Source of the DNA: a virus
IMG/VR virus record: IMGVR_UViG_3300045591_000053
Span: 1 to 32,352 of that record
Length of the DNA: 32,352 bases
Reading direction: 5' to 3' (one strand)
The notes below the pieces were generated by a model. That model made no database searches. It worked only from the letters and a program-made list of their open reading frames with translations, and was not told the origin of the DNA. Positions 1-32,352 of the stretch are shown piece after piece (the stretch's first letter is position 1; every line of letters begins with the position of its first letter). The translations under genes and the position numbers were made by a program.

Positions 1-1128
1 GTAGCCCTGAACGTCGATGCCGTCAAAGACGTTGCCCTTCAGCAGGTCGGGATAGCCGACAAGAAGCGTGCCGTCTGCCATCGAATCATCCTGCTTCACA
101 AGCTTGCCAAAAATGCGTCCCTGCACTGCCGGGTCGTCGGTCTTCTCGTCCACGAAATAGGAACGGTTGTTGCCGTCCTCAATCATGGCAAGGTAGTTCC
201 AGATCATATCTGAATTGCCATAGAAGATAGCGCCCTTTGCGGCGGGGTTGCCAAAGGTCTTCAGCAGGGAAAGCGCCTTGGTAATGTCAGCCTTGGAAAG
301 CTTCTTAACGCCCGCGCTGGTAATCTTGTTCGCCGTGGCAATGCCAAGCGTAGCGTCTGCAAGCCGATCATGGCAGAAGGCGTTAGCCGCAACGGAAAGG
401 CGGGCGGCAACCTCGTTGATGATGTACTGCTCGAAACCGTCCATGGACTGAACAGCCATCTTGCGGGACATTTTGACGGTCTTCTTGATCTCCTCGCCCA
501 CAAGGGAAATGGTGTCAAAGCTGTTCTGCTCGTCGGCGGGTGCCGCGCCCTCGTCGGTCTTTCCGGCGTCGCCGGCGGCAATAGCCTTATGGCGCACAAT
601 CTCAAACTGGTTCTTCAGGTTCGAGCGGGAAGCGTCGCCGAACAGAACCGCCGTGTTGTCAATCAGGCTGATAATCTCGTCCTGAATCTCCTTGGGCACA
701 ACGCTGTCGGTGTTGCCGGTCGTATGGGTGAATGCCGCACGCTCAACGGTGTTCAGCTCGTTGCCGTCGGCAAGCTGAATGCCGCCGCGCGTCGCAACGT
801 CCTTCACCCAAGCGCGGCGGTAAGCCGCCTTGTAATCGGTCTTGTCGTAGACCACGCCGCCCGTGGCGCTCGCGCTGCGTGCAAGCGGGACGTTGGAGAC
901 AACAGCAGCCTTGCCGCTCTCAATGGCAGAACGGGCGTTCGTCAGCGCGGTAGCGCGGGCGGTGCGGGCGTTCTCCTTCTCGGTGGTGATGCGCTCAATC
1001 TCCTGCGTGAGCGTAGCCATGCGCTCTTCGTCCTGCTGCGCCTCGTCATCCGTGGTGCCCTCGGGCGTGCCGTCGGCGTACTTGTCAATGAGTGCCTGAA
1101 GCTCGGTAAGCAGATCGTCCAGATTCAT
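1..1128 (-). CDS. Major capsid protein, HK97-like. These are the N-terminal 376 codons; the ORF runs off the left edge and continues at 32225 down to 32118 across the circular junction (411 aa in total).
   Basis: My own translation from ATG at 1128: MNLDDLLTELQALIDKYADGTPEG...ERMATLTQEIERITTEKENARTA (coiled-coil delta-like N-terminus), reading without stops to base 1. It is in frame with the 32118..32351 ORF. It sits directly downstream of the prohead protease. The ORF track omits it because it is open-ended. Confidence 0.85.
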   Translation of the reverse strand, partial: MNLDDLLTELQALIDKYADGTPEGTTDDEAQQDEERMATLTQEIERITTEKENARTARATALTNARSAIESGKAAVVSNVPLARSASATGGVVYDKTDYKAAYRRAWVKDVATRGGIQLADGNELNTVERAAFTHTTGNTDSVVPKEIQDEIISLIDNTAVLFGDASRSNLKNQFEIVRHKAIAAGDAGKTDEGAAPADEQNSFDTISLVGEEIKKTVKMSRKMAVQSMDGFEQYIINEVAARLSVAANAFCHDRLADATLGIATANKITSAGVKKLSKADITKALSLLKTFGNPAAKGAIFYGNSDMIWNYLAMIEDGNNRSYFVDEKTDDPAVQGRIFGKLVKQDDSMADGTLLVGYPDLLKGNVFDGIDVQGY

Positions 1129-1131
1129 TTT

Positions 1132-1779
1132 CTAACCTCTCTTTGCATTCGCAATTGCCATTACGGCGCACGCCCTCGCGTGCGTCATGCGCCGCCGCGC
1201 AATCTCCTTGCGCGTCCGCTCAATCTCTCCGTTAAGCAGGTTGCGTGCGCTTATCTCGGTGTTGGGGTCAGCCGGAAGGCTCACCGCCGACACGTCGAAA
1301 ACCTTCTTGATGCGCGTGATTGTGTCCGTGCGCGTCTCACGGTCGTACTCGTCAGCAGCCACGGTGAAAGCCCATGACATGCGCGTGATAAGCCCAGCTT
1401 CGATTTCCTCGTAAAGGTCGCGTGCCGCTTGGCTGCGCGAAAGGTCGGCGGCGATGAACAAGCCGTGTTCGTCAGGCTCGACAATCAACGTGCTGTTGCT
1501 CATGCGGGCGTATACGCGCCCCTCATGGTCGAACTGCATAATCACGTCGGACATGTCGGCATCGCGGAAGGCATCGGGGCTGATAACCTCGCTGTATTTG
1601 TTGCCGTCCCAATCCTCGAACAGCACATAAGGGTCGTTGAAGGTCGATGCGTAGCCCTCTACGTAGTAATCGGAATCAAACCGCTTCTTTGGTTCCTCGG
1701 TCGTGACCTCGGCACGCTTGACCGGCGCAAGCGCCGTCGTTAGTGCGCGATACTGCCTTTCATTCGGTTTCGCTGGCAT
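1132..1779 (-). CDS. Prohead (capsid maturation) protease, HK97 family
   Basis: 215 aa. Lies between portal and capsid. Sequence YVEGYASTFNDPY...ISPDAFRD...MQFDHEG...IAADLSRSQAARDLYEEIEAGLITRMSWAF is typical of the HK97 prohead protease family (recalled from memory). Confidence 0.85.
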   Translation of the reverse strand: MPAKPNERQYRALTTALAPVKRAEVTTEEPKKRFDSDYYVEGYASTFNDPYVLFEDWDGNKYSEVISPDAFRDADMSDVIMQFDHEGRVYARMSNSTLIVEPDEHGLFIAADLSRSQAARDLYEEIEAGLITRMSWAFTVAADEYDRETRTDTITRIKKVFDVSAVSLPADPNTEISARNLLNGEIERTRKEIARRRMTHARACAVMAIANAKRG

Positions 1780-3049
1780 CGTCTGCCCCCTCGTTCGTGT
1801 TGCTTGCCGTGTTTCCTAGCTGGTCTGAAATGGCAATGTTGGCGTTCGTCTCGGCTGCTTCCGCCGCCGCTTCCGCCGTGTGCTCGCTGATCAAGTCAAG
1901 GTCGATGTACTCGCCGCGTATCACGTGGCGTTCGCCGCCGTCATAGTGCGGCGATTGGAATATGTCGGCTACTTGGTTGCCGCTGAAAACTCCACGGTCG
2001 AACATCGCCGTAGCAACGTTCAGCTTGGTTGCGTTGCTTGCGAACTCCAACCGGTTTGCCGAAAACATGATTTCGTTTCCGTGGGCAATCTCGGTCTTGG
2101 TGAAGGTCATCGTCGTTAGCACGAACCCAAGCTGTACGGCGAACGTCTCAATGTTGCCCTCATAGAAGGCGTTGTAAGTCTCTTCGTCGGCACGGTTTAG
2201 CACCACGTCTTCAGACATGCCGAAGAAGCGGTATGCCGCCTTCTCTATGCGCTCCATCTGTTCGGCGTCAACGGTGTAGCTCGACGGCGTAATCTGCTGC
2301 ACGTCATCGAACAACCGGTCGTACACGGCGATGCCGCCCGAATTCTCAGGGGAAAGCTGCCGGTTGAAGTCGTTCTTTGCCTTCTCCTTGTCTTCGTCGT
2401 TGCGGTTCTGCGAAAGCTTGCCGATGAAGCGGATGAAGGCACCTTGCTTGATTGCGTTCTGCTCGCCCTCGTTCTGCGCGTGGAGCAGTTCAAGCGTCGG
2501 ATTTAGAACGTTAGTGCCATCTCCGAACAGGTCGGAACGGTATTGGTGCCGCGTCATCACGCCGCACCTTGACCACTCGACATAGACGGTCTGACCGGTA
2601 GGGAAGTCAAGTCCTAGCCAAAGTTCGCCGTCCACGTCATACGCCGTGCAGCTGTTCGGCAACACGGGGTAATAGCCAACCTGCGTAACGTTGTCTTCCG
2701 CAAAAATCGGGATGATCAGCGCCGTATCGTTGACTTGCAGCATCGTATAGATGCGCTTGATGAATTGCGGTGTTGTCATCCATGGGTTGGGCTGGTACCT
2801 CAAAGACGCCGTGGCTTGGCTTTGCGCCACGCCTTGGATTTCCGGCTTCAGCTTTGAAGCGTGGTTCGCGCCGCTCTCGATGATTGAACGCGTAAGCTCT
2901 GCTTCGTAGATTCCGCCCGTCCACGTCGTGAAGCTCGGCTGGTAGGCGGTGAACGTCGAAAAGTAGCCGTTAACCGCCTTGACCTGTGGGCGGTGAAACA
3001 CTGCGTCGAACATCGAACGCAAGCGCCGACGCCTTTTCACTCTTGCCAC
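1760..3049 (-). CDS. Portal protein (HK97-type)
   Basis: 429 aa. Immediately downstream of TerL and overlaps the protease start. Size and position are canonical. Confidence 0.85.
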   Translation of the reverse strand: MARVKRRRRLRSMFDAVFHRPQVKAVNGYFSTFTAYQPSFTTWTGGIYEAELTRSIIESGANHASKLKPEIQGVAQSQATASLRYQPNPWMTTPQFIKRIYTMLQVNDTALIIPIFAEDNVTQVGYYPVLPNSCTAYDVDGELWLGLDFPTGQTVYVEWSRCGVMTRHQYRSDLFGDGTNVLNPTLELLHAQNEGEQNAIKQGAFIRFIGKLSQNRNDEDKEKAKNDFNRQLSPENSGGIAVYDRLFDDVQQITPSSYTVDAEQMERIEKAAYRFFGMSEDVVLNRADEETYNAFYEGNIETFAVQLGFVLTTMTFTKTEIAHGNEIMFSANRLEFASNATKLNVATAMFDRGVFSGNQVADIFQSPHYDGGERHVIRGEYIDLDLISEHTAEAAAEAAETNANIAISDQLGNTASNTNEGADDASETE

Positions 3050-3051
3050 GT

Positions 3052-4770
3052 CTAACCCCCTATCATTGATTGGTATTCGTCCGCCATGTCCTTTAGGACA
3101 ACGAACGCATCACACTCAGCCGCCCAAGCGTCAATTCGGTTGCGCGGGTCTTGGTTCTTCTTGTCAGGCGCAATGTTGCCGTTGGCGTCACTACGTACAG
3201 CCACGTTCGAGCGGCACCATTCCGCAATAGGGTTCGCGTTATCGACAATCTTGTTTTCGCGGTAAAGCGCTCTAAGTTCCTTCATGGGCATTGATAGGGT
3301 CTGTGCGCCCTGAACAACGCGCCTGAAGTAGTCGGCACCGAAATAGCCTTCGTATGCTTCGACGGTCGGAACGTCTCGCATGTGCCACGGGTCATAGCCG
3401 CACGCGGCGGCATATATGCCGTACTTGTCCTGAATCTCTTGAACCCATTCGAGGACAACGCGCTTGTCGATGATTGGCGTTGCGCACGTGCGTAGGTAGC
3501 CGTTCGCAATCCAAGCATCGTAGGGCACGCCGTCACGCCCGCCGCGCCGTCCCTCGCGCTCGGCTTGCTCCAACGCGCGTTCCGGTATCCATGCCATGTG
3601 CATTGCATAGATGTTTTCGTCGTTCGGGCGCTTCATCAACATGCACGCCGCCGTTAGGTCGGTCGTGTCGGATGCGTCCACGCCAAGGATTCCGTACTTG
3701 AAGCCGTCCGCCGGGTCGAACGTGGCCGCGTTGTGAATCTCAGACCACGTTAGCCAAGCTTGGCTTTGGTTCTCAATCAAGTTGAAGTCTTTCACAAGCA
3801 GCGTCGGCAAGAAGGTAGGATCGTTCTTTGCCTTTGCAACGTTCTTCTTCAGCGCCGCTAGAGACTTGATTTTCCCTAAGCCGGGGTTGGCTTTGTACCA
3901 AGCCGCTTCATTTTCCCATTCCTCCCGTTCGTCCAGCTCGTACACAAACGCAATGAAGTGCTCTGCATCGACGCCGGTTGCCTTGCCGTCCAGCCAATTT
4001 GCCGCGTATTTGTATTGCGCGTCAAAGATGCCCGCACGGACAAAGCCGTTGGTTGTGATCTCCAGAACCAGCGGTTGGCGTCGCGCCGATGTGCCTTGAA
4101 TGGTCAGGTCGTACAAGTCGCGGTTGCGCATCGCGCCCAGCTCGTCAATGATTGCGCCCGACACGTCCAAGCCGTCTAGGTGGTTGGTGTTAGCCGCAAG
4201 GGCGCGAATGACGCCCATGTTCAAATCACAGTACAAATCAGCAACGCACTTCCGCACGTGCTTTGCCAGCGCCGGTGAAGTCTTGACCATTCGCAAGGCG
4301 TTGTTGAATCCCTTTGCCGCTTGGTCATGGGCGGTTGCCACGTTGTAGATTTCCGGTGCGCCCTCGTCATCGTTTACCAGCAAATCAAGCTCGATTGCAG
4401 ACGCAAGCGCCGTCTTGCCGTTCTTCCTTCCCATGATCCACAGCACTTCACGGTATTGCCGCAAGCCCTCGGCATCAACGAACCCGAAAATCACTGAAAG
4501 AATGGCAAGTTGGAATAGCTCTAGGTTGAAGGCGTGCCCAAGCTTGCCGGAAGGAAGCCGGCAAAATCGTTCGATGAAGCCGACGTGCTTCTCTGCGTAT
4601 TCCTCGCGGAAGTGATACGGATAAAGCGGGTCTTTGTTATCCATGTCGCGCAAGACGATTTCGGCAACCTGCTTCATCTTGCGGCAAGCCGTGATTGAGC
4701 CGTCTTTGATACCGCCGAAATAAGACCTTATGGCACGTTCGCAACGCCCAGCCTTGCGCGGCTTAGTCAT
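3052..4770 (-). CDS. terL: Terminase large subunit
   Basis: 572 aa. Walker A-like WIMGRKNGKTAL and Walker B-like GAIIDELG, with a C-terminal nuclease-like region. Overlaps TerS by 8 nt. Confidence 0.9.
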   Translation of the reverse strand: MTKPRKAGRCERAIRSYFGGIKDGSITACRKMKQVAEIVLRDMDNKDPLYPYHFREEYAEKHVGFIERFCRLPSGKLGHAFNLELFQLAILSVIFGFVDAEGLRQYREVLWIMGRKNGKTALASAIELDLLVNDDEGAPEIYNVATAHDQAAKGFNNALRMVKTSPALAKHVRKCVADLYCDLNMGVIRALAANTNHLDGLDVSGAIIDELGAMRNRDLYDLTIQGTSARRQPLVLEITTNGFVRAGIFDAQYKYAANWLDGKATGVDAEHFIAFVYELDEREEWENEAAWYKANPGLGKIKSLAALKKNVAKAKNDPTFLPTLLVKDFNLIENQSQAWLTWSEIHNAATFDPADGFKYGILGVDASDTTDLTAACMLMKRPNDENIYAMHMAWIPERALEQAEREGRRGGRDGVPYDAWIANGYLRTCATPIIDKRVVLEWVQEIQDKYGIYAAACGYDPWHMRDVPTVEAYEGYFGADYFRRVVQGAQTLSMPMKELRALYRENKIVDNANPIAEWCRSNVAVRSDANGNIAPDKKNQDPRNRIDAWAAECDAFVVLKDMADEYQSMIGG

Positions 4771-5188
4771 ACCGCGTTTCTGCTAGGTATTCCGTCAGGG
4801 CATCAGCAGCGCTTGCGCCCGCTGGCATTAGATCGCAAAGCTGCTTTATGCCCCTTTGAAACGTAGTGAATAGCTTGTTATAGGCGACAAAGCCCGGATG
4901 CTCGCGCAATCCCGTTTGCCCTCCGCCGTTGTCGTACTCGCAAACGATGTGCTCATTCATCAGCTCTTTGCGGGCTTCGTCCAGCTTCACTTTCATAAAT
5001 GCCAGATTCGGCAACATGCTAAGCACAACGTTGCGCTTCTCGTCCGGTATGGCGTCTTTCGTTATGCGCTGAAGCTTGCGCAACTCCGAATCGACGCGTG
5101 CTTGCGTGGCGGGCGGCTTGCACTTTTTTGAACTTGTGTCGATTTTTGCCGAAACTTGCGAACTATCGCACACTTTCTTTGATTTCAC
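4763..5188 (-). CDS. terS: Terminase small subunit (P27-like)
   Basis: 141 aa, directly upstream of and overlapping terL, and downstream of an HNH gene. This is the canonical HNH-TerS-TerL arrangement of cos-type phages. Confidence 0.7.
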   Translation of the reverse strand: MKSKKVCDSSQVSAKIDTSSKKCKPPATQARVDSELRKLQRITKDAIPDEKRNVVLSMLPNLAFMKVKLDEARKELMNEHIVCEYDNGGGQTGLREHPGFVAYNKLFTTFQRGIKQLCDLMPAGASAADALTEYLAETRYD

Positions 5189-5285
5189 AAGACCACCCCC
5201 CTTTGAAAATCCGGCACGCGCAAGAATTTACCTCCCGGCGTTGGTGCCCTAGGCATCAAGCGTTGTTTTTGAATCGGGGGGATGC

Positions 5286-5350
5286 TGCGTTGCGTTTACC
5301 TGCGGTTTTGTGTCAGAAATTTTTTGTGTTGCGTTGCGTTGTGTTGCGTT
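5286..5350. repeat. Pentanucleotide G(C/T)GTT repeat cluster in the HNH-TerS intergenic region. Candidate cos/TerS-binding region.
   Basis: tgcgttgcgtt at 5286..5296, and gtgtt gcgtt gcgtt gtgtt gcgtt at 5326..5350, inside a 165-bp non-coding gap just upstream of terS. Confidence 0.4.
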
Positions 5351-5353
5351 GTC

Positions 5354-5671
5354 TCACTCACTCAGGCAGATTAAATTGCCGTCGCTGTCAAACGCAAGCC
5401 CTTGCCTTGTGGCTCCGTCTCGCGCCCAGCCGTGCGTTATCTTGTGGCACCGGTCGCAAAGGCTTATCAGGTTATCAAGCCCGCACGTAATGTTTGAGTC
5501 GTTGATGTTGTCCGGCGTCAGCTCTTGGATATGGTGAACCATGGTCGCCAGCGTTATATCTCCGTTGGCTAAGCAGCGTTGGCAAAGGTGGTTGTCTCTG
5601 ATCAACGCAGATTCGCGGGCTTTGGCCCACGCGCTCGAATGGTAGAACGCATAGCTGAAAGGCTTAGCCAT
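5354..5671 (-). CDS. HNH endonuclease (packaging-associated)
   Basis: HLCQRC...VHHI...N...LCDRCHKITHG shows the HNH/zinc-finger pattern. Start chosen at MAKPFSY (5671); the track ORF extends to 5680. Confidence 0.85.
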   Translation of the reverse strand: MAKPFSYAFYHSSAWAKARESALIRDNHLCQRCLANGDITLATMVHHIQELTPDNINDSNITCGLDNLISLCDRCHKITHGWARDGATRQGLAFDSDGNLICLSE

Positions 5672-5685
5672 GATGCACACCGCCT

Positions 5686-5719
5686 AAAGAAAAAGGCACA
5701 CGGTTTCAAGCCGTGTGCC
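5686..5719 (-). terminator. Intrinsic terminator between the late regulator gene and the HNH/packaging operon
   Basis: 9-bp stem GGCACACGG/CCGTGTGCC (5695..5703 and 5711..5719) with a 7-nt loop. On the minus strand it is followed by TTTTTCTTT. Confidence 0.7.
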
Positions 5720-5746
5720 CTCTTGTGACCTATGCCACCGTAGCGA

Positions 5747-5755
5747 ACTTTAGCA
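5747..5755 (-). promoter_or_regulatory. Candidate extended -10 promoter element (TGCTAAAGT) upstream of the 5686..5719 terminator
   Basis: The minus strand reads tgtgcTAAAGT in the 67-bp gap after the regulator gene. No convincing -35. Confidence 0.25.
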
Positions 5756-5786
5756 CAGAAGCGGAACTGAAGGGAAGTACCAATTT

Positions 5787-6236
5787 TCATGCGGTGCGCA
5801 CTTTGGCGAATCCTTCCTTGTCGATGTAGCGGAATGCCGCGCCCGCCAACTCATGGCACCATTTGGGCGAACAGCTCATTACGTCGGCAACTTCCTTCCA
5901 TGGCATCGCCTGAAGATATGCCATGCAAAGCACGTCGGCATATCGGTTGCCCTTCAGCTTGGCTAACCCGCCGTGGTTGTCCTCGCCGTACAGTAGCGCG
6001 GTCGCTTCGTCCAGAACCTTTGTGGCATCCTCGACGCGCATTGCCAATCTCTCTTGCAACTCAATGCGGCGGTTGATTGCGTCCATAGCGTCGCCCGCAC
6101 AACCGCCGCCGTAGTGCGGTTCATAGCTGATGCCCTTCATGCCTTCCCTTGCCTTCAGCGCTGCAAGCATTTCTTCCGTGCGTGCTATCTCGTTTACCGT
6201 GTCGCGTATCTGCTCGAAATAATCTTGCGCCAACAT
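5787..6236 (-). CDS. Putative late-gene transcriptional regulator with a sigma-70 region-4-like HTH (DUF1492/RinA/ArpU-like by position and pattern)
   Basis: 149 aa. The C-terminal YADVLCMAYLQAMPWKEVADVMSCSPKWCHELAGAAFRYID resembles a region-4 HTH. It is the last gene before the packaging operon. Confidence 0.45.
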   Translation of the reverse strand: MLAQDYFEQIRDTVNEIARTEEMLAALKAREGMKGISYEPHYGGGCAGDAMDAINRRIELQERLAMRVEDATKVLDEATALLYGEDNHGGLAKLKGNRYADVLCMAYLQAMPWKEVADVMSCSPKWCHELAGAAFRYIDKEGFAKVRTA

Positions 6237-6241
6237 AGCCG

Positions 6242-6679
6242 CTACCTAACGCCGGTGCTGCCAAAGCCGCCCGCGCCGCGCTCCGTCTCTTCCAGCTCGT
6301 CCACCTGAACAACGGTGCAAGGCACATACGGCATAACGACAAGCTGGCAAACGCGCGTACCCGCTTCGAGCGTGACGGCTTTGTATCCCTCGTTAATGAG
6401 CGGTACGCCGATCTCTCCACGGTATCCGCTATCAATGACACCGACGCCGTTTGCAAGCGCGATTCCCTGCTTACTCGCAAGCCCGCTTCGAGGGAACAGC
6501 AGCCCAACGCATCCCTCCGGTATCTCAACCGCGATGCCGCAACCAACCGTCTTGCGTTCGAGCGATTCGAGTGTGACGGCTTCCGTGATTCGCAAGTCTA
6601 GCCCCGCGTCGCCCTTGTGCGCGTATGCCGGCGCTTCCATGCCCTCGTTCATGCGCACGTTCAATCTTCTTCCCTGCAT
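6242..6679 (-). CDS. dut: dUTP diphosphatase (trimeric dUTPase)
   Basis: Motifs AGLDLR, PRSGLA, GVIDSGYRGEI and C-terminal RGAGGFGSTG. Confidence 0.9.
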   Translation of the reverse strand: MQGRRLNVRMNEGMEAPAYAHKGDAGLDLRITEAVTLESLERKTVGCGIAVEIPEGCVGLLFPRSGLASKQGIALANGVGVIDSGYRGEIGVPLINEGYKAVTLEAGTRVCQLVVMPYVPCTVVQVDELEETERGAGGFGSTGVR

Positions 6680-6843
6680 TCCTCTTCCTCCAAATCGAAT
6701 AGCGTTGGTTGGTCATCGTCGTGCCTTAGCTTTTCCCAAACGCAATAGCCAACTTCAAGGCAGTTCGTCCAAAGCTTCCATGGCTTGCAGAAGCATTTCT
6801 TGCCGCCGACAACCTCGCCCCTGTTTTCGCAATCCTCAATCAT
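6661..6843 (-). CDS. Hypothetical small Cys-rich acidic protein
   Basis: 60-aa ORF, translationally coupled on both sides (overlaps neighbouring genes). Five Cys. Confidence 0.45.
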   Translation of the reverse strand: MIEDCENRGEVVGGKKCFCKPWKLWTNCLEVGYCVWEKLRHDDDQPTLFDLEEEECREED

Positions 6844-7225
6844 CGACGCGCCCCTTCACCAGCTTTCGCGCCTTTCGCCATGTGCGCATAAGCTCTAGAA
6901 GACCCATTCGACCGATTGCAGGATTTGCGCTTGTGAGCACATCGCCGTCAATGGAAGCGGCAACAACGTGCGCCCTCAACGCGTCATCCAAAACGCCTTG
7001 CGCTTCGTCAACAAGCACGCGTTGATTTGGGATAGGTCTTGCCGCTAGACGCACATATGAAATGGGCTTTGGAATCGGCTTGCCCATCTTGCGTGCCTGA
7101 AGCTCGATTGCCCTTGCCGCCCTCTCGTTACGCACAACGATCGTTAAGCCCGTGTCATGCGAAAGGTTGATTAGGTGCCACGTCTTGCCCGTACATCTTC
7201 CGCTAACGAAACACTCCATTGCCAA
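6836..7225 (-). CDS. Hypothetical small P-loop-like protein
   Basis: 129 aa. Walker A-like SGRCTGKT and Walker B-like RVLVDEA. Too short for a full helicase or ATPase. Confidence 0.4.
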   Translation of the reverse strand: MAMECFVSGRCTGKTWHLINLSHDTGLTIVVRNERAARAIELQARKMGKPIPKPISYVRLAARPIPNQRVLVDEAQGVLDDALRAHVVAASIDGDVLTSANPAIGRMGLLELMRTWRKARKLVKGRVDD

Positions 7226-7230
7226 CCCCC

Positions 7231-7680
7231 TTAGAACGGAATGTCTGCGTCGGCAACGTCGGCGCTTGGCTGTGCCGGTGCCGGTTCGCTCTGCTGCGAT
7301 TCGCGGCGCGTGTTCATCAGCTCTACTTCGTCCACGATCACTTCAATGCGGCTGTAGGTCTTGCCGTCGTGCTCGTATTTGTTTTGGCTAAGGCGTCCGG
7401 TCAATGAAAGCTTCGAGCCACGGCGCAAGTAAGGCTGTATGCCCTCGGCACGCTTGCCGAACATCACGCAATCAATCCAATTCGCCTTGTCCTTATAGGT
7501 GCCGTCAGACTGTCGGCGGCGCTCATTGACGGCAACGGAAAAGGTGAGAACTGACGTGCCGCCCGTGGTTACGCGCAATTTAAGCTGGTTGCGGATTTCG
7601 GCGCGTGCCCTGCGTAGCTCCATGCTCTTATCGAGGTTGGCAAGCCTTTGTTCCTTGGTCAGTTCGGGTAGCATGTTCAA
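7231..7680 (-). CDS. ssb: Single-stranded DNA-binding protein
   Basis: OB-fold core ...TSVLTFSVAVNERRRQSDGTYKDKANWIDCVMFGKRAE...LSLTGRLSQNKYE, and an acidic C-terminal tip DADIPF. The roughly 33-aa helical N-terminal extension is atypical. Confidence 0.85.
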   Translation of the reverse strand: MNMLPELTKEQRLANLDKSMELRRARAEIRNQLKLRVTTGGTSVLTFSVAVNERRRQSDGTYKDKANWIDCVMFGKRAEGIQPYLRRGSKLSLTGRLSQNKYEHDGKTYSRIEVIVDEVELMNTRRESQQSEPAPAQPSADVADADIPF

Positions 7681-7688
7681 TCCCTTCT

Positions 7689-7958
7689 CTATTGTTTCGT
7701 GATTCGATACGTGCCCTTCACCTTCAACGCCTTTAGGTGGTTGAGTGCATAGGCCGCGTCTTCTGTGCCGATGATGGTTAGCGTCTGTGCGGGAATGGCA
7801 ATCTCATAGACCGTTTGCGCTTCCTGCTTTTCGTTCGCCCACTTCTTCTTCAACGCTTCGTGCGTCCTATCCATGAGCGCTTGCATTTCCTTTGATAGGT
7901 GGGTTTCGCTCGGTCTGATTTCGCCCTCGGTCTGATCCATTTCACCGCCCTTTTTCAC
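7689..7958 (-). CDS. Hypothetical protein
   Basis: 89-aa ORF co-oriented in the operon. An alternative start MDQTEG at 7940 has an upstream AAGGGCGGTG. Confidence 0.5.
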   Translation of the reverse strand: MKKGGEMDQTEGEIRPSETHLSKEMQALMDRTHEALKKKWANEKQEAQTVYEIAIPAQTLTIIGTEDAAYALNHLKALKVKGTYRITKQ

Positions 7959-8077
7959 GTCTTCCTGATAATTACTTCTTATCTGCCACTAGCCCTTTCA
8001 TGGCGGCGCGTTTTCCGTGTCGCACCTGCGCGTTAACGGTGGCTCCCTGCCATGCGCCGAAAAGCGCCATCCCGACT

Positions 8078-9304
8078 TCATCCCGACACACTTTCAGCGC
8101 TTGCCATCGCATCGTTGACGGCTTTTTCAAACACCGTCGCTGCGTACTCGTCGCGCCCCGGCAACACGTGCGCATAGATTCGCAACGTGGTTGCCACGTC
8201 CCTATGCCCCAAGCGCTCGGAAACGGTTTGAATGTCAACGCCATGCGTAAGTAGCCATGTCGCGTGCGTATGCCTTAGATCGTGGAACGTGAAGCCCTTC
8301 GGCATGGCGGTGTTCATGGCAAGGCGCTTGAATGCCTTTGAAATGGCTGTCGGTCTGCAATAGCCGCCGTCGAACGTCACAAGTGGCGCGTCTTGCGGAA
8401 GCTCGCCACAGAACGACGTTCTAAGCCTTATGAAGCCGTCTATCGTCTCAATGTCCGACTTGCTAAGGCTGACCGGTCTTGACCTGCGCCCCTTCGTAAC
8501 GTCGCGCCTATACGGCTTCTTGCCCGTCTCTTCAATCACGGTGCCGCCGACAAGGATTTGCGGCTTCTTGTTCTCTTGCTTCTCCTTGGAATAGTCGCGG
8601 TTGCGCACGGCGCACACCTCGCCGCAACGCATCCCGGTTGCAAGCGCCATCCAAGCGGCAAACGCGTTCATTGCATTTCTGTACGTGTGCGCGTCTATAA
8701 TGGAAGGTTTAAGCAATGCTTTAAGCTGTGCTTCAATCGCCCTGAAATCACCTATGTTCAGCGCTTGCGCTTCATGGTGAACAAGTTTCGGCTTATCGAC
8801 GCTTAGCAGCGGGTTTGAATCGCAAACCTTCATCCTCACAAAGAAGGTGAATGCGGCGTTAAGGAAGTCATGCACGCCGCGAACGCTGTTTTGCGACAAG
8901 CCTTGCCCGCCGGCGTCCTTCGGCGTGAGCAACCTTTGCTCAAAGCGCGATAGATCAAAGCTGCTTACGTCGCGGGCGTTGACGCTCGGAAGGTACTTGG
9001 CAACCTTGGCAACGTATCTTGTAAACCTTTTGTAGGCACGCACGCTGTTTGGCGAATAGCCGTTACGTGAACGCATGTCTATGAACCCGTTAAGCAGGTC
9101 AACAAGCAAGGCGCTATCGAGAAGACCGTTGGCGGTTAGGTCAGACTTCCACGCTTCCGCAAGCTTGATTGCTTGTTCTTCCGTCTCGGCTGTCGGAAGG
9201 TCGCGTTGCTTCTCGACCTTCCTTCCGTCATCGGTTCGCCCGATGAACAGACGCGCAACCCAGACGCCGCGCCTTGCGTCCCACTTGACCTTAACGCCAG
9301 CCAT
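8078..9304 (-). CDS. int: Tyrosine recombinase / phage integrase family protein
   Basis: C-terminal catalytic box FHDLRHTHATWLL...LGHRDVATTLRIYAHV, with an upstream ...ATGMRCGEVCAV (Arg box). The N-terminus MAGVKVKWDARRGVWVARLFIG looks like an arm-binding domain. Start chosen at 9304; the track ORF extends to 9352. Confidence 0.85.
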   Translation of the reverse strand: MAGVKVKWDARRGVWVARLFIGRTDDGRKVEKQRDLPTAETEEQAIKLAEAWKSDLTANGLLDSALLVDLLNGFIDMRSRNGYSPNSVRAYKRFTRYVAKVAKYLPSVNARDVSSFDLSRFEQRLLTPKDAGGQGLSQNSVRGVHDFLNAAFTFFVRMKVCDSNPLLSVDKPKLVHHEAQALNIGDFRAIEAQLKALLKPSIIDAHTYRNAMNAFAAWMALATGMRCGEVCAVRNRDYSKEKQENKKPQILVGGTVIEETGKKPYRRDVTKGRRSRPVSLSKSDIETIDGFIRLRTSFCGELPQDAPLVTFDGGYCRPTAISKAFKRLAMNTAMPKGFTFHDLRHTHATWLLTHGVDIQTVSERLGHRDVATTLRIYAHVLPGRDEYAATVFEKAVNDAMASAESVSG

Positions 9305-9473
9305 TTTTAACAGCCTTCCCGATTGCGTATGCCGTAACAAGGCACGAAACAAGGCACGTCAGCACATAGGCAAGCAGCCCGAACCAAACGCCGTTGAAGA
9401 TGCCGACGCCGATTCCAACGCCGATAGGAACTGCCGCAAAAAGCAGCACGATTGCCAAGCACCCACGGTTCAT
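9291..9473 (-). CDS. Small membrane protein (2 predicted TM helices)
   Basis: 60 aa, hydrophobic (CLAIVLLFAAVPIGVGIGVGIF...FGLLAYVLTCLVSCLV). Overlaps both neighbours. Confidence 0.5.
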   Translation of the reverse strand: MNRGCLAIVLLFAAVPIGVGIGVGIFNGVWFGLLAYVLTCLVSCLVTAYAIGKAVKNGWR

Positions 9474-9691
9474 TTCTGATCACCGTTGTTGCGTGCTATC
9501 GCCGCGTTAGCCCACATGATGCATTCTTCAAGCTTCGTGTTCGCCAACGAACGCTCGCGGCTTTCCGGGCAATCCTTCAGGATGGTTAGCGCAAAGCCCT
9601 TGGCTTGTGACCTGATTTCCTCGTAAAGCTCGATTTGGTCTTGGTTTGGCGCGTGGTATGACAAGTTGTTTTCAATGGTCTTCGAGTTCAT
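9470..9691 (-). CDS. Small helical phage protein. Possible Acb2-like cyclic-nucleotide sponge (anti-CBASS family); tentative.
   Basis: 73 aa. Pattern SYHAPNQDQIELYEEIR...PESRERSLANTKLEECIMWANAAIARN. As I recall, this Y-H-x-P ... SRExSLAxTKLEE ... MWANAAI pattern is shared by the Acb2-type hairpin family. Not verified. Confidence 0.35.
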   Translation of the reverse strand: MNSKTIENNLSYHAPNQDQIELYEEIRSQAKGFALTILKDCPESRERSLANTKLEECIMWANAAIARNNGDQK

Positions 9692-9700
9692 GGAACACCC

Positions 9701-9838
9701 CTAAAACGTTGTGACGGCTGCAACCGCGAAAGCGATTGCGAGAACAAATAGCCTTAATTGCTCGATTGCCAACCAGACAAGGAACAAAGCAAGCGCGGCG
9801 GCGGAAATCACAACCGCAACCGCTCCTTTGCGGCTCAT
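9701..9838 (-). CDS. Small hydrophobic protein (45 aa; below the ORF-track threshold)
   Basis: My own translation: MSRKGAVAVVISAAALALFLVWLAIEQLRLFVLAIAFAVAAVTTF. ATGA start/stop overlap with the upstream gene at 9835..9838. Confidence 0.4.
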   Translation of the reverse strand: MSRKGAVAVVISAAALALFLVWLAIEQLRLFVLAIAFAVAAVTTF

Positions 9839-10221
9839 TCCTTGCCTATTTCTTCGATAAGAAAATCAATGCACTGCTTGCACTTCTGCAAGTCTTCGAC
9901 GCCGTTCTTCTTGTCCCAGCGCCAAAGGTATTTGAAGGCGCAACCCCACCAGTAGAACGCCATCGGCGTTAGCCTTAAAAATTCCGCGCCTTCCATCGGG
10001 TCAAAGTCATAGCCGGGTGCCATAGCCGCCGCCATGGCATCTTTGCATTCGATGCCACCGCTTGCGTAATGGGACGGATGCGACACGACATTGTTTGCCT
10101 TGCGTTTCTTGTCGGCTTCAGCCATCGACCAGCCCATATCATGGAATCTCTTTTGGGTTTTGATAAAGCTGTCAACTGCCTTCATGTCGGCGTCGCTTAA
10201 ATCATTGAGTTTGATCGTCAT
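9835..10221 (-). CDS. DUF3310-like phage protein
   Basis: HPSHYASGGIECKDAM...FKYLWRWDKKNGVEDLQKCKQCIDFL matches my memory of the DUF3310 pattern (HPxHY...IE...KYLxR...K...EDLxKA). Confidence 0.6.
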   Translation of the reverse strand: MTIKLNDLSDADMKAVDSFIKTQKRFHDMGWSMAEADKKRKANNVVSHPSHYASGGIECKDAMAAAMAPGYDFDPMEGAEFLRLTPMAFYWWGCAFKYLWRWDKKNGVEDLQKCKQCIDFLIEEIGKE

Positions 10222-10372
10222 TGTTGGCTTGTTCCTTCCTTCTCTTGCTCTCTTTAACCAGTGCTTTTAGCAATGGTTTGTTAACGAACGTGGCTTTAAG
10301 TTCGATGCTTCCGCCCCAGCTTTTGAACAGCTCTTGCGGCGTGGGTTCCGTCGCTTCGTCATCGGCGTTCAT
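10202..10372 (-). CDS. Hypothetical small protein (56 aa)
   Basis: My own translation: MNADDEATEPTPQELFKSWGGSIELKATFVNKPLLKALVKESKRRKEQANNDDQTQ. Fills an otherwise empty gap in a coupled operon. Confidence 0.3.
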   Translation of the reverse strand: MNADDEATEPTPQELFKSWGGSIELKATFVNKPLLKALVKESKRRKEQANNDDQTQ

Positions 10373-10463
10373 CGGTCATCACCCACAGCGAAACGAAAGG
10401 CGTACCGGCAAGAGTGAGAAGCACGAACGCAAACAGCTTCAGGGCGTCTTCCGCATCATTCAT
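10359..10463 (-). CDS. Hypothetical small membrane peptide (34 aa)
   Basis: My own translation: MNDAEDALKLFAFVLLTLAGTPFVSLWVMTDERR. ATGAATGA overlap with the upstream stop. Confidence 0.25.
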   Translation of the reverse strand: MNDAEDALKLFAFVLLTLAGTPFVSLWVMTDERR

Positions 10464-11004
10464 CGACGTTCACCCCCAACGCGGCAAGGCGGATTCTGAA
10501 GCCCTCTAGCGCCGCTTTCGGCTTGGTATGGTGTCCCGTGTTGATTGCTTCGTCAGCAAACGCGTAAAGGTCGCGTGTGGCGTTCTCCAACGTGTCTGAA
10601 GGCTCGTTCTGCTCGTCGCTGCTCACGCTGAACCATTGGTCATCGGTGCCATCGGGTGCCGGAACCTCATAGCCGCACAAGCACCCCGACGGATTAGGCT
10701 CGCCGCACGGCATCAGGTCATCAAGCGAACAGCCGCATTCGGCATCAGGGTTGCAAAGCCCGTCATAGTGGTTAGCCCTCAGCCATTCGCCCACTATCTC
10801 TTCGATGCTCGTTCCGTCCCTGCTCTCCATGATTCCGCCCTCCAATCCAAGCGCCTTTGCCTTGCGCTCTATCGCGCACCATTCGCGCCCCGGCAACACG
10901 TGCTCCCAGCCTTGCCAGTCGCGCCCGTGCCCCCACGCTTCGCGCAATGTCACAACCTCTTCTCGCGTCCAGCGCTTGTGATAGCGGCTCTCGTTAGCCA
11001 ACAT
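10456..11004 (-). CDS. Hypothetical protein with an N-terminal SANT/Myb-like segment and a central Cys cluster
   Basis: Start chosen at MLANESRYHKRWTREEVVTLREAW (Myb-like W/W spacing). Cys cluster GLCNPDAECGCSLDDLMPCGEPNPSGCLCGY. The track ORF extends to 11139 but would overlap the upstream gene. Confidence 0.5.
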   Translation of the reverse strand: MLANESRYHKRWTREEVVTLREAWGHGRDWQGWEHVLPGREWCAIERKAKALGLEGGIMESRDGTSIEEIVGEWLRANHYDGLCNPDAECGCSLDDLMPCGEPNPSGCLCGYEVPAPDGTDDQWFSVSSDEQNEPSDTLENATRDLYAFADEAINTGHHTKPKAALEGFRIRLAALGVNVDE

Positions 11005-11239
11005 GCTTCCGTTCCTTCCTCTGTCTCTTCGGGTCGAATTCCGTACACCCACACGCGGCGCTACAGCAGTTGTTTGGGCTGTCGAAAGGCTCGACCCTGA
11101 TTCCGTAGACGCTGCACTTCCAGATCTCGAAACCTTCAAGCCATGGGTAAAGCTCGGCTTGCCTTCTCTCTCGCTTCAAATCGCGGTGAATGTGCTTGCA
11201 GATTCCGCACACGTCGCGATAGTCACTTTTGTTCTTCAA
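10994..11239 (-). CDS. Hypothetical Cys-rich small protein (possible zinc-binding)
   Basis: 81 aa. CGICKH ... CSVYG ... CCSAACGC. Confidence 0.45.
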   Translation of the reverse strand: MKNKSDYRDVCGICKHIHRDLKRERRQAELYPWLEGFEIWKCSVYGIRVEPFDSPNNCCSAACGCTEFDPKRQRKERKHVG

Positions 11240-11282
11240 ATTCCGCTCACTCCGTAAGTGTCAGAAATGCCCGCATTGCCGC

Positions 11283-11606
11283 CTAGATTCGTTTCTGCGC
11301 TACTTTTCCGCCCCTTTGTGGGTATCTTGTCCCGTTTTGCGAATTGCGGCGCTCTAAAGGCTTCTCATTGCGTCTAATCACTGTCGGGTATTGCGCTATC
11401 TCGCAACTGATGTGCTCGCGGCGAACCTCGATAGTCGGCACTTCGTCAAAGCGGAACCGCGCCGTTATATCCATCTCGCTTAGAAGCGATGGGTACTCCC
11501 CAAGAAGGTTTTCGGCATGGTCTGCGATGTACTCGCCCGCTTGCCTGATCGTCTCAATGAAGCCCTCGCGCGTCTGGTAGTTCGGCATCCTGAAATCAGC
11601 AGTCAT
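11283..11606 (-). CDS. Hypothetical protein
   Basis: 107-aa co-oriented ORF. No motif recognised. Confidence 0.45.
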   Translation of the reverse strand: MTADFRMPNYQTREGFIETIRQAGEYIADHAENLLGEYPSLLSEMDITARFRFDEVPTIEVRREHISCEIAQYPTVIRRNEKPLERRNSQNGTRYPQRGGKVAQKRI

Positions 11607-11618
11607 CGCGTCCGCCCC

Positions 11619-12071
11619 CTAGCAAGCCGGCGCAAGACCGGAAGCAAGGGCGTTTGCGGAAGCCGAACGATAGGCAACGCGCCTGATGCCCATCCACTCG
11701 ACAAGCCACCGCATGAAGGCACGCAAGAAAGGCTGTATGTTCGTGTCATCAGCCCAGCCGGCAAAGCCGATATAGCCATCTTCGTTGAAGCTGATTGCTT
11801 CCCTTCCGTGGAAGTAGAAGCCGGACACGAACAAGAAGGCGCTTTGAATGCTTCTGCCTGTCTTCTCCGATACGGTGATTTGCGGCTCGGTCTTCTTGCG
11901 GTAGGAAGGCTGCATCTCCATGTGCTCGCCGTTGCGCTCATGCTGTGCGTACTCGATGCACAAGAAGCCTTGAAGCGCTCGAATGTCGTTTGGCGTCACG
12001 TCTCGATATGTGAGGTTGTCGCCAAAGGCTTTGCGGCATTGGTCGCGCGTCAGCTTGGTTGAAGCAATCAT
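11619..12071 (-). CDS. Hypothetical protein
   Basis: Start chosen at MIASTKLTRDQ (12071). The track ORF extends to 12152, into a repeat-rich non-coding region. Confidence 0.5.
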   Translation of the reverse strand: MIASTKLTRDQCRKAFGDNLTYRDVTPNDIRALQGFLCIEYAQHERNGEHMEMQPSYRKKTEPQITVSEKTGRSIQSAFLFVSGFYFHGREAISFNEDGYIGFAGWADDTNIQPFLRAFMRWLVEWMGIRRVAYRSASANALASGLAPAC

Positions 12072-12090
12072 TTCATCGCTCCTTTGCGAT

Positions 12091-12136
12091 TGTTGAAAAC
12101 TTGGTGGAAAACGTGTTGAAAACTCTGTTGATTTCA
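12091..12136. repeat. Four iteron-like direct repeats (consensus TGTTGAAAAC) at roughly 12-bp spacing
   Basis: tgttgaaaac at 12091, tggtggaaaac at 12102, tgttgaaaac at 12115, tgttgatttc at 12127. Confidence 0.55.
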
Positions 12137-12190
12137 AAGAAGGAAGAACCAAGGAAGAAAGACTTGCTTGTTACGTTGACTAACAAGCAC

Positions 12191-12233
12191 GACGGTTTGG
12201 TTTGGTTTGGTTTAGGAACCAAACCAAACCGTC
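12191..12233. repeat. Perfect 17-bp-stem inverted repeat made of (GGTTT)n/(AAACC)n, followed by a (GTTTT)3 tract. Candidate origin element.
   Basis: gacggtttggtttggtt - tggtttagg - aaccaaaccaaaccgtc, then ttgttttgttttgttt at 12239..12254. The T-tract follows on the plus strand, which carries no gene here. Confidence 0.6.
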
Positions 12234-12329
12234 TAGTCTTGTTTTGTTTTGTTTAATTGCTTAAACAGACCGGATACCAAAGCTTTAGCAATGGTTTTCA
12301 TGGTGCTTTCTCCCTTGCTCTCGGTTCGT

Positions 12330-12773
12330 CTACTCTTCTTGTCCGTCGCTCTTCCTCGGTCTTCCGCCCATGCGCCCAGCTGCGCGTTTGCGCCCAAAGT
12401 AGAGTGAGTTTTCAAATATGCGTTCGCTGTAGATTTCGCCGGCGTCTGACTGCTGAACCAGTCCGATTTCGAGCAAACCGTTGATAAAAGCTGTGGTTTC
12501 CTCGATGGTTATCATTTCCTCGAAACTGTTGTGGTCGAACCCCAAGACGCCGCCAAGAATCAGCTTGTCTTCGTCGGTCTTGAAAGGCATCGCGTGCCCG
12601 TCGCTCGCCGCTAGGTACTCGCACAAGCGCCACCAACGCCCGTAACCCTCATAGCCCATGCGCCTAATGAGCCGTTGGCATTTAATGTCTGCTGACGCGT
12701 TGGAATCGTGAGGGAAGAACTTCATTGGCTTCATGGCAAGCGCCGCCACGGCGTCGGTCGCTGCGCTAGTCAT
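12330..12773 (-). CDS. Replication organiser-like protein (DUF4373 / Lin1244-type N-terminal domain)
   Basis: MKFFPHDSNASADIKCQRLIRRMGYEGYGRWWRLCEYL matches my memory of the DUF4373 N-terminus. The start could be 12773, 12734 or 12725. Confidence 0.6.
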   Translation of the reverse strand: MTSAATDAVAALAMKPMKFFPHDSNASADIKCQRLIRRMGYEGYGRWWRLCEYLAASDGHAMPFKTDEDKLILGGVLGFDHNSFEEMITIEETTAFINGLLEIGLVQQSDAGEIYSERIFENSLYFGRKRAAGRMGGRPRKSDGQEE

Positions 12774-13065
12774 GATTCATCGCGCCCAATTCTTTGAGCA
12801 TCATTTCTATGTAGGTCTTGCCAGCCGCGCCAACCGTGTACTTGTACGTTTCTTCAATTGGTGTCTCTTCGTCGTTCATCACGTCATCTGCAATGACGCT
12901 TGCAGCCGCCAAGCCCGCGAGAAGACCGGCTTTAACCGCCTTAACATCTGGCTTGATTGTCTCGCCGGTGCCCATGTTCCTAAGCTCGATGGTGCATTCC
13001 GCATCGTCGGCAAAGTCGAAAAGCACTGCTATGCGGTGCGCTATCTCTTCTGATTCCCTAGGCAT
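12766..13065 (-). CDS. Hypothetical protein
   Basis: 99-aa ORF, coupled to both neighbours. Confidence 0.45.
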   Translation of the reverse strand: MPRESEEIAHRIAVLFDFADDAECTIELRNMGTGETIKPDVKAVKAGLLAGLAAASVIADDVMNDEETPIEETYKYTVGAAGKTYIEMMLKELGAMNHD

Positions 13066-13496
13066 TCTGCTATCTCCTTTTCGAGGTCATCGAACATTGA
13101 TTTGTGGGTGACAATCCGCATTTCGGGATGAAGCGAAAGCAGCCAACGCGCCATAAGCGGCGTAATGGTGTTGTTGATGCAGTAGTCGTGTTCAACGCCG
13201 TATTGGTCTACGTAAGGCACTGCAACAAGCTTTGAGCGCCCTTCGTAGCGCATCCGCTCGATTAGGTACTTGGTCGATACGCGCAAGCCCCGCGCGTCGA
13301 TTCCAAGCGCAACGGCTTCAATCTCATGCGCTGCCTTCGGGTTGGCTTTGAGCCAATCAATGAACAGATCAACGTCGCTTTGGGCTTTCAGCGGCACCGG
13401 GTACGTAGCGGCGCGTTCCTGCGCCACAACGGCTTCTATCGGCTGCGTGAAGTCATCGACGTTGATTGCCGGGTCGCTCGGTGTCTTATAGGTCAT
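13041..13496 (-). CDS. Hypothetical protein
   Basis: Start chosen at MTYKTPSD (13496). The track ORF extends to 13532. Confidence 0.5.
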   Translation of the reverse strand: MTYKTPSDPAINVDDFTQPIEAVVAQERAATYPVPLKAQSDVDLFIDWLKANPKAAHEIEAVALGIDARGLRVSTKYLIERMRYEGRSKLVAVPYVDQYGVEHDYCINNTITPLMARWLLSLHPEMRIVTHKSMFDDLEKEIAECLGNQKR

Positions 13497-13881
13497 GGCG
13501 CACCAACCCATAAAGCAAAGCCACGTCGGCACCCAAGCACGCTAGGAAAGCCAAGTTGCCGTAAGCGTCCATAACCCAGATTTGAAGCTCGGCAACAGCC
13601 ATAGGCAAAATGCCTGAAAGGGTAAGCGCGGCAAGGATGTATAAGGCACCCTTCTTCAGCTTTTGCCGCGTTATAATGGGTTCGTCAAATCGCGTGCCGC
13701 GTTTTTGACATGCAACCGTGCGGGTTCCAGCCGTGCGGTTGCTTCTTTTTTCCGGCAATTCATAGCGTCCGTAAGGCTGTGAAAGAAAGCCTTCTGCGTC
13801 GCGTCTTGGTGTTCGCGGCGTTGGTCTACGACGAACGTTATAACCATTGGTTAAACCTCTGGTTGTCATAATTGCTTTCAT
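13486..13881 (-). CDS. Hypothetical protein with a basic N-terminal half and a hydrophobic C-terminal half
   Basis: Strong SD GGAGGGAG 7 nt upstream of ATG at 13881. C-terminus ALYILAALTLSGILPMAVA...LAFLACLGADVALLYGLV. Confidence 0.6.
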   Translation of the reverse strand: MKAIMTTRGLTNGYNVRRRPTPRTPRRDAEGFLSQPYGRYELPEKRSNRTAGTRTVACQKRGTRFDEPIITRQKLKKGALYILAALTLSGILPMAVAELQIWVMDAYGNLAFLACLGADVALLYGLVRHDL

Positions 13882-13900
13882 TCAATTTCTCCCTCCATTC

Positions 13901-14008
13901 CGTTTAGCAACGCTTTAAGCAGTGCTTTAGCAACGCTTTAAGCAGTGCTTTAGCAACGCTTTAAGCAGTGCTTTAGCAACGCTTTAAGCAGTGCTTTAGC
14001 AACGCTTA
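13901..14008. repeat. Tandem array of four perfect 23-bp units (CGCTTTAAGCAGTGCTTTAGCAA) plus partial units at both ends. Iteron or protein-binding array.
   Basis: Perfect copies at 13911, 13934, 13957 and 13980. Each unit holds two related half-sites, GCTTTAAGCA and GCTTTAGCA, about 11.5 bp apart. Confidence 0.9.
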
Positions 14009-14221
14009 TTGCTTTGATTCAGGCTGCATGAGCAAATAAATGTCATCCAGAGACACGCCGAGGATGCGCGAAAGCCTATAGGCTTCACCAAAGCTGAATT
14101 CGTATGAACCTCTCAGCTTGTTGAAGAACGACGAACGGCTGATGCCGAGTTCGTCAGCTATTGCATTCTTCGTTGTTCCCTTTGCCTTGGCATACTGCCC
14201 AACCTTCTCTTGCAAATTCAT
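14006..14221 (-). CDS. XRE-family HTH regulator, Cro-like (first gene of the leftward early operon)
   Basis: MNLQEKVGQYAKAKGTTKNAIADELGISRSSFFNKLRG shows an HTH_3 pattern. SD AGGGGGGTGA upstream of ATG at 14221. Divergent from a second HTH gene. Confidence 0.75.
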   Translation of the reverse strand: MNLQEKVGQYAKAKGTTKNAIADELGISRSSFFNKLRGSYEFSFGEAYRLSRILGVSLDDIYLLMQPESKQ

Positions 14222-14240
14222 GCCAACATTCACCCCCCTA

Positions 14241-14266
14241 ATGGCGTACAAAACTTTGTACGCCAT
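14241..14266. promoter_or_regulatory. Operator O1: perfect palindrome with 12-bp arms (ATGGCGTACAAA-AC-TTTGTACGCCAT)
   Basis: Read directly from the sequence. Lies between the divergent HTH genes, downstream of the predicted leftward -10. Confidence 0.65.
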
Positions 14267-14267
14267 T

Positions 14268-14296
14268 AGTATTGTACAAAACTTTGTACCGTGCAA
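14268..14296 (-). promoter_or_regulatory. Candidate leftward (early lytic) promoter: -35 TTGCAC, 17-bp spacer, -10 AATACT
   Basis: On the minus strand, -35 = rc of 14291..14296 and -10 = rc of 14268..14273. Face-to-face with the rightward promoter. Confidence 0.4.
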
Positions 14297-14300
14297 TACT
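14272..14300 (+). promoter_or_regulatory. Candidate rightward (lysogeny-operon) promoter: -35 TTGTAC, 17-bp spacer, extended -10 TGCAATACT
   Basis: -35 at 14272..14277 and -10 at 14295..14300, with TG at 14292..14293. Confidence 0.4.
14274..14289. promoter_or_regulatory. Operator O2: GTACAAA-AC-TTTGTAC, the same core as O1
   Basis: Second copy of the 16-bp core, 33 bp (centre to centre) from O1. Sits in the spacer of both predicted promoters. Confidence 0.6.
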
Positions 14301-14339
14301 TTAAACGTGCAATTACTTGGACGATATGAAGGGCGTGCG

Positions 14340-14558
14340 ATGGAGTACGGGAAGGTGCTTGCATATTACTTAGATAAGCAAGGTATGACGCCCGCCGAAC
14401 TCGCGCATAGAATCGGGTCGCCAAGGTCAACTATTAATGCGCTGCTGCACGGAAGGGCAAAGGAACCAACATTAGGCAAGGCAAAGGCAATTGCTGATGC
14501 GCTTGGCGTCTCACTTGAGGAAATGGCAAGAATGACCTATGAAGACCCAGATAAATAG
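14340..14558 (+). CDS. XRE-family HTH regulator, candidate prophage repressor (CI-like; only 72 aa)
   Basis: MEYGKVLAYYLDKQGMTPAELAHRIGSPRSTINALLHG shows an HTH_3 pattern. It heads the plus-strand operon that ends in the serine integrase. Confidence 0.7.
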   Translation: MEYGKVLAYYLDKQGMTPAELAHRIGSPRSTINALLHGRAKEPTLGKAKAIADALGVSLEEMARMTYEDPDK

Positions 14559-14614
14559 GTCATCAAAGATATGTCGTTGTGCTGTTAGTTCATACACAAG
14601 TTGAAAGGCTGACA

Positions 14615-15505
14615 ATGACGCGCAAAGAAAATCTAATGACACTAGACCCAAAGAATGTAATCGTCTTCGATACTGAAACCACCGGAACAGACGTTGGCGG
14701 AAATGATGAAGTTCTTTCGCTCGCCGTAATGAACCTATCCGGAGATGTTCTTTTCTATGACACGTTCAAGCCATCGCACCGCAAACGTTGGTCTAAGGCT
14801 GAAAGTATCAACGGCATAAGCCCTGACATGGTGCAGGACAAGCAGACAATAGAAGAGCGTAAGGGTGAGATTGAACCACTATTCCGCTCTGCAAATCTAT
14901 ACGTTGCCTATAATGCAGATTTCGACCTAGGCTGCTTGCGTGCCGCAGGTCTTGATATTCCAAAGTGCCAAACATTCGACGTTATGAAGGAATTCGCGAA
15001 AATTCACGGTGAATGGAACCAGCAATTTGATGAATGGCAATGGTGCAAGCTTATAGATTGTGCCGCGTATTACGGTTATCGAGACTTTGGAGCGCACGAC
15101 GCATTGGCTGACGTGAAGGCAACAGCGCATTGCTATATGTCAATTCTCGATGATCCATTGTTTGAAGAACCACGTCGCCGCCCAAAGATGATTGAAGATG
15201 AATTCGGCGATACTTACCCAGATTATGACGATGAAGAATATAGAGACATCGTTTATAGCGGATATGCTGCCGATTCGGCTAAAAGTGCCAAGCCAAGCAA
15301 TACGCGTGAACATGTCAATCAAAAACCAGCAGCACATAAGGTAACGAATAAACAGCTTGGTAAGGCAAAGCCCGCGCTTGTGGGTGTAAGCGTCCTATGC
15401 GTTGTTGTGGGCTTGTTCATCGCTATTGCAGGTTCTCTTATCGTTGGTATTCTCGTCATCGTTATAGGTGTGCTATTAGCTCTCGTGGCAAAAGGACGTA
15501 AATAG
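14615..15505 (+). CDS. DEDDh (DnaQ-like) 3'-5' exonuclease domain fused to an acidic linker and a C-terminal transmembrane anchor
   Basis: Exo I VFDTETTG, Exo II AYNADFD, Exo III HDALADV. C-terminus ALVGVSVLCVVVGLFIAIAGSLIVGILVIVIGVLLALVAKGRK. Start chosen at ATG 14615 (GAAAGG SD). Confidence 0.75.
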   Translation: MTRKENLMTLDPKNVIVFDTETTGTDVGGNDEVLSLAVMNLSGDVLFYDTFKPSHRKRWSKAESINGISPDMVQDKQTIEERKGEIEPLFRSANLYVAYNADFDLGCLRAAGLDIPKCQTFDVMKEFAKIHGEWNQQFDEWQWCKLIDCAAYYGYRDFGAHDALADVKATAHCYMSILDDPLFEEPRRRPKMIEDEFGDTYPDYDDEEYRDIVYSGYAADSAKSAKPSNTREHVNQKPAAHKVTNKQLGKAKPALVGVSVLCVVVGLFIAIAGSLIVGILVIVIGVLLALVAKGRK

Positions 15506-15598
15506 AAAAATCCCCACGCGGGAACTTGGCAGAACGCACGTGGGGTTAATCAAAAAGCCGGGCGCTTTGCGGCGCTCGCTATTGGAAGTGATTTTAGC

Positions 15599-17146
15599 AT
15601 GAGTAAGAACCGCGCGGCTATATACGCCCGCTTCTCGTCGCACAACCAGCGCTCGGAATCAATCGAAATCCAAGTTGAAAACTCAACCGCCTATTGCAAG
15701 GAAAATGGGCTTGAGGTCGTGCGCACCTATGCGGATTATGCCAAGACCGGGCGCAACGCTGATCGTGCCGAATTTCAACGCATGATGGCAGATGCCCGAA
15801 CGGGCTTGTTTGATTATGTGGTCATCTACAAGATAACCCGAATCATGCGCAACCGCGATGAAATGGCGCTCGCACGTATCATGCTGCGAAAGGCGGGCGT
15901 TGAAATCCTCTATGCAGGTGAGGAAATCGCCGACGGTTCCAGCGGCGTCCTTCAACTCGGAATGTTGGAAGTGCTCGCCGAATACGAAAGCGCCATTGAT
16001 AGCGAACGCATCAGGGACGGCATAAAGAAGAACGCTGAAAGGTGCATGGCGAACGGGCGCACGCTCTACGGGTGGGACATTGTAGACGGCTATTACCAAG
16101 TCAACGAACGTGAAGCCTATTGGCTGCGCAAGATGAAGAACATGTTGCTTAGCGGGTCAACCATGGCTGAAGTCGTGCGCGGCGTCTCTGCCATGCGCAC
16201 GCGCAACGGCAAGCAGCTGAATCAGGACACGGCTACAAAGCTTCTCCGTAGGGTTCAGAACGGCGGCACATACTCTTATGCGGGCGTTGTCGTTGATGGC
16301 GGAATGCCGGCGTTCTGGTCAAAGACCGAACAAGACATGATCATATCCATTCTGAAGCGCCGCCATAAGCCGCATAGGCGTATAGACAGTTCGCAAGAAT
16401 GGCCGCTGACCGGCAAGCTTTGGTGCGCTTGCTGCGATGCCACGTTGTCGGGAACCAGCGGAACAAGCGCCACGGGCAAGACATACGCCTATTACAAGTG
16501 CAACAAGTGCGGGCGTACCTTCAGGCGCGACATTTTGGAAGATGCCATTGTCGATGTGGTCTGCCAAGCGGTGAAGCAGCCCGAAATTAGAGAAAACATC
16601 GCCTACGGAATGGCGCAATATGAAGCGTCGCAAGAAGACGATACGCCGCTTGAAAGCGAAAGGATAAAAGGGGAAATTCGGCGCATAGACAACGCCTTTG
16701 AAAGAATCTGGCAAGCCATAGAAGACGGCATAGCGCCGCCGGGTGGCAAAGAAAGGGTTGAGGAATTGCGCGAACGCAAGACTGACCTTGAAACCCAGTA
16801 CCAGATAGCGAAAGCCAACGAATCGGCTAAACCTAGCTACGATGATCTAATGCGTTGGCTTGACGAAATGGCGGAACATCTGACGCCACAAGAAATTTTG
16901 AAGATGTTCATTCGCGCCGCCGAAATCGACGGTGACGTTATAAGGCTGTTTTTTGCCTTCGATTACTACGGCGATGATTTCACACCGCCAAAGCATAGAC
17001 ACGAACTAGCCCAGAAACGGGCTAGTTCGTGTATTTCTCCTATGGTGGAGCCTAAGCGAAATAGCGCGAACGCTTACACGATAACGCTAAAGTGCGGCTA
17101 TTTGCAGGTGAACCGTAACTGGTTCGTGATTGTGCGCGATATATAA
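15599..17146 (+). CDS. Large serine recombinase (serine integrase)
   Basis: N-terminal resolvase domain AAIYARFSSHNQRSESIEIQ. Recombinase domain. Zinc ribbon CACCDATLSG...YYKCNKCGRTF. Coiled-coil region. 515 aa. Confidence 0.9.
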   Translation: MSKNRAAIYARFSSHNQRSESIEIQVENSTAYCKENGLEVVRTYADYAKTGRNADRAEFQRMMADARTGLFDYVVIYKITRIMRNRDEMALARIMLRKAGVEILYAGEEIADGSSGVLQLGMLEVLAEYESAIDSERIRDGIKKNAERCMANGRTLYGWDIVDGYYQVNEREAYWLRKMKNMLLSGSTMAEVVRGVSAMRTRNGKQLNQDTATKLLRRVQNGGTYSYAGVVVDGGMPAFWSKTEQDMIISILKRRHKPHRRIDSSQEWPLTGKLWCACCDATLSGTSGTSATGKTYAYYKCNKCGRTFRRDILEDAIVDVVCQAVKQPEIRENIAYGMAQYEASQEDDTPLESERIKGEIRRIDNAFERIWQAIEDGIAPPGGKERVEELRERKTDLETQYQIAKANESAKPSYDDLMRWLDEMAEHLTPQEILKMFIRAAEIDGDVIRLFFAFDYYGDDFTPPKHRHELAQKRASSCISPMVEPKRNSANAYTITLKCGYLQVNRNWFVIVRDI

Positions 17147-17192
17147 AAGCCCAGTTCGGCGGCTTGCTGTAAGCCCTTCTAACGCACGAAAG

Positions 17193-17219
17193 CGGGGCAC
17201 CCCTTATCAGGGTGCCCCG
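17193..17219. terminator. Bidirectional hairpin terminator between the convergent integrase and endolysin genes
   Basis: 10-bp stem CGGGGCACCC/GGGTGCCCCG with a 7-nt loop, followed by TATTT on the plus strand. Confidence 0.65.
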
Positions 17220-17227
17220 TATTTGCG

Positions 17228-18274
17228 CTAGATTTTGAGAACCTGACCCGGATAGATAAGATTCGGGTTCGCAATGCCGTTCTTTGCGGCAAGCTTCTGA
17301 TAGGTCGTTCCGAACTTTGACGCGATGCCGGAAAGCGTGTCGCCGGATTTGACGGTATAGGTCTTGCCGCTCTTGACGTGACCGTTGATAACCGCCATAA
17401 CGCCTTTCCAGCGGAACGAAAGAATAGCCTTGCGCTCTTCTCCGTTGCGGTACTTGCCCGCCCACGTCTCCTTTGCAAGCTCTTCATCCGACGCGCTGCA
17501 AATGTGGTTGACCATGGTTTGAACTTCGTTGTAGCGGTTGCCCAACTTCTGCCTGCGCGTCTCACCCTTGCCGTAATCGTCTCGGAAGACGCCCGCCACA
17601 AGGTCTAGAACGTCCATGTTCTCGATGCCCGTTGCGGGCGCTGAAGGCTTCGGCGCGGGCTGCACGTTTCCGTTGACGGCTGCAAGGCGCTGCCATGCCG
17701 CCGCGTCGATATAGGACTTGTTCAAGTCAAGGTTGGCGCTCCAACCGCTGATGCGCCCACGGCTCGAATATTGGCGAACATCGCACTTGTAAGCGCCCTC
17801 GTTCCAAGGGCTATCCTGCAAGCCGGTTCGGTTCATGTTTGCGTATTGCGCAACCCACTTCGAGCAGCCGCGATTGTCGGCAATCCCCCATGGGAAGAAA
17901 GCCTTGCTTGAATAGATCATGGGCGCAACGCCGGTAAGCTCTTTGACCTTTGCCGCGAGGGCATCAAGGTATGACGTGTTGCCCCACGCGCTGTTCTGGT
18001 ATTCCTCCCAGTCAAGGGCAATAACCGCCCTGCCAATGTATGCCTTGATGTGAGACACGAAATGATTTGCTTCCGCATCGACGCCACCGCCGCCGATATA
18101 GTGGTAGACGCCCAAGCAAAGCCCGCGCGTAACCGCCTGTTCGGCTTGTCGGTAGAAGTCGGGCGAAATATAGCCCGTGTTCTGCGTCGCCTTGCAGATA
18201 ACAAATGTGATTGGCAAGACGTTGAGATTGATTCCGTTCTGATGGTTGCTAATGTCAATTCCCTGCATCGTCAT
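17228..18274 (-). CDS. Endolysin: GH25 muramidase + two Cpl-7-like (CW_7) repeats + C-terminal LysM
   Basis: [10 protein letters not shown]...ICKATQ...GVYHY...DWE (GH25). [25 protein letters not shown] and [14 protein letters not shown] (Cpl-7-like). [43 protein letters not shown] (LysM). Start chosen at MTMQGID. Confidence 0.9.
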
Positions 18275-18968
18275 TGTTGCCCCTTTCCATGCAGACGAAA
18301 TAGACAAGGTTTGCTTGTGCCAACTCGTCGCGCGAGAAGGCACGCGCCGAATTGGCACCGCTTGCCGGGTCGCGCACCCAATAGCCGGCGTCATCGTGCC
18401 GCCATATCATGACGACGTGCCCCTTATATGCGGCGTCGCCAAGGGTTCCGTTGTGGATGCCCGCGAACGCGATAGCGCCCGCGTCCACGCGTCCCAGCGC
18501 GTCATCAAGGCGGTAAAGCTTGCCGGTGCTAGTGATGCCTGAATCGGGGTACGTCTCCACGATCCATTGCCCGAACTTCTCAGGGTCGTTCACGCCGTCC
18601 GTAAGGCACGAATCGCCCACGGCGGCGGCAAGGTCGGGCGGCGTTACCTCGTACCCAGTAAGGTAGGTAACCGCCATGGCGGCGCATGTAAGCCCGCAAC
18701 CGCTGTCGCCGATTGTCCCGCCGGCGTATGGCACATTCGCCCATTGCGGTTCTGCCTGAAGGTACAGCGGCATGAAAGTGCCCGCCGGTTTCGGTGCGGC
18801 GGGCACGTCATCAACTCTTTCAAGCTGCGTTATCTGTTCGTGCGTTTCGGGCGGCGGCGTGTTGGCTGCGTTGATCATGAGCGCAAGCCCGATTGAACCA
18901 GCCGCCAAGACGCCGCAAAGGAACGCGGCAACCAGTGGCAAGGGCATGTGGCGGCTAAGCGGTCGCAT
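18255..18968 (-). CDS. Membrane-anchored papain-like cysteine peptidase (Peptidase_C39-like domain). Probable second lysin.
   Basis: N-terminal signal-anchor [23 protein letters not shown]. Catalytic-Cys motif [16 protein letters not shown], and a later GHVVMIW...D. Sits between holin and endolysin. Confidence 0.6.
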
Positions 18969-19224
18969 CGTCGCGCTTCGGCTCGGTGTAGGTCAAAGCC
19001 TGCTTGCTGTCGCTGATTCCGGCGGTAGTCGGGTCGGTGACGATGCCAAGGATGGAAAGCACAGCGAACAGCGCGTTGACAATGGCTGTAAGCTGCTCGC
19101 CAAGTACGCCGAAATCCCAGTTATAGCCGAACGGTGCGGCTATGACCTGAATCAGCAGCAGAACCGCCGGGATAAGGGTTAGCCAAAACGTCTTGTTCTT
19201 GGCTCGTGCGGTGAAGTTAATCAT
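18955..19224 (-). CDS. Holin (phi-LC3 / Phage_holin_1-like)
   Basis: MINFTARAKNKTFWLTLIPAVLLLIQVIAAPFG...LTAIVNALFAVLSILGIVTDPTTAGISDSKQAL. Start chosen at 19224; the track ORF extends to 19464 in the same frame. Confidence 0.8.
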   Translation of the reverse strand: MINFTARAKNKTFWLTLIPAVLLLIQVIAAPFGYNWDFGVLGEQLTAIVNALFAVLSILGIVTDPTTAGISDSKQALTYTEPKRDDATA

Positions 19225-19573
19225 TCTGGTACTCCTTTTCATTAGCTGCGTGCGCGTCAATGAGTTCTTGCCAAAGGTGGGTTCCAACGTCGTTTCCGCC
19301 AAGCCCTGCATAGACTTCATGCACGCTGTTTGCCTGTTCCTTAATATCAAGCGGCACCGGTTTGCCGCCCTGCATGTACTCTTCGTGTAGCTTGAAAAGC
19401 TCTGCACGCATGAGCACTTGCATACCTTTGAGCAAAAGCGCGGGCTCTTCCTTGTATCGGTCATCGAACACGCGTGCCTTCTCGCGCTGTGCGCGAATGG
19501 TCGCGCTTAGTGCCCCTACAACGGCGGTCATAACGATGCTGAATACCGATAGGAATATGTCTGCGATTGTCAC
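19217..19573 (-). CDS. Lysis-cassette membrane protein (one N-terminal TM helix; function unknown)
   Basis: MTIADIFLSVFSIVMTAVVGALSA followed by a soluble helical domain. Overlaps the holin start. Confidence 0.5.
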   Translation of the reverse strand: MTIADIFLSVFSIVMTAVVGALSATIRAQREKARVFDDRYKEEPALLLKGMQVLMRAELFKLHEEYMQGGKPVPLDIKEQANSVHEVYAGLGGNDVGTHLWQELIDAHAANEKEYQND

Positions 19574-19575
19574 GG

Positions 19576-20022
19576 TTAGCCTTCTGTCACTTCACGCCAA
19601 ACGCTTCCGGTGCCGGTTGCGCCCGGTTCCCAAACGTTGTTAGCAACGATTGACTCCCAAACCTTCCCGTTGTGCTTGACGCGTGCACCCTGCGAGTAAG
19701 GGTTCGTTGAATCTGGCTGAACCCATTCGGGAATCTCGCCCGTCGGCGTGTCGGCGGTTCCGGCGGAAAGCGTCTTAGCCCAAAGGCTCACAGCCGCCGA
19801 TGGTGACCAATCAGCTTGTGAAGTGTGCGCCTGAAGGCACGTGTAAAGCGTCCCTTCGTATGAAACGCGCTCGCCCTCTGCGTAGGCGTGTGCGTCGCCC
19901 GTCCATGCCGGATAGATGGCGGGCGCGATTTCTGCCAAGTCATCTGAAAACGCGGATGCCTGCATCTTGTAGATCGCGAGAATGCCGCGCAACGCCGCTT
20001 CTTCCTCTTCTGTGAATGCCAT
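19576..20022 (-). CDS. Carbohydrate-binding protein with two CBM5/12-like repeats
   Basis: WTGDAHAYAEGERVSYEGTLYTCLQAHTSQADWSPSAAVSLW, and YSQGARVKHNGKVWESIVANNVWEPG...W. Confidence 0.6.
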   Translation of the reverse strand: MAFTEEEEAALRGILAIYKMQASAFSDDLAEIAPAIYPAWTGDAHAYAEGERVSYEGTLYTCLQAHTSQADWSPSAAVSLWAKTLSAGTADTPTGEIPEWVQPDSTNPYSQGARVKHNGKVWESIVANNVWEPGATGTGSVWREVTEG

Positions 20023-20042
20023 GTTTGCCCCTCACAATAAGA

Positions 20043-20062
20043 AAGCCCGCATGTGCGGGCTT
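20043..20062 (-). terminator. Hairpin at the 3' end of the DGR reverse transcriptase gene
   Basis: 8-bp stem AAGCCCGC/GCGGGCTT with a 4-nt loop. On the minus strand it is followed by TCTTATTGTG. Confidence 0.5.
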
Positions 20063-20090
20063 GTGGCTTCTAATTGATGTGTGTTTGCGG

Positions 20091-21116
20091 TCAGCCGAAA
20101 AGCTGCGAAAACAACGCGTCCATGCTCTTAACCGTCCTGTGCGCGTCTAGCTTCTTCAGCTTGCGCCGCTCGCGCGTCACGGCGGCGCGACAAGGGCGCA
20201 CAATGACTTTGCCAGTTTCGCCATACTCAAACCTCTTCTTCAGATAGGTAAAGCCGTGCGATAGCTTCACTATGTGCGTCTTCTTCTCGTTGACGATGAT
20301 TCCCAGCTTTTCGCACTCTCGCCGAATATCCGCCATGACGGCGTGAAGGTCTGACTTGTGAAGCGCGATGCAATAAAGGTCATCCATGTAACGCCCGCTC
20401 GCGAGAACGCAAGGCGTGCGCAACAACATGTGGTCGATAGGGCTTGGCAACGCGACTGCTAATACTTGGTTCGGTTCGCTGCCAAGCCCAAGACCACGTG
20501 AGCCGTGGGAATCAATCTGATCATAGACAAGCGCCTTCACGCGCGAATCGTCAAGGCACCTATCGACAAGGCGCTTTGCCGCGTCGTGGTCGATGTTTCC
20601 AAAGTAGTTAGAGAAGTCAACAAGCAGTATGTAGCCTTCCCGCCCGTGCTTCTGGTAGTGCCTTGCAAGCTGCCGTTTGAGACGCTTTAGCGCGTATTCG
20701 GTGCCGCGTCCCTTGATGTTCGCCGAACAACCGGCGGTGACCGTCGGAATTATCGCCGGGACAAGCGCGTAACGGTTCATCGCCTTGTGTATGACGCGCT
20801 CGGAAAAGCGAACCGACGTGATGTGCCGCATCTTCCCACGCTCGCAAATGTCGAACTCAAAGAATCCGCGCCGAATGTCCTTGCCTGAAAGCAGGTCATC
20901 ACGCGCCCTGCGAACGTTCGTTAGGCACCGCGCCATGTATCGTTGAACGGATGCCTTCCAGCCAACGCCGCCGCTGCAAGCGTGGGCGCACTTGTAAAGG
21001 TGGTCAACGTCCGTAATCTGTTCAAGCGTGCATTGTTCTATGCGCTTTGCCTTGTTCGCGGCTCTCTTTGCATCGCGGCGGGCACGTCTCGCCGCCCGCC
21101 GCTCTTCTGATTTCAT
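20091..21116 (-). CDS. DGR reverse transcriptase
   Basis: RT motifs ILLVDFSNYFGNIDH and RYMDDLYCIA (YxDD). LGSEPNQ occupies the position of the DGR-typical (I/L)GxxxSQ motif. Start chosen at MKSEERRAARR (21116); the track ORF extends to 21203. Confidence 0.9.
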   Translation of the reverse strand: MKSEERRAARRARRDAKRAANKAKRIEQCTLEQITDVDHLYKCAHACSGGVGWKASVQRYMARCLTNVRRARDDLLSGKDIRRGFFEFDICERGKMRHITSVRFSERVIHKAMNRYALVPAIIPTVTAGCSANIKGRGTEYALKRLKRQLARHYQKHGREGYILLVDFSNYFGNIDHDAAKRLVDRCLDDSRVKALVYDQIDSHGSRGLGLGSEPNQVLAVALPSPIDHMLLRTPCVLASGRYMDDLYCIALHKSDLHAVMADIRRECEKLGIIVNEKKTHIVKLSHGFTYLKKRFEYGETGKVIVRPCRAAVTRERRKLKKLDAHRTVKSMDALFSQLFG

Positions 21117-21320
21117 AGGCACCCCGCACGGCTTCCAATCGGCATTCCATAGCCGCTTAGGCACCAGCAATGAAACGCAAGCGAACGCCGAAACCTGCGC
21201 CATGCAAGCAGCGGTCTGCGGTGCCCACGGGGTGCGTATTTACGGCGCAAGCGCCGAACGTTGCATCTTCCTTCCTTGTGCGCACGGATTGCGGACGTAT
21301 CCGCAATGACTGGCATTGCA

Positions 21321-21449
21321 AAGGAATCACGGGCGCGGGCGTATCCACTCATTCGTCGGCACGTTGTTGTTGGCATTGCCGTTGTTGTTGACATAGCACG
21401 CGTTAGACGCGGAACCACCAGCCACCGAACGGAGCCACCAATTGGCACG
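21321..21449 (-). repeat. DGR template repeat (TR), 129 bp
   Basis: Aligns without gaps to 21958..22086. In the VR frame it encodes RANWWLRSVAGGSASNACYVNNNGNANNNVPTNEWIRPRP*FL, with 11 AAC/AAT Asn codons. Confidence 0.95.
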
Positions 21450-21476
21450 CGATACAAGATGCAACGCCTTTCCATT

Positions 21477-21884
21477 CTACCGCGCGCCAAGCAGCTTCAC
21501 ACCCTTTCGAGCGCCCCTAATCAGCTTGATTTCGTTCTCTAGGTCATCCGCCAAGCGCTCGCACCTGCTCACCTTCACAACTCCAAGGTCTGCAAGACAT
21601 TGAAGGTCTTGCAAAAGCAGCTCGCAAGCGGCAACGGCAAGCGTCAGATAGTGCCTTCGATACGTGATGTTGTGCTCGGTGTTCGGATAGAACGCGTCAG
21701 CGGTCACAATGTCGCCCACTATCTCACGCGCCGCCTGCGCCATGGGAACAGCGAGAATGAACCGGTATGACTTAGGCATTGCGGCGGACGTCACAAGCGC
21801 CGTTATCTCGGTGCGGATTCGTAGCGCGGTGTTGAAATACTCATATCCGCTGATGTTCCGGTAGCGTGCCAATACGGTACTCAA
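21477..21884 (-). CDS. avd: DGR accessory variability determinant (Avd-like four-helix-bundle protein)
   Basis: 135 aa, helical. Lies between the target gene and the TR and ends 27 nt before the TR, as in the Bordetella phage BPP-1 DGR. Confidence 0.75.
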   Translation of the reverse strand: MSTVLARYRNISGYEYFNTALRIRTEITALVTSAAMPKSYRFILAVPMAQAAREIVGDIVTADAFYPNTEHNITYRRHYLTLAVAACELLLQDLQCLADLGVVKVSRCERLADDLENEIKLIRGARKGVKLLGAR

Positions 21885-21906
21885 TGCAAGCCTTCCTTGT
21901 TAATGC

Positions 21907-21924
21907 GCCCGCCTTTCGGCGGGC
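21907..21924 (-). promoter_or_regulatory. GC-rich hairpin with a GAAA tetraloop about 33 nt downstream of the VR. Candidate DGR target-recognition cruciform.
   Basis: The minus strand reads GCCCGCC-GAAA-GGCGGGC, a 7-bp stem. No U-tract follows. Confidence 0.5.
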
Positions 21925-21948
21925 ACCGCCAAGCGATTAGCACGGCTC

Positions 21949-22851
21949 TTAGCCTATAAGGAAGCACGGGCGCGGGCGCACCCACTCACCCGTCGGCACG
22001 TAGCCGTCGGCAATGCCGGCGCTGTCGACATAGCACGCGTGAGACGCGGAACCACCAGCCACCGAACGGAGCCACCAATCGGCACGGTCGCCATTCAGGC
22101 GCTTTGCCGTGCTGTCAAAGATGGGAAAGTGGCAGTCGAACCCGACGGAATAGCCCTTGGTTCCCCAAACGCACTGACCATAGACTTCTGTTTCCGAAAG
22201 TGACCAAACCTTGCCTAGATCCTGCCAACTCCAACCAGCGGATTCGGTAAGCTTCGTGCTAGACGAATAGCGCTCTTCGAGCAGTACGCGTTGCGTCATA
22301 AGCACGTTGCGCAAGGCTGAAGGAAGCGCCGGCAAGAAGTCGTTGATCTCCCAGTCGTGCAGCTTTGAAACAAGATATGGGTTCTTCACGTCGGCGGTTC
22401 CGTTGTTGTCGTTGGTGTCTCGCCAATGGATATAGCTGTTGTTCACGGCTTTAGCGCCTTGCACGGCAACTGTTGCCCTCGGAACAAAGGCGATATGATG
22501 CCCTTTCGGCTGGTCGCCGCACTGATAATACGGGTCAATCGCCGCGATTTGATAGCGCACCGTCTGCGCCGGAACGTTGGTAGTGGCGGAAACGGGTACG
22601 TCCATGTAATCCCCGATGCGCAAGCCGGTGAAGTTGCCCGCCTTTGCGCGTGATTGCAGCCACGCATAGACGTTGGACGTTCCAATCTCGCCCGCGAACG
22701 CATCGGCAAGCGAACGTCCGCCGTATGTCCCCGCGATCACTTGCCGGTCGTATTCCTCGGCTGCTGTAACCGCCGCCGCCGTGGCTCTTGCCGCCGTGTC
22801 CTTCAGGTCATACGCCGTGCCGTTGATTGAAAGCTTTGAAAGGTCAGCCAT
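21949..22851 (-). CDS. DGR target protein: tail fibre / receptor-binding protein with a C-terminal C-type-lectin-like (DUF1566-like) variable domain
   Basis: 300 aa, immediately downstream of the BppU-like gene. The C-terminus ...RADWWLRSVAGGSASHACYVDSAGIADGYVPTGEWVRPRPCFLIG is encoded by the VR. Confidence 0.85.
   Translation of the reverse strand: MADLSKLSINGTAYDLKDTAARATAAAVTAAEEYDRQVIAGTYGGRSLADAFAGEIGTSNVYAWLQSRAKAGNFTGLRIGDYMDVPVSATTNVPAQTVRYQIAAIDPYYQCGDQPKGHHIAFVPRATVAVQGAKAVNNSYIHWRDTNDNNGTADVKNPYLVSKLHDWEINDFLPALPSALRNVLMTQRVLLEERYSSSTKLTESAGWSWQDLGKVWSLSETEVYGQCVWGTKGYSVGFDCHFPIFDSTAKRLNGDRADWWLRSVAGGSASHACYVDSAGIADGYVPTGEWVRPRPCFLIG
21958..22086 (-). repeat. DGR variable repeat (VR), 129 bp, codons 256-298 of the target gene
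   Basis: Differs from the TR at 16 positions. All are A in the TR coding strand (T on the plus strand as given). Confidence 0.95.
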
Positions 22852-22860
22852 GATACCCCC

Positions 22861-23556
22861 TTATTTGAGCGTTGCCGTCTCGCCGCTCATGCTCGCCTTC
22901 GTGAGCGTGAGCGTTTCGCCCGCAATGCCGGTCATGCGGTTTGCGGGCGCGAATGCGGTTTCGTCTATTACTACGTACTTGTCCTGAAGCTCTGCTAATG
23001 CCGTCGCGAGAACGGCGTTTGACTGCTTTAGCGCCACCACCGAATCGCCGGAAGCCGGCATCGATGCCGCAAGGCTGTTGGCGTTGGTGATTGCCGTCTC
23101 GACGCGTTGGGCGGCGTTGTTCGCCGCGTTTACGGCGGCGCTTCCACGGTTGATTAGGCTGTCTATTGCATCGTCATAGCTTTGCGCGGGTTTCTGTCCG
23201 GCGGTAGCGCTCCTTAGAATCTCGATTGCGAAACGCTCGGTCGAATAGCGCGTGTTGCCCTTCTCGAACGTGAAATAGGCTTCGTCTGTGTATCCGGCAA
23301 TCTGGCAAAGCTTGCTTTCGTCCACGGTTACCGTGGCGGCGTTGCCGGACACGGTAGCCGCCGCGCGGTAGTAGCTCGCTCGGTCTGGCAGAAGCACTTC
23401 AAGGTATGCCATGAAGCCCGACAACGTGACCTCGCCGCCGCCATCGTAGACAAGCGCCTTGATGGTCGTTCCGCCCTTGTCGCCCTGACCGACGCGCAAA
23501 AGGTTTGTGCCCAAGCCTTCCTTGCTTAGGTCAAGCTCTATCGTCTGCGTGTTCAC
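22861..23556 (-). CDS. Baseplate upper protein-like (BppU N-terminal domain) tail fibre anchor
   Basis: MNTQTIELDLSKEG...LRVGQGDKGGTTIKALVYDGG matches my memory of the BppU_N pattern, followed by an Ala/Asn-rich coiled coil. Lies between Tal and the receptor-binding protein. Confidence 0.55.
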   Translation of the reverse strand: MNTQTIELDLSKEGLGTNLLRVGQGDKGGTTIKALVYDGGGEVTLSGFMAYLEVLLPDRASYYRAAATVSGNAATVTVDESKLCQIAGYTDEAYFTFEKGNTRYSTERFAIEILRSATAGQKPAQSYDDAIDSLINRGSAAVNAANNAAQRVETAITNANSLAASMPASGDSVVALKQSNAVLATALAELQDKYVVIDETAFAPANRMTGIAGETLTLTKASMSGETATLK

Positions 23557-23996
23557 TCGGCATCGCCACCCTGCACGATCTCTTTCAGCGCGGCAAGGGC
23601 TGCGTTGAAGGCGTCTTCGGGCGTGACCTTCTTAGCCGCCTTGCGTGCCTTGTGCTTTGTGCTTGTCCCAGTTTCGGGCGTGCTTGTCCCATCTGACGCC
23701 GTGGTTGTCCCAGACGTGGGAAAGACAGCGGAACCCAGCGCGTCGAAAACGTCAATGACGGCTTGCAAGCGGTCATCTACGTATTCGGGCTTAACAAGCG
23801 ATACGTCGCCGCCTTCGGCTGCTTCGGGCGGCACAACGTCCGTGTATTCCACGATCTCGCGGTTCCCGTTAATGTCCTGCCTGATGAAGACGATTCCCGC
23901 ATCACGAGCCTGCTTCAGCAACGCTTGGTCGAACTCCGTTACCTGCGCTTCGGTCATCGCCAATGGGTCGTGCGCAACGTAAATGTATGGTGTCAT
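23553..23996 (-). CDS. Hypothetical tail-module protein
   Basis: 147-aa ORF coupled to its neighbours. Thr/Ser-rich linker. No motif recognised. Confidence 0.45.
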   Translation of the reverse strand: MTPYIYVAHDPLAMTEAQVTEFDQALLKQARDAGIVFIRQDINGNREIVEYTDVVPPEAAEGGDVSLVKPEYVDDRLQAVIDVFDALGSAVFPTSGTTTASDGTSTPETGTSTKHKARKAAKKVTPEDAFNAALAALKEIVQGGDAE

Positions 23997-24008
23997 AAGC
24001 TCCCCTTA

Positions 24009-25961
24009 TCATGTGTCGACGGTGCCATAGGACGTGCATAGCCCGTTCATGAACTCCAAGTAGAACGTGCCGTAATGCCAACCGACGGTGCCGTTTCCGG
24101 CGTCGTGAATCTCGCTGATGATTGGCTGCGATATTTTCCCGGTGTGGCAGATGGTCGCGACAACGCTTGTGTTGGCGCTTGTCGAAACCGCTATTTCGGG
24201 CGCACTCATGCGGATGCCGCGTTCTGCCTGAAGCTGCAACCCTCTGTATTGCTCGCCGGTCGCGATGTTCCGGAAGTGCCCCGAATAGTCGATGAACCCG
24301 ATTTGCGAACCGTTCTCCCAGCCCTGCACCTGTCCGCTGATAAGCTTCAGCATGTTTGACGTATAGCCGCACGTGAAGTTGCCGCTTACCGTCGCGTTGT
24401 CGGCGGTCATGTAATGAGCCGACATATAGCGCGTTGTGAGCGTGCCGTTTGTCAAGTCCCACTTGTTGCGCCCTAGGTTGTCTGTGAGCAACCCGGCGCG
24501 GATGCGGTCAGCCCGCATAGTCCCCGCATTGATAAGGTCGGCGGTGACGCTCGCGCCGGTTATAAACGTCTTCCAGTTCCATTGCCCATAGCTTGTTAGG
24601 CTCGACGCAAGGCGTATTCCGCGCCCTGATATGTTCACAGCCCACATGCTAGACGTGCTGCGAACCGGCAAGCCCGTTTTCGCGTTGAGCGGAACGTTGC
24701 TGTAGATCGTGCCAAGCTCGAACGTCTCGACCTTGTAGGTTCCAACCGCGTTGAATTGGTCGTTAAGCGCGGCTTGCAGCTCGACAAGCCAACTCACCGA
24801 CGCGCCCGCCACGGCGTCATAGGTCGCCGCCGCAAGGCTTCGCGCCTTCAGCGATTGGCTGACCGACTGCCACATGTCCGCCATGCTGTCTTGCAGGTTT
24901 CCGAACGTAACGTCTGCGTCGCCTGTCAATAGGTCGCGTTCGAGCTGTGACACGCGCCCCGTAAGGCGCACGCCCGATTCGCTGAATCCCTTGTCGATGA
25001 TTGCCACGCGGTCGCCGATGCCGACGCCCTCCCAGTCGCGCCCAAAAGCGTAAAGGTCTATGACGCTCGCTTCGTAGCTGACCTTCGGTTCCGAAACCTC
25101 TTTGAGATACGCCCTAGTCTCTTTGAGAAGTTGGGCGGCATCCTCGCACTGCTCGTTAACGTAGCTCGTGCAAGCCGGTAAGATCTCGCCGTTTGCGCCG
25201 GGATGCCCCCACACCTTCGTTGCCGCCGAATCCTCGACGTAAGACCTACCGCCGTTGATGCTCGCGAACGTCAAGCGCCGCCCATATCCGCCGCTTTCAG
25301 TCTCAACGCCCTTGCCGAAACCGTAGACGCGCGTTTTTGGGTTGTCGCTCGAAACCTTGCGCTTGATGGTCTTAATGTCCTTAGTCCACGTGAAGCGCTT
25401 AGGGCTGTTCAGGTCGCCGCGCAAGCGGCGCACGCCGACGCGGCGGGCGACAACCTCAGAACCGTTGGTGACGATGGTTGTCTCAAGCTCGCCGCCCCAT
25501 GCGTCCAGAATGTCGGAGATTGATTCGCGGGCGCTCTGATGGTAGAGAACGACGCTTGCGCTTGTGGCAAGGTCGCACGTGCCAACCGTCCAGCGCGTGC
25601 CGTTGAGCACGCTTTGAAGCGCAACGGCAACCTGACCCGACGGGCGCTTGTCATCCGTCCAATCGTCCCAAAGCTCGGCTATCGAGTTAACGCCCGTGAA
25701 AGTGGTTTCTAGCGTCCCATCCTCGCCATGCTCGCGCTCCACGTCATCAACGATGTGCTCATGCGCGATGCCTTGGTTGTCAATCCATACGATGTAATCG
25801 CCCTTGTTAACGTCATCGCTGCACGTGACCTTCAGTTCGTCCGTCCCGTCCAGCGCTTCGGTATGCTTTGCGCTCGTCACGTGCAAGCGTCCAAGGTTCA
25901 CGCCGAATCTCGTAAACCGCGTGAAGCCGATTCGCCTAACTATAGCCATCGTTCCCACCAT
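24009..25961 (-). CDS. Tail-associated lysin-like / minor structural protein (Tal; prophage tail endopeptidase family N-terminus)
   Basis: 650 aa, directly after Dit. The N-terminal region resembles the siphovirus Tal family. The start may be 25949 (MAIVRR). Confidence 0.7.
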   Translation of the reverse strand: MVGTMAIVRRIGFTRFTRFGVNLGRLHVTSAKHTEALDGTDELKVTCSDDVNKGDYIVWIDNQGIAHEHIVDDVEREHGEDGTLETTFTGVNSIAELWDDWTDDKRPSGQVAVALQSVLNGTRWTVGTCDLATSASVVLYHQSARESISDILDAWGGELETTIVTNGSEVVARRVGVRRLRGDLNSPKRFTWTKDIKTIKRKVSSDNPKTRVYGFGKGVETESGGYGRRLTFASINGGRSYVEDSAATKVWGHPGANGEILPACTSYVNEQCEDAAQLLKETRAYLKEVSEPKVSYEASVIDLYAFGRDWEGVGIGDRVAIIDKGFSESGVRLTGRVSQLERDLLTGDADVTFGNLQDSMADMWQSVSQSLKARSLAAATYDAVAGASVSWLVELQAALNDQFNAVGTYKVETFELGTIYSNVPLNAKTGLPVRSTSSMWAVNISGRGIRLASSLTSYGQWNWKTFITGASVTADLINAGTMRADRIRAGLLTDNLGRNKWDLTNGTLTTRYMSAHYMTADNATVSGNFTCGYTSNMLKLISGQVQGWENGSQIGFIDYSGHFRNIATGEQYRGLQLQAERGIRMSAPEIAVSTSANTSVVATICHTGKISQPIISEIHDAGNGTVGWHYGTFYLEFMNGLCTSYGTVDT

Positions 25962-26677
25962 TCCAGAACCGCCGAACCGCTGCTAAGCCGCAACTTGGTT
26001 CGTCCCTCGATGGTGAAGAAGTCTGAATCAAGCGTCACGGCGGCAAGGTTGCCGTTGACGGTCGCGTGCTCTTGCGCCATGTCCACGCGCACGGTGCTTG
26101 AACTCGTGACGCTCGACGCAAGCTTGACTTCCTCGCCCGTGTCGATGTTCTGCACGTACCAAGCGGCGCTAGACGCGGGCTTTGCCGTGATGTGCAGGTG
26201 CGTTGGTCTGTCGCCGCCGGCGTTTACCGTGAACGTGCCCGCTGACACATCGACGCGGCGCTTGCGCCCATAGAAGAACGGGTTGCCTATGTGGAAGGTG
26301 ATTGTCGTTGAAGGGCTGCTGTCCGTGATCTCGCCAAGGTCTGTGTCGCCCTTGACGATTGCCAGAAGGTAGCGCGTCGGGTCATCGGGAAGGTAAAGCG
26401 GCGCTGGTTCGGTCGTGCAAAGCATCTGCGCAAGCGCGTGCCGAACCGTTGCCGCGTCCCTTCTGTCATCGCTCCTAAGCCAAACGTCTACGGGCAAGTC
26501 ATACCCGCTGAAGTAGGCGCTCTTGAAAATCTCGCCGTCGCTGCCGCTGACGCTCTCGAACGTCGCGTCAACGGGCGGCATTATAGGGCGATTCACCTTG
26601 CATGAGACAAGGGCGCTAAGGTCGTGCCCGTTGAACTTCAGGCGGTCTGTCTGCGCCCTCTGCTGCTTACGTTGCAA
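25940..26677 (-). CDS. Distal tail protein (Dit)
   Basis: 245 aa, immediately after the tape measure. Canonical position and size. Confidence 0.7.
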   Translation of the reverse strand: MQRKQQRAQTDRLKFNGHDLSALVSCKVNRPIMPPVDATFESVSGSDGEIFKSAYFSGYDLPVDVWLRSDDRRDAATVRHALAQMLCTTEPAPLYLPDDPTRYLLAIVKGDTDLGEITDSSPSTTITFHIGNPFFYGRKRRVDVSAGTFTVNAGGDRPTHLHITAKPASSAAWYVQNIDTGEEVKLASSVTSSSTVRVDMAQEHATVNGNLAAVTLDSDFFTIEGRTKLRLSSGSAVLEWWERWL

Positions 26678-29414
26678 CGCTCACACCCCTTTGCTTTAGC
26701 TTGCTTGCGATGCCCAAGCCGATTTGCTGCCCGGTCTGGTATGCGTCCATGCTGCCCGCCACCGTGGCGTTGACCTCAACAGCCACGTTGACTTGCTGCC
26801 CCTGCTGGTTCGAGAACGCGCGGTTTACGGCGCGTTCTATGAAGTTCCACAGCTGCTTTTCTGGTGCCGCGAACTCGCCGCCGCTCTCGCCGATGCCGAT
26901 GATTGAAGGCTTGTCGAAATAGCCGCCTTTGGCGTACCAATCGACGCCGATTGAAGGCAGGCTGAAATGCGCCGGATCTAGGTTGAAGCCGCCGCTTACC
27001 TTGAAGTGCGGCAAGTTGATGTGCGGCAACTGAATGCGAATGCTGCTGAAGGCATTCATGATCTTGCTTGGTATGCCGCTGATGAAGTTCCAAGCGTCCT
27101 GAATCTTGCTCGTAATGGCGTTTCTCACGCCGTCAAAGACGCCCGCAACCTTGGTGCCAAGACCGGGGAAGCCAAGCTTTGCGCCGATGTTGTCGGCGAT
27201 GTTGATAGCCGCTTGCCGCGCCGCGTCCATCTTGCCTTGAATGTTGTCCCTGATAGCTCCAAACGCGTTTCCTGCGTCCGTTAGCGCCGTTGACCAATCG
27301 CCGCTCATTGCCGCTTGCAGTGCGCCCGCCGCCGAACTCGCCACGGTCTGCGCCGTGCTCATGTCGCCTTGCACGGTCTGACCGATTGCGGAAAACGCCG
27401 TCTGCGTGTTGGTGGTCAGATTGCCCCACCATGTGGAGACGGCATCGACGGCACCTTGCGCAAGCCCGCCCACGGTGTCTTGTATGCCCTGCCAAGCGGT
27501 GGAAGCGCCATCTTGTATGGCAGTCCACGTGTCCGACGCGCCTTGCTTCAGCGCGTCCCACTTCTCGCCCACGCCATCGACAAAGCCTTGCACGGCACCG
27601 GTTACGCTGTCCCAGATGCCTTGCCAGAACGCGGGCACGCCGGCAAAGAAGTCTTGCACCGCCTGCCACTTCTCGGAAATCCAGCCCGTGAACTCTGCCC
27701 ACAGCTGCTTGCCCGTCTCGGTCTGCGTGAAGAACCACACAAGACCTGCAACGACGGCGGCGATTCCGGCAACGACAAGCACCCATGGGTTAGCCATGAG
27801 AACCGACGTTAGCCCGCTGAAAGCGCCGCTGACCTTTCCAGCCGCGCCCGTAAGCGTCGTGCCGAACTTTGCCACGTTCTGAAACGTCGTGCCGATGTTG
27901 TCTGCTGCTTGCATAGCCTTGCCGATGCCGCTTGTAAGCCCGCCAAAGGCGATGCCGCCAAGTACGACGTTAGCGGCAAGCTGCTGTTGCGCCGGTGAAA
28001 GACCGTCCCAGACCTCCTTCAGCTTGTCGGCAACCTCAGCCGCCTTCTGAACCGCCGGCAACAGCGTGTCCAGAATGTCCGCACCAAGCTCAGCGCCCGA
28101 AATCTGAAGCGCGTGAAGGCTCTCCTTCATCTTGTCGGGCGCGTCCTCGGTGCCCTCGAAGGTGTCATCGACGGCGGTTGCGTAGTCATCAAGCGAACCG
28201 CCCAGCGCGTCTAGGTTCACGCGCCCCGATTCGGCGGCGTCAACGAAAGCCATTGCGGATTTGGACCCGAAAAGGTCTATTGCGTCCTGCGTCGCTTGCG
28301 CCTGCGTCGCCGGGTCTTGAAGCCGCTTCGTTAGGTCTTGCAGCGTCGTGCCTAGGTCTTTCCCAGATGCGGCGCAATTGGCGGATGCCTTCTTCAAGCC
28401 CGTCAACATCTGGTCTGCGGGAATGCCGGCGGCTTCAAAGCTCCCAAGCAGCGCCGCCGAATCCTGAATGCTAAGCCCCATGTCGCGGAAGGTCGCGCCG
28501 TTGGCGTTCACGTCCGCCATGAGCGTTTGAACGTCTATGCCGGTCTGCTGTGAAACCGTTTGGAACATGCCCAGCACGTCGCCGGCTTGTGAGCTGTCAA
28601 CGCCGAACGCCTGCATAGCCATTGACGCATCTTCACAAGCGGTTGTCACGTCAACGCCGGTGTTCTCCGAAAAGCGCAAGAACTGAAGCGATGTGCTTTC
28701 CAGCTGTTCGCCGGTAAGACCGAACCGCGTTGAAACCTCGCCAACCGCCGTGCCGATCTCTTCCATGGATGCGGAAGACTGCTTGGCTACGTTCTCGAAA
28801 GACTGGTTGAGCTGTTCGGCGGCTTCCCCCGTCGCGCCCGTCTTCTGAATGACGGTATCCGCGCCGGCGTCTACCTCGTTGAAGGCTGCAACCGCGCCGC
28901 CGGCAACGGCGGTGCTCGCGCCCATGATGATATTGCCCACGGCTTCAACGCGCTTGCCGTGCTCTTCCCACTTGTCGGCGTTGTCCTTCAGCGATTGCCC
29001 AAGCTGGTATATCTTCGTTTGCGATGCTTCAAGCTCGGTGCTTGTCGCCTTTATCTTGTCGCCGTAAGAATCAAGCTGCGATTCGCACTCAATGATTGAG
29101 CGCTTCAGGGAATCGTATTGCCTTTCTTCCTCTTCGGTGAGCTTCGCGCCGCTCTGCTTCTTTTCCTCTAGCGTCGCCAAGGCTTGCTTGTAGGCATCAA
29201 GCCTTTGTTCCGTCTCTTGGTAAGCCGCGTTAAGCGTCTTGACCTTCTGCGAAAGAAGCTCTGTGTTGCCGGGATTGAACTTCAGCGCCTTGTTAATCTC
29301 TCTCAGGTCGCTTTGCGTGTCGCGCGATGCCTTCTGAACCTTCTTCAAGGCGCCTTGAAGCTCGGTCGTGTCGCCGCCGAACTTGATAACAAGACCCTTG
29401 TAGCTAACCGCCAT
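26667..29414 (-). CDS. Tape measure protein
   Basis: 915 aa. N-terminal coiled coil, Ala/Gly-rich helical repeats, internal TM segment (WVLVVAGIAAVVAGLVWFF), and repeated W/Q/G motifs. Confidence 0.9.
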   Translation of the reverse strand: MAVSYKGLVIKFGGDTTELQGALKKVQKASRDTQSDLREINKALKFNPGNTELLSQKVKTLNAAYQETEQRLDAYKQALATLEEKKQSGAKLTEEEERQYDSLKRSIIECESQLDSYGDKIKATSTELEASQTKIYQLGQSLKDNADKWEEHGKRVEAVGNIIMGASTAVAGGAVAAFNEVDAGADTVIQKTGATGEAAEQLNQSFENVAKQSSASMEEIGTAVGEVSTRFGLTGEQLESTSLQFLRFSENTGVDVTTACEDASMAMQAFGVDSSQAGDVLGMFQTVSQQTGIDVQTLMADVNANGATFRDMGLSIQDSAALLGSFEAAGIPADQMLTGLKKASANCAASGKDLGTTLQDLTKRLQDPATQAQATQDAIDLFGSKSAMAFVDAAESGRVNLDALGGSLDDYATAVDDTFEGTEDAPDKMKESLHALQISGAELGADILDTLLPAVQKAAEVADKLKEVWDGLSPAQQQLAANVVLGGIAFGGLTSGIGKAMQAADNIGTTFQNVAKFGTTLTGAAGKVSGAFSGLTSVLMANPWVLVVAGIAAVVAGLVWFFTQTETGKQLWAEFTGWISEKWQAVQDFFAGVPAFWQGIWDSVTGAVQGFVDGVGEKWDALKQGASDTWTAIQDGASTAWQGIQDTVGGLAQGAVDAVSTWWGNLTTNTQTAFSAIGQTVQGDMSTAQTVASSAAGALQAAMSGDWSTALTDAGNAFGAIRDNIQGKMDAARQAAINIADNIGAKLGFPGLGTKVAGVFDGVRNAITSKIQDAWNFISGIPSKIMNAFSSIRIQLPHINLPHFKVSGGFNLDPAHFSLPSIGVDWYAKGGYFDKPSIIGIGESGGEFAAPEKQLWNFIERAVNRAFSNQQGQQVNVAVEVNATVAGSMDAYQTGQQIGLGIASKLKQRGVSVAT

Positions 29415-29505
29415 GCCTTCACCCCTCTTCGGTTGTCAAAGTCCGTGAGCGTTTCAAGCACCGCGCCCACCTTCCGGCGGGTGCGGTGTTGTGAAGCGTT
29501 CATGA

Positions 29506-29751
29506 TCAGCCCCAGAACGCCGCTTCTGCCTTGCGTGCCTTCTCGTCATCCTCGTAGTTAGCCGCCGCGTCCGCATAGAACGCGTGTATTTCCAGCAGGT
29601 CTTTGACCTGCCTATAGCTAAGCTGCTGTAGGTCGGTGACGGTCAGCCCGCATTGCTGGCAGTCATACAGATAGCGGGCGTCGCAAGCGTCGCTAAGACT
29701 GCTTGGAAGCGGCGGCGCGGGTCTTTTTGGCGGTCTTGGGTGCCACTCCAT
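29506..29751 (-). CDS. Tail assembly chaperone frameshift extension (T-like part of a G/GT pair)
   Basis: Overlaps the 3' end of 29693..30124 in the +1 frame. That frame is open upstream through the T6 and A5 runs. Confidence 0.55.
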   Translation of the reverse strand: MEWHPRPPKRPAPPLPSSLSDACDARYLYDCQQCGLTVTDLQQLSYRQVKDLLEIHAFYADAAANYEDDEKARKAEAAFWG

Positions 29752-30124
29752 GGGATGCTGAAGGAAAAAAGTTGTCTTCTACAATCTTGATCACGTCAGC
29801 CGCCCAACCGTCCCCCTTCTGAAGGTCGAACGTTCCAGCTGGCAAAGACTTGACCCAATCGCCGAACGGCACGTCAAACTTTGGCGTCGCCGTCTTGATG
29901 CACGCATAAAGGATTTCTAGCAGCGGTGCCATTGCCGGCACTCCGTAGGACTGCAAGGAATCGGCAAGCAGCCCAACGGATTCGTTAATGTCCTTCGGGC
30001 GATAAATGCCCGTGGGCTTCCCGTTGGCGTCAAGCTTCTGCACCGTGAAGCAGCGTGAGAAGACAATCGGCGTGAAGCCGTTGAAAGCCGCTTCATACTC
30101 GGTTTCACCAATCTTGATTACCAT
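29693..30124 (-). CDS. Tail assembly chaperone (G-like)
   Basis: 143 aa, between the major tail protein and the tape measure. Confidence 0.7.
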   Translation of the reverse strand: MVIKIGETEYEAAFNGFTPIVFSRCFTVQKLDANGKPTGIYRPKDINESVGLLADSLQSYGVPAMAPLLEILYACIKTATPKFDVPFGDWVKSLPAGTFDLQKGDGWAADVIKIVEDNFFPSASHGVAPKTAKKTRAAASKQS

Positions 30125-30138
30125 TCGTTACCCGCCTT

Positions 30139-30765
30139 CTACTTGCTCGCCTTAGTAGTGCTTGCGGTGCCGCTCGTGGCGCTCTTAAGAAGCCCCTCGA
30201 CGCTGACGGCATCAAAGAACGTGTCATAGCCGGCAACGCCCGTGAAGCTGTCGTAGCCGCTCGTGCGGTCATCATCGGTGCCGCCGGGCGGAACAATCGG
30301 CTTCCACGTGAACGGATAGTCAAGCTGCGTGATCTCGGGCGAATCTTCGGTTGTCTTCATGTCAAGCGTCGGCTTGGAAAGCTGGCACATGAGAAGGCAA
30401 CGCCGCCGCCCCAGCACGTGCCCCGGCTGCTCGCACATGAAGGCAAAGGGCTTTGGCTTCTTGTTAGCCTTCATGTTGGTTCGCCCGTCCTTGGTGATCT
30501 CATAGCCCACAAGGTCGGCGATAAGCTGCCTAAGCTCGGGCGTGCTCTCGGTGTCAAAGAAGCTCATTGTTCCGGAACCGCCGTTGTCCTGCTGCTCTTC
30601 CAGCCAAACGGAGTTGTCGGCGTGGCTCGTGCCACTCTCAACGCTCGGCTCCATGGAAATCTCGACGGTGCCCGCGATGTGAACGGGTGTCTTATAGGTA
30701 AGCTTCTCTTCGTCGGTGCAAATCGCGATGTGCGAATTGCGCACGCCAAAATAACCGTTACGCAT
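30139..30765 (-). CDS. Major tail protein
   Basis: Start at MRNGYFGV with a strong SD AAAGGAG. Position is canonical. The track ORF extends to 30816. Confidence 0.75.
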   Translation of the reverse strand: MRNGYFGVRNSHIAICTDEEKLTYKTPVHIAGTVEISMEPSVESGTSHADNSVWLEEQQDNGGSGTMSFFDTESTPELRQLIADLVGYEITKDGRTNMKANKKPKPFAFMCEQPGHVLGRRRCLLMCQLSKPTLDMKTTEDSPEITQLDYPFTWKPIVPPGGTDDDRTSGYDSFTGVAGYDTFFDAVSVEGLLKSATSGTASTTKASK

Positions 30766-30778
30766 TTTTGTTTCTCCT

Positions 30779-31105
30779 TTACTCTTGCACGCTGACATAG
30801 AAGGAAGCGACAACAAGGCGTTCGCCGTCTACGTGCGTGACGGATTCGCTATAGGCGCATCCCTCGGCATCAAGCGCCGATTCGATTTTGTCTTCCAGCT
30901 CATAGGCGCGATGCGCCGTGTAAAGCAGGATTTCGTAGTTCATCCAGCTTGCCCACGCCTTGTTGTCGGCGTAATTGGTGCCGCCCAAATCGGCTTCAAG
31001 GCTGATGTATGGCGGCTCTGGTCGGTCTTCGTCCGTGTAGCCCTCGTTAGTCCAAGGGATGCCCAAGCCGTCAAGCAGCTTGCAAAGGTCATCTATCTTC
31101 ATCAC
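30779..31105 (-). CDS. Tail terminator / tail completion protein (assigned by position)
   Basis: 108 aa, between the gp10-like protein and the major tail protein. Confidence 0.45.
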   Translation of the reverse strand: MMKIDDLCKLLDGLGIPWTNEGYTDEDRPEPPYISLEADLGGTNYADNKAWASWMNYEILLYTAHRAYELEDKIESALDAEGCAYSESVTHVDGERLVVASFYVSVQE

Positions 31106-31503
31106 TTTGCATCGCCGCCGCCGTTGGCGAACTGCTCGCCTATCCGCTCTGCAACAGACGAAATAATCTTGTCGCCGTGCGCTGTTCCATATGTCTTGCC
31201 GGTCTGGTTCTTGATAGCGTGGTCGTTTTCAAGCAGGTGCGTTAGCTGGTACTGCTTGTTATGCACGGTGACTTCTACGCCGGCTTCTCCGCTGTCAACG
31301 CTTGACTTCCAGCCTTTGGCGTACTGTCCAGTGCGCTTGCGGCTTTCCTTCTTCAGCTCTTTCACTGCGTCTTTGCCGGCGTCGATTGCGCGTTGCTCCA
31401 AGACTTCTTCGTTCTCGTCTATGCACTCGCGCATGTAAGCGTTGATGGTGCGCTCAATGTCGTTGCTTGTGCCCCTACTCACGATTGCCCACCCTTTCAA
31501 CAA
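31102..31503 (-). CDS. HK97 gp10-like head-tail joining protein
   Basis: About 130 aa. ...RKRTGQYAKGWKSSV...VHNKQYQLTHLLENDH resembles the HK97 gp10 family. The start is non-ATG and uncertain (TTG 31503 or GTG 31482). Confidence 0.55.
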   Translation of the reverse strand: MLKGWAIVSRGTSNDIERTINAYMRECIDENEEVLEQRAIDAGKDAVKELKKESRKRTGQYAKGWKSSVDSGEAGVEVTVHNKQYQLTHLLENDHAIKNQTGKTYGTAHGDKIISSVAERIGEQFANGGGDAK

Positions 31504-31783
31504 GCGTCAGCCGCACGTTGTCCGGCGTGCGCTCCACGCGCTCGACGGCGTACACGGTGCCACGGAACCTAACTAGCGATTCGTCGCGGTAGGCGCACGC
31601 CCTCAGCTCGATAACCGCTTGCGGTCGGATGCCGGCGGCGCTCGCCGCGTAATAGGCTGCTGCGCTGATGCTATAGACGTTGCACGGCGTGTCGCGCTCG
31701 GTTGTCTTGGTTGAGACAACGCCGCGCTTGTCGCGCGTCTGCGTCTCTGTGATTAGCTGGCAAACACCAGCCCACATGCTCAT
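31475..31783 (-). CDS. Head closure protein (SPP1 gp16-like head-tail adaptor)
   Basis: Start at MSMWAGV, with an ATGA overlap to the upstream stop. Canonical position. Confidence 0.55.
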   Translation of the reverse strand: MSMWAGVCQLITETQTRDKRGVVSTKTTERDTPCNVYSISAAAYYAASAAGIRPQAVIELRACAYRDESLVRFRGTVYAVERVERTPDNVRLTLVERVGNRE

Positions 31784-32100
31784 TGCGCACCCGCTTTCGT
31801 GGCGGTGCCATGCTCGGTGCTCCCAGCCATGCGGCAAAGAATGTCGCGGAAGGATTGCATGAGCTGTTCGGCGTCGGGATTATCCATGCCGAAATTAGCC
31901 TTTACATAGACCTTGATAGCAACGCGCACGCTCGCGTCATCGTCACTGTTCGCCTTGGCTTCAGTGACGCCGCCCGCCCTAAGTGCGGAACGGGCGGCGT
32001 TGATAAGGTCGGCTATTTCATCGTCATAGATAAGGCAATCGGCGGGGATGCGCAACGCGGCGCGGCAAGCGGATACAAGGTCTGTCTTGTCTTCTGCCAT
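31780..32100 (-). CDS. Head-tail connector protein (gp6-like)
   Basis: Start at MAEDKTDLVSACRAALRIP. First gene after the capsid gene. ...DDEIADLINAARSALR... is typical of gp6-like connectors. Confidence 0.55.
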   Translation of the reverse strand: MAEDKTDLVSACRAALRIPADCLIYDDEIADLINAARSALRAGGVTEAKANSDDDASVRVAIKVYVKANFGMDNPDAEQLMQSFRDILCRMAGSTEHGTATKAGAQ

Positions 32101-32117
32101 GATGCGCCCCCGTAAGA

Positions 32118-32352
32118 TTAGGACTGCTTGACGGTGAGCTGAACGAATCCCTCGGGAACGACAAGCCCGCAATCGTAAAGCAGATAGCCATCAAAGCAAT
32201 GCTTCTGCGAACCGTCTGTGGCTACGTAGCCCTGAACGTCGATGCCGTCAAAGACGTTGCCCTTCAGCAGGTCGGGATAGCCGACAAGAAGCGTGCCGTC
32301 TGCCATCGAATCATCCTGCTTCACAAGCTTGCCAAAAATGCGTCCCTGCACT
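32118..32352 (-). CDS. Major capsid protein, C-terminal segment, same gene as 1..1128. 32226..32352 duplicates 1..127.
   Basis: The track ORF ...VQGRIFGKLVKQDDSMADGTLLVGYPDLLKGNVFDGIDVQGYVATDGSQKHCFDGYLLYDCGLVVPEGFVQLTVKQS continues the frame of 1..1128. Stop codon at 32118..32120. Confidence 0.85.
   Translation of the reverse strand, partial: VQGRIFGKLVKQDDSMADGTLLVGYPDLLKGNVFDGIDVQGYVATDGSQKHCFDGYLLYDCGLVVPEGFVQLTVKQS
32226..32352. repeat. Exact 127-bp duplication of bases 1..127 (circular assembly overlap)
   Basis: Base-by-base identity checked by eye. Confidence 0.95.

Follow-up and report, generated by a model that had tools for sequence, protein, structure and literature searches.

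Only recently have SNIPE and Mpr been described as cases of defence in which a nuclease sits at the membrane and self is separated from non-self by location and DNA ends instead of by sequence or modification. SNIPE of Escherichia coli is a constitutively membrane-bound nuclease whose cytoplasmic nuclease domain acts on phage DNA during injection; it comprises an N-terminal transmembrane (TM) segment, a DUF4041 that binds DNA and the tape measure, and a GIY-YIG endonuclease, and most of its homologues carry one or two TM helices of variable sequence (bioRxiv 10.1101/2025.11.03.685801). Mpr (multicopy phage resistance) is a chromosomally encoded, membrane-anchored 3'-5' exonuclease of Mycobacterium smegmatis, whose protection against phages D29 and L5 depends on both nuclease activity and membrane anchoring. 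Its proposed action is degradation of the linear genome as it enters. Mpr is anchored by its N-terminal region, carries a DUF4352 and has a nuclease region described as unlike any known nuclease (PMC12596739). In mammals, TREX1 is a DEDDh 3'-5' DNA exonuclease that is attached to a membrane by a C-terminal hydrophobic segment and removes stray DNA with its cytosol-facing catalytic domain (PMC11904002).

Here, we analysed a phage-encoded protein of 296 residues from a DNA stretch of 32,352 nucleotides (hereafter the window), in which a DEDDh exonuclease domain is followed by a predicted C-terminal membrane hairpin. It resembles SNIPE in placing a nuclease, by prediction, on the cytoplasmic side of the membrane and in the variability of the anchor among relatives. 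It differs in being a DEDDh enzyme with a C-terminal hairpin that is phage-encoded and CI-linked; Pfam detected RNase_T only, with neither DUF4041 nor GIY-YIG, the anchor is C-terminal instead of N-terminal, and no homology between the two proteins was found. Compared with Mpr, which combines an N-terminal anchor with a C-terminal DUF4352, the protein is a canonical DEDDh enzyme in which Pfam found no DUF4352, and its architecture is reversed. TREX1 is likewise a DEDDh exonuclease with C-terminal membrane attachment, but it is eukaryotic, resides at the ER through a single-pass tail anchor, and restrains innate immunity instead of excluding virus. It was absent from the top 50 Foldseek matches, and the likeness is one of convergent architecture, not of family membership.

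Three further groups share either position or domain with the protein. Sie2009, Ltp and similar proteins of Gram-positive temperate phages are membrane-associated, encoded between repressor and integrase, made by the lysogen, and keep out the DNA of other phages. To our knowledge, these Sie proteins have no enzymatic domain and block injection without degrading DNA. The exonuclease gene occupies the same slot and its product shares the predicted membrane association, although the known Sie proteins are not homologous to it. The CRISPR-associated DEDDh/DnaQ enzymes (Cas2-DEDDh and Streptococcus thermophilus DnaQ; PDB 8fyc and 8h2f) provided both the best PADLOC profile and the best Foldseek match, and serve immunity by trimming DNA in the 3'-5' direction. 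They are, however, soluble, fused or adjacent to cas1/cas2, and trim prespacers, whereas the present locus has neither fusion to nor adjacency with cas1/cas2, its neighbours being an HTH repressor and a serine integrase, and its product is predicted to be anchored. Finally, PHROG 192 groups phage proteins of the same domain family (4.7e-41), which are soluble and come from P2-like and VP882-like phages. An initial sequence-only reading of the window had not recognised any precedent for the anchored version. Precedents for anchored nucleases are in fact published (SNIPE, Mpr, TREX1), but for a transmembrane DEDDh/DnaQ-like exonuclease in a lysogeny module our literature search found no paper.

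Gene and exonuclease domain

In the window, the phage is in its excised (attP) form instead of being integrated as a prophage; it is temperate, with a gut or sludge Olsenella-like bacterium as host. The open reading frame at 14579..15505 (+) contains the exonuclease gene, which extends from an ATG at 14615 to 15505 (+) and has GAAAGG 9 nt upstream of its start. This start agrees with the homologue N-termini (MTRKE...) and yields the 296 residues proposed at the outset.

Residues 1-180 (14615..15154, +) constitute a DEDDh (DnaQ-like) 3'-5' exonuclease domain according to Pfam, alignment, AF2 and Foldseek. The motifs DTETTG (residues 19-24), YNADFD (99-104) and HDALAD (161-166) supply the catalytic residues of Exo I (DxE; D19/E21), Exo II (NxxxD; N100/D104) and Exo III (Hx4D; H161/D166), respectively, all of which are invariant among 25 aligned homologues. 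The Pfam family RNase_T (PF00929) matched residues 16-172 with E=1.4e-16 (61.9 bits against a cutoff of 24), and PHROG 192 matched as an exonuclease protein; with the three motifs, these matches bear out the complete domain that had been claimed. AF2 modelled residues 1-180 with block-mean pLDDT values of 80-98, and the RNase H-like alpha/beta fold was recovered with AF2 and Foldseek. The entries 8h2f, 2p1j, 4fzx, 8fyc and 1wlj were matched with a Foldseek probability of 1.00, among them the CRISPR-associated DnaQ domain 8h2f (best, E=3.5e-7), the PolC exonuclease 2p1j and ExoX 4fzx, and the structural neighbours comprise both DNA and RNA exonucleases. By motif and fold, the protein is a member of the DEDDh (DnaQ-like, RNase T) superfamily, and judging by its fold and catalytic residues the exonuclease is catalytically intact. 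In PADLOC, the best profile match was DEDDh (2.5e-27), a generic exonuclease-domain match, and the candidate PDC-S48 was matched only in its exonuclease part (positions 7-168 of 411, E=2.9e-12) and not over its full length; nothing else was detected among the PADLOC defence profiles.

Extension, linker and membrane hairpin

Residues 181-228 (15155..15298, +) form a conserved structured extension, as judged by alignment and AF2, in which a basic EPRRRPK motif precedes an acidic DEFG..Y.DYDDEEYR..SGYA stretch. In the homologue alignment, D180 is invariant, and E185, R187 and P190 are nearly so (90% or more). In the model, strands 191-194 and 200-203 pair as a beta-hairpin (191-203) and residues 217-225 are helical; pLDDT is ~87-93 across residues 181-220. 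The acidic region had been taken for a low-complexity linker, which it is not: the stretch DEFGDTYPDYDDEEYRD is conserved among the homologues and confidently folded in the AF2 model. The disordered linker instead corresponds to residues 229-250 (15299..15364, +), for which pLDDT drops below 50 and both sequence and length vary among homologues.

Residues 248-296 are hydrophobic, with a Kyte-Doolittle peak of 3.16 in a 19-residue window, and hydropathy, AF2 and alignment delimit a TM hairpin that, with the tail KGRK and the stop codon, spans 15371..15505 (+). AF2 places helices at 253-271 and 275-292, joined by the three-residue turn G-S-L. The hairpin pattern ALV..G..C...G..I...G..IVG......G..LA..AKG.K is conserved among homologues, with its glycines at regular spacing. 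Basic residues occur on both flanks, including the KGRK tail after helix 2, and because the flanks are basic the nuclease is predicted to face the cytoplasm. Overall, hydropathy, charge distribution and AF2 predict a membrane-associated product with N-in/C-in topology. The hydrophobic C-terminal anchor of roughly 40 residues noted in the sequence-only reading is thus present and conserved, but as a two-helix hairpin and not as a single-pass tail anchor. In the strict sense a tail anchor has a single C-terminal TM, type II orientation and a very short extracytoplasmic tail, whereas the present protein has two helices and its KGRK end is predicted to be cytoplasmic.

A mis-called frame was considered as the origin of the hydrophobic tail and was rejected. 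Every homologue of ~300 residues, from 83% down to 44% identity, retains the hydrophobic region, with conservative substitutions and the same basic tail, which excludes a frame error. The search for homologues with the same fusion returned ~28 proteins that keep the two-helix anchor, down to the same 44% identity.

Lysogeny module

As had been proposed, the gene lies between a candidate repressor and a serine integrase on the same strand. The CI-type repressor candidate (14340..14558, +) is the first lysogeny-strand gene and encodes 72 residues with an HTH_3 domain only (Pfam 3.8e-13; PHROG 4 and PHROG 3, transcriptional repressor), without a cleavage domain. Diverging from it is a Cro-like HTH gene (14006..14296, -; Pfam HTH_3 3.7e-6, PHROG transcriptional repressor families), with which the early (lytic) operon, running leftward, begins. 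Between the divergent HTH genes, a 16-bp palindromic operator, GTACAAAACTTTGTAC, occurs in two identical copies (14246-14261 and 14274-14289). Two perfect copies, giving four matches on both strands, compare with 0.13 expected, and none of 100 shuffles contained as many; these putative paired operators mark the genetic switch. No terminator-like site was found on the + strand between the repressor stop and the exonuclease start. Downstream, the large serine integrase (15599..17146, +) has 515 residues in its attP form (Pfam Resolvase 2.2e-27 and Zn_ribbon_recom; PHROG 95 integrase 1.1e-85), its last ~32 codons lying beyond the att crossover. The attP region (16999..17060) was delimited by a perfect 14-bp inverted repeat at 16999-17032 and by position 17050, the end point of homology both to the integrated prophage and to alternative right arms. 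In an integrated Olsenella prophage, the junction falls inside the 3' end of a tmRNA gene (Rfam tmRNA, 137 bits). ARAGORN missed this tmRNA, which was detected by Rfam.

The GC3 of the exonuclease gene is 42.8%, against 68-72% for the core genes encoding TerL, TMP and lysin, and this outlier status gives the gene the moron-like look ascribed to it previously. The immunity region of the window phage differs from that of the Olsenella prophage, which is otherwise 86% identical, yet the two become homologous again at the nucleotide level from 17 nt ahead of the exonuclease ATG; therefore, the exonuclease-integrase block moves independently of repressor specificity.

This mobility bears on whether the protein is a repressor partner in the lysis-lysogeny switch, which would occupy the slot of ImmA and couple a membrane or DNA-damage signal to induction. 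The order HTH repressor, exonuclease, integrase parallels the ImmR-ImmA-Int layout of immR-immA-int modules, the CI candidate has only 72 residues and no cleavage domain, and the repressor and exonuclease genes overlap in several relatives. Yet the same exonuclease block also occurs behind unrelated repressors, one of them an S24 self-cleaving CI that needs no helper, the immunity cassette differs in the 86%-identical prophage, and we know of no nuclease that acts as an anti-repressor. We consider this role extremely unlikely.

Anchored family and its loci

Among the best 150 cluster representatives (50% identity), 88 were membrane-anchored, a figure obtained with a profile that includes the TM columns. 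When the same 150 representatives were re-ranked with an exonuclease-only HMM, the anchored fraction was 0.59-0.76, reaching the upper value among the 25 with the closest exonuclease domains. The Exo motifs were retained in 86 and 85 of the 88 anchored representatives. As these motifs are kept in nearly all anchored representatives and are invariant in the 25 aligned homologues, catalysis is under selection. Relatives carry non-homologous anchors, namely a single C-terminal TM (P0027/28 and P0067/68), a TM2 domain (PF05154; P0035/39) or an N-terminal TM (P0066). Because the anchors are non-homologous yet common, and commoner among the closest exonuclease domains, selection appears to act on membrane location itself.

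The anchored form was found directly behind a CI-type HTH gene, opposite cro, in 14 of 15 loci (11 proteins, ~seven phage backgrounds), with the exonuclease gene often overlapping or abutting the repressor gene and often beside Abi_2 and integrase genes. The position typical of Sie genes, i.e. in the lysogeny module, between repressor and integrase and on the lysogeny strand, was found in the window and at these 14 of 15 anchored loci. Behind a CI-type gene, the exonuclease is found in Olsenella-type siphophages with a serine integrase (L001-L011, L104-L108), a Bro/ANT phage (L012) and a RecT/YqaJ phage (L013). Further phages have the order cI-exo-DUF2806-Abi_2-int (L014/15), in another locus a TM2-anchored form is followed by Abi_2 (L016), and a Slackia element has an S24-type CI and a HicB-like gene (L030). 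At L014-L016, the Abi_2 (AbiD/F-type) genes lie in the exonuclease operon. The one N-terminally anchored relative whose context was obtained (L185) is on a short contig with an Ion_trans gene downstream and no recognisable repressor upstream. A scan of species-representative genomes returned mostly soluble distant domains (Dialister, Selenomonas and Treponema polyvalent proteins) and one anchored form, that of Slackia, while of the IMG/VR scans with three diverse anchored representatives, P0119, P0107 and P0124, one yielded a weak locus and two yielded nothing. A 78%-identical gene is carried by the cultured lysogen Olsenella sp. Marseille-P4559, whose prophage lies at ~1.075-1.088 Mb of LR027573.1. 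The protein belongs to a large uncharacterised family; at E<=1e-30 there are ~1,000 clusters.

The neighbouring Abi_2 genes and the regular glycine spacing of the hairpin could both be accommodated by an abortive-infection effector, in which the exonuclease would sense or process invading DNA ends and the glycine-rich TM hairpin would then oligomerise, permeabilise the membrane and kill the infected cell. Many abortive effectors are indeed small two-TM modules fused to a sensor. Against this, the anchors of relatives are interchangeable (single TM, TM2 domain, N-terminal TM), which fits tethering better than a specialised pore, and the catalytic residues are strictly conserved. We therefore rate a killing function as quite improbable.

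Soluble relatives

The closest soluble relatives are encoded on conjugative elements and plasmids near ParAB, RepA_N, RadC, Fic, Zeta, PLD and polyvalent-protein domains. Some are fused to DUF3846 and LPD16, which are polyvalent-protein domains, and a 2561-residue Treponema polyvalent-type protein includes the same exonuclease domain. This conjugative and plasmid context suggests a role in establishment or anti-defence. The anchored protein would then be a counter-defence or establishment factor that removes nucleic-acid immune molecules at the membrane and shields the phage or prophage from host systems with membrane effectors. Candidate substrates would be signalling oligonucleotides that are short and linear or nicked, msDNA of the retron type, or 3' ends generated by defence. 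DEDDh enzymes such as oligoribonuclease break down short oligonucleotides, and the phage also has an Acb2/Tad1-family gene. The latter is, however, located in the early lytic operon, away from the repressor, whereas the anchored forms lie on the lysogeny strand with Abi_2 genes, and the loci showed no association with any one host defence system. On balance, a counter-defence function is unlikely.

Other, more distant soluble relatives point to DNA metabolism, i.e. an ordinary phage enzyme for proofreading, repair or end processing in replication, recombination or lysogenisation, whose anchor would reflect membrane-associated replication. PHROG 192 is annotated as 'DNA polymerase exonuclease subunit', the homologue of the P2-like Salmonella phage SEN8 belongs to the early/replication operon, with early genes on one side and Dam and gpA, the replication protein, on the other, and that of VP882 is among unannotated genes near ParA and protelomerase genes. 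Matches to the NCBIfam epsilon and PolC exonuclease models were sub-threshold, the best scores being 34-42 bits against cutoffs of 196-1043. Contrary to such a role, no NCBIfam model reached its cutoff, and no DNA polymerase, primase or helicase was found among the genes of the phage. The exonuclease gene is on the strand opposite all replication genes and coupled to the repressor, its composition is atypical for the phage, and the proteobacterial homologues, soluble proteins of ~190-206 residues without the anchor, are only 30-31% identical. We judge a housekeeping role in DNA metabolism improbable. A replicative proofreader as the primary reading was rejected: no NCBIfam cutoff was reached, there is no polymerase partner in the phage, where the neighbours are repressor and integrase, and strand and position are wrong. 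The sequence-only reading would have been undone by homologues that were ordinary replication-associated exonucleases. This description suits the distant soluble relatives in P2-like replication operons, but neither the present clade nor the homologues at the same position.

Proposed function

The reading we prefer, which we advance tentatively as a real possibility, is that of a membrane-tethered exonuclease, expressed in the lysogen, that attacks the ends of incoming DNA. Located directly behind the CI-type repressor gene, the gene would most likely be co-transcribed from the maintenance promoter, giving continuous product in the lysogen. The only RNA-type run found contained diverged relatives of the integrase and lysin region, with no match over the exonuclease. 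The C-terminal two-helix hairpin would hold the enzyme against the cytoplasmic side of the membrane, the place at which linear foreign DNA arrives, and the enzyme would digest the free 3' ends of that DNA. Such ends could come from the genome of a superinfecting phage, 3' cohesive ends among them, or from transforming ssDNA, whose 3' end goes in first. An HNH gene adjoins the terminase genes of the window phage, an arrangement typical of cos phages; by this arrangement, its relatives would present single-stranded cohesive ends. End digestion would block circularisation or establishment, and the outcome would be exclusion of heteroimmune phages beyond the reach of the repressor. The circular chromosome and the resident prophage would be spared, having no free ends and lying away from the membrane.

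In hand are the fold and catalytic residues, the conservation of the anchor and its replacement in relatives, and the conserved position behind CI; we infer each of the remaining elements, namely N-in/C-in topology, lysogen expression, DNA ends as the substrate, and the exclusion phenotype. In favour of the reading are the retained motifs, the conserved or exchanged anchors, the slot behind CI with Abi_2 genes in some operons, the atypical composition of the gene and the mobility of its block, the lack of a phage DNA polymerase to proofread, and the protection that SNIPE and Mpr give against phage DNA on entry. Against it stand the settings of the soluble relatives, on conjugative elements or plasmids for the closest and in replication operons for more distant ones, and that of L185. 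Judged by sequence, DNA or RNA, single- or double-stranded, or short oligonucleotides could each be the substrate. A lone 3'-5' exonuclease may be too slow, or may be blocked by end-protecting proteins. If the preferred reading holds, the protein would be analogous in function to SNIPE, Mpr and TREX1 without being homologous to them.

More broadly, membrane-tethered DEDDh exonucleases may conceivably constitute a large unrecognised immunity class of mobile elements, a proposal that we regard as somewhat doubtful. Such enzymes would be wired to the repressor in prophages and would guard DNA entry by 3'-end digestion of incoming linear DNA, whether phage, transforming or possibly conjugative, their anchors having been gained or swapped repeatedly. 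They make up dozens of clusters at 50% identity.

Significance

Current annotations ('3'-5' exonuclease', 'DEDDh', 'DNA polymerase exonuclease subunit') miss the anchor and the context under any reading. Should one of the alternatives hold, the protein would be an anti-defence enzyme located at the membrane, or else an abortive effector of a new type. The family is easy to test, as it offers a single gene, clear catalytic residues, a removable anchor and a cultured lysogen. If the proposed function is true, membrane-placed nuclease defence would be a principle found widely among Gram-positive bacteria of gut and rumen and arrived at independently with another nuclease fold; temperate phages would use it, in the form of an anchored exonuclease, as a repressor-linked extension of superinfection immunity. 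If the proposal of a class is also true, these enzymes would represent the TREX1 logic in bacteria and would be, after SNIPE and Mpr, a third mechanistically distinct nuclease defence based on spatial discrimination between self and non-self.

Catalytic domain and membrane anchor

The exonuclease gene lies in a genuine open reading frame (ORF; 14579–15505, + strand), in which the ATG at 14615, with GAAAGG 9 nt 5' of it, yields a protein of 296 residues whose N-terminus (MTRKE...) agrees with all close homologues in the alignment. Pfam RNase_T (PF00929) matched residues 16–172 (E=1.4e-16; 61.9 bits, cutoff 24), and the exonuclease motifs were found as DTETTG (catalytic D19/E21), YNADFD (N100/D104) and HDALAD (H161/D166). 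As these DEDDh residues did not vary across 25 aligned homologues (37–84% identity), the complete DnaQ-like 3'-5' exonuclease domain proposed in the sequence-only reading was confirmed. Foldseek grouped the domain with ordinary DEDDh exonucleases, with matches to the CRISPR-associated DnaQ domain of S. thermophilus (8h2f, E=3.5e-7), the PolC exonuclease (2p1j), ExoX (4fzx), Cas2-DEDDh (8fyc), and ISG20 and ISG20L2; this list gives no guide to substrate preference.

An AlphaFold2 model computed from the 25-sequence alignment (mean pLDDT 85.7, pTM 0.72) confidently comprised the exonuclease domain (residues 1–180) and an extension consisting of a β-hairpin (191–203) and a helix (217–225). These were followed by a disordered linker (229–250, pLDDT below 50) and two C-terminal helices (253–271 and 275–292) separated by a three-residue turn. 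The extension spans a basic EPRRRPK motif and an acidic DEFG..Y.DYDDEEYR..SGYA stretch, with D180 invariant and E185, R187 and P190 nearly invariant in the homologues, so that what had been read as an acidic low-complexity linker is instead conserved and structured. Residues 248–296 are strongly hydrophobic (Kyte-Doolittle peak 3.16). The C-terminal anchor is real, but it was modelled as a two-helix hairpin rather than the single tail anchor described earlier. Since this hairpin is flanked by a K-rich NKQLGKAKP segment on its N-side and KGRK at its end, and the 296-residue protein has no signal peptide, the simplest topology under the positive-inside rule and the AlphaFold2 model would be N-in/C-in, with the nuclease predicted on the cytoplasmic face.

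Conservation of the anchor across the family

A search of 5.8 billion proteins retrieved 97 relatives, about 28 of them full-length (~300 aa, 44–83% identity); that of Olsenella sp. Marseille-P4559 carries "3'-5' exonuclease" as its sole annotation. All full-length relatives except P0029 (257 aa) retain the hydrophobic C-terminus, the same glycine spacing and the basic tail, which rules out a mis-called frame as the origin of the hydrophobic tail. Distant relatives carry anchors of other, non-homologous kinds, either a single terminal transmembrane (TM) segment (P0027/28, P0055, P0067/68, P0079–83), a Pfam TM2 domain (P0035, P0039) or an N-terminal TM segment (P0066). The gene of P0066 is directly followed by one for a 236-aa Ion_trans/Ion_trans_2 (K+ channel-like) protein (1630–2340 of locus L185); this contig, the single genomic context obtained for an N-terminally anchored form, is too short for interpretation. 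In a neighbour-joining tree of the exonuclease domains, the anchored forms fell into two separate clades, one of which held several anchor types.

When 1.84 billion cluster representatives were searched exhaustively with HMMER, 1,010 clusters reached E<=1e-30. Among the best 150 of these, TM segments were C-terminal in 69, N-terminal in 16 and otherwise arranged in three. After re-ranking of these 150 with an exonuclease-only HMM, the anchored fraction was 0.76 for the first 25 entries, 0.68 for the first 50 and 0.59 for the whole set, and the 88 anchored representatives kept Exo I in 86 cases and Exo III in 85. On these fractions and this motif retention, both catalysis and membrane attachment seem to be maintained by selection throughout a large family. 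The hairpin might alternatively permeabilise the membrane as an abortive effector, for which its glycine richness and the Abi_2 genes near some relatives would speak, but the anchors are interchangeable, and we consider this improbable.

Genome organization and attachment site

The window holds a temperate siphophage, nearly complete and in the excised (attP) permutation. Its switch region comprises a cro-like HTH gene leading into the early genes (14006–14296, - strand) and a divergent CI-like HTH gene encoding 72 aa (14340–14558, + strand). The two genes flank a pair of perfect 16-bp palindromic operators (GTACAAAACTTTGTAC, at 14246 and 14274). The CI-like gene, the exonuclease gene and a large serine integrase gene (15599–17146) follow one another on the + strand, as the sequence-only reading had placed them, and no + strand terminator-like site was found between the first two.

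At exactly 17050, the window sequence ceases to match, at the nucleotide level, the integrated prophage of Olsenella sp. Marseille-P4559 (L005) and likewise variants L001, L003 and L004. The equivalent point in L005 falls within the 3' end of a tmRNA gene, so the prophage order is early genes, cro | cI, exo, int and host ssrA. The attB is this tmRNA 3' end; relatives use tRNA-Ala (L009) or tmRNA (L105). The crossover lies within the 3' end of the integrase ORF, beside a perfect 14-bp inverted repeat (region 16999–17146; L005 12438–12808), and the integrase C-terminus therefore varies between forms (515 aa in attP, 506 aa when integrated and 551 aa in variant L001). Up to the att core, the left arm is 100% identical among contigs of the same study; beyond it, the right arms differ (17050 onward versus L001 12436 onward). 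The alternative right arm has additional + strand genes, one of them for an HTH_31 protein, and its lysin is of the Amidase_2 rather than the GH25/LysM type. Either tandem prophages or a mosaic junction placed exactly at the recombination site could account for this.

Several further elements were observed. An RVT_1 reverse transcriptase ORF (20091–21203, - strand) overlaps a match to the Rfam RT-2 RNA (RF03077, 90.8 bits, 21099–21318); this unit (20091–21318), situated in the tail-fibre/lysis-proximal region, is probably a diversity-generating retroelement. A 23-bp unit (TTTAGCAACGCTTTAAGCAGTGC) occurs in about five tandem copies at 13903–14017, just 3' of the cro-like gene and 5' of ORF 13486–13881. 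Public assemblies break within it and word depth there is 3–4x higher, so copies may be collapsed or their number may vary; the units may be iterons or binding sites. A 73-aa early-operon ORF (about 9470–9691, - strand; L001 4856–5077) matched Pfam Acb2_Tad1_hairpin, a family of anti-CBASS/anti-Thoeris nucleotide sponges, and the Olsenella prophage also carries one. Besides the serine integrase, a tyrosine recombinase (8078–9352, - strand; PF00589; PHROG 1 integrase, 1.8e-51) lies mid early lytic operon, is conserved in all related phages, and may be a dimer resolvase or part of a second integration system.

Position of anchored and soluble forms

At 14 of 15 anchored-form loci (11 different proteins), the exonuclease gene lies directly 3' of a CI-type HTH gene divergent from a cro-like gene, and the CI-type stop and exonuclease start often overlap or abut. 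The loci include Olsenella-type phages (L001–L011, L104–L108), a phage with Bro-N/ANT early genes (L012), a RecT/YqaJ phage at a prophage end (L013), an arrangement of cI, exo, DUF2806, orf, Abi_2, serine integrase and lysin (L014/L015), a TM2-anchored form followed by Abi_2 (L016), and a Slackia element (L030) with an HTH_3 + Peptidase_S24 repressor, a 407-aa two-TM exonuclease, a HicB-like gene and a tyrosine-integrase-like gene. The immunity regions of the window phage (13864–14597) and the Olsenella prophage are unalignable, and homology restarts at 14598, 17 nt 5' of the exonuclease ATG; the exo-int block therefore moves independently of repressor specificity. Although gene order would suit a switch partner occupying the ImmA slot, the repressors in front of the exonuclease are unrelated and include an S24 CI that cleaves itself, which makes such a role very improbable.

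Soluble homologues reside elsewhere: one of ~195 aa in the early/replication operon of the P2-like phage SEN8, beside Dam and gpA; one of ~206 aa in VP882, among unannotated genes near ParA and protelomerase genes; and one adjoining a type I R-M system and AbiH. An ordinary role in phage DNA metabolism would accord with the SEN8 context and the PHROG annotation (PHROG 192, 4.7e-41). It is nevertheless unlikely, as the gene content of the phage includes SSB, dUTPase, a replication-initiator-like protein and a tyrosine recombinase but no DNA polymerase, primase or helicase, the exonuclease gene is on the wrong strand, family scores are sub-threshold, and its composition is atypical (GC 45.8%, GC3 42.8%, against GC3 68–72% for TerL, tape measure protein and lysin).

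Relatives of 165–176 aa or fused to DUF3846 and LPD16 occur on plasmid or conjugative-element backbones with ParAB, RepA_N, RadC, Fic, Zeta and PLD genes. Treponema MAG proteins of 2561 aa (L032 2374–10059) and 760 aa (L036 1391–3673) and 408-aa DUF3846+exo+LPD16 proteins of Clostridia elements also contain the domain, which is thus used in conjugative-element polyvalent proteins as well. These relatives would fit a counter-defence or establishment enzyme, a reading we hold doubtful given the lysogeny-strand position and the company of Abi genes.

Proposed function and relation to known systems

Architecture, conservation and context together point to a membrane-localised, lysogeny-linked function; this part of the original interpretation stood, and a defence role for the protein is a well-motivated hypothesis. 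PADLOC recognised only a generic DEDDh domain in the protein. In the reading we favour, though tentatively, the exonuclease would be expressed in the lysogen, where it would be parked on the inner membrane face and attack linear DNA first appearing at the membrane, degrading it from free 3' ends. An HNH gene beside the terminase, as found in this phage, is typical of cos phages, so related heteroimmune phages would expose single-stranded cohesive ends, the trimming of which would prevent circularisation. Transforming ssDNA likewise comes in with its 3' end leading. Neither the circular chromosome nor the integrated prophage has ends, which would permit self/non-self discrimination without sequence recognition.

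The locus matches the "sie" slot of Gram-positive temperate phages, although, to our knowledge, known Sie proteins lack an enzymatic domain. The concept is not unprecedented, as the membrane-nuclease principle is known. SNIPE of E. coli is a membrane-bound GIY-YIG nuclease that cuts lambda DNA during injection and becomes toxic once its TM is removed (bioRxiv 10.1101/2025.11.03.685801), and in M. smegmatis, the resistance to D29 conferred by Mpr, a 3'-5' DNA exonuclease anchored in the membrane, needs both nuclease activity and anchoring (PMC12596739). Neither is homologous to the phage exonuclease, and their defining Pfam domains (DUF4041 and GIY-YIG, and DUF4352, respectively) are absent from it. 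TREX1, a eukaryotic DEDDh exonuclease held at the ER by a C-terminal TM (PMC11904002), shares only the superfamily fold. Literature searches turned up no report of a lysogeny module encoding a transmembrane DEDDh exonuclease. What would be new is the implementation of the principle, hypothetically for defence, through a nuclease of another fold, encoded by a prophage and linked to its repressor. The family is large and directly testable, and its members, named "3'-5' exonuclease" or "DEDDh" in databases, are not annotated as a membrane-anchored class.

Follow-up and report, generated by a model that had tools for sequence, protein, structure and literature searches.

The stretch of viral DNA analyzed here (32,352 nucleotides, in the following called the window) raises the question whether it carries a complete and still working diversity-generating retroelement (DGR). 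That DGRs of phages can diversify the receptor-binding proteins of the tail is textbook knowledge. The original prediction, made from the sequence alone, described such an element with the order target gene, avd, template repeat (TR) and reverse transcriptase (RT), which diversifies the tail receptor-binding protein of the phage. This order and this role were borne out by every test that was run, and all four elements were found on the minus strand at the positions predicted at that time (Table 1). Hence, we are highly confident that the element is a genuine DGR, which rewrites a tail receptor-binding protein at its tip; this kind of system is already well known. It belongs to a temperate siphovirus-type phage of approximately 32 kb that infects Coriobacteriia related to Olsenella and Collinsella; the host setting is that of gut Coriobacteriia. 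The attribute complete is nevertheless doubtful. All four elements are present, but 28 thumb residues that 119 of 120 homologs possess are missing from the RT, and the copy of the DGR in the window is probably crippled.

Table 1. Coordinates of the DGR, its candidate signals and its immediate neighborhood in the window.
Feature	Position	Strand	Basis or remark
Terminator-like hairpin after RT (AAGCCCGC-ACAT-GCGGGCTT, then T-rich tail)	20043..20062	-	sequence
DGR reverse transcriptase, 341 aa, internally deleted allele (homologs about 369 aa)	20091..21116	-	Pfam RVT_1, PHROG 1423
Junction left by the 84-nt in-frame deletion, with microhomology GAAGCT	20149..20154	-	DNA alignment with L001 and L002; BLAST breakpoints
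YMDD	20390..20379	-	RT motif
LGSEPNQ	20486..20466	-	RT motif
Spacer RNA between TR and RT, Rfam RF03077 RT-2	21099..21318	-	cmscan
TR, non-coding, in-frame TGA where VR has TGC	21321..21449	-	129-nt repeat
Avd-type accessory protein, 135 aa	21477..21884	-	TTG start, AAGGAAGG Shine-Dalgarno
GC hairpin downstream of VR (GUGCCCGCC-GAAA-GGCGGGCGC), candidate target-recognition hairpin	21905..21926	-	covariation
DGR target gene, 300 aa	21949..22851	-	ATG start, GGGGG Shine-Dalgarno
GC-rich 3' VR segment (CGCCCGCGCCCG), candidate IMH-like homing boundary	21967..21978	-	analogy with BPP-1 IMH
VR, codons 256-298 of the 300-codon target	21958..22086	-	repeat of TR, 16 mismatches
BppU_N baseplate upper protein, 231 aa, directly upstream of target (context, outside DGR)	22861..23556	-	Pfam, PHROG

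Template and variable repeat

TR, located 205 nt upstream of the RT start, and the variable repeat (VR) form a single ungapped repeat of 129 nt with 88% identity, which is the sole pair of this kind in the window; the repeat search gave no second VR. The repeat is far from a chance event, since each of the 16 mismatches is located at one of the 26 adenines in the coding strand of TR (hypergeometric P = 5e-14). Fourteen of the mismatches affect the first or second codon position, and none of the ten AAY codons of TR is left unchanged in VR. The A to C exchange at TR position 123, which converts TGA into TGC, was first taken as a product of mutagenesis. This interpretation was dropped, because C is found there in every clade, and the position is treated as a probable fixed difference between TR and VR.

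The same bias characterizes the relatives, among which 25 distinct TR/VR pairs contain 318 substitutions at A and six at other bases. Moreover, the non-A differences between the TR of the window and that of an Olsenella prophage are mirrored in each element's own VR, and among the sibling phages TR is conserved to 98-100% while VR is variable. Judged from these comparisons, it is clear that the substitutions are adenine-specific and that information passes from TR to VR.

Sibling phages with 99.5–99.7% identity to the window permit a closer look at recent activity. One of them (L057) shares 99.5% identity with the window across about 7 kb, and of its 25 substitutions 18 are located inside the VR of 129 nt, each of them at a TR-A site (binomial P = 1e-25). 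In a second sibling (L069), 14 of 29 substitutions are found inside VR, again exclusively at TR-A sites, and the two siblings differ from each other at 11 VR positions, which all correspond to TR adenines as well. Outside VR, the sibling comparisons gave only 7-15 substitutions in the remaining 7-8 kb. A lack of adenine-linked VR variation in related genomes had been named beforehand as a refuting outcome; the near-identical genomes do differ in VR, and only at TR-adenine sites, which favors the prediction. The distribution of the substitutions shows that VR diversification has been very recent in the window's own lineage; this evidence for ongoing diversification holds for the lineage, the allele with the RT deletion being represented by one known VR. 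Three Logan contigs that end inside VR at window position 22050 were considered as another sign of VR heterogeneity and rejected as a repeat-induced unitig break, because a stretch of 38 nt that is identical in TR and VR, and longer than k = 31, starts exactly there. The scan of viral and metagenome contigs with a degenerate VR pattern found relatives, and no further member of the window lineage.

Two features near the 3' end of VR might guide homing. The GC-rich 12-mer listed in Table 1 has an identical copy in TR at 21341..21330 and may, by analogy with the IMH of Bordetella phage BPP-1, mark a homing boundary. Downstream of VR, the stem of the GC hairpin is maintained via compensatory changes in the L003/L005, L009 and L028 clades, and BPP-1 carries after its VR a hairpin with the same GAAA loop (GCGGGGCC-GAAA-GGCCCCGC).

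Proteins and spacer RNA of the cassette

The target protein is composed of N-terminal strands and a coiled-coil helix, followed by a C-terminal DUF6273 domain (PF19789, residues 143-293, E 1.9e-11, 44.6 bits versus the Pfam gathering cutoff of 23.5). The gene upstream of it had been called BppU-like, and Pfam identified BppU_N (E 1.2e-6; PHROG 3639 minor tail protein). A natural fusion of BppU_N and DUF6273 occurs in one homolog (P0180), and the target is probably a baseplate-attached receptor-binding protein. Searches of the target against PDB sequences gave no match, and the hhalign comparison of the target family profile with Mtd detected no homology (probability 0.15%). With regard to the BPP-1 layout (mtd-avd-TR-brt), the original prediction needs an amendment, in that the target is a DUF6273 protein. 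The AF2 model of the target has a mean pLDDT of 66 and is confident only N-terminally, with values below 50 over much of the C-terminal domain. The only Foldseek lead was 9qa6 (E 0.08), a protein with DUF6273 as N-terminal domain, and the poor C-terminal model gave no confirmation of a C-type-lectin fold.

The helical 135-aa protein had been proposed as Avd-like, with searches of structure and sequence as the way to verify it, and the two approaches differed in their outcome. It matches PHROG 3206 'Avd protein of DGR' (E 2.7e-8), but reached 13 bits with the NCBIfam Avd model, below the cutoff of 80, and gave neither a significant hhalign match to BPP-1 Avd nor a sequence match in the PDB by phmmer and profile searches. 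The AF2 model is a four-helix bundle (pLDDT 87), for which Foldseek found 2gsc and 2rld (both at E 3e-4), and it resembles BPP-1 Avd (4dwl) with a target-normalised TM of 0.81 and an rmsd of 2.7 Å. It is thus the predicted structure by which the assignment of an Avd-type fold is settled.

The RT reading frame is open from 21203. However, the predicted start at 21116 is correct, because 83 of 120 homologs begin with the MKSEERR found at this position and structured RNA is situated upstream of it. Besides the match to RVT_1, the protein was assigned to PHROG 1423 (E 3e-55), and the phage DGR-type PHROG scored 189 bits. Its best PDB match is the RT of BPP-1, bRT (8ub7, E 7e-10), whereas group II intron RTs reached 3e-3; together with the scores of non-DGR RT families, which are below their cutoffs, this agrees with the proposed DGR type. 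Motif 4 of DGR RTs is aliphatic-G-xxx-S-Q, in the place of QGxxxSP in other RTs. The LGSEPNQ motif aligns with IGSLTSQ of bRT and retains the aliphatic residue and the Q; in bRT, Q187 contacts the dNTP (bioRxiv 10.1101/2023.10.23.563531). The original prediction regarded the motif as a deviation from the consensus. N does replace S before the Q, but NQ is shared by 119 of the 120 homologs and represents a clade-wide signature rather than a peculiarity of this element, such that the strict 'SQ' consensus is unmatched by the whole clade.

Three features had been overlooked, namely the RT-2 spacer RNA, the conserved GC hairpin after VR and the terminator-like hairpin after RT. In cmscan, the spacer matches RT-2 with 90.8 bits (gathering score 40) and covers model positions 1-222 of 222, and RT-2 occupies the same slot in all ten related loci tested. 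The corresponding slot of BPP-1 is occupied by RF03022 Phage_DGR, and the RT-2 spacer takes the place that the Sp RNA has in BPP-1. Its 3' helix strand includes the Shine-Dalgarno sequence of RT. Furthermore, a conserved single-stranded AAGGAA in the spacer could pair with UUCCUU at the 3' end of TR, a pairing that is supported by covariation in L028 but not in L009. By analogy with BPP-1, RT-2 may serve in priming, and the predicted priming nucleotide would be an adenosine at the 3' margin of AAGGAA, near 21267–21272. Among the RT motifs of Weinberg et al. 2017 (PMC5737381), only RT-10 was tied to a DGR, that of BPP-1, and a DGR role of the others was merely speculated; the window spacer matches the full-length RT-2 model.

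The deletion in the RT thumb

The 84-nt deletion removes 28 aa from the thumb, equivalent to residues 285-309 of bRT. Of 120 homologs, 119 retain the missing segment (…GEMTxEQxxQSYQSWRG…), among them relatives with as little as 42% identity, in which its core SY(Q/A)SWRG persists, and the counterpart in bRT reads ASWSGH. The thumb of bRT touches the template:primer duplex, and the 'Thumb Ring' of the Sp RNA wraps around the thumb base (bioRxiv 10.1101/2023.10.23.563531). Since the RT lacks 28 highly conserved residues, the DGR copy in the window may no longer work. The absence of the thumb segment means that the RT is not intact, which bears on the activity of the element and not on its type.

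The deletion allele is also present in the four independent assemblies L061, L064, L065 and L068, each 100% identical to the window. L068 spans VR and has the VR of the window, and the other three stop short of it. The full-length allele was found in L063, L066, L069 and L001, and the full-length-RT siblings with VR covered (L057/L063 and L069) have VRs that differ from that of the window. The deletion in the window copy is recent. Its position in the sequence suggests that RT function would be lost, and we lean towards the view that this copy is no longer able to diversify and that its VR is frozen. The identical VR is weak evidence for such a frozen state, because the assemblies with the deletion allele may stem from one study or population. 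More VRs of the deletion allele were searched for; the look-up of a 131-aa Avd variant was empty, and the search via P0285 and P0246 reached other lineages (L070) or two identical contigs (L071 = L072).

It is possible, if rather unlikely, that the same DGR is still fully active. The loss of 28 aa from the thumb would then be tolerated, and the identical VRs would reflect the sampling of one clonal population. In this regard, the deletion preserves the reading frame and does not touch fingers, palm, YMDD or LGSEPNQ, and the assemblies with the deletion allele have neighbouring accession numbers, are mutually 100% identical and perhaps not independent. However, the almost universal retention of the deleted segment, with a core that is kept at 42% identity and as ASWSGH in bRT, as well as the contacts of the bRT thumb with the template:primer duplex and the Sp RNA argue against this explanation. 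It is far less probable that the deletion represents an assembly or sequencing artefact and that the RT of the real phage is intact: mis-assembly is conceivable at a short direct repeat such as the GAAGCT at the junction, but the same junction occurs in one JGI and three Logan assemblies, which come from different runs and assemblers and are otherwise identical to the window, and a microhomology of six bases is far below any assembler k-mer. Finally, the idea that there is no DGR at all has a negligible probability and is refuted by the adenine-specific, TR-to-VR-directed variation. In this case, the RT would be that of a group II intron or retron, or of an Abi or DRT defence system, and TR would be a decayed duplicate of the target 3' end. 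Matches of a generic RT-domain type to models of group II introns, retrons and DRTs speak for it, but all of them are far under the family cutoffs (NCBIfam TIGR04416, 54 versus 300 bits; NCBIfam retron, Drt and AbiA models, 14-28 bits versus 200-550; PADLOC, generic RT-domain matches only with <=61.5 bits versus the 189 bits of the PHROG). Furthermore, RT-2 is the only Rfam match in 19500-23500, where no group II intron or retron RNA was found, and decay would neither put 318 of 324 substitutions on the adenines of one strand nor hold TR constant while the VRs of siblings vary.

Related systems, possible mechanism and significance

The prototype DGR of BPP-1 (mtd-avd-TR-Sp-brt) shares with the window element the gene order, the strand, a tail protein gene that carries VR at its 3' end, a comparable TR length (134 nt versus 129 nt in the window) and the adenine-specific TR/VR differences. 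Likewise shared are an RT for which bRT is the best solved-structure match, an Avd-type four-helix bundle and the GC hairpin with GAAA loop after VR. There are also differences. The window element has a DUF6273 target without detectable Mtd homology, an Avd that is unrecognisable by sequence, an RT-2 spacer instead of Phage_DGR/RT-10, LGSEPNQ instead of IGSLTSQ as RT motif 4, a hairpin situated about 33 nt past the end of homology versus a few nt, and an RT copy without the equivalent of bRT 285-309; its phage has a Gram-positive actinobacterium as host.

DUF6273 targets have been described for the DGRs of Faecalibacterium prophages from the gut and of 'tentaclin' phages, for which AlphaFold models of DUF6273 are reported to be C-type-lectin-like (PMC11792537, PMC10743442). 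These temperate gut phages resemble the window in the position of VR at the C-terminal end of DUF6273 and in the adjoining tail genes. They differ from it in the host phylum, since the host of the window phage belongs to Coriobacteriia, and in the target, which in the window is small (300 aa) and follows BppU_N; moreover, a confident C-type-lectin model was not reproduced for the window target with AF2 and Foldseek.

The closest relative from a cultured genome is a prophage of Olsenella sp. Marseille-P4559 (LR027573.1, at about 1.05-1.07 Mb). Synteny is identical over TMP, Dit, Prophage_tail, a 145-aa gene, BppU_N, the DUF6273 target, Avd, TR, RT, CBM_5_12, holin and lysins; the RT is 83% identical, and TR and VR also differ by 16 mismatches at A. 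In contrast to the window, its RT has the full length of 369 aa, and its TR differs at nine positions, of which the seven non-adenine ones are mirrored in its own VR. A blastn search with the cassette gave no match in the INPHARED phage collection, and a literature search found no paper specifically on DGRs in Coriobacteriia.

By analogy with BPP-1, the biochemical steps in an active element of this type might be as follows. A complex of RT and the Avd four-helix bundle would bind a transcript spanning avd, TR and the RT-2 spacer RNA. The spacer would fold back onto the 3' end of TR and thereby prime cDNA synthesis, and TR would be copied by RT faithfully save at adenines. VR, located at the 3' end of the target gene, would then be replaced with the mutagenised cDNA, and the GC-rich 3' homology as well as the downstream hairpin would guide this step. 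As a result, ten AAY codons would be recoded in the C-terminal DUF6273 domain of the baseplate-attached receptor-binding protein.

As a DGR, the window element adds little new, and DUF6273 targets in gut phages have already been published. For the family, however, the orphan Rfam motif RT-2 gains a concrete role, in that it forms the spacer RNA between TR and RT in a DGR clade that is widespread in Coriobacteriia and related gut phages. The Sp-RNA concept is thereby extended beyond BPP-1 to another RNA family that is unrelated to the first. Moreover, with 318 of 324 substitutions at adenines in the NQ clade, the 'SQ' of the DGR RT signature is unnecessary for adenine-specific mutagenesis. We are evenly divided on the broader interpretation that the thumb deletion acts as a natural off-switch, which freezes the receptor-binding protein and makes the window and its siblings a near-isogenic DGR-off/DGR-on pair, and that RT-2 serves as scaffold for priming in a large 'NQ-type' DGR clade with N for S beside the dNTP-contacting Q. 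In any case, these near-identical phages with and without the thumb segment represent a natural pair for probing the thumb and its SWxG motif in mutagenic retrohoming.

Element layout and the traffic between its repeats

The element in the window is a real diversity-generating retroelement (DGR). Its four co-oriented minus-strand parts, i.e. the target gene, the avd-like gene, the template repeat (TR) and the reverse transcriptase (RT) gene, were confirmed as originally predicted by the ORFs, the repeat pair and the confinement of the repeat mismatches to adenines. On the coding strand, the TR and the variable region (VR) differ at 16 positions, all of which are adenines of the RT-proximal copy, the TR, where adenines account for 26 of 129 nt (hypergeometric P = 5e-14). 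The differences lie mostly in codon positions 1 or 2 (14/16), and the VR recodes every one of the ten AAY codons present in the TR. No further copy of the repeat exists within the window. Across all clades, relatives at 42% identity included, the TR ends with …UGAUUCC (window 21327) and the VR with …UGCUUCC (21964). Because this A→C change always gives the same base, the TGA→TGC site is probably a fixed TR/VR difference of the IMH*/IMH type rather than a product of mutagenesis; it also abolishes an in-frame stop.

Features of the DGR in the window
Feature	Position	Strand	Basis
Target ORF, 300 aa	22851..21949	minus	ORF reading
Small hairpin at target stop codon, GGCU-AAG-AGCC	21944-21954	minus	compensatory changes across clades
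GC hairpin, 9 bp, GAAA loop, ~33 nt past VR	21926..21905	minus	compensatory changes in three other clades
Avd-like ORF, 135 aa, TTG start, strong Shine-Dalgarno	21884..21477	minus	ORF reading
129-nt repeat pair, TR + VR	21449..21321 + 22086..21958	minus	repeat alignment
RT ORF	start 21116, end 20091	minus	ORF reading
Deletion junction inside RT	20154..20149	minus	GAAGCT

Homologs of the RT number in the thousands; among those with a name, the closest come from Olsenella and Collinsella, and the ten matches in reference genomes are all from Coriobacteriia except for one MAG binned as Oscillibacter. Among the 32 related loci with sufficient upstream sequence, 31 possess a TR/VR pair, mostly of 126–130 nt, with mismatches nearly all at A; pooled over the relatives, 318 substitutions at A stand against 6 elsewhere. 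The prophage of Olsenella sp. Marseille-P4559 (LR027573.1; locus L002) is syntenic with the window between the tape measure gene and the lysins, and its recorded gene calls list the TR as a gene of 45 aa that matches DUF6273 (L002 9653-9790). The window and Olsenella TRs differ at 9 positions, 7 of them non-adenine, and at those 7 each VR matches its own TR, which shows by alignment that TR-to-VR transfer took place after the two lineages split.

Two sibling phages with full-length RT from other metagenomes (L057/L063 from ERZ28640641, L069 from ERZ14222128) share 99.5–99.7% identity with the window across 7–8 kb. Compared with the window, 18 of the 25 substitutions in L057 (P = 1e-25) and 14 of the 29 in L069 (P = 7e-18) fall inside the 129-nt VR, all at TR-adenine positions. 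The adenine-linked VR variation expected among related genomes was thus found, and it supports the DGR reading, which was right in kind. Collectively, these comparisons demonstrate that transfer runs from TR to VR, that the changes are specific to adenines and that the lineage has recently been active. At TR positions 21364 and 21370, the window has A and both L057 and L069 have G (AAC→AGC in two codons), as do the sibling VRs; hence, the set of mutable adenines itself drifts between sibling phages. The Logan contigs L058, L059 and L060, each identical to the window, all end 37 nt into the VR (22050). They were rejected as a sign of VR heterogeneity, because a 38-nt stretch identical in TR and VR starts there and exceeds k = 31, so that the end reflects a repeat-induced unitig break.

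Protein components and the thumb deletion of the reverse transcriptase

The RT matches Pfam RVT_1 and the phage RT family PHROG 1423 (E 3e-55). Its best solved relative is the DGR RT of Bordetella phage BPP-1, bRT (8ub7, E 7e-10), followed by group II intron RTs at ~3e-3, and models of group II intron, retron, Abi and DRT enzymes all scored far under their cutoffs. The assigned start proved right, with the same MKSEERR opening 83 of 120 homologs and a structured RNA directly upstream. The LGSEPNQ motif aligns with IGSLTSQ of bRT. Its asparagine had been regarded as a deviation of this element, a view that does not hold, since NQ is present in 119/120 homologs; it also occurs in relatives at 42–51% identity, which likewise carry the structured RNA RT-2. 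The glutamine equivalent to bRT Q187, which touches the incoming dNTP (bioRxiv 10.1101/2023.10.23.563531), is retained. Hence, the serine beside the glutamine is dispensable for adenine-specific mutagenesis in the NQ clade.

The 135-aa protein gave no recognisable Avd match by sequence against the PDB and BPP-1 Avd. Its proposed Avd-like, helical nature was instead borne out by a match to the PHROG 'Avd protein of DGR' (E 2.7e-8) and by a confident AF2 model of a four-helix bundle (pLDDT 87), which can be superimposed on two bundles of the 23S-IVS/Avd type, 2gsc and 2rld, as well as on BPP-1 Avd (4dwl; target-normalised TM 0.81, rmsd 2.7 Å).

The window RT has 341 aa compared with ~369 aa in homologs, and the gap corresponds to one clean in-frame deletion of 84 nt, located between two copies of the hexamer GAAGCT (microhomology). 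The 28 lost residues, reading LAAFVRRGEMTREQALQSYQSWRGSMLK in the nearest relative, are kept in 119/120 homologs, where G, T, Q and SYQSWRG are nearly invariant, and the SWRG core is still there in relatives at 42% identity. The segment aligns to residues 285–309 of the bRT thumb, ANFIKHGEDESLQRFLASWSGHAQW; this thumb touches the template:primer duplex, and the spacer (Sp) RNA encircles its base (bioRxiv 10.1101/2023.10.23.563531). The same junction in four independent assemblies, one from JGI and three from Logan (L061, L064, L065, L068), all 100% identical to the window, shows that the deletion is genuine, and the 84 nt retained in L001 (98.7% identical), L063 (99.7%), L066 (99.6%) and L069 show that it is recent. 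We lean towards loss or severe impairment of function in this allele. The exact target protein including its VR occurs in five JGI contigs, of which the one inspected, L068, carries the deletion allele; the siblings with full-length RT each have a VR of their own. Inactivation of the RT, with the VR frozen as a result, would fit this pattern; the evidence is suggestive only, as the samples with the deletion allele may represent one population.

Structured RNAs and a proposed mechanism by analogy

The original prediction had overlooked RT-2 (Rfam RF03077) between TR and RT (21099-21318, minus strand), the hairpin past the VR and a terminator-like hairpin 3' of the RT gene. RT-2 occupies this slot in all ten related loci tested (L003, L005, L008, L009, L011, L015, L016, L027, L028, L033), and the RT Shine-Dalgarno sits within the 3' strand of its outer helix. 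The paper defining these motifs tied RT-10 alone to a DGR and treated other RT motifs in DGRs as speculation (PMC5737381). In BPP-1, the spacer slot holds a different family, RF03022 'Phage_DGR'; the hairpin after its VR resembles the GC hairpin of the window, with a GAAA loop in both.

RT-2 contains a conserved single-stranded AAGGAAGGAAG (21277..21267, about Sp 44–54) that shows complementarity to UUCCUU at the 3' end of the TR (21321-21326), at a distance similar to that of the BPP-1 duplex between TR 117–129 and Sp 47–56. The pairing covaries in the L028 clade (UUCCA with UGGAA) and does not in the L009 clade; tentatively, it may be the counterpart of the TR:Sp primer duplex. By analogy with BPP-1, a transcript of avd, TR and spacer would be bound by an RT–Avd complex, and RT-2, as the spacer of this element, would prime cDNA synthesis; the cDNA would then replace the VR with the help of the hairpin and of the GC-rich homology at the 3' end.

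Probable baseplate target, phage context and significance

The target contains a DUF6273 domain, the C-terminal end of which is formed by the VR; the same arrangement has already been described in gut phages for other DGR targets (PMC11792537, PMC10743442). It has no detectable homology to the BPP-1 target Mtd, and its AF2 model is too poor in the DUF6273 domain for judging a C-type-lectin fold. The gene upstream, described before as BppU-like, encodes a BppU_N baseplate protein according to Pfam. In this regard, a natural BppU_N–DUF6273 fusion (P0180 from a Coriobacteriaceae MAG; 510 aa), 71% identical to the window target, supports the notion that the target is physically attached to the baseplate.

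The window represents a whole ~32-kb temperate siphovirus-type genome with portal, TerL, dUTPase, SSB, repressor, serine recombinase, holin, two lysins and a tail module. The 515-aa serine recombinase follows the lysis module (15599-17146, plus strand), where the 99.7%-identical L063 has a 370-aa tyrosine integrase (3808-4920); by this comparison, the integration module is swapped between near-identical phages. A Phage_integrase-family protein is also encoded in the window (9352..8078). Furthermore, a 148-aa protein with two CBM_5_12 carbohydrate-binding modules is encoded immediately after the RT and ahead of the holin (19576-20022, minus strand), a position kept in all close relatives; it may bind the host surface as a second such protein or have a link to lysis.

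The DGR clade characterized by the NQ motif, the RT-2 RNA and the DUF6273 target is abundant in public data, and the main value of the present element lies in the assignment of RT-2 and in the natural thumb-deletion allele.

Follow-up and report, generated by a model that had tools for sequence, protein, structure and literature searches.

Introduction

The diversity-generating retroelement (DGR) of Bordetella phage BPP-1 (mtd-avd-TR-brt) is the prototype system and consists of a target gene, avd, the TR, a structured spacer RNA, and a reverse transcriptase (RT) gene. The tail receptor-binding protein of BPP-1 has the VR at its C-terminus. AAY codons are frequent in the template, and the two repeats differ in an adenine-specific way; a GC-rich 14-mer is located at the 3′-end of the VR, and a GC hairpin with a GAAA loop follows downstream (PMC3240598, PMC5758913). 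According to the pattern published for phage DGRs, the hairpin has a GC stem of 7–10 bp and a 4-nt GRNA loop on the sense strand, and is positioned 4–34 bp after the VR (PMC3240598). The GRNA hairpin loop is essential in BPP-1. The definition of IMH and the terms IMH and IMH* were given in PMC5758913; in BPP-1 they form a 21-bp imperfect repeat. The spacer RNA of this phage is RT-10, which alone among the RT motifs was tied to a DGR, while the RT-2 motif was published only as occurring "near RT genes"; a function of the remaining RT motifs in DGRs was put forward there as a speculation (PMC5737381). The signature of DGR-type RTs is (I/L/V)GxxxSQ, in which the NQ ending is a documented variant found in functional-looking DGRs (PMC3521204).

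The closest named phage to the one analyzed here is Roseburia phage Shimadzu, the DGR of which (LR596903.1, orf22–orf24) has annotated Avd and RT and shows the order target, Avd, TR, RT-2, RT. DGR targets of the DUF6273 type, in which the VR is placed at the C-terminal end of the domain, have also been described in Faecalibacterium prophages (Roos, Pioen, Lelie, and Toutatis-like) and in nd4/nd12 (PMC11792537, PMC10743442, bioRxiv 10.1101/2024.10.15.618418). Two targets, or Ig-like "tentaclin" fusions, are frequent among these elements. Searching the literature for DUF6273 or Collinsella together with "diversity-generating retroelement" yielded no description of the DGR family of Coriobacteriia presented below.

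The DNA examined is a viral record of 32,352 nt (IMGVR_UViG_3300045591_000053, positions 1 to 32,352), hereafter called the window, in which the 20400–23400 region was read directly. We concluded that this locus is almost certainly a complete DGR in a phage tail module, and this near certainty extends jointly to its host phage, a temperate siphovirus-like phage of gut Coriobacteriia of the Collinsella/Olsenella group. The element is a standard, textbook DGR that shares the BPP-1 features listed above, namely the set of components, the position of the VR in a tail receptor-binding protein, the AAY-rich template, the adenine-specific differences, the 14-mer, and the GAAA hairpin.

Results

Every part of the cassette is encoded on the minus strand, in the order DUF6273 target with C-terminal VR, GC-rich 14-mer, GAAA-loop hairpin, Avd, TR, RT-2 RNA, RT, and a terminator-like hairpin. 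The target adjoins, and directly follows, the genes of a BppU_N baseplate protein and a Tal-type "Prophage_tail" protein, and the genes of Dit, the tape measure, and the major tail protein lie further 5′, while a CBM_5_12 protein, a holin, and an endolysin are encoded 3′ of the cassette. Because of these tail genes upstream and the CBM_5_12, holin, and endolysin genes downstream, the target was taken to be the gene that closes a tail-tip module of the siphovirus type. With its Dit/Tal/BppU set, the module differs from that of phage Shimadzu, where the baseplate is of the myovirus type (Baseplate J, P2 gpI/gpU). Megablast with the cassette against 50,697 phage DNA records gave zero matches, as did the exact 22-nt TR/VR core pattern against viral contigs.

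The non-coding TR (21321..21449, minus strand) starts 27 nt past the stop of avd and lies between avd and the RT gene, while the VR (21958..22086, minus strand) encodes residues 256–298 of the 300-aa target protein. In the initial annotation these two segments had been aligned by hand over 129 bp, with no gaps and with 16 mismatches, all of them at TR adenines. The scripted alignment gave the same result (129 nt, 0 gaps, 16 mismatches), and neither indels nor mismatches at other template bases were found. At each of the 16 positions the TR has T on the plus strand, that is, A on the coding strand. The coding strand of the TR contains 26 A, 38 C, 37 G, and 28 T, and the tabulation by TR base confirmed that 16 of the 26 adenines and none of the other bases are changed, for which the hypergeometric probability is P = 5.0e-14 (16 of 16 mismatches falling on 26 A among 129 positions). 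The substitutions from TR to VR were A>G in 11, A>C in three, and A>T in two cases. In a repeat search, the TR/VR pair proved to be the top and longest direct repeat of the region (88% identity), and the similarity breaks off sharply at both ends. Neither a third copy, nor a second VR or a second target gene was found in the window when the A positions were masked. A short repeat match at 22390–22409 was rejected as a chance similarity within the target gene (NDNNGT codons).

When the TR is read in the frame of the VR, 20 of its 26 adenines fall into 10 AAY codons (arranged as 1+1+3+1+3+1) and not into 11 as counted originally, while the residues listed for the corresponding positions of the VR were correct according to the codon table: D258, H271, D276-S277-A278, I280, D282-G283-Y284, and G288, together with the change of I to V at 291. 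That list accounted for 15 of the differences and omitted the 16th, at column 122 of the alignment, where the in-frame TGA of the TR faces TGC (Cys296) in the VR. In related TR/VR pairs (see below), all 76 TRs have A in this column, and all 76 VRs have C. Since it is invariant, the A/C difference is best read from the sequences as the fixed IMH/IMH* distinction 3′ of the GC-rich 14-mer, and not as a product of mutagenesis; therefore 15 of 25 mutable adenines are changed in the window. The invariant A creates an in-frame TGA in every TR of the 76 pairs, with only 6 nt of shared sequence after it. The mutable part of the VR thus corresponds to 21965–22086, the fixed C to 21964, and the 21958–21963 segment (TTCCTT) is common to the TR (all on the minus strand).

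The 3′-end of the mutable part is formed by the GC-rich 14-mer CGCCCGCGCCCGTG (21965..21978, minus strand), the sequence of which was obtained from the codon-level comparison of TR and VR. Apart from the fixed column 122, there are no variable columns 3′ of column 107, and the 14-mer appears to mark both the start of an IMH-like element and the 3′ limit of adenine mutagenesis. The sequence features of an IMH were found here, as the element has a GC-rich start and the TR contains a non-identical IMH*. The extent of the repeat differs from that in BPP-1: instead of 21 bp of imperfect repeat, the homology in the window stops 6 nt beyond the single fixed A/C position.

A GC-rich hairpin, GCCCGCC-GAAA-GGCGGGC (21907..21924, minus strand, centroid structure), is located 33 nt downstream of the VR. 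With its 7-bp stem and GAAA loop it conforms to the inverted repeats published for phage DGRs (PMC3240598), and it is a candidate target-recognition hairpin or cruciform. Its role as an intrinsic terminator was rejected, as no T-run follows it. The relatives keep a GC-rich hairpin 30–38 nt after the VR, in which at least eight different stem sequences occur and the stems covary (the automated scan was mis-anchored in about 28 distant loci, and those rows were excluded). Retention of the hairpin with so many different stems argues for selection on pairing. In most relatives the sense-strand loop of the downstream hairpin is CTTGC and not GRNA. A smaller hairpin, GGCT-AAG-AGCC, which covers Gly300 and the stop codon (21944..21954, minus strand), was recognized by eye; by the same visual inspection, it is also kept in the relatives with stems of 4–7 bp.

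The target gene (21949..22851, minus strand) encodes a 300-aa DUF6273 tail or receptor-binding protein identified by its ORF and by Pfam (E = 1.9e-11, residues 143–293); NCBIfam gave nothing for it. As expected of a DGR, the VR is near the C-terminal end of the ORF, while the TR is non-coding and conserved. The first AF2 model, based on 24 close homologues, reached a pLDDT of 65, and the PDB search made with it was meaningless and was discarded. The second model, for which 48 sequences were used, among them relatives of the Shimadzu fibre, had a pLDDT of 91.7 and a pTM of 0.87. In this model the VR spans strands 259–265, 272–275, 281–284, and 296–299, and the variable codons lie on or around the 272–284 hairpin. 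The sole significant structural match of the model in the PDB was the N-terminal DUF6273 domain of 9qa6 (E = 3.7e-6), an IgA peptidase of Thomasclavelia ramosa in which this domain was named in PMC12402451. A viral structure library gave 27 matches, to DUF6273, receptor-binding, and tail-fibre proteins of phages. Searching the PDB sequences with the profile of the target family returned only chance matches to cytochrome oxidase. The target is of the DUF6273 type and not Mtd, and neither sequence comparison nor Foldseek gave a significant match to Mtd. It has 37% identity to the C-terminal domain of the Shimadzu tail fibre, which is longer (431 aa vs. 300 aa). Clusters of related target proteins contain hundreds to thousands of member sequences. 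The 25 mutable adenines are in the 10 AAY codons and in TAT, ACG, GAG, and ATA codons, from which 15^10 × 4 × 4 × 4 × 5, that is, about 1.8e14 proteins can be calculated, with no stop codons created.

The avd gene (21477..21884, minus strand; 135 aa) starts with TTG, 6 nt after the ribosome-binding site AAGGAAGG. Its product matched phrog_3206, "Avd protein of DGR" (E = 2.7e-8), and by BLASTP the annotated, syntenic Avd of phage Shimadzu (25% identity, E = 3e-10), while no match was found in Pfam, NCBIfam, or the PDB sequences. On the basis of the PHROG and Shimadzu matches, the ORF was assigned as a probable Avd. The Rfam RT-2 structured RNA (RF03077; 21099..21318, minus strand) extends from 2 nt past the TR into the start of the RT gene and was matched in full length with 90.8 bits against a gathering score of 40 (E = 8.7e-20). 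RT-2 was present at the equivalent position in 10 of 10 related loci, phage Shimadzu included. This element would form the spacer of the DGR RNA and may have a role in priming, by analogy with BPP-1, where the corresponding RNA is RT-10 instead of RT-2. Its position here supports the speculation that further RT motifs serve DGRs (PMC5737381).

The RT gene (20091..21116, minus strand; 341 aa) was assigned the ATG at 21116; a start at 21203, as in the longest ORF, would make the gene overlap the RT-2 structure. Pfam RVT_1 and phrog_1423 (E = 3.3e-55) were detected in the protein. Motif 5 (YMDD) is intact, and motif 4 reads LGSEPNQ, deviating from the canonical SQ by its NQ ending, whereas motif 4 ends with SQ in BPP-1 and is the canonical LGSETSQ in phage Shimadzu, the RT of which is 43.8% identical. 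The RTs of the Faecalibacterium prophage and nd4/nd12 DGRs are 27–34% identical to that of the window. The sole PDB relative was the 328-aa "Reverse transcriptase" of 8ub7 (E = 6.5e-10), in which IGSLTSQ is aligned to LGSEPNQ; we take this enzyme to be bRT of BPP-1. Motif 4, YMDD, and the 8ub7 match place the protein, as judged from its sequence, in the DGR clade of RTs. NCBIfam gave only sub-cutoff matches to group II, retron, and Drt enzymes, and a retron, group II intron, or defence RT was rejected on account of these scores far below the cut-offs, the lack of an intron RNA, and the presence of the TR/VR pair. A terminator-like hairpin with a T-rich tail (20043..20062, minus strand), found by a consensus scan only, is located 29 nt past the RT stop and is the probable end of the cassette transcript.

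To compare the VRs of close relatives, as the initial annotation had proposed, the contigs of the six members of the 90% cluster of the target protein were used; seven close loci were compared. The near-identical phages come from other metagenomes. One locus (L001) is identical to the window. Another (L003) differs from it at 21 positions over 4784 nt, of which 14 are in the 129-nt VR, two in the TR, and five in the other 4526 nt, so divergence is about 11% in the VR vs. 0.1% elsewhere, and the VR is about 100-fold more diverged than its flanks. A third (L002) has no differences in the first 765 nt of the target gene, yet its VR is different. These near-identical phages have therefore diversified recently at the VR. 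The TRs of the close loci are nearly invariant (0–4 differences), and in seven of seven loci the TR and VR differ only at TR adenines, at 15–16 positions per locus. The non-A polymorphisms of the TRs (columns 45, 79, 85, 105, and 116) recur in the VR of the same locus; this is expected when a VR is copied from its TR, and shows the direction of the information flow.

A scan of the GTDB genomes found 80 related loci, nearly all in Collinsella, with some in Olsenella, Gordonibacter, Adlercreutzia, Senegalimassilia, and other Coriobacteriia, and these provided 76 unique TR/VR pairs. In these pairs 793 of 1799 template adenines (44%) are substituted vs. 35 of 7473 non-A positions (0.5%). The proposal that the window carries a DGR TR/VR pair that has been active was thus borne out, as all components around the pair are intact and the same pattern is present in 76 related cassettes.

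Discussion

The way in which the element would operate can be outlined from the BPP-1 paradigm. The element presumably follows this paradigm in its biochemistry, in what RT-2, Avd, and the hairpin do, and in the binding of a receptor by the target. The avd–TR–RT-2–RT region would be transcribed, giving both the proteins and the template RNA, and the RT with Avd would bind the TR/RT-2 RNA and make a cDNA of the TR, inserting random nucleotides opposite the template adenines and copying the remaining bases faithfully. The cDNA would then take the place of the VR in the 3′-terminal part of the gene for the DUF6273 tail protein. On the 3′ side, targeting may depend on the GC-rich IMH-like element and the downstream GAAA hairpin, with the GC 14-mer as the limit, while on the 5′ side the limit would be the end of the TR/VR homology. 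Rewriting of the ten AAY and four other A-containing codons would vary the C-terminal β-hairpin region of the receptor-binding domain, and this variation presumably lets the phage track changes of the host surface.

As to whether the element still works, the window copy could be a relic, in which the VR was diversified in the past of the lineage, retrohoming has ceased, and the 15 A-site differences are frozen. No sign of ongoing activity is seen within the window itself, and the identical VR found on five contigs indicates that this allele is at least transiently stable. We consider this scenario unlikely: all parts are intact, including the RT ORF with YMDD, avd, the TR, the full-length RT-2, the GC 14-mer, and the hairpin, and genomes diverged by only 0.1% carry different VRs, which places activity very recently on the scale of the lineage. 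The DGR of the window thus appears, from these sequence comparisons, to have been active recently.

Alternatively, the VR alleles of close relatives may have been swapped by homologous recombination and not made anew, in which case the DGR would still be their ultimate source. One VR is common to the loci L005 and L006, which come from two samples, and the VR of L001 is the same as that of the window; on this account VR alleles can spread unchanged. Five different VRs are found on five TR backgrounds, however, each with the non-A polymorphisms of its own TR, which is predicted by copying from the resident TR and is unexpected if foreign VRs were imported, so that recombination as the explanation is quite improbable. 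That the pair is an ordinary 129-nt duplication formed without any retroelement, its copies having diverged through point mutations or through gene conversion independent of RNA, has nothing in its favour beyond the presence of a direct repeat and its probability is negligible, being refuted by the restriction of mismatches to one base of one copy (P = 5e-14) and the 44% vs. 0.5% asymmetry in the 76 relatives, and the RT, Avd, and structured RNA are encoded next to it.

Reading the locus as a complete DGR leaves the understanding of how DGRs work unchanged, and targets of the DUF6273 type were already published. The window element has one target, which sets it apart from many of the Faecalibacterium prophage and nd4/nd12 elements, and the hosts are also different: the host of the window phage is a Gram-positive actinobacterium, a difference from BPP-1, while that of Shimadzu is a Firmicute and those of the Faecalibacterium prophages and nd4/nd12 belong to another phylum. 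The locus offers modest leads in the fixed A/C position, the non-GRNA loops of the relatives, and the association with RT-2. It is conceivable, though we regard it as rather doubtful, that target/donor discrimination within this DGR clade differs from that of BPP-1, as the single A/C position and the CTTGC loops may suggest, with RT-2 being the spacer/priming RNA of a large clade of gut-phage DGRs.

The 76 TR/VR pairs, the near-identical genomes with different VRs, the fixed IMH/IMH* position, the covarying hairpins, and RT-2 make up a natural data set for the rules of DGRs. The element described here adds a well-documented, apparently active DGR to the phages of Coriobacteriia (Collinsella, Olsenella, and Adlercreutzia), which are common gut bacteria.

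A fixed base difference at the 3′ end of the VR and the adjoining hairpins

One difference between the template repeat (TR) and the variable repeat (VR) is invariant. The TR carries A at 21327 and the VR carries C at the corresponding 21964, and the same pair of bases was found in all 76 unique TR/VR pairs from the related loci (L007–L086, nearly all from Collinsella, the others from further Coriobacteriia). The TR adenine forms an in-frame TGA, which is present in every TR of the window and the related loci. This position adjoins the GC-rich 14-mer (21965–21978) on its 3′ side, and the sequence shared by TR and VR beyond it is only 6 nt long. The fixed A/C difference looks like a single-base discriminator of IMH and IMH*, the elements at the ends of VR and TR, respectively.

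A GC hairpin lying 30–38 nt after the VR (21907–21924 in the window) was kept in most relatives (L008–L037 and L071–L082), where its sense-strand loop is CTTGC or CTCGC, not GRNA. The GRNA consensus of BPP-1, the Bordetella phage with the prototype DGR, was matched only by the clade of the window (GAAA) and by L007 (GCAA). Replacement of the GAAA loop by CTTT in BPP-1 led to a complete loss of homing (PMC3240598). A second, small hairpin, GGCT-AAG-AGCC (21944–21954, minus strand), overlaps the Gly300 and stop codons of the target gene; its versions in the relatives have stems of 4–7 bp, for example GGCTGAT-AAA-ATCAGCC, and one has a GGTT/AACC form.

Other parts of the cassette and the phage genome

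The structured RT-2 RNA of the cassette lies at 21099–21318 (minus strand) and was also detected in L087 (4891–5114) and in L004, L007, L008, L011, L018, L024, L026, L031, and L071. In the paper describing RT-2, RT-10 was the only motif tied to a DGR (PMC5737381). One near-identical relative, L003, has a 78-nt insertion (4785–4862, at about 20149–20154 of the window) close to the 3′-end of the reverse transcriptase (RT) gene, and its RT call with the insertion is 398 aa versus 370 aa.

The window covers a phage genome almost completely and in circularly permuted order, with terminase, portal, and prohead protease genes at 1132–4770 and tail genes extending to 32172. Two genes of the phage are of integrase type: one encodes a large serine recombinase (15599–17146, plus strand, phrog_95) and the other a tyrosine integrase (8078–9352, minus strand, phrog_1). 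The gene between RT and the holin (19576–20022, minus strand) encodes a protein of 148 aa that contains two carbohydrate-binding modules of the CBM_5_12 family. This protein is conserved at the same position in all close relatives and may act as another adhesin or as an accessory in lysis. The 388-aa endolysin ORF (17228–18394, minus strand) overlaps the preceding ORF of a Peptidase_C39_2-like protein (18255–18968, minus strand) by 140 nt, and its PHROG match begins at residue 36; the true endolysin start is probably further downstream.

Fold and diversity of the target protein

The related target proteins P0126, P0161, P0052, P0106, P0050, and P0022 have hundreds to thousands of distinct members per 90%-identity cluster, and that of the fibre of Shimadzu, the Roseburia phage with the closest named DGR, contains 6759 distinct sequences; the cluster of the window's own target has only 6 members. 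The large clusters are a footprint that VR hypervariation has left in the database. The sole solved structure resembling the predicted model of the target (21949–22851, minus strand; m1149a64825a2) was 9qa6 (E=3.7e-6, 285 aligned columns), where the model matches DUF6273 at the N-terminus of the Thomasclavelia ramosa IgA peptidase (domain named in PMC12402451). This resemblance of the model indicates that a phage receptor-binding fold is reused in a secreted protease of a gut bacterium.
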